A DNA stretch of 64,000 bases from Raja brachyura (lineage: Eukaryota): positions 37,882,001-37,946,000 of the forward strand of contig OY740790.1 of the NCBI GenBank assembly GCA_963514005.1. Direction: 5' to 3'. Each line of letters begins with the position of its first letter. Position 1 is the stretch's first letter. The notes under the pieces were generated by a model. The model did not search any database and had not been told where the DNA came from. It was given only the letters and a program-made list of their open reading frames with translations. Positions 1-64,000 of this stretch are shown here, piece after piece. Position numbers and translations under genes: made by a program.

Positions 1-104
1 GCCTGAACCGATGAGTTATTCCAGCACTTTGTCTATCTTCAGCATGGAAAAACCTTGGCCATAGATTTAGGACCAAAACTGCATAATTCCTTCTGGAAAT
101 TTAT

Positions 105-246
105 ATTTATAATTATATTTATATAATGGTATATGGACACACTGATCTGTTCTGTATTCATGCCTACTTTGTTCTGGTGTGCTGAAGCAAAGCAAGAATT
201 CATTGTCCTATCAGAGACACATGATAATAAACGCTCTTGAAGTTGA
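105..246 (+). mobile_element. 3' end of the same Rex1/Babar-type family
   Basis: atgcctactttgttctggtgtgct...aattcattgtcctatcagagacacatgataataaac matches the reverse complement of 43215-43290. Confidence 0.7.
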
Positions 247-2035
247 ATGTGCCCTATATGTGCCTCTGCTCATATTACAAAATTATGATACAAATAACTT
301 AATTTGTTTCCACTATGGGACAATGTTTTCCTTTCAATGGATTTTGATAAAGAAGGTGCTATTTGACTGCTGGATGGCAATTCTGAATGGGACCTAGAAA
401 ACTGCATTTTTTCCATACACATTTTTTCCAAAACCATCTTAAAATAAACAGTCGGTGATGAATAACTTAAATAAAACATCAGTTTTCGAATCTGTCACGT
501 ATTTCCTCTCTCCTGCCTGCATTTATCCCTAACCAAATGACCCATGAGCCTATTTGTTTTCCACATGATTTGTTAGCAGTGTTAAAAGAGCGCCACTTAC
601 TGTCAACCTTACCGACATGCTTGCCCTATCCTCAACTTAGGTAAAGATCCGTCAGCGTACCTTTGAAATATGCCATCACTCTTTCCATTAGATTTTTTTT
701 CTCTCTCTCTAATAACACTGAATGCCTAGTTTAAGTGTGATGGGCATTACAACATTAACCGCGATCAATGATGAACGTTTCAGTTGTAGTGAAATTGCAA
801 ATGTTTGGCAAAACTGTGATAATTGGGTTATTAAAAGTCTCAGATTGTTCATTAAAGGATAGATGCAAATAATCAAAAAATGATTGCTTCAGTTTTGTAT
901 CCAACAATCTCATGTATATGTTTAATGATGCGCGAACATAAGGCGCACCAAGCTTAGGTCTTTCAATTATGGATCAATATTCCAGGCTGTGGAAGTGACA
1001 ATTTAAAATAAAAGATAATTTAAAAGGACAGCAAGTTAAAATAGTTGTATCTGAGCATCATCTGCAAGCGGCCTATAACCAATGTTAGGACAAACGCGGA
1101 CCGCGCTCCAAGCTGCATTTTAAGAGCATCAAAGCAAACGGCAGTAACACATTTACTGTTATTTATCTATTATTGCAACCTCGTCAAACGTGCTTAGACT
1201 TAAAACAACATATATATTTTTTAATGTATTTTGAGTAATTGCACCAAAACTGTTTGCTGGCTTAGAACGTGGTGCCTTCAAACCACATCGTAAGCTCTCG
1301 ATGCTGTAATGAACAACAAGTGGACGCATTAGCAACTGATGTAATTACTGGTGTTCGTTCCTTTCATCGCCGAAGTGTAGATGTCGTTTTGAAAAGAATG
1401 AGTGATCAGTGTGTTGAGGAATGAGAGGAATTGACCAATAACAAAGGATAACACATCGACCCTTATTGTTTCCCGTGGTAAGCGATCACGAACTATACAT
1501 TTAGTTACTAAAAAATATATATACTTAATTTGGTCCTGGTATGCTTTAAATAAACATGATTGGAAGTCGAGGTAGAATATTACACAATTGAACCACAATA
1601 ATCTGAATTTGTTTCGGCGATAGGTTTCTTCTGGGTAATTATGTTTCAATATCTACTACTTAAATGTGAGTTTCCTGTTATGAAACACACGTTGTTTATT
1701 TATCAAGCTCAATTTTCGGCCAAAATCTGCGCTTATTTATGTGAAATTTGGGTATGGGTTCTCCGTTTATTTACACGACCGTTGTTCCAACGATGTTGTA
1801 TTTAATGTTCCTGATTGCCCAGCATCATTCTGTTAGCCCAGTGTCAACGGGTTCCGCCAATTCAACTGCAATATGCAAACATATCATTTTCTAAAACAAT
1901 AAACCGTATTGATCGTAGAACGATCGCTGGACGTTGGCCAATTCGCCTCGTAGTTTGCGAAATTCGTCAATTACTCCGTTGGGGCATCGGAAAATAGGCC
2001 GTTATCTTTCCCTTTGCGACCACCAGGTTCCCGCA

Positions 2036-2440
2036 GGCTCAGCGGGACAAGCAGCATCGCCTGAGATGAATTGGTGACGTTTCGCGTCGAAACCCCTCAG
2101 ACTAGAGTCAGTGGAAATGGGAAACTAGAGACAGAGACGGCGATGTAGAGAGATAGAGAACACATGAATGAAAGACATGCACAAAAGTAATTATAATAAC
2201 GCCATTGTTATTTCCTTTATCATCGTTACTTTTTAGCAAATCCTTCATTCATTAGTTCTATATCACTCTGGATCACGGTCAACATCACTCGTTTCCCTTT
2301 CCCCTGACTAGTCTGAAGAGGGGTCTCGACCCGAAACGTCACCCATTCCTTCTCTCCTAAGATGCTGCCTGTCCCGCTGAGTTACTCTAGCATTTGTGCC
2401 TATCTTCGGTTTAAACCAGCATCTGCAGTTCCTCCCTACA
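2036..2440. mobile_element. Penelope-like pseudo-LTR pair in inverted orientation
   Basis: 2036-2190 is the diverged reverse complement of ~2225-2380 (e.g. gaatgaaagacatgcacaaaagtaa vs ttactttttagcaaatccttcattc); the + arm carries ctgaagaggggtctcgacccgaaacgtc and gatgctgcctgtcccgctgagttact. Confidence 0.75.
2311..2342 (+). ncRNA. Minimal type-I hammerhead-ribozyme-like motif in a Penelope pLTR
   Basis: CTGAAGA 2313-2319, stem II GGGT-ctcg-ACCC, GAAA, then C-G-TC with putative cleavage after C2340; stem I only 2 bp. Confidence 0.5.
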
Positions 2441-3245
2441 CATTTCGTCCTGCATGCTTATACCTCCGATTTCTAATTGGAGGCATATTTCGGTTTTGTG
2501 AGACTCTTGTTGGTTCTTTGTGCCTTTTAGTTTCATTGAATCGTGGGACTATACCATAATATCCAGAAGTACCCACATATGCTCATTATTGTTGATGAAG
2601 ACACGAACATGATGGAATCAACCTAACTGGTCCATCGAAATAGGCCGATAAGTAATGTAATGTAACTGAATGTAACGGAGCATATTTGTAGTGGATCAGA
2701 AAGGTCACAAACTCTACAAACAAATATGGAATATGAAGGAAACTGCAAAATAACAGTTTACTCTCCATGCCAGTAACTTATCTTCATGCAGATGTACAGT
2801 GTCGTTTTTGTGGAGAGAGATGCCACACTCCATAGTAATCACTCCTAGGCTAAACTCCTCGTGTACTTTGTTCTTAGCAATGCCAAATAACAGTAAACGA
2901 AACTGGCGTTCATCTCGTTAACTAAATTAAACGTGAATTCATGTGCCCCCCTTCGTGGCCTGCAGCCTGAATACGCGTTACTACCAGCGAAATGCATCCG
3001 AATACAATGTTTCTTGTGGCAAACCAATCTTTACCCCACCACCCCCACCCCCACCCCCACACTAGTGTTTGTAAATTGACCCCAACTGTCGTTGTCATCT
3101 AAATTGGTCATCATTACAATGAACACGTCTTATGTGATAAAGTGAATGTAAGGCAAACCAACTTTCTTCGTAAAAACTGACACTTAATTTAGCGTTTACC
3201 CTTCTTTGCCTCCCATACGTTTTCTTCTCCCCCCCGACTCCCGCC

Positions 3246-3281
<36 letters not shown>

Positions 3282-3305
3282 AACTAACTAACACACACAC
3301 ACACA
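3246..3305 (+). repeat. Compound (CT)n-(CTAA)n-(CA)n microsatellite
   Basis: Directly visible. Confidence 0.92.
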
Positions 3306-3569
3306 TGCAAAAGTTTTAAGTTGCAGTTAACATGTGTCAAAATCGTATCTGTTCTGACTAGTGGTAAGTCCTCAGATTTCAGTCACACTGGCAACAGAAG
3401 AAGTCTGCGCATGTTGCTGTTTTTTTGAAGTAGACAATGACAGGACTGTATATATAAACCTGTATATATAATTTCAGAACTGTGGAGAGAAAACAACCCG
3501 TTTAACTTTTTTTTTAACGAATACAATGTTTACCATGGAACTTTGCGTTTATACTGAATTTGTACTGCG

Positions 3570-3780
3570 TTCATAGTGAGTTCACCGATAGAACGTGTAA
3601 CAGTACAGCACTGGAATAGGCCCTTCGGCCAAGATGTCTGTGTCGAACTCGATGCCAAGAAAAAAAAAATCTGTTCCGTCTACACATGATCCATCTCTCT
3701 CCAATCCCTGCGTCTAAACGCCTCTTAAACACCACTCTCATATCTCCCTCCACCATGACCCCTGGCAGCGCATTCCAGGC
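3570..3780 (-). mobile_element. CR1 3'-end fragment
   Basis: acagcactggaataggcccttcggcc...ctaaacgcctcttaaa...cctggcagcgcattccagg, similar to the CR1 3' UTR. Confidence 0.6.
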
Positions 3781-3822
3781 CGGACCTTGTCGGGAAGCTT
3801 CATTTTAGTGGAATTTGGAGCA

Positions 3823-3918
3823 ATCTGAAGAAGGGTCTCGACCCGAAACGTCGCCTATCTCCTTCACTCCTTAGATGCTGCTGCACCCGCTGAGTTTCTC
3901 CAGCTTTTTGTGTAACCC
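3823..3918 (+). mobile_element. Penelope-like pLTR copy (second subfamily) with intact hammerhead-like core
   Basis: CTGAAGA 3825-3831, agggtctcgaccc, gaaacgtc to 3852, then gcctatctccttc...gatgctgctgcacccgctgagtttctccagc. Confidence 0.75.
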
Positions 3919-4039
3919 ATGTACCGTAGCTAGTTGTATATCGTCAACCGGCATTCACACACACTGTCACACCACATTCTCCCGACAAAGTACATGTAGT
4001 AGCGGAGTAGTATTAAAACTCGGTATCCAGTTCAGTACA

Positions 4040-4197
4040 TGTGTAAGAAGGAACTGCAGATACGGGTTTACACCGAATATAGACACAAAATGCTGGAGTA
4101 ACTCAGCGGGTCAGGCAACAACTCTGGAGGAATGGAATTCCTTTCCTCCAGAAACGCTGCCCGACCCGCTGAGTTATTCCAGCATCTTATGTTTATC
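4040..4197. mobile_element. Fold-back Penelope pLTR fragments
   Basis: atgctggagtaactcagcgggtcaggca...ctggagg and cctccag...ctgcccgacccgctgagttattccagcat are inverted about ~4135. Confidence 0.7.
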
Positions 4198-4327
4198 CAG
4201 AGCAGTACAACTCTTGTCACGTCTTAACAGATCACCTGGAAAGGTTCAGAGCTAATAAAAAAGATTAATGCCAGCAACTGATCCACGGGTCCCTGCTCTC
4301 CTTTCATTAAAATAATAGTGAGAGATC

Positions 4328-4456
4328 TGTGTAGGAAGGAACTGATGCTGGTTTAAGGCGAAGAGAAGGGGCGTCGATACGAAACGTCACCCATTCCATT
4401 TCTCCAGAGATGTTGCCTGTCCCGCTGAGTTACTCCAACTTTTTGTGTCCATCTTC
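4328..4456. mobile_element. Penelope pLTR fragment with short inverted head
   Basis: gtgtaggaaggaactgatgctgg (minus-strand end) then cgaaacgtcacccattcc...cccgctgagttactccaac (plus). Confidence 0.65.
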
Positions 4457-7400
4457 CGCGTAAAATAGATCTATGCTTTTGAGCACAGAGTACGTACTCC
4501 GCCCTCAGATACTGCTGAGGCCAGCGGTTTCAGAACAGCTTGGTATTAGTCGCTGACTCAAATTGTCACATTCCCACTCAGCCACACATTCATTCATGAA
4601 GGGTGGCATCCACTCATTCAAATTCATGTCCACACTTTCACGCTGCAAATATACACCTTCATACTATATAGCCACTCAAGTGGCAATCATTAATACACAC
4701 TGAAAGCCACTTCCATTTACAGACGACTTAATTTCAAAGATTTTTTTCACGAATTCGGGCGTGTACATTTTCCAAAAACTCATGCACTTAGACACACGAG
4801 GACGCGCACCAGCGGACAGGCCGACGCAAACTCACGCGGGCGCGCCCCCATTGCCTACCCAAGCAACGGTCCAAGCTTTCTCTGGCTCCCACACGTACAC
4901 ATCACATTTTCTCTCTTGTACACTCTCAAACACACAGGCGTAAACATGCCTTTCTTTCTTTCGCGCACACAATCCCCCGTATACCACCACAAACACTGCC
5001 TCACACATCAGCACACATTCTTTTCACGTTCATGTAAACACGCACATGCACACAATACACGCACGTTCACAAGTTTAAAAAAGAAACTACTCCTCTCCCC
5101 AGTCTCCCACACCAGGCTTAGTCCCGCATCATTCCTGTAATGTGCAGTACTGCGAATTTGTCTCTGCCTCTTAGGGGCGCTCTGGCTCTCAAATTAAAAA
5201 AAATCCGAACCTCTTCACTGTTTTTATTACCGCACTATCATGTTAATGGACACGCGGATCTCTACCTGTAAGTCTATCTTCTTAGGTCGGAAATGGGGCA
5301 CAACTGGAAAAAAGCTAAAATTATATATATTATTATATAACCAAGCTATGCAACATAAAACAAATCTCTTATCAATGCCCCCACAATTACAAATGCAATA
5401 CTTTACTCTCAATAGCCTGCAAAGAAAAAAATACAATAGGACAACTTACTAAAATGCTGAACCCAAATATGAAACCAGCTCTCTGTTCTAGTCAAATATA
5501 ATGGGTTTATCCAATTCCTCCATTGCAGGAAACTAAAATTATAACTACAAATTACAAAATATCAAAATACATCAACATTTCAAAAATTACCAATAAACCG
5601 GCCATCCATACTCTCGGTGGTCGGCGGTTTTATGTATCAACAGAATATATCAGATATATACCAGATGAAATTCTAAATTTTAGATATTTCTGGATAGGTC
5701 TAGTATATACCAGCATTTATGAGTTATTATTTAACTTACCCATACTCTCTCTTTGAAAATAGTACATGAATTCGTTAATTCGGATAGATTTTCATATGCA
5801 ATCTGTATACAGCAATCAATGCGGGCAATTCAGCCTAATACCTGTTTATGCTCCTATTCAAGATGATTTGCGACTTGATTTACCCCCACACAATTAAAAA
5901 GCCATATTGTCGTATGGCAAGAGTTCTTTGACCTCACTGCATCTGTGGTGTTAACAAGTGCGTCTACTTTGGTTTATAATAATTCGCTTTTAAGATTGAT
6001 TGCAGAAACAACATTATACCATTATGAATTGAATTATGTAATATTTCAGGTATGAAAAAATATCAGAAGTTATTGGATCTTCAATGTGATAAACTTGTGA
6101 GAATAGCTGACGCGTACCTATTTGTGCATGGGGGAGGGGGGCATATATATAATATCAACAGTGACGCTATTACGCAAATTTAAATTACAAGACGCAGGTT
6201 TGTATTTGAATATATTCGAGACAGCGTGCACAACTTTCCATTTGGATTTTAATGTGCACATTTTTACCGGCAAAAGCGTGGATAGTGGCGTTTAAATGGC
6301 ATTCAAAAGATGATGAAATCAGATCAATAAGAGCAACGTAACAAATGGCACCAACTATATTTTACAAAAAAAATACATTCTGGTAAAAGCATCCTATGCT
6401 CTGTCTTCTAAAACATTTCTAAACTAAAGAACACTTTCATTTCAGTAAAATAGAATGCTTTTTTCCCCACAAAGAAATATAATGCATCAGATATTGTTAA
6501 AATGGATATTGAAAAACTACCTACAAAAATGATCCACCTGGGATATCAAAATACTGAAGAAAACGTAAAAATGGAAACCGTTCAAATTTTCCACGATTTA
6601 AATAATACCAGAACTTGTATTTTCTGTTTTTTTTTTAAATTTAAGTATGGTCAAGAATAATTGTCCTGAGATTGAACCAGGTGTATTACAGATTATTCCA
6701 CGAAAGCTATTGTATCTATGTAAATAAAATACAACATTAGCATAAAATTAAACATTTTTAAATTATGTGTTCAAATAAATATCTATTAGATTGTAAATAA
6801 AGTATTGCATGTTGGTATCCAGCACATAAAACCTTTTTAATAATTAATAATAGGAGCAGAAGATTTTTATTTTTATATTTGCCGCAAGGAAATACTGTTA
6901 AACATTATCTTGGAGTAATGACCTGCAACCTACACTTTCAAGTGCTCCCAAATTTTCCCCAAGTAACTGGAAGCTAAATATAATCTACAATATACTGTAG
7001 TTAAATAATATTCACTGCAGACCTGTGTAACCGAGCTCTCACACTGGTTGCTCAGTTAATTATAATAATCGAGATGTTTATGAAAAATAATTTATACATT
7101 GCATTGTGCAATATTTAAGCAACAAACGGGATTTTTAAAAATAAAATGTATTACTGGACATCGTGGCCTGAAAGTTCCTCAACAATATTGGATGTTGGTG
7201 TTTCGCAGTTTTAATTTGATACTTTTTTGCTGCTACCTGCTCGCTAGTCTTTTATTTTGATAGTTTGTGTTCAGGGTTTGATATAATCATTCGCGATCGT
7301 TTTTTTTCCAACTGTAGCTAGTTTGAATCTATTATTATTTACTGACATTTGATTGGGAGTCTAATGGTAACAATCCTGCTAGTTCTTTACTGGAATAGTT

Positions 7401-10400
7401 TAGCAAGATGTCAGTGGAATTATTCCTACTGCTGTAATATTAACAAATCGTTCTCCTTTCATCATGCAATGTCGGATTTACTTATAATGTTTTTATTAAA
7501 TATAACGATTAATTTTCAAATAAAAAAATAGTTATAGAAAAATGCCTAAAATATTCAGCTGTCGTCTCATTCTGTATCAGGTACATTATTAAATCCCTTC
7601 TCAGCTAAACTATTTCTAAACGTACTGATTCAATATCGACATGAAACAAAATGACTAAACAAAGCAAATAAACGAAATAAAGTGAAATAATTAAATCAGA
7701 TTTCACCGACAGTGTATTTACTTTAACTCCGATTATGATACAGGCAGGTTGGGGTACATGCTCATCACTTTTTCGATGTTGGCAGTAAAGTATCGGAGGT
7801 GGTAATCATGGACTAATCTAGTGCGGGAACTTCTCATCTCCAAGCGCCCAGCAGCCACATTTAAATGTGAAAAGTATTAGCGTGAACAACAAAATGACTT
7901 AATTGTATAATTGGAACAATTTCGTGTCTCATCCAGTTTTAGTCTAAACCTGAGATCAGATAACTAAATCCGCTTTTTTATTTTGATGTTATAGGTTAAC
8001 CGCTACGAAAAATAACGAAAATGAGCTAGAGTAGCATTGATAAACTTCACAATTAGTAGTTTGGAATTGGAAGAATATTAACTGTATAATGCCGCGGGTG
8101 TAGATTAAAACATGCTGTTTGTATAATCTTAGCGTCACTGTAAGTAATGTCCTGGTGGATGTAGTTTGATATTGCGACAAATTATGAATAAAATAAATAT
8201 AGAAATGTATAATGCAGTTGCTGCTTTCGTAGTTTGTTCTTAACTATTATTAGAAGTAGTCCTCAGGAATACAGCGCCATATTGATATTTAGATTATCCG
8301 GTATATTAGTTCCAGTATTTTTGAACGTAAGCACATTTGAATGTTGCAATAACTTTCATGTAATTCGAGCACAACTTATTATAAACTTGACAGTGCTACT
8401 TGTAGGGGTATACATTGAAATCAAAGGTTTATCCAAAAAGCTAAATTTGGCCATCCCCCTTTGGTTACAAATTGGTTATGTATCCTCAATCTCCTGCTGC
8501 TAAAAACTAATTTAAAACTTGTCTTTGAATGAACGAAAAAAAACCAATAAATATATATTTAACTATTTTGTCTGCTTCTGAAATTTGATCTGGTGGGTAT
8601 TGTTATTAACACCCTCAAGACGTTTACATATTTCACTTTTTTAATATTGGACTTCCAATTTTTTCTTACCTCCCAGTTTTTCATAATGGATCACAGAACA
8701 ATTTTGGAACAGTCAATGACTTGTCATAATTGTTTTATTGTTTAGGTTTTGAAGTTTGCAGAATTAAAATTAGTTCTCACCTCGTGGTTAAAATCGATTC
8801 ACATTCTGTTGGTGAATAAATACCTTAATTTTCATTGTCACACCCCTCATCTGTTCGTCTTATTTAAAGAATAAATAAATGAATCTGCTCATCTTTGAAT
8901 TTGCGGATTAATTTTCAAATATTATTTTATTACCCACTTATGAAAATTATTTTCTTAAATGTGCAGAACTGGAAACTGAGAAATAATAAATTCGAATGAA
9001 TTCCGTCAAAAATAAAGGCAGCAAGATGCAAAATTCCGCCAAGAGTTCCGCCAATGGATGCTTTTAATTTTAACTCTCATGAAAGGAGTATAATATCGAA
9101 GACCATTTATTAGTTATAGTTCCGGTTATTATGGAAGGTTGAATATTTATAACTATTGTTGAAGAGCGACAATACACAATCCGAGGTTGCATAATTCATA
9201 GCCATATTGGCAAGTGTTAAATAATAATCTTTCAAATAAATGGCTGAACAAGGAAACCTAGCAGAATTAATAACAAAATTATATAGTTACCAATGCAATC
9301 TTTCATTTAATTAATGCAGATCTAAATATCGATTCTTCAAACTTATTTTGCAGACAGCTAGTTATATAGCCATATATGGTTGTTTAAAGGTCGCAAATGT
9401 TAACTTTACTTAAGGAACACGTAACTTTTAATATTTCCCATTCGATCATATATTGAAACCGTTGACCACACCGACTCAATTTGAACATGGATATTTTCTC
9501 TTTGAAACGTAAATCACATTTGGTTTGTATTTGACACCATGAGAAAATGTTCATATTGATTTGTGAACCAGTAGTTAATTTCGCATGCGCTAAATCGTCC
9601 GTAAATTGACAAATACATTATCTTTCTGGAGTCTAATTGCTTTTTATCTAAATCACTTATACTAAGGTTGGTCGTAAGTCATTAGTGGGCTTAATATTAT
9701 TATTTGACATACAATTTAAGAATTGGTTGGTGATTGAGTGCTTGTGTTTGATATATAATTAACAGCAAACATGCTATATTATTTATGAACATAATCTTGC
9801 GTAAAACCAAATCGAGCATAAACTCTGCAAAGACTCGCCAAGGATGGTTCAATACATATGTAATTTACGTTTAGCTCAGGATTTCAGAACAAACTAGTGT
9901 CCGTTTTCCACCACCGATCGATAGCGAATATAAAAGAAAAAATTGCACCTTTTCTTAGAGTCGAGTGTGCACAGAAATAGTTAACTTTTCAATTATTCAA
10001 AAATAAACTCGCAAATTGGCTGAGGATTAAAATAATTAAATTTGCTTAAACACCAATTTACATTTAGTCGGAAAATAGATAACCTAAAATTACGTCCGGA
10101 AAAAAACGGAGTCTCATTTTTATTTTAAAGATAAAATAAATATTAAGCGGAAACGTTTACAGACATCTAAGGTTTATTATTTATTTTAAATATGACAATG
10201 CAGGTGCGCAAGTCAATTCATGAAACAAATCTGTAAAGGCTCAAAGAGGAATATATCTAAGTATTCTTTTGAATTCTATTATTTTTGGTTAATGTTGAAT
10301 GTGCGGGAGAATAGCGAGTGGATATAGATTGAACTTCATCATAACCATAATGAAACTTTATTGTGCTGTGCCTTTTGATCTTTTCAAAAGAACACGAAGT

Positions 10401-13400
10401 GGACAATGTAAAGGTGATCATGCTTACGCGACACCACGAAAAACATAAAAATATGTAACAGTCGTGGGATAAAAAAACGTAAAACTACGGGAGTTCTCAT
10501 GAGCCTGTAAAACGCGACACTTGATTATAAGCGAAGTATCTGAATTCTAAATCGTAAAAGTACACGATCGAAAATCGGAAGAGCCATGAATACAGAACGC
10601 AACTTTTAAAGCTGCGAGTTCAACTTAAAGCCTGAAAAAAAATGTGTTCTCCTCTTTTCATGAAAATGTCATATTGTTTTAAAAATCGTATATGTGTTAT
10701 TCAGTCTAATGGTGCATGTGGTTGTAGACAAAGATGCCTCTTATAATGTGCGCACCAGAATGAAAACGTTAAACTTCTTGGTTAACATTCAAAGTAATGG
10801 TGCAGTCCGCTCCTTGGTGTATTTACATATATTCACCTCGTCCGTGACAGTTAAGGGCTATTATTGCAAACGACTTCATCACTCCTTAGTGTGGTCATAT
10901 ATTTCAGAATTTATGGGAGATCGAACGGCATTTGTAAATATGCTTTAAACTCTCTACTCCATTTCTGCATGAAAGCTAGCGAATATACACTTCGCAGAAG
11001 TATTGAAAGAGTGAAAAAAAAGTATATCTTTAAAAAACTTTATTTTAGACCTACTCTTTTTGTCTCCACGTTGCTTCCGAACAGTGCTTGTACAGTTGAT
11101 ATTTTTGAAAGTAAAGCAAAATGTTACAACAGCATGGGGCAACAAAAATCTCAATTCGGTGGAGCGCACCATTGTAAGTGGGGGGTGGGCATTCAACTCT
11201 CTCTCAACATTTTCCAAAATCAGAAAATCTCCCTTTGTTGTTGCTATTAGAGCCCTCTAGTTGTGGTACTGCACGGTGTAAGCACGAGATTTGGGTTCGT
11301 AACGTTCTGCTTTGCAAAAAGCGGCGGAATAATATACAAAGACTCTCTCTTCCACACTCCCTGTTCGGGAATGCCTTCAAATCCATATCTCCAGCGCAAA
11401 ATCAATATGGACATCTCCGCGAGTGAGATGTATTCGTATAATTAGTGGGGAAATACTCCGATTCTTTGTATTAGAATGAATCAATGTTGTAATTAACAAA
11501 AAATCCAGCAGGTTTTGCATTGTGATCGCGTTGTACGTGCTGTCGCGGCGTCTAGTTTTGTTGAGACTTTATTTTTTTCACTTAACACTGCTTTATTTAT
11601 AATGAGCCGGATCATTTTCTTAGACATTGCGACCCCTTCGGTGTTAGAGATAATTCGCACTAAAAAAAGTTATCTGATTAATGTCAACCTGACACTTTTG
11701 AAATAGGAAGTGCGATAGCTTGTGAACTTTGTCATCGCGTAAATTATTGCCGATCCACTGTATTTTTTAAAGTTCCTCGGGTTGTTGCTCCTGATGTTCA
11801 TCGAGACTGCAGAGAGTCTTCATTTGGGAACGGATGAAATATATTTCCGAATACCGCAGTTGTTATTTGGGTTAATTAGTACTCGCCAAGGAAATTATAC
11901 CTTTCGTGTTAGTGAACCTCGTGAAATGTAAATAAAAACCTATGGGAAAATCTGTGACCTTTAACATCGACTGCTTCGGAAGTGCAGCTATGTGTCAAAT
12001 ATAACGCCGCAACAGTCTATTTATTTGTGGTATGTCCAAATCAACCAGAACCATAAATCCAAGACACTGTCCCTGTCTGCGGGTAATGTACAAGCTGAGC
12101 TTTGTTACAGTTTGGAATATGATTGGTGCAATGAGGTTGCACATGATGTCTATCTCAAGAGATGTGCAACTGAATGAAATATATTAGTTCGATTATTGTG
12201 TAAGTTAATATTGTAAGTACATTCAATCTTTCTATTTACAATAAATCATAAATGATAAAAAAAATTAACGCCCATTAAATATTAAAATGTTTTCAATCCC
12301 AACACACCGAAAGGTGTCATTTGGAACGAAGTTTTCCATATTTATTACTTGCGTCACACGCTCAATTGTGTTCAACGGCAAGATGCATTCAATTGCAACG
12401 CACTTCACGCTTTAAATACACACAGTATATTGGTAGAAAAACTCGGCATTTGACGTGTACACACAAATCCAAATAAATCAAACGTTTCCAATAAACTGAC
12501 GGCCAAAAATCAATAGGTGCATGTCCGATTAAGTTTGCACTATTGAATATGATTATCCCTTTGATGCCTGCTCTTATCAATTTATGGTTAAGCCGCTGCA
12601 AAACCAGAATATCACAATTGTTCTAACAGAAGCACTTGAATAATATTTATAAAACCTTCACTTACGGATGGTGTGTGTTGAAATAATCAGGACAGAGGCC
12701 TAAACAGGTGATTTAAGTTACGACCGCAACTGTCAATATCGTTCAGTTAGTGTGGGAAGTACATAATTATAATGCGTGAAGATATAATGATTACCGAGTC
12801 AACGCACCTATTTGATTTACGCAGATGATCCAACTTAAAATATAACTTCAAAGTATTTTGTCCTTTGGTGATAATCTCAGTAATAATACAATAAATCAGG
12901 CATATGCATAATTATCTAAAATACTTATTGATATGTGCGTGAATAATACGACACCTGTTTGGGATAATGAACTCAGCATTGGAATGCGAGCGTTTAATTC
13001 CTAATAGAAATAGTAAAATAAATAACACATTCTGTCAAGCACAATCTTTATTGGATAGTTTAAAGGAATACGTCGTGCTTCTAAAGTAAAAGTATTGTTT
13101 AATAATCATGCTTACAATACAACTGCGTTCCCTTATAAATATCAAATGCAGTACACTCTCATTCTCTTATCTGAGTCGACATTTTTTTCAACAAGAGTTA
13201 CCATTATTTCTCCCTTGTAGTAACTGTTGCCATTTGAGTACACCAGTCCAGACAAAAATGCTCATTTTTCATACAAGCTCAGTTACAACCCCTACAAAGG
13301 TCAGTAATATCCTAGTTAATATTCCTCGGTACATCTCTACTTTTCATGGCAAGCAGATTGCATATTTATTTGTGAAATACTCCTTTATGCTTAGGGATAA

Positions 13401-13598
13401 CGAGTCAATGGATCATGTTTGTTATAAAACGTGAAATAAAAATAGGCCGAGATCTGTTGAACTGTGCAAGCAAATAAACGGGTCGATGAAACGTACAAAT
13501 CCTACAAGTTACAAAGGGGAAAACAAAAATCTATCATGCTTCCTTACCTAATTCTGCTATTCAAAAAAAAAATCACAGCACATTACAATTGCCTTCAG

Positions 13599-14110
13599 TA
13601 TATAAAATGAAAGGAGCTTCGCGCCTTGCAGATCTGATCGGTGATGGAACAGAACCTCGGCCCGGGAATGGAATCCCAGGCCAGACGCTCGCGCGACTTA
13701 CGTCTCCCGGGATACTGGACGCTTATTGGTCAAACGTGCGGTCTGCTCCGTGCGTGGTTTCTATGCAAATACCGATGCGGAAATAAACACTAAGGACTGC
13801 AAATCGATTGCAACTTCTCAGGGCGCTCCTCAAAAGTGCTCTTTCGCCATCAGCACAGAGCCAGAGAAATGTGAGCGATCTTGGAACGCTTTCAAAAGGG
13901 CTTCTTCTTGGGAAACAAAAAAAAACCCTCGGGCATCATTCGCCGACTTTTTTTCGCAGCGGCTTTTGCATGGTTTCGCTTCCGGTTTGCAACGGTTCCC
14001 AGTTTATACATTAAAACCAAAATATAATCAACAAAAAGACGACAACAATGAAGCTAAACGTCTGAACAATTTAAAGTTTGTCACGTACTCTTTACATGGC
14101 GATGGTACGT
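13599..14110 (+). promoter_or_regulatory. Candidate upstream alternative promoter/first exon ending ATG GCG ATG|gtacgt
   Basis: TATATAAA at 13599, CpG-rich 13620-14000, ATG 14096, ATG 14102 and donor-like gtacgt at 14105, phase 0 with exon 2. Confidence 0.4.
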
Positions 14111-16199
14111 GATACATAATGAACTTTATTTCAATTATCATTTTAATAGCGATATTCTAAATTTGAATGCAAAATATTTAGGGATATTTTAAAGTATATT
14201 TAATAATGTTTCAGCCTGATATTTAATAGCAAATGTCTATTTTTTTAATTCCAATTTGCGTTCTTGTTCCAGTTTGCGTCCATGTAGATAATGTCAATTA
14301 TTGGGCCAAGATCGGGCTGTTAGAAAGCGCTGAGCTTGGCAAATTTCCCCCGTCGCTTGCTTGCTGCAAGATCAGGCAAAAAATAAATGTTGCGCGCTCG
14401 CTATGTCGAGACGTGTGATTTAGTCTCAAAACCATTATCTTCAAACGGTCAGCCGAGACGTGAACTTGAACCGACATGATAGGCAGATCATTCTACCAAT
14501 TGAAATTTTCATTAACACCCTCGCGCTGCGCTGCGCCAATCGGTGCGTTCTAGCTGGAGTTTCCGCTATCAAGTTTGGTTTATTTGCAATAGGATACTTT
14601 GGAAGGGTTTGTTGGGAACTGTAGTTCAATGTGTACAGTGCTAAAGCTGGATCAATGAATTCACTAAGGACGAGCTGTGTAAGGTTATAGACCATATTTC
14701 ATTTTCATTAAACATAAGATAGTACGTGTCCAGGTTTCCCACCGTGTAGCCCAAAACACACGTGCAATATATTTTTTTACATAAAATAATCAATTTAGCA
14801 AAAGTGTTTTTCCCTCATGAAATTCTCTTAAATGAGATTAGAACAAATCACGAAATAAATAACTTGCACCGTATTTTAATTGTACATAACGTTTGCAATT
14901 ATACATAATTTGCATGAATATTATGTTGCCCATTTGCTTTGGCATTGCATGGCGACTTTTAAATGGTCATTAGTTTTCAATTGGGTTATGTGTAAAGTAC
15001 CAGATCCATAGTTTTGATAGGCAAATAAGACAGTTGGTAGCTTCTCTTGCCTTCGGAAGAAGGGGGCTGTTTGAATAGGGGCAGTGGAAATCATGGTAAT
15101 GTTTGGATCAAAGCTGCTGCAACGTTGCACATTTTCAGATGCAATTATTTTCTAAGGTGTTAAAGGATTTTAATGCGACCATAGCCACAGAGATATCCGC
15201 AGCAAGTGAACTAAAGGATATGGATGATGGGCGGGGAATATTCCGTGTAGTGGTTTCCCTTTAAATCGCTGTGTAATTTGAATTGACTTGTATATGTTTT
15301 CTATGATAGCCAATCCAAGTGCAGAAATGGCGTGTGTTATGACTTTCTCTTTGCATTCCCATCATCTTCTTGATATTACAATGAAAGGCTTTGTCCATGC
15401 GTTTTCTGCATTGCTGAGGAGCATGCACATTCCATTCTACTGACAATCATAACTCGGCTTTACATTATCTCCTTAACATTCTACGAATACACTATTTTCA
15501 CCAACGTCGAGTATTGAATTTCTAAGTGTAGTTAGAATGAAACCTACGTGCACTCATGTAATTTGTAACATGGAACTTTAAATATTTAAAGATAAATTTC
15601 CTTTAAGATAATGTCTTGAAAATGAACAAAATTAACCAATATGCTTAACCTGCCATTAAGTAGAAACTACACCAATACTAACCAAATTAACCAGTTCGCA
15701 CGTCTTCAATCCCACTATTACCAAGATGCGTACGTTTATATTTGAGAATAATTGAACAAACACGTGCTACTGGAAAATAATTCATGCAACGTTTCACCGT
15801 TATTGCTACATTGCTAACACACTGGAAAGTTTAATGGATAACAAGGGTTGTGGTTGCAACATGTTGGAATATTTTGCATTGTGATGAGGTCCTAACCTTC
15901 CACCCATATGTTTTCACTCCCCTGCATTTCAGTTCTGGTTTCGATTTGTAATTTTTAATTCAGAGCTGCAACAAATCTCGTGATAATTTCTTCAAAGTGC
16001 GAGGTACCCTACTCACTTTTGATCAGTTAAACACACACACCTTCAACCCAATTGCACATTAAGACTTGCACACTTCAGAGCATGTCTATTTGTTTAGAAA
16101 TATGGGCTCATTAACATAAATTAATATATCTTTCACAATCTACGGTAATGGAAATTGTGGCGATGTGGTACACAGCCTTAGACATTATTTTTAAAGTGG

Positions 16200-16369
16200 A
16201 CAGACACAAAATACTGGAGTAACTCAGCATGACAGGCAGCACCTCTGGATAGAAGGAATGGGTGACGTTCTATCCTTCTACCCGGAGATGCTGCCTGGCC
16301 CGCTGAGTTACTCTAGCATTTTGTGCATGTTTTCGGTGTAACCCAACATCTGCAGTTCCTTCCTACACA
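16200..16369. mobile_element. Fold-back Penelope pLTR fragments at the edge of the NFIA promoter
   Basis: ctggagtaactcagcatgacaggcagca...gaaggaatgggtgacg inverted against tccttcta...gatgctgcctggcccgctgagttactctagc. Confidence 0.7.
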
Positions 16370-17072
16370 TTCTTAAAGCGGAGTTGCGCAGTGAACAGGA
16401 ACAAAGACTACAAGGCCCAAAATGCATTGCAGACATGGCGCATGCGTGGTGCCTGACCAATGGTTTATCACTCAGTGTTACATATGGGTCATTTGCGCAG
16501 GCAAAGAAACAGTCAAACAATGAACGGCAGCCGTGCGGAGGAGCGCTGGACGTGTCTTTCGACTGCGTGACGCGAAGGAAAAAAAAACACAATAAACAGG
16601 CGCATGATTCTTAGTTATGTATTGTGATTTATTGTTGTTAGAAAAAGGCGCCAAAGCCCGACTGCCCAAACCAGAGGTTTTGGTTTAAACAAAACCCGAC
16701 TTGGTGGGGGGCGGGGAAGAAATACCCCAAATCATTTCGCAACTAACTTTAGCGCTGCCAAACAAATCGCTCCATAATTTATTTACAAGAAAGTTGCACG
16801 CAGACTTTGAACTTTCTTAATATGTGTATGTCACGGTGTTTCGATTTTGTGGCGGAATTTATTTTCATGAATGGGCCATGAGAAAGAAACGCGCTCAGTG
16901 TGCCTGCCACAAGCTCAAGTCCAAGTTCATTGTCGGCTCTCCACATTGGCCGCCGCATCCAGCCACACTGTCCTGCTGCATTCGGCTGTTGACGCAGAGC
17001 CTCGGGGCTGGGAAGGGGATCGGGTTTTTTTCAAGAATCCAGTCGCTCTGTTTTTATTTCGAAAAGCTCCTC

Positions 17073-17113
17073 ATATATACATATATATATAGAGAGAGAG
17101 AGGGGGGGGGGGG
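17073..17113 (+). repeat. Compound (AT)n-(AG)n-(G)n tract in the NFIA promoter
   Basis: atatatacatatatatatagagagagagagggggggggggg. Confidence 0.9.
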
Positions 17114-17453
17114 TGGTTGTGGGGTTGAGAGCGATGTTCGCGTGGCGCCGGGAGCTGCAGAGCAATCGAGAGGGGTGTAGTCCAGTCTGGCTCAGAGAAA
17201 GCTATCGCTACCTCACTGACAGGCTGCGAGCCTGACTTTTCCCCGTTTAATTCTCAATCATAAGATCGAGACCGCTGCCGCAGAAAGCAGCCCGAGAGCG
17301 GGCTGGGTAAGATATCTTCCCGCAAAGCAGGTGTGAGACCGAGGGAAGGGAAGGTGTGTGTTGGCGGCCGCCCGCCCGCCCGACTGTCAGACTGAGAGAG
17401 GCAGAGTTGCGATGTGGACTATATAGTAACTATAGGCGGGGTTAAAGTTCAGG

Positions 17454-17537
17454 ATGGAGAAGCGAGCTGGCTTCAGTTCGAGACTGAAATGTGAAAGCCG
17501 GCTTTTCCTCTCACCACCACCAGCACCGCCACAATAA
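17454..17537 (+). other. Upstream ORF (27 aa, MEKRAGFSSRLKCESRLFLSPPPAPPQ) whose TAA overlaps the NFIA ATG
   Basis: aggATGg at 17454, open to TAA 17535-17537; NFIA ATG is 17537-17539. Presence in the mRNA depends on the unknown TSS. Confidence 0.5.
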
Positions 17538-17563
17538 TGTACTCTCCGCTCTGTCTCACCCAG
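17537..17563 (+). CDS. NFIA: Nuclear factor I A, coding part of exon 1 (MYSPLCLTQ)
   Basis: ATG TAC TCT CCG CTC TGT CTC ACC CAG followed by donor gtagga at 17564; phase 0, joins exon 2 as MYSPLCLTQ|[11 protein letters not shown], the NFIA N-terminus (NFIB has MMYSPICLTQ, NFIX MYSPYCLTQ, NFIC MYSSPLCLTQ). Confidence 0.95.
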
Positions 17564-20500
17564 GTAGGATACATTTTTGCAACATTTGTATCCCTTTGGA
17601 GGCCAGCATGGATTTTTATTAAACTTTTTTTCCTCTTTTTTCCCCTGCCTCCTGCTGCCTCTGAGATCAGTGTGTGGGCTCAGCGATCTGAACCATTGAG
17701 GCACATGGCTAATGGCGGATACGTATTAATATTTATTATTTTTGAACTGTAATATTTGAGAGTATATATATATATATTTACAAATTACATTTTCCAAGAG
17801 CGGTATTTGCAGAGGTGCAGTGTATTTCTGAAGTCTTTCCCAGGCCAGCGAAGTGTGGCGATGGCTGCTGTTATTTTTTTGAAGGAGGGGGGTGGGTGGA
17901 AAGCGAGCGATGGGGAAGCACGCTTTTGTTTTGACTGTAAGGTACGGAGTTTACTCACAACATCGGTGCGCGGAAGTTTGATTTTTTTAAAATAATATCT
18001 TCGACAACAACCCCGCCAGTGGCCACTCGCTCCGCCGCAGCACCAAGGCAGCGGCTCCGACGAGCACTGCGCTCGGCGAGCCCGCTGTCCAGGCTGCTTC
18101 ACCCAGGCAGAGGTAGACTTGACGGCGAGAGTTTCTTGGCGGGACACCGAGGTCCCATCAGGTGTGGAGTACCGTCAGGCCAAGTTGCTTTCTCTGGGAG
18201 GTTGGGCACCTACCTCTAACTTTTCTGGAGCACTTCTGCAAACACTGCGATTTGATGGGTGTTTGCGGGCATTGTGGTTTCGTGGCGACACCGGCTTCCC
18301 TTTCGAGTTCCTTATTATTTTGATTTGTCTCAACAACTTCCCCAAAGCCCACCGCCCATGTCATTATTCCCTGTTTGTTGGGACCATTCAGACAGACACC
18401 CTCAATGTTTCCCCTTTTAACGGAGTTTTACTGCCGCTCCTTTTGAGGAAGGTCGAGGTTTCCCAGTGGAAGCGTTCGTTGGCTGCTGGCGGGCCGCGTT
18501 TCTTTACACTCAAGTTTCCAGATTGCGGTGTTGCTTTGAAATCTGCTTTATTTTGTACTTCCATACACCGTAGGAAATTTAACCCGCGGTAATTCCAAAG
18601 CTTCTGTTTAAACCATGAACCGTAGAAAGTGGATTCAGGATCCCCGATGTTATAAAATAAACCTACCTGCAGTTATATATATATATGTTTCAAAATTTCA
18701 TTATTTCCACTATTATCAATAACATGTTTATGTATCTTTACTAGCAAGTCATTTCTTTAAAAAGTTACACGCGATTTAAAAGTTTACAAAGCTTTATCAA
18801 CAATGGCCTTTTATGTTTCCATAAATCTTCTAAATTCAGAACTTTCCCCTGTGGGAAGGGGGGAAGCATCAAGATCTTTACAAACGCTTTTAAAATCCAC
18901 TAACCAGACTGTGGGAAAGGTTCGTATCATGACTTTAATTTTGCACCACCAACAAGATAAAGTAAACGTCAATATGATAATCTTGAAGTAACTGTCGTTA
19001 TATCTCTCAGGTTGGCGTTTCCCAATGAACACGTCAAATTATTCCGTGTTTTGTTACTTGCTAAAATGTCAGGGAACATTTAAAAATGGATGCAAAAGTT
19101 TAATATAAACTCGACATTATTTTCGGTAACCTGTGTGCAACATAACATTTTGCCCTTTTCCTGTATTCATTAAATACCCAAGAAGTTGTTCATTTGTGAT
19201 ATTATTCACATTGTTACAGCATCTCAGAAAACTTTCTGCTCTTTCTGCTATTATATCATTTGTTAATTGTAGGTAATTTAGTTACTGAGGCATTGAGCTT
19301 CAGACAATACCCAGCCACACATTTAATACCAGATTCTTTCAGGAATCTACTTAAAAATAAGCTTAACCCCCCCCCCCCCCCTCCCAATAAATACAAGTAC
19401 GGTAGAAAAAATGAGATTGTAGTCTTTTACAGTTAAGAGTGTGTTGGTACAATGGTTACAATATTGCACAGAAAGTATTGATCTTTTGAATACAAATAAT
19501 TTCTAGTACCTGCAGTATTTTCCTTGCATTCTAAGTCTATTGAATATGTTTTGATTTAAGGCAGAACCCCAAAAATAACATAGATGCCTGATAGTGTGCA
19601 GGTTTTAATCACAGTCATTTTTTTCTAAAAAAAAGAGTTTAGAAAGTGCTTTCCAAAATGAATTTGGCTTGCTGCTTTGCTAAATTAAAAAATATATAAG
19701 AAATGCAACAAATGATCTAAAATGCATTGGATTGTTTAAAAAAAAGTTAATCTTGAAAAGAAAGATGTATAATAAACATGAACCGTAAATGGCGGCAAGT
19801 GGAGAATTAGATTTCCAGTGGTCAGTTGTTTGTAAACAATAAAGAACTCTAATTATCGGAGTTAAAATATAAGTAAGTTTATAACCACTTAAAAGAACAT
19901 TGGTGCTTAGTCTGCTTCATCATTTTAGACTGCAAACACTAATTGAAATGGCAGTGCCAAAAGAAAAACGTGCTTGCTGCACTGAAGTGCAGTGCTGAGG
20001 TTTATATCAAAATAGACCCACAACAAAACCACAACTTTACTGATTGTCATTTAAGTGGTTTGGCCTTCTAAAATGCAATATTTTGAAAATAGCTTAAAAT
20101 AGGAACCTTTGTTTAAAAATTGAATAGGGAAAAATAGGCTTTAATTGGGAGAAAATTTCATCTTTCTGGTTTTAAAAAAAAAGACAGCTTTGCAAGTCAG
20201 TGTTTTACGTGTCTGTAATGGGAACAAACTTCAAATTGCAAAATGTAATGCACTGCTAGAGATATTTAAGACCCCAGCCTTTTCATGATATATTGGACAT
20301 TGAATCTGTAGATAATAAGAACTAATTGCAGCCGCATAAATACACTAATGTTGACTAAAGCTCCCAGCCTGCGGACCTTTCTTACTGCTGCAGAATTCAC
20401 TTTATTGTAATATTTATTTTTTGTTTTTTTTTAACTGATATTCTTTTTGTAGGAAAAAACGTTATTCCACATTGAAAATGAAAGAGGTCAGGCATCGTGG

Positions 20501-23087
20501 AAGATATAGGCGGTGACATAGGTTGAAGTAAATTAAAGCTTATTTTCTGAATTAGCAGTGTGGTAGAGCAAAGAAACTGTACTTTGGAAATTTTCCAACG
20601 TAAAGTCGATGCAAGAATATATAAACCTTTGTAGGCTTTGGACTGAATTAAAATGTAACCATACATGTGCAATAGATTACTGAACTATAATGCACCTTGC
20701 TCAGAATGCTTAAATATTATAATAATTCACAGTGTAATTTTTCTTGTCAATCCACTAGTTTTTACATTTTTGAGAAATAATCCCGATTTATCTAAATTGT
20801 CAATTTAATAAAAACCACCTCCCCCGCCTCACCCCCCACCCAACTGCAAATTGATTTACAGATCTCAGTCCTGTTGCAACACAAAGCAGCAGAGAACAGA
20901 TCTGAACTAGTGGCATCTGAAGGCCACAGCAAAGGACATCAATGTGGTGACATAGTATCACCACACTGGCATCCCTTGTTCCATGCATGCACGCAACCAA
21001 GGTCAAATACTGACTAGGTTTTCATTCGCGGCACTAATGTATCTATATTAACTCCACAAACTCACTTTCAACAGGACTGAGTTCTTTAACTTGGAATGAG
21101 TTCTTGAGTTGGCATTTATGGCATATTCACAATAAACACTTTGGTGCAGAATTGATTTCTGAATCCATTAATGGAAAATGGTGAAAATATTTAAGAGATT
21201 TCTTTCTCTGTACTATATGATTTGATCAAATGAACTCCATGTTTAAGTTAAGAGATTTTCAAACAAAAAGTTTAGACCGAGGTGAAAAAAGTAACAGGGA
21301 CGTTAACCCTTTTAACACTTTATGAAACGAGTTTGTTAAAACAAATCAATGGATTATAAATTGTGGTTTGGAAGAAATAGTTTGCCCTGACTTTCTCATC
21401 CCAATCTTTGTGACACGATAGGAGGAGGCATATATCTGCTTAGACAGTCATTTAATAAATTTGAGCTTCATTATTTGTTTTGGCAGTTTGAAAATCTCCT
21501 TTACAGGACAGATTGTTACCTACGTGTAGATGATTTTAGTAAAGGAATTCAGTTAAGCTTGAAGAATTACAGGCCAGATGTCGTGTGACTGGAAAAAGGT
21601 TGGTAAATGAAAATTCACTTTAATCTAAAAATCCTCCAAATGTTCCCACCAATGCAACATTTTTTCATTAATTTATATCATTAAGCAAAATCCCTTCCAG
21701 CCTGAACTGCTGTGGCCTAGTTTATACAATGAAAATCCCCAACTTTATTCAGCAAAGGGAATGTGAAATGCACACGATTACAGAATTTTTTTTAAATTTT
21801 CTGCTGTTTCAACAGATTTTGCATCTACTTCATCGTAAAAGTGATGCTACTTTTGTTTTATTGTTTAAAAACACTGTGCAGCATTTGGTTTAAACAAAAG
21901 AATAAGACAGATGGCAGTTTTGCTCAGAATTTTTTTTTCATTTTCTTTTGTGGGTTTTTATATTAACGTGTTGGATGTAAAATTTATAGTTATTTATCTA
22001 AATATATGGTTTTGACTAGTTTAAATGCAAATAATATACGTATAAAGAAATGTTTATCAATACCTTGTTATTGTTTACGCTGTAATCCTCGAGAGTAGTT
22101 GCTGTTTTTTACCAGTCACTTTTATGTTATTGATTGAAATGTTGATTTCAAAGGTTGATAATGATCACAGGGTTCCCCTCTGAATTTACAGATTTTTATT
22201 GTATTTACTGGTTGGATAAGGAGACGGTGAAAATTTGTTTTATGTTAGTATTGAATAACGATTGCAAATAAACTACTTATTAATAACTATTTAATACTCG
22301 TGTAGCATCATCTGGATATAGAATCAAATAATGTGTAAGCGTGTTTTTATTATTAATTTTTGTTCACAAGGGTACAGCTCAATGTTACAGTTCTTGTTAA
22401 AATAGCATGAATTCACAATGAAGAATATGCAGATTTTGTTCTGACTGTACAGACTTGCTGTGTTTGAAACCATCTTGTGGAGGGGGGGAGATTTGTCCTC
22501 TCTTGCTTTGCACAAAGCCCCCTCGTACGAGCTGTTGATTGGCATTCTAGTGTGTGGAATTTGCCAAATAGGCGGGATCATGCTGGCTACATCACATGCA
22601 AAGGGGTTGGGGACGGAGAGTGAAGAGATCTGCATTTTTTTTTAAAGCTGGCGAAGGTTAATGAAAGCCCCATGCTTTAGTCGAGGGATCTTTCTCTACT
22701 GTTTTGGGAAAGCTCCATAAACAAACTAAGCACACGCAGGGAACGTCTTGAATATTGGCAAGTGTTCTGGATGTCACCTACATGGGTGCTTTCAGTTATG
22801 CCGTCGGCATCTTTCTGACTGTTCAACACAAAGAATTCTCACTGTACATGGCATAAATTTCTCCAAGTCCAGCCCTGAACAAGATACTCTGCTGGTCCGA
22901 GTTTACAATGGTATTGAATCAATTCTCTGATTTAAGTGAAATGTCTCTCGATTTCTCAATTTGTACTTTTATTTGTTTACTTTATAACAGGAAAATTCTA
23001 ATGTATGTTTCAAGTGTTACAGTGTTTCTTTTGTCAGAACTTCATTTTTGCTTATTCTGTCTCGTCTGTTTTTTAAAACTTTTTTAG
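17564..23087 (+). other. NFIA: NFIA intron 1 (GT-AG, 5524 bp)
   Basis: gt at 17564 and ag at 23086-23087 joining two in-frame NFI exons. Confidence 0.92.
22450..22700. promoter_or_regulatory. GC-richer intron-1 element ~400 bp before exon 2 (candidate enhancer or internal promoter)
   Basis: Local GC rise in AT-rich intron with ATTGG (reverse CCAAT), TTGGCA and GCCAA NFI half-sites and GGCGGGA. Confidence 0.35.
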
Positions 23088-23675
<588 letters not shown>

Positions 23676-26600
23676 TGATTTGATTTACATTCAGTTTTTA
23701 AGAAATGGTTATGCTGCATGTATCCTCACATTAAATTTAAACTTACATAATGGTTGCCTTGTGTGTGTACATTTCTGTAATGTTAACTTTCTTCTGCATG
23801 CTCTTGAAGATAATCTAGATCCTATCCTGTTGCAAGTGTAGCCTAAACTTGTTAAGCAATCTGTGATTTTGATCAGCATTTTTTGTTTCTTTTGTGTAAT
23901 GGTCATAAATGCTCATTACAGGCCGGATCTACAAACTGCTGTTAAACTCTCCAGCTGTGTTTCTCACGCCCTTCATGATCAAACCAGCATTCTCTTTCTT
24001 TCCTCCCTCTCCCACCCTTCATAGCCCAAGATGGAAGATGAAAATTCCCATCAGAATTATAATTAGTTTACAAAAGAAAATCACTGTTATTTTTGTGTGA
24101 ATATGATATGCGCAAACCAAAACCTACAGAAGATCAGCAACTGCAAAAAGCATGACCAAAAGTTTCAGAATTTGGGTCAGCCAGTGAGTGCCCCAGAATG
24201 CTGGCACAAGGGTTATGCCATCTTGGAATCGGCAGACGTAATCAGCAGCTAATAAGGAAGGAGTCTTGTGCTGTTAATTGTCTGCTGCCCAAGTGAAGTG
24301 TCAAACTTTGGATTCGACACACTGCTTACAATGGTAGAATAACATTGTATGTAACTGTTCTCTACTAGTTTCCTGGATAAAGTTCCCATGTGTTCTATTT
24401 CAGATATTTTTATTTACAGGTGCACCATGAGAACAGGATAATGTGTATATATGGTAATTTAAGTGGTTAATATAACAAATTAATGTGGAAAGATTTCCTG
24501 GATACTTAGGTTTTGTTGCTTATGTTTGTCACGTTTAACATAAACTAGAGCAATACTAAAGTCTTTTGACCTTTTTCCAATGGTGTTTTAACCGCATCAC
24601 TGTAAATCACTGGTCTTCAGAATAGCAAGCTCATATTCAAACTTTAATCTTCAAAATGAAAGTCATTTGCAGTTTGAACTCAGTTATTTTCTGAAACATT
24701 TTGAGTTTAGGAAATATTTGGGATGGTTGTTGCTACCTTGTTTGCCAGGAGTGCATGGACAGGTTAGAAACACGTCAGTTTTGTAATCAATGGCTCTGGA
24801 GATATCGGAGATAACTGCTGAAGTTTGATCACATGAAAGCAATCCAAATGTATTGGAAAATATATTCAGTTCCGTCCATTCATTGTGCACTACCGTTTTA
24901 TCTTAAATATGAAGTGGCGAGAAACAAACAAGTTAATATTGTTAGTAATACCAAAAATCTTTACTCTTTTGTTTACTAAAATAAGCGGAGTAACGCACAT
25001 ACACACTGCTCATAAACAATACGTATTTTAAAATTAGATGCTTACTGACGATTGCACACAGAAAACCGCTTGGACCCACATTTGGCCTGCTCGGAAGGTT
25101 CAGGGGTTTTCAATGGACTGAGCAGCTGCCAGTGCTGGCAGAAAGCATGAACTCTAAAAGTGCTTTGTCCATCATGCCAAAGCCAACATGGGAATACGTG
25201 GCCACTTTTTTTCTCGCTGATGCTTGGCTCTTTCCTGTAGTCTGATTCTGAAGCCATGTTTTGGGGAAGAGTTGTTACATCGCTATTAGGTTTTTTTTTA
25301 AAATCACCAAATTAAATTTTCTTCCCAATTTGAAAATAAGTGTTTTCTGATTTTTACTTCAAATAACTGAAATTTTCACCAACTGTTCAAAGCTGTTAAG
25401 AAATTTATAAACATTTTCTGGCAAATCAATTTAACAATTCAGCAGTGCACAAGCTTTCCCAAATTAATGTAAAACTAGAAACCAAGGCAATGAATTACTG
25501 ATACCAAAAAACATGTTGACGTTTGGAAATATTTTGCTGTGATTATTAATTTCATGGACAAAGTTCAGTTTTAAATATTAGCAATTGCTGGAATATCTTA
25601 AGGTACAAGCATATCTAATATTTTTAACATTTGAAACTGTAATCAGTACATATTACTACTTACCTTAAAACTTGTTATGGCTTGAATTCAGAGAGTGTTT
25701 GATTCCAATTAATTTAGGGTAGAATTGTTCTAGAGATCCCGAATAGAGAAAGCACCGGTCTTGTATTCAATCAATTGTTCCAAATTTCTAATTGTTTTGC
25801 ATAGTAACTTAGTTACAAGCCATTCAGAGAACTTTCTAAAACTATTTCAAGCGATATCTCCTTTTCAGAAGAACATGTGGGATTGGAATAATGAACACAG
25901 CATAGCTGCTAGGGGGAAACACATGACTTTTTAACATATACTAAAGATTTCAAAGTTGTCTTATTTGACGGTGTTGCATGGCACATAATTTGAAATTATG
26001 AGCATTTTTAACAATTCAGTTTATTGATAAAAACACCGTGATCATTCAGTGAAAAAGATAAGAGCTTTTATAAATACCAATCATTAAAATAATTCAAATT
26101 TTAATGATTCAGAAATGATCTGTTTTATTGTAGTGTTTGCTATCTTCTTACAACATGCAATAGTTATTGTAACTCAACAAGATAATTAAATGCAGTAAAA
26201 CTGATAGTTGAACAGTCTTACATGATATAGTTATCTTTAATTTGGTTCGTAGTTAACAGATAAGTTCTTTGTCGGTCCAGTGGCCAGTACACATATCAAG
26301 TTAAACTTGGAAAGATACTGCAATGGACGAAAACAAACTTTCTTTTGAAAAAGTGCAAGGCACAATCTAATTTATGGCCTGCACCATTAGTAGCTGACCC
26401 AGGTCAGAATGGCATCATTCCAGGCACGTGTAAGGGTCATGACATAAGTTGTTTAGGTCATGACCCAAGCCAACAGGCATTTGACCTCTTAGATAAACGG
26501 TGATCTTTGCTTATTAGTGGGCACTCATGCGAGTGCTGTCTTCAGCTCGTCAGTATTGTTGTGACCCACTGCCTATGCAAACAGTTTGTGGAGAGGGAAT

Positions 26601-29600
26601 CTAGGTTGAAATAGAGTCTGAATCCTCCATAGTCAAGTTTAAGTGGAATTAATATTTAGACCTCAGACTGGTGATTTTATTTTTAAACCTAAATTTTCCC
26701 CTAAGTTTTTTTGTTTGTAGCATCTGTTTTATGCCTTTTTATTAATTGAAATTAAAGCATCCAACAAAAAGCATACATTGATCTTCAGTAACCAAAGGAT
26801 TTTTTGGCGGCAAACATCTAATGTACACTACTTATCATATGACTTATTTCAATGTAACTTTTATGCAAATTGGCTAATGTATCTGATAATACTTTGATAA
26901 TGCAGCGTATTGTATGATCCATAAATTGGATCAAGCTGAAAAGAGGAGATTGCAGATCAAAATTAACCTTTACAGGTTTTTATTTACTTGGTAACCATTC
27001 GATCACTAGTTTTACTTTACATCAACTGAATGTCTTTCCTAATGCCCCATGTTATCTGCAAAGAATTAGGTGAGAAATATCGAAGCTTATGTGTATGCAT
27101 TACCATCAGTGTTAAAAGATCTGATTAGTGAAGCTAAGCTGTTCTAGGTAGATGTGAATCTTGAAATTATTTCTGGACCGATGCAACCTATCCACATTCA
27201 TAATTAGCAACCCTAGAGTATGTTAACATTAATTGCCATGAAGGACTGCGGGACTAAATATATTGGAATGAGGGCTCAGAAATGAGCAGAAATTTTAGAA
27301 CAATTAAAATCAACAAGCTCAACAATCCAGAGTGTAAAATCTGTACTGAACATTGGAAATTTGTACTGAAAATTTGAATTTCTCAAGAAACAATATGCTA
27401 GAAGTTGTCATAAATGGTAGATCTAGAGAATACATTCTTAGCATTAGCATCAGTTTAGATTGAAATTTTATGCAGTGCACATGAAAAGGAGGCATAGAGA
27501 TAAAGGGTGCAAAAATGATTGAATTGTTTTTGTTTTTTGGGACATATTAGACTAGAGAACCTTTGCTAATCCTGTAATGTCATGTTTTCCCTTGTGTGTG
27601 ATTGTAAATCATTCCACAATCAAAATATTAATAATATTTTTGCATTACTTGTAAGAAAATATTATGCTTATTTAATGGTAATGTATTTCTATGAAAGATT
27701 TTGAAATAAGTGGTGTTGAGAAAATTGCAGTAATTCTGACTGAGAATGGAAACTCAAATATTTGCAAGAATAAACTTTTTAAACATTACATATCCGAACC
27801 GTACTAGTTTAAAATTTGTCATTAATAGTTGCTCCCAAAACTTTGATGTCGCTAAAACAATATTTTGATAAGGAAGAGCATGCAATTATCTTTAAATCCA
27901 CAAGTGCAAATGGTTGGGAGGCCCTACAGGTCCTTGGTATATAAGTCATCAGCAGCCACATGTTTTATCTTAACAAAGCCTTGAATATCTAAAGGGCAAT
28001 TTACACCACTTTTGAACGGCAGCAGTTTTACATTTCCCTTTGTTTCCAAGGCATGATGAATAACAATAATTTTCAGCTATTTATGGTGAATGTGGTGGAA
28101 ACCACACTCTTTGTTGTGGTCAGTGCAGTACACAACAGGGCTGAACATTTCTCTCAGTTACAGTTTTGGCTTCGCTGCTAGGAGACCCCAACGCATGGAT
28201 TGGTGCAGATTTTGACACTGGCTCTAATCCACTTCTGCTGCCAGTTACAGACACAGTCAGTGAATTAATGTTGGAATTTGGTTTTGGAAGTTGTTAATGT
28301 TAATATTTTATATTGAAACCATGGCAATAATTCTTTAAACTTCTGTGGTTTTCGTTTTAACCTACTTCAACAATGTAGTCTTCTTTGTATCATATTTTGG
28401 CCTTTTCAAAAGTCTTGCTTCACTTTCAAATCTTACTTGATACAAAATAAATTTACAAAACAATTTGTAAATGGATATAGTTTGGAATCTTGAAATCTTA
28501 TAACACACAAACATACATACATACATACACAAACAGAATTTATTTATTTTAAATGTCTTTGTTTTCATTTATGCATGTTGGAGCTTGGGGTGATGGGTAC
28601 AAAGGCATAGTCGAACAAGTGGGTGCAGACGATTGTGTCTCCATAAAGTCCTTAATGTGAAATTCTGTCCAGAGAGGAAGCTTGTGCCAGGAAGTGCTAC
28701 ATCTGACATGTTGATACTTTACGCATCTGACTCTCCTTTTGCTGCTTCAGGCTGACCATTCTCTGAAGATTATGTATGTACATCCACACAGGGCAGTTAA
28801 TTTGGAAATCCTCTTGAAGGATTAAAGAAATTGCTGAACAAAAGAGTGAAAACAAGAGGAAAAAGAGACACTAGTTCGCAAATATGTCGTGACCATCTTC
28901 TGGGGAACGGCAATTATTTTTAAAAGACAATAAAGATACAGATACATTAAAAATGAACTAAAAGCTTATTTAAGAAAATCTCCTTTTTAATATGTTTTCA
29001 ACTTTTTTTATGGGGATTTGATTGACTTTTAGGACAAGCTTTGAGAGTTCTGTAAAGTGTGTCTACGTGATGGCTAACTGGTATTAAATGTATCTCTTGT
29101 CAGAATACAAAATGGATACTGTTTCTTTCATAGAGATAAAATCTCTTCTTGTTGCTTACAATAATCAAAGTTTTTATCTCCATTTCTGCCTTTTCATGGA
29201 CCTCAAGCGTGGAAACCTTTTCATATAAACCTTTAATTTTCATAATTCAAAAAGAATCAAGATGAAAATCCTGTTTAGATTGAACCCCTTCCTCCAGATG
29301 AGGAAATATTTTAAAGTGGGATCCTCACTGTTCATTTTAAACAATATTTCAAAAAATAATTGCAATTAATGTTTAACATATTTCTTAATCATTTGCCTAT
29401 TTATATCTAGTTCTCTTAGGTTTGAGTAAGCATTAGGACTTTTTGATAAATTGTTGCAAGGTATAATGCGAGGAAGGCTGCACAGTTAAAATGATGGTGA
29501 GCGAGTTGCACTAATATGATGACTAGGTTCCTCCCTACTTCCTGACCTTCGCACCATTCACCTAGCAGCGGATCACTACTTTTTCACCCCATGAAAGGAT

Positions 29601-31575
29601 CTAAGACATCATTCATGTTCAATCACGTTTTACATCCAGCGTTCTAGAATTTGCAAATTTTGCTTTTTCGGAAAAAAAAATAAATTACAAAATGGATCTT
29701 TTTATAGATAATGGCTTGTCAACTCATTACATATATTTCTTTATACTGACAATGAATGTATAATCAATCAAATTTATTTTGAATTGTATCATACTATGTT
29801 GATATTCTGTTACGAAGCAGTGTTTGACTATATATAACAGCTGCCAAATGACATTCCATGTTGCCCATTCAAATAGTTAAGAAAAGCAGAATATTTGAAT
29901 AACTCTGCTGTTTAAAGAAATCTAGTACAAAGTGTTGAAAGTTTACTTTTGAGTTTTATAAATAATTTTCTGAAAATCATTGTAACGTGGTATGGCAATG
30001 CGTTTTTTTTTCACATTGGTTGCATTCAAGTGTTCATGCATTGGCACATCCTGATTTTACTCTTTTGTGCGACCGACTACGCAGCCAACATTTTTTTTTA
30101 AAGCTTCCTCTATCCCTTCTTGGCAAATGAAAGCACTGGGTAGCCATGACATGAATGCTGGTGAGAACAATATGGTTTAATGTTTTTGGAGTTGTGAAAT
30201 GTTGACAATACTGGAAGAAAAAAATGCAGCAATAATAGGCGTTCAAAAATATTCAGTGGATCATGTACATTGCAATTAAAGTGCAGAATAATGTGAAAGA
30301 TCAATGGGGATTTCTGCACAGTTATCGCATTTTAGCAAACTCGCTCTGTCCAGCAAATTAGTTAGAGGGATCTTTGATCAATTTTTGAGTTTCATTCTTC
30401 AAATCACAGCGCCTGTGTAAGTGGCATGTGAAATATTTAATTAAACTGGGATTTATTTTCACTTATGTCCCAATGTTTGTTCTCTGCCCCTATCCCTTTG
30501 TCTGTCTGTCTATTTTCCTTCAATCCAATTACACCCGATGGCTGCGAACCTATACCACGATTATTTCTCCAGATGTTGGCACAGTTTTGTGGGCAATGAC
30601 ATTTTCAATGGATTTTTCCACCATAAATGGTCCCTTATAATTAATTGACATGAAATGACTTCTGCTTTTTCTCCCCTCCCACATTGCGAGCTCCCTTCTC
30701 CCACAAAGTCCCCCTCCCCAACTTCCCATTTTAAAGGAGGCCTGCTTCTATCAGTTGCTCCATCTTGTGGTCTAACTGAGAACCAGCAATAAATATCGTT
30801 TAACGAGGTTTACAGAAGTGATTTAAATAAATCCTAACTGTACTCTTTTGTCTAACTGACCTTTTTCTTGACTCTCCCAATGATTTGGTAATTGCCAACA
30901 TTAGGCAGTATCTTGCATCATTCACTGTTTGATTATGACGAAAAAGTGCACCATTATATTGAATTAAAATATAATGCATTTTTTCATTTCTATGTTAAAA
31001 TATTTAGGTCAAGCCAGTTGTTTTAAAGAGTCCATTACTTAAAGCCTATTCCACAAGTTTGATGGTGCAAAGAAGGCATAATGTTTTGAGGTTCTTCAGT
31101 GATGGTTTAACAGTTAGAAGGCTCTGTAGTAAGAGTGATATCAAGAATGGGATATCACTCAATTGTATGGGTTATAGTCAGGGGAGTTGTTGGTAAAGAG
31201 GTGGGTATTGCTCTGACAGATGTTGGAAAACACAACCAGTGTTAGCTACGTCCATTTATTTGTGTTGTTCTCTGAATCTTCTTGACTCTGGTTTTGCCGA
31301 TTCATCGATTAAATTAGAGTGTTGGTGGTGTATTGTGGGTTTTCCTTGACAAGAAGGCGGAGTGTGGTTTAGTATATGGAAGGTGGGCTACTGCATTGCA
31401 TTTCTATGTTTTAATTCAACAACCCTTAATCTCCCAAAACCCCAGGCATTGGAGCTCAAGGACACTCTTTCACCAATGTCTGATATGGGTCTCTACATTA
31501 AAATAGATCATTTAGACACAGTGGGATTGCTGTGGATATTTCCTTCACCATGCCCTCCCCACCCCACTTCCCACA

Positions 31576-32790
31576 CATAGAACCATAGAAACTTAGAAAA
31601 TAGGTGCAGGAGGTGGCCATTCGGCCCTTCGAGCCAGCACCGCCATTCATTGTGAGCATGGCTCATCGTCCCCAATCAATAACCTGTGCCTGTTTTCTCC
31701 CAATATCCCTTGATTCCACTAGCCCCTAGAGCTCGATCTAACTCTCTCTTCAATCCATCCAGTGATTTGGCCTCCATTGCTCTCTGTGGCAGGGAATTCC
31801 ACAAATTCACAACTCTCTGGGTGAAAATATTTTTTTCTCACCTCAATCTTAAATGACCTCCCCTTTATTCTAAGACTGTGGCCCCTGGTTCTGGACTCGC
31901 CCAACATTGGGAACATTTTCCCTGCATCTAGCTTGCCCAGTCCTTTCATAATTTTATATGTTTCATAAGAACCCCTCTCATACTTCTAAAATCCAGTGAA
32001 TACAAGCCTAGTCTTTTCAATCTTTCCTCATATGACAGTCCCACCATCCCAGGGATCAATCTCGTGAACCTACACTGCACTGCCTCAATCCCAAGGATGT
32101 CCTTTCTCAAATTAGGAGACCAAAACTGTACACAATACTCCAGATGTGGTCTCACCAGAGCCCTGTACAACTGTAGAAGAACCTCTCTACTCCTATACTG
32201 AAATCCTCTTGTTATGAAGGTCAACATTCCATTCGCTTTCTTCACTGCCTGCTGTACCTGCACACCAACTTTCAGTGACCGGTGTACAAGGATGCCCAGG
32301 TCTCATTGTACCTCCCCCTTACCTAACCTAACCCCATTGAGATAATAATCTGCCCCCTTGTTTTTGCCTCCAAAGTGGATAACCTCACATTTATCTATAT
32401 TATATTGCATCTGCCACGCATCTGCCCACTCACTCAACCTGTGCAGTTCACCCTGCAACCTCCTAACATCCTCTTCACAGTTCACACTGCCACCCAGCTT
32501 TGTGTCATCCACAAACTTGCTAGTGTTGCTCCTAATTCCCTCTTCCAAATCATTAATATATATGGTAAACAGTTGCGGCCCCAACACCGAGCCTTGCGAC
32601 ACTCCACTCACCACAGCCTGCCATTCTGAAAAGGACCCGTTCACTCCTACTCTTTGCTTCCTGTCTGCCAACCAATTTTCTATCCACGTCAACACCCTAC
32701 CCGCAATACCATGTGCTCTAATTTTAGTCACAAGTCTCCCATGCGGGACCTTATCAAAGGCTTTCTGAAAGTCTAGATACACTACATCCT
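31576..32790 (-). mobile_element. 5'-truncated CR1-clade LINE (RT domain, 3' UTR, 8-bp repeat tail)
   Basis: ORFs 32303-32782, 31946-32263 and 31719-31949 give YLDFQKAFDKVPH, GVSQGSVLGPQLF, KFVDDTKLG, RPHLEYCVQFWSP; tail catagaaccatagaaac = (TTTCTATG)n-like on the minus strand. Confidence 0.92.
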
Positions 32791-33934
32791 AATCATCATT
32801 CCCCTGTCTTCTCCCTAAATTCCCTGACACCCACACTAATCAGTATTTAAAAATGTCCTTCAAAAACCTAAATGTTTCTTGAACAAGTAACAGTAGGGAT
32901 GAAAATGATATCCAATGACATTGATTATACTTTCCCAAAAAATGGTTTATTTTTGCCTGAAATACCAGCACTTCAAATAATTATAATTTCTCAATATCAG
33001 AAAAAAAAGTTATGTAATAGCTAATGTTGTGCAAATATAAAGACAATGGATCTACTAAGAAACTGCAAGATCTTTATAGAACCCCTGCATGCTTTGGCAT
33101 GTTTACTTTTTGATGTCCCTCAACAATTATGGTATTTCTAGTGTTCTGCTGCTATGTGTTGTGAAGGAGCTTATTCTTTCATAGCAAGAACCTGTAGAAT
33201 ATGATTATTGAAGTGATGTGGGTAGAATGAAAGTAATATTTATAGTTGGCCATTGTCCCTTGTGGTTAAAATAAGGCTTTTGTATTACAGAGGCCTACTC
33301 CGTGGGTTTTGGTGTTTCACAGTGGTTAACTTGAGAGTAGGCCATTAAAATAACTCAGACATTTTCAGAAATGGCAATAAACCAAACCATAACATTCATT
33401 GTGTTATTTTCTATGTTGTTTCTTTTTGGTTCCAAATAAGATGTCAGCTTAAAAGCTGCATCTTATTTTATCGTTAATAAAACTAGGTTTCCAAAGACAA
33501 TGCTCCTTCCAAAACATTTGTAGCAAGTGATTGTTTTGGAAGATTTGGGCTATTTCTAATTTAACGCTGTTAAAATAGATGAACAGGTTGCTGCGGGATG
33601 TATCTGGTGTGGCTGCTATAATTGTCCATAACAGCAGTGGCTCTTACATTTTGAATGCTTCAAGAAATATTTTCAACATCTGTACAATTCTCATGAAAGA
33701 AAATCCCTCATAAAGGGTATGTTTGCTGTTTGTTACTTATAGTTGAACAAATGAGGAAAGTTTTCCCACACAGTATTAGTTTGTTAGGGGGTTTGCTTTT
33801 TTTAAACAATTTAGAAAATAATCTTTCCCTATTATTCCCTATTAGGATTATTTTGTCACTGGTTTGATTTTTTGAGTCAGAATTTAACAGAAACAAGTAA
33901 ACCGTTAAAAAAATATAAAACTGGACCATTTATC

Positions 33935-34060
33935 CACAGTTATCGAGGAATGCAGATGTAGGGAGAAGAAAATGAGACAAATGTAGGATTACTGTAGTGG
34001 ATGGATGATGGCTGCCATGGACACAATGGGCTGAAGGGCTTATCTCTCCATGACTCTATG
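33935..34060 (+). mobile_element. SINE/CR1-type 3' end (HE1-like)
   Basis: catggacacaatgggctgaagggcttatctctccatgactctatg, the shared CR1/SINE 3' terminus. Confidence 0.45.
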
Positions 34061-35559
34061 GAAATTAAATTCCTTATCAAATATAATAAATTGGTTGTTC
34101 CACAGAATAAACCAGGAATTTTGACTGATACATTTTTATTCATTCCTTCGATTCATGTTATTTTTTTAAATTTCACCCACACAAACTAGTAGTAAAACGA
34201 CAGACCAACACATTAGAAAATAATTCCATTTAATACTTTCCCAGATACAACAAGGATATATTTTTACGCAATTTCTTGTCTGGTTTAGTATATAATGGAA
34301 TCTTAGTTATAGACCAGGACTAATTTGATATTTTTCAAAAAGTTGCATTGTTTAATATAATGTGTAGATATATCTTCATTACTAAATATCAAAACTTAAT
34401 TTGTTCATATGTATTGGAAATAAATGCTCTTACCGTTTAGCTTGATTATACATTAACAAAAGTATATTTGTATATTTCAAACTGATACAGCTGTTTACTC
34501 TACAAAAGTTACTATTTCAAGATTATTGTATGGACATATTTCAATTTTTTTTGCTCTATTAAAAACTGCATACATTATAATTTCTCAATAAAAATATAAA
34601 AATAGTACTATCTTAAATATTATGCTGTATATAGATAAAGCTGTGGTATCTTCCCTCTTCCCAGTTATAGTTGAATGAGCCATGATGTAAGAGCTTGTTT
34701 AAATTGACAAAGAATAGTGACCCATGTGAGAATAGCTTCAGATAGGACTGATCATTTCCTCCTGCATGCCGACTAATTTTGCATTTCCACTCCAACATTG
34801 CCTGGGAACTAGTGGTTTTAATAACTAGATAATGTGCTGTTATTCTGTCCATTTAAATTCTCAATTAAATTTATGCAGTATTGTTCCTGGACTGTCCTTT
34901 TATTGTTTCATTTTGTTGGTGACGAAGTGTGAAAACTTAATTATTTTAAAGGCGATTGAACCGTCTGTTCCCCTCACCTGCAGCATATGAACCTTATTTC
35001 ATTAACACGGGTTGCTCTGTTCTGTATGATCTTTAAAACATAGAATGTTACAAAAAATAATAAAAGCATGGAGCACAGGTCAAAGAACTGCTTCTCGTCG
35101 AAAATGTTCATGTAGGAGATGAATGAAATGTGGGAAATTAATACATTTGTTCCCATTAGATCATACACGAAAATATGCCAGAGATTTTTATGAGATGTAG
35201 GAGATTAGGCCGAGTTGGAAATGTATTACGTATATTAAATATCCGATTTTTGAAATATGTCCTAAATTCCAACTCGGAGTACCCATAACTTCAGAAGAAA
35301 TTGAGGGCAATGTTATATAATATAACCATTATATTGCCGGTTAAAAGGGAAGGATGTGAGATATCATTGTAAACACAGCTATGGTATGGCTGAGAACACA
35401 ATTAGTCAGGTGACCATTTACATTTTCAGGCAATGTTTTCCAAAAAATAATTATTTATTGCATTAAGAAAATAAATGTTTTCATGATGCCTTGAAACTTT
35501 TGCTGATTGCTTTAATTCAGAGTCATCCGGCTCTGCTACTGGGGAAAAAAAATCTCTCT

Positions 35560-36180
35560 AATCTAAACTTCTATCAAATTTCCTCGGCATCCTCTTTTCC
35601 TGCAAGAAAACAACCTTAAATTCTGTAGTCTGTCCTCATAATTGAAAATCCTCTCTCCTGGAAAGATTCCAGTAAATCTTGTCTGTACTCTCCAGGGCCT
35701 TCAGAACCTTCCTAAAGTGCAGTGACCAGAATTGGGCACAATACTCTGGTTGTGGCCTAATGAGGATTTTTATAAAGGTTCAACAAAACCGTGTTGTTTT
35801 TGTAATTTATGCATGTGTTTACAAAGGCCAGGATAGCAGATGCTTCATTAACTACGTTCTAAGCCTGTTCTGGCACTTTCAAAGATTTATACATATGTAG
35901 ACTAGCCTTCATGTCCTTGTGAAATCTACTACTATTCTCCTCATTGCTTGCCATACTTCCAAGCTTTGTGTAATCATAAGTTTTGAAATTTTACCCGGCA
36001 CATCCATGTCTACGTCAATAAAATGTATCAGCCATAGCATCTGCCCATCCAGTAATTTTTGGGAGAGCCACTGACCATGGTCGATGGTAATGTAGGGAGA
36101 ATATGTTATCAGGGGAAAGGAATTGCGGTGATCAGGCATAGGCTCGATAGACTGAATTGGCTTCCAACTTTGTCATAGGA
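35560..36180. mobile_element. Decayed CR1 fragments (minus-strand body, plus-strand 3' end)
   Basis: gaccagaattgggcacaatactc matches the EYCVQFWS segment of the 31.6-32.8 kb CR1; 36080-36180 resembles a CR1 3' end. Confidence 0.6.
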
Positions 36181-38709
36181 AAATATGACAAAATATAAGA
36201 ATGAACTCTGAAATCCAATCAAAAAACCCAAAATAGTTTTTTTTCTCTTTCGTCAATACTGCTTTGACATACAGAGACTAATATTCCTGATAATAACCAC
36301 TGCGCCAACACCTAAACTTCACATTTAAATGAAAGATTGTAATACACTGACTAAAACCAATAATGAGAATGTTGTCCGAAAGATTTCTGATTTATCTTGC
36401 ACAGTAGATTGATCTATTGTATCTATTATTCATTATAATTTAATATTGCAGAAAATTGTGATTGCTGTTGCTAAACTGACATAAAACCCATTACTTTTAG
36501 AGTTGTTAGTTTTTGGCTTGATGAGAAAATGCATATGGCCAGGCTCAGTAATTGATAGCAAGTAACTGCTTAGATATTGTTCATTATTTTTGCGTTATCA
36601 TAGCAGTTTGAGATTTGTCCAAATGCACAATAAATATTTAGAACAAATTAATATTTCAACAAGATATAAAGGCCATGTGCATTGGTAAGCTTGTTAAAGT
36701 GTGAAGTAGCACATATCTCCATAATTTTAATACAGAAGAATATTTTATTTTTATAATGAATACATTCCTTGGAGAATGCCCCCAAAATAAGTTAAAGATT
36801 ACATTCAAGCATCATAAAATTTGGTTGTACAGAAACATCACTGTGTTAAGATTTAGATTAAAATGTGCTTAAAATGTCAATCAGTCAAAGTTCAACATAA
36901 GAAAATGATTGTTTCCCACGTACATTTACAAAGTTCATGTCTGCAAGCACCACACTGGTGTTGTACTGGAACACCATTTCAGACATTTCTTTAGTAAATG
37001 TGTTATTGATCCCTCACCTGGTGATCAGCTGAAGGCTTGCTTTCATCTGACTTGTCGAACTATCTGGGAAGAACACGAAAGATGAGCTTTTATTTAGCAT
37101 TATTATAACTAGATTTATATTGAAATACCAACATTTTTAGCCATTTAGAGAAATCTCAATTGGTTGGTTCCAAAGAAGAAAAGTGCTGACAGTTTATTTT
37201 TTGAGACATTGGGAATAAAGCCCTTATTTAATATGTTATCTTCATTAACCCCTAATGAGCAGCAGAGATATTTGTACAGTATAGAAGAGTATAGAAAGAA
37301 ATCATCAGCCAGTGAAAGGTTAAGTAAACCCATGTGTACAGTACTGATTTAAATACAGTTGGAATTACTTGGCACTGGAAAGAATGTTCCCATTGATTGG
37401 CATCGATTGAATGACTTCAAATCTACCCACAAGACGACTCTTTAGAACAGCTTTGGATTGTTTCTATGGTAACTGCTCTTATCCAAGCATTGACATTATC
37501 TTTGGGTCTGGAAGGGTAAAGAGAAAACCGATACCAATCGAGGAAAATGGGGTGGTGGTGGGTAGTCGTGGGGTGCGGGGAGGCAAAGAGCGGAGGGTTT
37601 TTGTTATTTATTCGTTACATGGAAACTAATTGTTCGACATTTGCTATTTTGAAAGAAAGATGCTTGGAGAGGGGAAAATGCATAAAATAATTTTTCATTA
37701 GTTGATGAAATTAGCAAATGAATTTTTTTTTGCAATGATTAAGAATAAAGATAAATTTGCAGTAAAGTATAATGAACATTTTTTGCAAGATCCTCATTGG
37801 TGGTGTGTAATATGGATCACCAAGCAGCGATAGATCTTGGCAAAAAAGATAAAACGTCTGTACCCTAGGTGTAAATATAAGATATTAAAAGTGAGTTGTT
37901 AAGAGTACGAAGCTGCTCTGTAGTTATCCCAGTTCTTATTAATTATGTAATACACAATGGATACAAAAATTCAACAGTTGTATCTACTCAATTCACATGC
38001 TGTACCTCAATTAATGTCTGATAGTGGACCAAACATAATATTCAACTTATGCCATCACCTCTTCATTGCAGGATTCAGCTGTGCTTTTCTGCTGGAAGTC
38101 AGAATTGGCTGTGTTGTCACATTCAGATATATTTTTATATATCCGATGAGAATTGCTGGCCAATTCAATATGCACAGTGTCTGGTTGACTGAAATGCTAT
38201 TGGTGATTCCAAAATGCACATATCTGTCCATGGAGTATAATAAAATATCTGGATTTGATAGCATTGAATATCTGTAAAATACGTTCTTTCATGTAATTGG
38301 GCTTGGGATATATACATCCTTAATTTTCTAATATATACTTAGTCCATCCTTATTTAATGTCACCTATTGCCAGAATGGTCTCTGTGATGGTTGAGGTATG
38401 TAGAATAATTCATTTACTGATATCAATCACTTCCTTCCAGCTTCTTCTAGGCAGTAAGATAGGAAAATAAATTCTGAATTTTAGTGAACTTGCCTGTGAA
38501 TAATATTGATTTACGTAAAATGATTTGAATGTATATATTGTTTGAGAAAATCATCTTTATATCATGAATAGAATCAGTAATATTGTTTTATTGAAGCTTC
38601 TTAATTGTAATAATAAGCATTTGCAAGACAGCAAGCCAATTATTTTCCCATGAATTTAATGCCTTGTCACAAGGGGCATGTCACACACGGCAGGTACTTA
38701 AAGGACATA

Positions 38710-40315
38710 CAGTACCCTCCCTAATCTTTGGGACAAAGACCCATCATTTATTTATTTGCCTCTGTACTCCACAATTTGAGATTTGTAATAGAAAAAAATC
38801 ACATGTCGTTAAAGTGCATTGCTAGATTTTTTTAAAGGGTAATTTTATACATTTGACCATGTACAAATTACAGCTGTGTTTTGTACCTAGTCCCACCATT
38901 TCAGGGCACCATAATGTTTGGGACACATGGCTTCACAGGCGTTTGTAATTGTTCAGGTGCATTTAATTGCCTCCTTAATGCAGGTATAAGAGAGCTCTCA
39001 GCTCCCAGTCTTTCCTCCTTGCTGTTTATCAACATGAGGACCAATGTTGTGCCAATGAAAGTCAAAGAAGGCATTATGAGACTGAGAAACATGAATAAAA
39101 CTGTTAGAGATATCAGCCAAACCTTAGGTTTACCAAAATCAACTGTTTGGAACATCATAAAGAAGAAAGCAAGCACTGATGAGCTTACTAATCACAAAGG
39201 GACTGGCAGACCAAGGAAGACCTCCACAGCTGATGACAGATGAATTCTCTTTATAATATACAAAAACTGCCAGTCTGACAGAGCAGAAACACTCTTCAGG
39301 AGTCTGGTGTCGATTTGTCAATGACCACTATCCACAGAAGACTTCATGAACAGAAATAGAGAGGCTACACCGCAAGGTGCAAACCACTGGTTAGCTGCAA
39401 AATGAGGATGGCCGGATTACAGTTTGCCAAGAAGTACTTCAAAGAGCAACCACAGTTCTGGAAAAAGGTCTTGTGGACAGTTGAGGTGAAGATTAACATA
39501 TCAGAGTGATGGCGAGAGCAAAGTATGGAGGAGAGAAGGAATTGCCCAAGATCCAAAGCATACCACCTCATCTGTGAAACACAGTGGTGGGGGGTGTTAT
39601 GGCCTAGGCATGTATGGCTGCTGAGGTGGTATGCTCAGTTGTATCATCAATCTTCATTAATGACACAACTGCAGATGGTAGTAGAATTCTGAAGTGTATA
39701 GATACATATCTGCTCAAGTTCAAACAAATGCCTCAAAACTCATTGGCCGGCGGTTCATTCCACAGCAAGAAAATGATCCCAAACATACTGCTAAAACATC
39801 AAAGGAGTTTTTCAAAGCAAAAAATTGTCAATTCTTGAGTGGCGGTCGATCACCCGATCTGAACCCTATTGAGCATGCGTTTTATATGCTGAAGAGAAAT
39901 TTGAAGGGGATTAGCCCCCAAAACTAGCATAAGCTAAAGATGGCTGCAATACAGGCCTGGCAGAGCATCAGCAGAGAAGACACCCAGCAACTGGTTATGT
40001 CCATGACTCGCAGACTTCAAGCAGTCATTGTATGCAAAGGATATGCAACAAAATACTAAACATGACTACTTTCATTTACATGACATTGCTGTGTCCCAAA
40101 CATTATGGTGCCTAAAATGGGGGGACTATGTATAAACACTGCTGTAATTTCTACACAGTGAAAACAAAATGTATAAAAATACCCTTAAATAAAATCTGAC
40201 AATGTGCACTTTAACCACATGTGATTTTTTTTTCTATTACATATCTCAAATTGTGGGGTACAGAGGGAAATAAACACATTATGGGCCTTTGTCCCAAACA
40301 TTATGGAGGGCACTG
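38710..40315 (+). mobile_element. Full-length Tc1 DNA transposon (IR/DR type), 1606 bp
   Basis: TA|CAGT...ACTG|TA ends; ~220-bp TIRs with outer and inner direct repeats (taat.tttgggaca ~38723 and ~38912, mirrored ~40091 and ~40290). Confidence 0.93.
39034..40059 (+). pseudogene. Tc1 transposase pseudogene
   Basis: HTH (RDISQTLGLPKSTVWNIIKK), GRPRKT, QQENDPKHT, SPDLNPIEH and terminal TKY*; interrupted by stops and frameshifts. Confidence 0.9.
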
Positions 40316-43212
40316 TATAATTAACTATAATGATTTATATCTGTATCGTAGATTTGAATGTGTCATGTGCATCTGGGATGACATTTAAAACATTTTGATT
40401 GTGTTTTTGGGAAATGGTCTTCTCCATACTTACTAAGCATTGCACATTAAAATTTTAAAATCTGAAATGAAATGCATTTAAAGTTAAACCCCACTGTATC
40501 TAACTTAATTTGCAGCGCTTTTCGGGGGAAAAAAAAGAAGTGGGATTTGGATTCATGTCATTGACATTTCTACTCCCTTGGCAAACTTCATTTTTATTTC
40601 TTCTGCAGTATCGAGGGTTATATTTCTCTTGCACTTTTCTGGGGGAGGCATTCATACAAGCCGAAGCTAGTTAAACCTTAATGGGTTGGGATTTTTTCCC
40701 CCATTTCTTAGAAGCTTCAGCTAACATCTGAGAATAGACTCTTTGTATTCAGATGCCCTTCTAACAAGACGCTCATTGTCTTAAGCCTTTGCCAGGAGAA
40801 CGCGAGCCACTGCACAGCCTTTATTGTGCAGACTCTGATTGTATTTGAACTTGATGAGGGCTGCATTTGAATTGTAGTCAGACAGTTCATCTGTAGTTTT
40901 GCATAGGCTGAGAACTAGCCAGAAATTGCCATGTTTGTCTAATTACCTCTTTAGATAAGATGAGGTGGCGGGGAAATTGCAGGGAAGGGGTGGTGGGCGG
41001 AGGTTGTGGGGGTGAGGGTGAGTGTAATTGTTAATAGTTGGAAAGAAGATGATAGTGAGGAGGGAGACTTAATTGAACTTTATCGTATGGTATAACAAAC
41101 AATGTGACTGGATTACTATGGGAACTTATTGACTTATATTCTGATCAGAACCTTGCATCATAGAACAATGTGTAGCTGGAATGTGGAATACAGTATGGGG
41201 TATCTATTCTCCCATCATTTATTCCTCGAGCGATTCCTCTACCACTCCCCCCACCCCATGCAATTAAAAATATTAAGACCACATTGAATAAATATAGAAA
41301 ACATTTTACAAAATTCTTTGTTAATTTAATGAATGCAAATTGATAACATGCATATATTGGAGCTTGGCTGGTTGCAGGGTGTGCTGTGCAGTCTTTGAAT
41401 ATTATTTTAATCTCTCTGTTATCCGTGTACCCTAACATTTTGGCAAAATATCACCTCCTGTATGTGACATCAGTTGATATCCCAAGAAGAGTCAGCGGCA
41501 ATGGAACTGCTAGTACTTCTCATTCTTGTGTAGGACTCGGGGGCAGAGACATGACGGCCTGTATGAGGGACACAGAATGGTGGGGGAGATGAGATGAAGA
41601 GGGGAGATGGATGATCAACTTATTAAGGTTGCAGCAACAGTGTGTCATTCAGTTTTGATTAACTCCTTCAAGCCTCTTGATGTGGGTAAAGTGCCAGTGT
41701 TTTGTTCTTGTAAACTACCAGTAGCACATGAATTTGGAACTGCAAAGGACAATGCATTTGGTTTTAAATATGAAAACTTAACTTAAATTGGCACTGTATT
41801 TTCAAATAAAAATTGCTCCATCAATATAACTACCACTACCACAGACAGACTGACTATGCATTTTAAGTTGCGGTTACTGAATTTGAGCATAAATTGTCCA
41901 CTTGATTTGATTCTCTGTGTAATAATGTTATCAGTTTAAGATGTGACTGAGTATTCTACATTAAATAAATTACACTGAAATTTTACCTGCCATTCCATTG
42001 TCATAGTTCAATTCAAAATATAAGAAGCAATCATGAGGAAAGCTTAAAAATCTACATAAACAAAAATTAAGAATTATGTTTTTATATATAGAATTAAAAT
42101 ATTTTTGAAGCTTGCATTGAAAGTTAATTTATCATTATTGTTAAAAGCACACGTTATAGAAATCAAATAAAATCTTAGTTTCTCAAATGAACTTAATTTC
42201 ATCAAAGAAAGGGAGATATCCATAATTGTAAGCATTAGGAAAATGCCAATCCTAAGTTTAAATCAAAGAATCAAGCTGAGGCTTTTAGAGGCTCCATCTG
42301 TTAAGACAGGAGCAACATTGATTGTGAGGTGCTTTTTAACTTCTTGCAGTGAACGAAAACAGGATCATGATGCAGTCCGAATCCTGATTTGTTTAGCATT
42401 GTACGTGCTTAAAAAGCAGCACTTGGGCAGATGGAACTGCTAAATTCCTTGTCCTTTGATTTAGAGTTGGGCAGATACTTCTACATGTACAGCTTGATGG
42501 TTGCAGTCAGAACAATCAATACACTGTAAAACACAATTAACAGAAGAAATGTAAAAGAGCCTCTACATGGTCGGTAATGCACAACACGCGGAGACTTGGA
42601 CCTGAAAAGATGCCTTGGCATCCCACAATGCAACGCAGTGCCCGCAGCTGGTGGCATTTGGGAAGAGAGCATTGGTACATTGTGTTTCATGTACTCCAAA
42701 AGACTTCAAAATTAAGGATTACTTTACGGATTTGCAAAAGGCTGAATGAGCAACACTCAAGTCCATTATTAGCATTAACTCTTTCTCACCTACGGTTAGG
42801 ATTTATTCTTAAAATTGAGATTACCAGAAATAATTTCATACATTCCCACTAGAATTTTCAGCATTATTGTTAAAGATTTCCCATGAATTTAGTTTCTGAA
42901 TTTACCCAAGGATATCTGAAAACATGTAATGTTTCACTGTTTGGAGAGCAAAAAAATAATTTTGGAGAAATGAAGTGACTGATTTGGCATTGATCCTCTT
43001 CCATTTATGCTACTTTCTGATTTAAGAATACAATAATAATAATAATGTGTCAGTAGGGAAATAGGCCCATCATGGCTGCTGCTTTATTTATTAAGACTAT
43101 AGATAATCTTTTACCTCAAAGCCATGTTCCTACACTAACCTCCTATTAGTTGATTCCATTAATAAATAAAACAATATACATTGATGGCGACACAGTGGAG
43201 CAATGGGTAGTG

Positions 43213-44144
43213 CAGAGTTTATTGTCATGTGTCCCTGATAGGACAATGAAATTCTTTCTTTGCATAGCACAACAGAACATAGTAGGCATTGACTACAATT
43301 ATATACGTAAATACACACATGAATTAATAAATTAATAAAGTGCAAATAACAAGATGGAGGGATATCAATGTTCAGAGTTTTGTCCGAGCCAAGTTTAATA
43401 GCCTGATGGCTGTGGGGAAGTAGCTATTCCTGAACCGGGTCGTTGCAGTCCTCAGGCTCCTGTACCTTCTACCCGAAGGTAGCAGGGAGATGAGTGCGTG
43501 GCCAGGGTGGTGGGGGTCCTTGATGATGCTGCGAGCCTTTTTGAGGCAGCGACTGTGGTAGATCCCCTCGATGGAAGGAAGGTCAGAGCCGATGATGGAC
43601 TGGGCAGTGTTTACTACTTTTTGTAGTCTTTTCCTCTCCAGGGCACTCAAGTTGCCGAACGATGCAACCGGTCAGCAAGCTCTCTACTGTGCACCTGTAG
43701 AAGTTAGAGAGAGTCCTCCTTGACAGACCAACTCTCCGTAATTTTCTCAGGAAATAGATGAGCTTTCTTAATAATTGCATCTGTGTTCTCCGACCAGGAA
43801 AGATCTTCACAGATGTGCACGCCCACGAATTTGAAGCTCTTGACCCTTTCAACCATCGACCCGTTGATATACACAGGACTGTGGGTCCCCATCTTACTCC
43901 TTCCAAAGTCTACAATCAGTTCCTTGGTTTTGCTGGTTTTGAGCGCCAGGTTTTGTGTTGGCACCATATGAACAGTTGCTCGATCTCTCTTCTATACTCT
44001 GACTCATCCCCATCAGTGATACGTCCCACAACAGTGGTGTCGTCAGCGAACATGATGATGGAGTTCGCACTATGACCGGCTACGCAGTCATGAGTATAGA
44101 GTGAGTACAGCAGGGGGCTGAGCACGCAGCCTTGAGGTGCTCCC
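43213..44144 (-). mobile_element. 5'-truncated Rex1/Babar-type LINE
   Basis: GAPQGCVLSPLLYSLYTHDC, MFADDTTVVGRI, KTKELIVDF, NFYRCTVESLLTGCI, LLPSGRRYRS in frameshifted ORFs; AATAAA on the minus strand near 43220. Confidence 0.85.
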
Positions 44145-44360
44145 TCACCACTGAGTTTCGCCAGCATTTTTGTCCACCTCCTATCTTTCTGTTGTGTTTT
44201 AAGACACTGCATATAAGACACTGCTTTCAAGTTGATCTGTATCACTTTCAGTCTTTGATAACATTTTTAAACATTATTATCGGTTCCCTAAAGGAGACTT
44301 ATCCACCAGATCATCAATAATCCTTTCTCATTAAAATATTAAATCCAACATGGCCAACTT

Positions 44361-44613
44361 CAGCAACTCGTATTTCACTTGGGCAGCTTACACCCGAGCG
44401 GTATGAATATTGTCTTCTCTAACTTTGTAACTCTTGCTTTCCTACTTTCTCCATCTCCCCCTCCCTCCCCCCCTCTCCTTCCCAGTTCCCCGATCAGTCC
44501 GACTGTCCCTCTGATTACATTGTATCTCTATTTGTTTTGTTGTCACCTCATCTAGCTGACTACATTCTCCTTGATCTGCATTTAGTTTGATCTCTTCTAC
44601 TTTCTTATCTCCA
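44361..44613 (+). mobile_element. Penelope 3' fragment (end of GIY-YIG endonuclease ORF plus pyrimidine-rich 3' region)
   Basis: Translates QQLVFHLGSLHPSGMNIVFSNF, resembling the LG(S/T)LxPxG(L/M)N C-terminal motif of Penelope endonucleases. Confidence 0.6.
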
Positions 44614-44616
44614 TAA

Positions 44617-45255
44617 AGGGCCTATCCCACTGCGGGGCCATCATTTGTGAGTTTAAAAGAGTTTGTGCTCGACTCAAACTCGAAGCATGGTCGACACATG
44701 GTCCTAGGAGGTCTATGTAACTCTCCTTCATGCTCGAGAGAAGTTCCCGCATACTCGAGGCTTCAATTTGGTCGAGGAGTATTTTTCAACATGCTGAAAA
44801 TTGTTCGCGTGTAAAAATTGGTTGGCATGGAAAAAATCTATATATTTGTTTACTCGTAGGTTTAGTCGAAGTAGGTCGTAGTAGGACGGCATGTTATTCC
44901 TAGGTAATCAAATGCAATTGAAGGTAATCGAAGGTAGTCAAAGGGAATCAAAGGTAGTCTAAGGTAGTCGTATATAGTGTTAGTGTAGTCGAAAGTGGTT
45001 GTCTTCACTCTCCACTATTCGGTGTCCAATTTTCCCGAAGCTAGCCGAAGTCTTCAACATAGTCAAAGGAGATCGAAGGAGGTCTTCTACATAGTCGAAG
45101 GAGGTCTTCTACATATTCGTAGGAGGTTCTCTACATAGTCGAAGGAGGTCGTAGGCGGTGTTCTACTTCGGCGATACAACAAGACCATGACATTTTTTTA
45201 AACTCCTAAACTCTTCTAAACTCGCAAATTAGGTCCCCGCAGTGGGACAGGCCCT
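44617..45255. mobile_element. Non-autonomous PIF/Harbinger-type MITE (639 bp)
   Basis: TIRs AGGGCCTATCCCACTGCGGGG / CCCCGCAGTGGGACAGGCCCT extending ~45 bp imperfectly; flanked by TAA and TTA; internal tandem repeats. Confidence 0.8.
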
Positions 45256-45588
45256 TTACTCTTTCTTCCTGGTCACCGAATCTGTCTCTCTCCTTGGCCA
45301 CCTGCTTGCAATCTTGATACTCTATTTGAATCTGATGTTCTAACAACATGTCTCTGCTATCTCCAACACTTTCTACTTTAGTAACATCTTATTCTGCCTC
45401 TTTTCAGTCCCTTCTGCCTTATCATTATCATTACACAAATTTTACAATTCCACTTCCAGTAACCTTCCCATCTTACATGCTTCAAAACTCTTTCAAATCT
45501 CTTCGGTTTATACCTAACCTGCATGTTTTCATTCATTTTCAACATTTTCAACGAACCTATGCTCACTAACTTGGCTCATCAGAAGAAC

Positions 45589-45793
45589 TGTTAAAGAAGA
45601 AACTGCAGATGCTGGAGAATCGAGGGTTACACAAAAAGCTGGAGAAACTCAGCGGGTGCAGCAGCATCTAAGGAGCGAAGGAGATAGGCGACGCCTCGGA
45701 TCGAAGGGTCTCGACACGAGGCGTCGCCTATCTCCTTCGCTCCTTAGATGCTGCTGCACCCGCTGAGTTTCTCCAGCTTTTTGTGTAACCCTC
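45589..45793. mobile_element. Young Penelope pLTR fold-back insertion with 14-bp direct repeats
   Basis: Perfect 77-bp arms 45622-45698 and 45717-45793, 18-nt spacer; ctcatcagaagaac at 45575-45588 and 45791-45804. Confidence 0.85.
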
Positions 45794-47029
45794 ATCAGAA
45801 GAACCATGTCTCAGTTATATCTGGATAAAGTCTGATACTTTTTCACTTTCCCCTCCCATTTTCTGTAAATAACCTACACTTCTCCCGCCCGTCCACTGGT
45901 CCTATGATCTTTGCAAAACCTGCGCTCCCACATTACAGCTAGTACCATATACTCATATTATATTAAAATAGTATTATTTACAGAATATTTACATACAATA
46001 GGTACTTGTATTTATTAATTAATTTATGGCTTCAATTTTGAATAATTATGATGTCAACTGTTCCAAATGCATGATCTTAAAATCTGACTTTATCAACTTC
46101 AATGAAACCAAATGTTGAGAGGGGAGAGCAGTAAATGGCCATGACAACAGTGCTTATTTAGCATGAGGCAAATTTCCATACATAGGCCAAACATTTAAAT
46201 GCTTCATTTTTCTTTCAACACTCTGTATCTGAAAATCAAATGCAACCAATTCCGAGTTGAAATGCACCACTTCACGAATCCAGCAGGAGACTTTCAGTTG
46301 TGATGCACCCTTCACAACTGAAGCGATTTCTGTTTCTATTGCACATGGTACAATTCCATTTGCAATGCCCAACTACTTATAGGGCATTGTGGGTTAACAA
46401 AGATTAAGATTTTCTCATTGCTGCACTTTCCCAGGACATTTGGATCTTCCGAACATAGAGCTAAATTGGGACCGCACTGAAATGTCCCTCACTTGCCTTT
46501 GATAATTCATACACTCTTTCCCTCATCCACTTTCTCCACCAGCCTCTAACATATACACACATAACCAATTATGGACAATTTAACCCCATCGGTAATCTCC
46601 AAAATACCATTTTAGATTAATTGCCTGTGAAGGAGATTCCAAACCCTACCCTTCAGTCCCAGAATCTACTCACTCCTCCCGAAAGCCTTTTCCACCCATT
46701 GTGTGACTTACCTAACATAGGCCTGATGGCAAGTCATGGCCGTTAGCCTATAGTCGGCATTTATTTCCCTCTCAAAACTTCCTCTTCTGGTATTTGTCTC
46801 TAGTCCCAGATACCACACAGACATCTGATCACTGGGACTGTTTCTGGAAATGGTGAAACCTGCACAAACTCGATGGATTGCACCCAACCAGAACAGCTAC
46901 AGCATCTTTGTGGGATGGGGGTGGGGTTGAATTTGCTGGTTCTTTTGGCAGAAGAATAGGACACGGAATAGCACCACATTAGAGAGTGAGGAACGGCTAA
47001 ATATAGAAGGAAACAAACTCAGTCCAGAA

Positions 47030-47350
47030 GTCAGACCATACATTCACTTGATAAGGCACATGGAAGGAATGCAAGGCTGAATTGCATCTATTTTAATGCA
47101 AGAAAATCTGTCAAGTAAAGCAAATGAATGGAGGGCGTTGATTTATACATTGGAATATGATATTCTTGCTATAATGGATACTTGTTTTACAGTTCTATAG
47201 TACTGGCAACTCAAGATTCTCAGGTATTGAATTTACAAGTGTGATTGGAAAGGGAAATGTGAAAGAGCAGGCAGCACTGGAACATAAATTAAGATGCCCA
47301 TTAGTGCAGTAGAGAAGGGGAATATCCCAAAAGATTCTTCAAACGAGGCC
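47030..47350 (+). mobile_element. CR1 APE-endonuclease remnant
   Basis: ctgaattgcatctattttaatgcaaga (LNCIYFNAR) and tatgatattcttgctata (YDILAI) motifs. Confidence 0.5.
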
Positions 47351-47929
47351 ATGCCTCCAGAATCCAGTTTCTTTCTGAGTAACGCTCAACCTCCCTCGTT
47401 TTACAAAATATTCACAGCGTTGCATTTTGGAGTACAAAATTACAAAACAGTATTATTTGTATTGGAAATATTGTAAACTGGATTTTGTAATTATTACATT
47501 TCAATTTTTTGATTTGTTAACTTGGAACTGTTTACTTTCATGCCTTTCAATGGTTTATATTATAAATGTGATTAGTTCTTTCAGCAACAGATTTAGGAAA
47601 ACTGTACTCTAGGTGAAAATGGCTTTGCATGGTATGCAAGGGCTTCAATAAAGCTTTGTCTTAATAACCATTACTGAATGAAGCCTTGGGGTCCTTGGGA
47701 TTCACGTGTAAGAATGGACAGGTTGAATATTTTGTCCAAAAGCTGGGATCTCTAACTGTGATGAGTTGAAGTAGTGGCCTGTTTAATTCTCAGGAGTGGA
47801 TCCTAACCATTAGACATTTGTCATTGGTTGCATGTGCAACACATATTGATTAGGTTTACCACATGTTAATTGCATATTGAATTCCACTCAAAATTTGATT
47901 CTTCTAAAGTCAGTGGAATACCCTCTTTG

Positions 47930-48060
47930 TAGAAACAAGGAACCGGAGATGTTGATTTACCAAGGAAATACACAAAATGCTGGAGTAACTCAGCAGGTTA
48001 GGCAGCATCCCTGGAGAGCATGAATAGATGATATTTCAGGTCTGAACCTTTCTTCAGACC
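47930..48060 (-). mobile_element. Penelope pLTR copy (CpG-decayed)
   Basis: acacaaaatgctggagtaactcagcagg...ttcaggtctgaacctttcttcagac, reverse complement of the family consensus. Confidence 0.7.
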
Positions 48061-51000
48061 CAGAATATCCTCTTTGGTTTGGTTGAGAGAGTGTTACCAT
48101 GAGAGCACCCGGGTAAATGACCTCAGTTATTTAGTTAAAAAAAAGTGAAGCCTTGGTTAATGCTATGTTAAGGTCTTTGTTCTGTGATTAGTCATATTCT
48201 GGTTGCAGATAACCTTGCAATGTATCTGTAGGTTTCTATTTCTGAGGGGATGCAACAACTTATTTTCAAATCATGTTCGCTAGGCAGCATTTGCATAGCA
48301 CCTGATTGTTTTTAAAATATGTTTACAGATACTAGAAGAGCAGCTGATGGATAGATGCCAAATATAATTTTAAATAGGAAATGTTGGCTGGATTTAGAAT
48401 AAAACTTCCAGCTCACAATGATGAGTAAAATTGTTGACATGCCATCATATCTCATGCCTTTATGTTTTGAAGCAAATAGGACATATGGTGGCCTTCTGTT
48501 GTATAGTTTCATTCTTGTGCATTTCCATTTTGCTTTTGAGTTTAATAATTAATTATATTTTTGCATATTTTTTTCATGATATTTGAAAACAATTTTCTGT
48601 TACCCCTTTATTGACATATTGTGGTAATATATCATGTATGGGGATATTTCCATGTAAAAAGAGAACAGTCCCCTCTTAAGCTGCCTAGAACAAAAGGGAT
48701 ACAATAGTTATAAATATTTCAGAATTGTTGACGAGCTATTTGGACAGAAAATAAAAGGAACTGAACACATTACACTGGACAGCTGCAGCAGTCTGTGGGG
48801 AAAGTTGGTACAGATGGTAGAAAAAGTGGTAAAATAAAGTGCCTTATGGCTGCTGAATACAAAAAAGAGAGCGAGGTTCATTGGTCGGACGTAAGAAATT
48901 TGTTCCCCTGGGAGAGTTTCAATACTCGTTGGGCCAAATTAAGGAAAATATTGCAAAAGATGGCAGTCGTGTTGATTTATTTTTATAAAAAAAACGCTGG
49001 AGATTCATTAGTTAATATTTATTCATTAAAATCCAAGACAATGATAATAGTTTCCTAATGAGGATTATAATAATAATTTTCACATTATTGTTTTTACATG
49101 TGTTTATATGTCAGAGAAAGGGAGAAAAGTAGAGATGATACTGATGCAGCACCTACTTTATTTTGTGTGGATTATGTAATAGCACAGTTTAGGTCCCGTA
49201 CTGTTTAGACAGTCCTGCAGAAAAACATATCTCTTATTTCCTTTTTTTATTGAACTAAGTTTCAGACTTGGTCATCTTAATAATCAGATTTAGGTGCTAT
49301 ACATTTATTTATTTGGAATAGTAATCAACTATCTTTAATGTGTTCTCCATTTAAGCTAAAGGTACCATAGAATACTAATAGTAATTGTAATAATTTGCAA
49401 CTTTTTTACCAGTTATTTCCAATGTGGGGGAGGCTTCATTCTATTATTTTACCATTCAATATATGGACAGAGTGAAACAGAGAACCAGGAGGACATGGGA
49501 CTAAAGTTATATGTGAGTGGAATTAAAAAGTACTGTTTATACTCTATGATCCACAGTACTTAAAAAAAAAAAAAAAGCTGTTTGTTTATCAGGGCCTACA
49601 TCACCATCTTTTCATCAATATTTAAAATCCATTCTAGTCCTTTATCAGACCGTACTTTATGATTGACAATATGCTGGCACCTTTGTAAGACCTAAATATT
49701 TACAAAGGAAGTTAAATGTTCTGTGCATATTATACATGATGAGAAGGCTTCAGGTACATTTAAAACAATCAAATACTGGATGTCTGATAAAAAACAAGAA
49801 CCATATGTAGACATTTTCAAGTTATACAAACCCTTCAATTTGTATTTCAAGTATGTATCTGTTCAGATTCCCACTGCTCTGCACATAACATTTCTTTTGG
49901 AGAAATGATTTAGTCACCAGTGGTGCAAGTAACTAGTATTAATTGAGGGTGTTCCAGGAGATGCATGAATCTAAGTTACAGAAAGATGCTTAGGACACCT
50001 TCCAAAAATGTCCTTCTTTCTAATTATATTAAATTCCTGACTGACTGGCCCATACACACTGGAGGGAATTTCTTGTAAACTTTGCATTGTTTTTTTTTAA
50101 ATAATAGGGCTTCACATCTAAAGCTTGCTCTTGCTTCCTCTTTTTCCTCAGATTCTTCAACTGTAGCCTTTTCAACCAATGTGGTATCCCATTCTAGTTT
50201 ATGAATGAACCAAAATTGCATTTATAAGTGTGCATATTTTATCCTCCTGCTGTTCTGAAATCACCCAACTCATTTGCCCTGGTTTGAAATTGGAACTGAG
50301 TGTTGCTGACCAGAGCCGAAACACAGTTATTCGTTAGTTGAGCCAAGTGCCAGAAAGAGTTATGGATCCCGAACTGAAGGGTTCAGTAGAACGGATGGTG
50401 CATCAGTGTCTTAATGACTAATGTGAGGTGAAGGTAGGCCTACTTTACTTGCCAGTACATCAATTTATATTTATTAGACAGTTGGGAAATAATCTGAAAA
50501 CATTATATCAATTCTGCTCAATGAAGGGAAAGACTTTCAGAAATAAAGAAAAAAAGTAAAATCCTGGAAGAGTGAATAAGTTTAGAATGAATAAGGTTTT
50601 TCCCTCACCCATCCTCAGCAGTAATTGAAGTAACTTCCCAAGAACACTGGGACAATCAGGGAAATCACAAAAATAAAACAGTTGAATGGGAAAAAAATGA
50701 CGAGTCAATTACACTTTGGAGCAAATATACTAGTCAAAAGAGACGGTGTTTCTGTTATGATTATTTTACAGTGCTGTAGAATACGTTAACTATTATTTTT
50801 CTGTTCATACTTCCTGGCAGTTGTGATTTAAAGGAGTTCATTACATTTTGTGTAAGAAAAGATTGTGTATTATACTGTGTGAACCTGACGTGAAATTATG
50901 CTGTTTGTTCTTGACTCCCACTACAATTAGGATAACACTGTTAAGTATCTCTTCCAGATATTGCAAGCCAGGTAATAAATTGAGTTGAAGTGATATTCAT

Positions 51001-53619
51001 TCTCGAGACGTTGCTTTCTATTTTTCTAAAAGGGAGTTATTGAGCAGAAAATTGTACCATGACAACTAGAATAAATAATTTAAAAGACTTAAAACTCTGC
51101 ACTGTTTATACAGCAAGATGTTTTGGCACATAAGGAAAATATGTAAGGTAGATTGAGCAGAGGGGTGCTACCTAAATTATCCTTGCTGAGGTCACAACAG
51201 ATGTAGTGTATCATGCAAGTGTTTTCTCAGTATCAATATGCTGTTCTATTGTGGGTAATGCAGTGTAATCAGATCAATACAACATTCTTTTTATCTGCAA
51301 AAAAAAAAAAGTCCTGAATGGGGAGTCAAAATGCCCCTGGAGATGGGTTTTCCCAGTTGTCCACAACCCCCCCTCCTCTCGCTTTCTCACCCCCACCAAT
51401 GAAAACCGTGTTAGAAATTCAAGCCCTCAGCATAATTGCACTGGATTTTCAAAGAGGTGGCTTTGCATTGCTGGGTCTCTAGAAACTGAGAGAATACTAC
51501 TGTATGTGACTGGACTAATTGGTGAATTTGTCTAGTAAAATGCTCCACATCCCACAATAGGTGAGAATTCAGTCTGTCCTTCTTTTGGTTCTAAGTGAAC
51601 AATCACTTTTCTTCAGGCTAATTAAAGTGCTTGCAGATTAGTCGAGCAAAGACAAACTTGAGCCTACTTTTCATTGCAGGGATTGAGAGGAAATGTATAA
51701 ACGAGCCCTGCTAGTTGCGGATAGTGGTCTGTATAAGAATGTAATTAATTTTGAAAATTATTAAATGTCATAAAACTTAAATGTCTGTTTTTTTTGTGCT
51801 CTTAATTGGATGATTAATACTAGACTTTTTTCCCTGTGCACAGTCCCTCTTTCCAGATGGCAAATGGTAGGTCCCAACCCTCTTTGTACACAAAGAGGTC
51901 ATGGTTCAAAGTCAAAGATACAGAGATACCACAATAATCAATCATTGGAACTTGCCTGCTTGCTGTGACCAGCCAGGCAAAATTGAGTCTCTTGTTAGCA
52001 ACAAAACTACAGGAGGGCTTGTGTGTTTTTCCTTGCACGTTTTAAAGAGAAAGTGAGAAGGGGGACCCCCTTCTACATTTTACAGTAATAATTTATAGTT
52101 GAAAATTGTGAGGAGAGCATTTGGTTTCCATCACTATACAGAATGGCAGTTAAAATGACATTCTTTGCAAGTCTTCAGTAGATAGCTTCTCATTTCACTC
52201 TGCGCAGCGTGCTGTTACTCTGAGCTGCTTTACTAATTAAATTCAATTGCTATCCATTAGACTGATGGAATGAGAAGAATCTACAATGCAGCTGACTCAG
52301 TGCAGGTCTAAGTGACCAGATACAAGCTTCACTGTACTGCTACCAATTCATTTTGATACAGCTATCGTCATGCAGTACTCTTGCCCTAGGCTTCAAAACA
52401 AAAATAGCGGCAATTCCGATACCTTTTACTCTTTATACCGCATAATTTAGTAATTCTTTGATGCATAAACAATTTTATGCCCTATGCATGAAATCTCTTA
52501 TCATTATTAAATCTATTTTTCCGCACAGGTTATTGTAAGTGGTTTTTTTTTCAGAATAACTTTTGTTGATTTTATGGTGCTGTTCACCTCATTGGAGTTC
52601 ACTATGGGGTGACCTTCTCCATCCCATTCCTGTTCAAAGGTACAAATATACATAAAGACTATATAAATATAAATGAAGACCACATTTCCACACGAGAGCA
52701 GAAAATAATATCAGTGGGTGAGTGTTGGCAACTCTTGGAATTGCCCATTTGACCACCCAAGATTGATTTTGACAAAGATATGGTGAGAAATGGCCTGCCT
52801 ATGGCAATGGATGTTCATTAGAGCAGGAAGCAGTTCTGATGAAAGGTGATCAACCTGAAACGCTGACCCTTTCTTTTCTCACAGTTGTGATCTGGGCTGC
52901 CAAATATTGAAAGCTGGGTGATATAGTAAAATTATTGCTATTACAAGATAGTTTGGATTTAAAACCTATTTCAAGTGAACCTGTCTTGTCTCCACAAGAG
53001 CGGAATAACCTCCAGGCACATCATTAATGCCAGAAGGAAGAGGCCAGTAGGAAGGTTAATAACTTGAACTTGGATCCCAAGAGATGGCTGCAGTGCCAGG
53101 AATTTTCAGCAGCCTCATGATAAGAATCTGGCCTCCAATAACAACTTTTCTCTTTACCCCTGCATTTTCTGCAGGTTCCCCTTGCAATACACAAGTCCAT
53201 TGCTTCGCCTTAAGGGAATTATTCAAAAACATTTCACAATGCTTCTGTTTGCTGCACTGCAGTCTCGTATTTAGAGACCCTCATTTCCTCACCATGCAGA
53301 GTGTTTAAACTCTACTGGTGTATTTTCTAAAACGTCAGGCAGGAGTTGGTAAAATAAGAATGCTGAACCCATCTGTATACCCTATCCCCTCTGGGGGATG
53401 ATATGGTGATTAGGGGTAAATTCATCGGCATGGTATGTGGGAATGCTGGCAAAAAATGGCACAAAGGGTTTCCTTGGATTTATCCACTTTTAGATATGTA
53501 CCATCTCCTAGCAATCACATATACATGACTACAAAATTTCAGAAGTCAAGCCAATCAATTATAGAGATAGGCAATATAGAGCAGGAGAAGCAGTTTAAAA
53601 AAAACAACACATTTTAAAA

Positions 53620-54275
53620 ACAGTGCTGGAGTAACTCAGCAGGTCAGGCAGCATCTGTGGAGAATATGGATAGGTGATGTTTTGGGTCGGGACCCTTCTT
53701 CAGACTGGTTCTGTGGTGGGGGGTGGGAGCAGAGAAAGCTGGAAGAGTTGAGGGGCAGGACAAAGGCTGGCAGGTAATAGGTTGATACAGCTGATGGAGC
53801 TCAGAGAACAGAGTTGAGCAATTTCCCTCTACTGACGTTCTCCTCCACCTGGCACAGCTTGTCCTCACACCCCACAAATTCTCCTTTGATTGCTCTCACT
53901 TTCTCCAAGTTAAAAAGTGTAGCCATGGGCACTTGCATGGGCCCCAGCTATTCCTACCTTTTTGTTGGTTACATTGATCAGTTCTTGTTCCAAATGTACA
54001 CTAGAACCATACCCTAACATTTTCTCTGCTGCTTTAATGACTGTAATGAGGCTGTCTCCTCAGGCTGCCTGCATCCTTTGCAAGAGGCAGGGTGGGAGGA
54101 AGTATAGTTCAGATAACTGTGGGAGTCGATAAGTTTGTAGTAGACGTCAGTCGATAGTCTGTCTCCTGTGATGGGGACAGAAAGATCAAGAAAGGGGAGA
54201 GAGGTGTCAGAGATGGTCCAAGTGAAATTGAGGGCAGTGTGTATGTTAAGGGTAACGTAATCAACTGGTTACATC
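53620..54275. mobile_element. Rearranged Penelope-like element: pLTR (-), RT fragment (+), RT C-terminal fragment (-)
   Basis: + strand ~53915-54000 reads VAMGTCMGPSYSYLFVGYIDQ; - strand 54071-54238 reads TALNFTWTISDTSLPFLDLSVPITGDRLSTDVYYKLIDSHSYLNYTSSHPASCK, both typical of Penelope RT; adjacent to a pLTR copy at 53620-53705. Confidence 0.8.
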
Positions 54276-54299
54276 CTCTTTCTTGATCACTATGCATTC

Positions 54300-64000: not shown

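Follow-up and report, generated by a model that had tools for sequence, protein, structure and literature searches.

The most abundant dispersed repeat in the window, a stretch of 64,000 nucleotides of the Raja brachyura genome (contig OY740790.1), represents the terminal repeat (pLTR), together with the tail, of an EN+ Penelope-like element (PLE) with a reverse transcriptase (RT), a GIY-YIG domain, and a Neptune/Nematis-type linker. The repeat carries a minimal type I hammerhead motif. Combined with a copying mechanism read from the ends of the copies and with putative cleavage by the motif, this explanation has, in our estimate, a probability of about 0.8. The original prediction is supported in its overall reading: the Penelope link is borne out, and the motif fits the minimal type I hammerhead as described in the parts of PMC4209133 used here.

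Hammerhead motif and copies in the window

Fully intact cores occur at only two places in the window, 2313 to 2340 and 3825 to 3852 (both +), exactly the positions that had been predicted. In the first, the hammerhead layout is confirmed throughout: the core heptamer (2313-2319) is followed by an extra purine (2320), stem II (2321-2324/2329-2332) with a loop of 4 nt, GAAA (2333-2336), and CGTC up to the predicted cut after 2340. The second copy is laid out identically, with the cut predicted after 3852. CUGANGA and GAAA boxes and U16-H17 are present, as are the extra nucleotide 9/10.1, G10.1-C11.1, and a palindromic 15.2-16.2. The loop II variants CUCG, CCCG, UCCG, and UUCG presumably all fall within the YNMG tetraloop class. 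For a strict hammerhead descriptor, 0.02 matches are expected per shuffled 64-kb window (50 Markov shuffles). An Rfam scan of the window returned four weak, unrelated matches and no hammerhead family; the motif went undetected there, with no matching family.

Metazoan minimal type I hammerheads are known from PLEs, and the extra purine is one of their conserved features (PMC4209133, main text). Because the core, the purine, G10.1-C11.1, and the ACGU palindrome all match that published motif, the purine, which had been entered as a caveat, is better regarded as a hallmark. A second caveat, a stem I of about 2 bp, is correct as to length, and a U-A/U-G exchange preserves the first pair of this helix; the short stem fits copies, and probably RNA, that start 3 nt before the core.

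The claim that this family dominates the window holds, as it is the largest dispersed repeat there, with 15 profile matches at E ≤ 1e-3. The first intact core lies in the 3' end of a PLE (2211-2449, +; blastn matches to the ORF-linked loci L058, L060, and L240; profile match 1-133), which consists of about 100 nt of 3' UTR, a pLTR with the long tail (2310-2441), and about 8 nt of element body. It is the plus arm of a head-to-head insertion whose minus arm (2038-2197, -) has a short end and a damaged core. The second intact core belongs to a solo copy of the youngest subfamily (3824-3918, +; the class of about 3% divergence), which has a short end and starts 1 nt before the core. Further head-to-head pairs are found at 4041-4197 (4041-4138 minus, 4137-4197 plus; both arms without core), at 16195-16368 (without core), and at 45591-45790 (youngest subfamily, cores incomplete). 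At 4330-4468, a copy that lacks the first core bases (4364-4468, +) is accompanied by a short inverted piece. Copies on the minus strand include an older one with a mutated core (47937-48059), one with a mutated palindrome (55265-55367), and an old one without core (58437-58548). The CTGATGA variant noted at 52836 exists; it is a weak, degraded remnant of an older CTGATGA family (52835-52887, +; profile E = 0.047) in which the palindrome and UH are broken.

RT fragments had been reported to abut a copy at 53.6 to 54.3 kb. They are real, and they lie in two opposite orientations: a pLTR copy with some 3' UTR and a mutated core (53619-53738, -) adjoins a broken PLE RT fragment covering the motif B' to C region (53804-54059, +; tblastn E 2e-11 to 7e-10) and a fragment of a later RT region (54074-54259, -; tblastn E 3e-22). 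Pfam gave no match on these two short fragments.

Other mobile sequences were observed in the window. A short piece of PLE endonuclease lies at 44355-44423, and 51-nt inverted repeats surround a 22-nt tandem repeat at 44614-45258, possibly a MITE. Three stretches (31946-32788, 43372-44266, and 57174-57527, all -) resemble, by eye, other LINE-type RT fragments. Inverted repeats of 92 nt (38707-38798 and 40227-40318) flank a transposase-like frame (ORF 38857-39243), which we take to be probably a Tc1-type DNA transposon.

Identity of the element

With the window RT fragment at 54074-54259 as query, a first look gave 19,598 genome candidates, of which 150 were scored and 20 were chosen for long open frames. 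In 14 of these 20 RT-picked loci the repeat directly follows the RT ORF on the same strand, which establishes the predicted link to Penelope elements. In one locus (L041), RT is followed by GIY-YIG at 28.1 bits (Pfam cut-off 22.6), with RVT_1 at E = 1e-4, below its cut-off. The linker FPC-x4-C-x2-C is found in 11 of the 20 loci, a 12th regular-expression match being a different motif. In L240 and other loci, the pLTR runs into the element body and the start of the ORF, with a likely start codon about 165 nt after the core. Because the repeat follows the ORF in some loci and enters the body and ORF start in others, it is the pLTR plus tail of the element. The pLTR was seen before and after the ORF, but never both in one intact locus: none of the 40 element-bearing loci, 20 of which had been chosen for their 5' body, is a full-length intact element with two pLTRs, and no intact ORF was recovered among the examined loci, the copies being broken. 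The Neptune/Nematis likeness is one of type, suggested by linker and structure rather than by an RT phylogeny. Among named proteins, the closest relatives come from sharks, rays, and a skate.

Two observations were made alongside. In most of the loci L234 to L253, the likely start codon lies within AAGGTATGT, about 40 nt after the long tail; we assume that AAGGTATGT also reads as a splice donor consensus. Three proteins, isoforms named for ray or skate host genes (P0003, P0012, and P0044), carry long pieces of the protein of this PLE, either through exonisation or through annotation error.

A SINE, or a chance look-alike unrelated to Penelope elements, would agree with copies that are mostly short and solitary and with the failure of Rfam to find a hammerhead. 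The repeat is, however, linked to RT-GIY-YIG ORFs at both ends, and it has inverted pairs and a tail of the PLE type. We reject this candidate on the strength of the ORF linkage and find it scarcely credible.

Copy number

In 160 evenly placed 10-kb stretches of the genome (1.6 Mb), the profile matched 743 times, in 146 of the stretches; when the first 100 stretches (1 Mb) were reversed as a control, there were 0 matches, versus 465 without reversal. This corresponds to about 1.25 million fragments in the genome (bootstrap 1.12 to 1.40 million), or 4.4% of its DNA. An exact pattern of core and stem II is matched by 82,164 intact cores genome-wide (control, 0). The genome is indeed seeded with pLTRs carrying the hammerhead motif, as had been proposed from the window.

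Ends of the copies

The 227 young copies that are not in pairs comprise 152 that extend to the core, 20 that start 1 to 4 nt inside it, 35 that start further in, 2 that start at the cut site, and 18 that start beyond it. Of the 152 core-reaching copies, 104 have no shared upstream sequence beyond that of a random control and 48 continue, mostly into the 3' UTR. Because starts pile up 0 to 8 nt before the core, frequently accompanied by an untemplated G, and not at the cut site, the templates were probably uncut RNA. In the first 1 Mb, starts at the cut site showed an apparent excess of 5; this was not repeated (6 of 743 in 1.6 Mb; 2 of the 227 young copies) and is not supported. Genome-wide, starts one before, at, and one after the cut site number 158, 399, and 583, counts that are confounded by small deletions.

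The base preceding the first shared base, counted for 94 of 193 cores, is C in 73 cases and T in 6 (both templated), G in 12, and A in 3 (G over A, P = 0.005); with all own loci, the excess of G is weaker (14 versus 6, P = 0.017). An extra G is the usual mark of an RT copying a cap. TCAGT, we presume, resembles an initiator. From these DNA ends alone, we place the RNA start, by inference, about 3 nt upstream of the core, a position that would also account for the 2-bp stem I.

The main rival to this RNA start is a splice acceptor at the 5' wall of the copies. In that reading, the pyrimidine tract and YAG that precede the core would act as a 3' splice site, and the copies would derive from spliced RNA or stop at the junction. 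All 3' UTR variants seen end pyrimidine-rich and with AG, 1 nt before the core, and the end of the Drosophila virilis Penelope intron (PMC2377424) maps to the 5' end of helix I, according to the relevant parts of PMC4209133. However, the 104 copies without UTR have no common upstream exon, many copies retain the AG and a few bases before it, and the untemplated G better fits a free capped end. We consider the splice junction rather unlikely.

At the other side of the copies, 3' ends cluster near model positions 91 to 107 and 125 to 133. Head-to-head pairs account for 244 of the 743 copies (122 pairs, versus 10 tail-to-tail). Once 21 pairs with a shorter arm are excluded, 79 of 101 classifiable pairs combine a long and a short arm (expected, 50%; P = 4e-9). 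Such pairs agree with priming at two internal sites and with both DNA strands being extended, as in the anole element described below.

In the mechanism that we favor, the element RNA would begin roughly 3 nt upstream of the core. Host DNA would be cut by the RT-endonuclease, priming would be internal, at either of two sites about 100 or 130 nt further down, and copying would proceed to the RNA 5' end; the products would be copies of 100 to 135 bp beginning at the ribozyme. If both cut ends served for priming, head-to-head pairs with a long arm and a short arm would result. Tandem arrays would come from an RT that now and then re-primes immediately behind the ribozyme.

Constraint, decay, and the role of the motif

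Subfamilies of 3 to 23% divergence, defined from downstream columns only among the 410 of 743 copies that span the region, all have one core and stem II in common. With CpG decay excluded, none of the 21 core and stem II columns is polymorphic, against 2 of the 4 columns of loop II and 17 of the 57 downstream columns (Fisher P = 0.004). At position 1.1, just after the cut site, a change from A to G preserves the pair with U2.1. The constraint is not unique to the ribozyme, because columns 45 to 60 are likewise well conserved (2 of 16 vary). Single copies show mismatches of 8.4% in the core and 8.6% in the flank, that is, neutral decay, and the catalytic G12 is lost in about one-third of copies via CpG decay. 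The test put forward with the original prediction, conservation among young copies, is therefore poorly aimed: the constraint is seen between master subfamilies and is not visible among single copies. The family is present in the contigs of four sequencing runs; in such contigs, in which depth favors the consensus, no variant letter reaches ≥5% inside the motif and 7 downstream places vary.

Within the family, the covariation check found one-sided compensatory changes and no two-sided one among the copies analysed. One of 13 distant PLE loci from metagenomes (L232) has the same core and a two-sided change in stem II that still pairs. Candidate covariation in CTGATGA variants (142 and 1,871 matches, 100 of each listed) was rejected as mostly decay, inseparable from CpG loss. 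The A-T first stem II pair of the older CTGATGA family, seen among the 142 genome-wide matches (100 listed), is similarly confounded by CpG decay.

In folding models, stem II has a probability near zero in both window copies in context, and a hammerhead-like fold would cost 4 to 13 kcal/mol in both; monomers are therefore predicted to misfold. The motif might accordingly be a hammerhead by descent that has lost catalysis in this lineage and is retained as a promoter or protein-binding element at the RNA 5' end. This alternative is compatible with the inactive folds predicted by the models and with the lack of an excess of starts at the cut site. In vitro, the anole element still inserts when its ribozyme is mutated (PMC11167929, in the experiments relevant here), and 8 of 9 Xenopus dimers remained uncleaved (bioRxiv 2026.07.22.740005, in the part of that preprint on dimers). 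Against it, variation between subfamilies sits where a hammerhead tolerates it (loop II, 1.1, and H17 = C or U) and not in the core or stems, and the same source on the anole element reports that its ribozyme cleaves once protein is added (PMC11167929). We judge loss of catalysis to be unlikely. As far as can be judged from sequence, it is likely that the motif functions solely within the element's own transcript, in dimeric form and probably together with the protein that the element encodes, the scattered copies being probably inert and decaying.

Tandem arrays

Two motifs lie 2 to 14 nt apart at 723 places genome-wide (control, 0). With shorter anchors, in patterns that cover the junction only, there are 563 junctions at 8 to 12 nt and 335 at 15 to 19 nt (controls, 4 and 3); from these two counts, clustering of the junctions at the cut site was considered and rejected. 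Of 100 matches listed at 8 to 12 nt and inspected by eye, at least 72 end in NAGT before the second core. In those 72, N is C in 35, G in 30, A in 4, and T in 3; without 12 matches with T-run spacers, apparently another arrangement, the counts among the matches listed are C 29, G 30, A 3, and T 3. Arrays have a period of 30 to 47 nt. Spacers are unequal in the arrays at C2:140426403-140426514, C2:83264850-83264920, and C5:7710897-7710962, which plain DNA duplication would not give, and equal at C4:32263820-893, which it would. Similar tandem joints occur in contigs of 3 of 4 sequencing runs. No close tandems were found in the 1.6-Mb sample, and the two intact copies of the window, 1.5 kb apart, are not tandem.

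The shared start point and the several hundred to a thousand tandem copies likely record copying of the front end of the RNA. A more specific reading, which we offer tentatively and hold to be somewhat less probable than its negation, is that the RT, on reaching a capped 5' end located 3 nt upstream of the hammerhead, runs off, appends an untemplated base, and can re-prime a few nt behind the hammerhead to copy it once more in a telomerase-like manner, so that arrays of 30 to 47 nt would arise in one insertion. If so, (i) about one thousand natural dimers or multimers would represent the cleavage-competent form and the seeds of retrozymes, and (ii) the million solo copies would be direct records of uncut 5' RNA ends.

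Neighboring NFI gene

The window contains the first coding exon, a short one, of a nuclear factor I (NFI) gene (17537-17563, +) and an exon for its DNA-binding domain (23088-23618, +; Pfam PF10524 and PF03165), together forming a gene that we take to be NFIA-like. The original prediction had stressed that some copies lie beside a developmental gene. This nearness means little, because one fragment occurs per about 2 kb genome-wide and proximity to NFI is expected; within the window, no link between the intact copies and the NFI gene was found.

Dispersed copies could in principle be active ribozymes that cut host transcripts, such as that of NFI. The 82,164 intact cores and 723 close tandem junctions could supply dimer partners, and, of the 6 strong copies downstream of NFI exon 1, 5 lie antisense, a bias that selection against sense copies would produce. 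However, this strand bias rests on n = 6, copies decay neutrally with the loss of G12 described above, the intact window copies lie 14 to 15 kb before NFI exon 1 and 1.5 kb from each other, and monomers of this type did not cleave in the assays of PMC4209133 considered here. Cutting of host transcripts is very improbable.

Comparison with known systems

Hammerheads in vertebrate PLEs are already published for fishes, coelacanth, Xenopus, and reptiles. What this genome adds to the association is scale: over a million Penelope integration footprints, from whose DNA ends a mechanism can be read. Our literature search, with supplementary file 1 of PMC4209133 outside its coverage, found no paper on elasmobranch hammerhead ribozymes, nothing on a transcription start or initiator in a Penelope pLTR, and, by title, none on non-templated template jumps by PLEs. 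Cartilaginous fish do not appear in the main-text parts of PMC4209133 examined or in its supplementary file 2.

The R. brachyura motif shares with the metazoan minimal hammerheads of PMC4209133, as its main text describes them, the core boxes, the extra 9/10.1 nucleotide, G10.1-C11.1, the palindromic 15.2-16.2, the location in the pLTR, and the occurrence mostly as dispersed single motifs. It differs in having a stem II of just 4 bp and a stem I of 2 bp; helix I is 4 to 5 bp in the published motifs and 2 bp in D. virilis. The 82,164 intact cores compare with about 9,000 in Xenopus tropicalis and about 4,000 in coelacanth, as given in the same source with different descriptors.

The element resembles Neptune/Nematis EN+ PLEs, in the relevant sections of Craig et al. 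2021 (PMC8557442), in having an RT ahead of GIY-YIG, a CX2-5CxxC linker, strong truncation, an inverted copy at the 5' end, and a 30- to 40-bp tail confined to one end; those sections do not mention the sharp 5' wall at the ribozyme. PAc, a Poseidon element of Anolis carolinensis, likewise has two discrete 3' ends separated by about 30 nt, extends both DNA strands, and shows no sign of RNA ends at the cut site, according to the corresponding parts of Frangieh et al. 2024 (PMC11167929). The ORF of PAc starts in stem II, whereas in R. brachyura the likely start, about 165 nt past the core, lies beyond both clusters of 3' ends. Our footprints suggest a ribozyme located right at the beginning of the RNA and uncut in templates, in agreement with this one in vitro study.

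Non-LTR retrozymes (bioRxiv 10.64898/2026.07.22.740005, in the sections drawn on here) also consist of tandem hammerhead units related to pLTRs. That preprint includes one chondrichthyan species, reports cleavage of 1 of 9 dimers, and proposes birth by local DNA amplification. Units in R. brachyura, at about 30 to 47 nt, fall below the 51 to 972 bp reported there, and some arrays have unequal spacers and untemplated bases, which point to RT jumps rather than to DNA duplication. These natural tandem hammerheads provide material with which to ask whether vertebrate PLE ribozymes cut at all.
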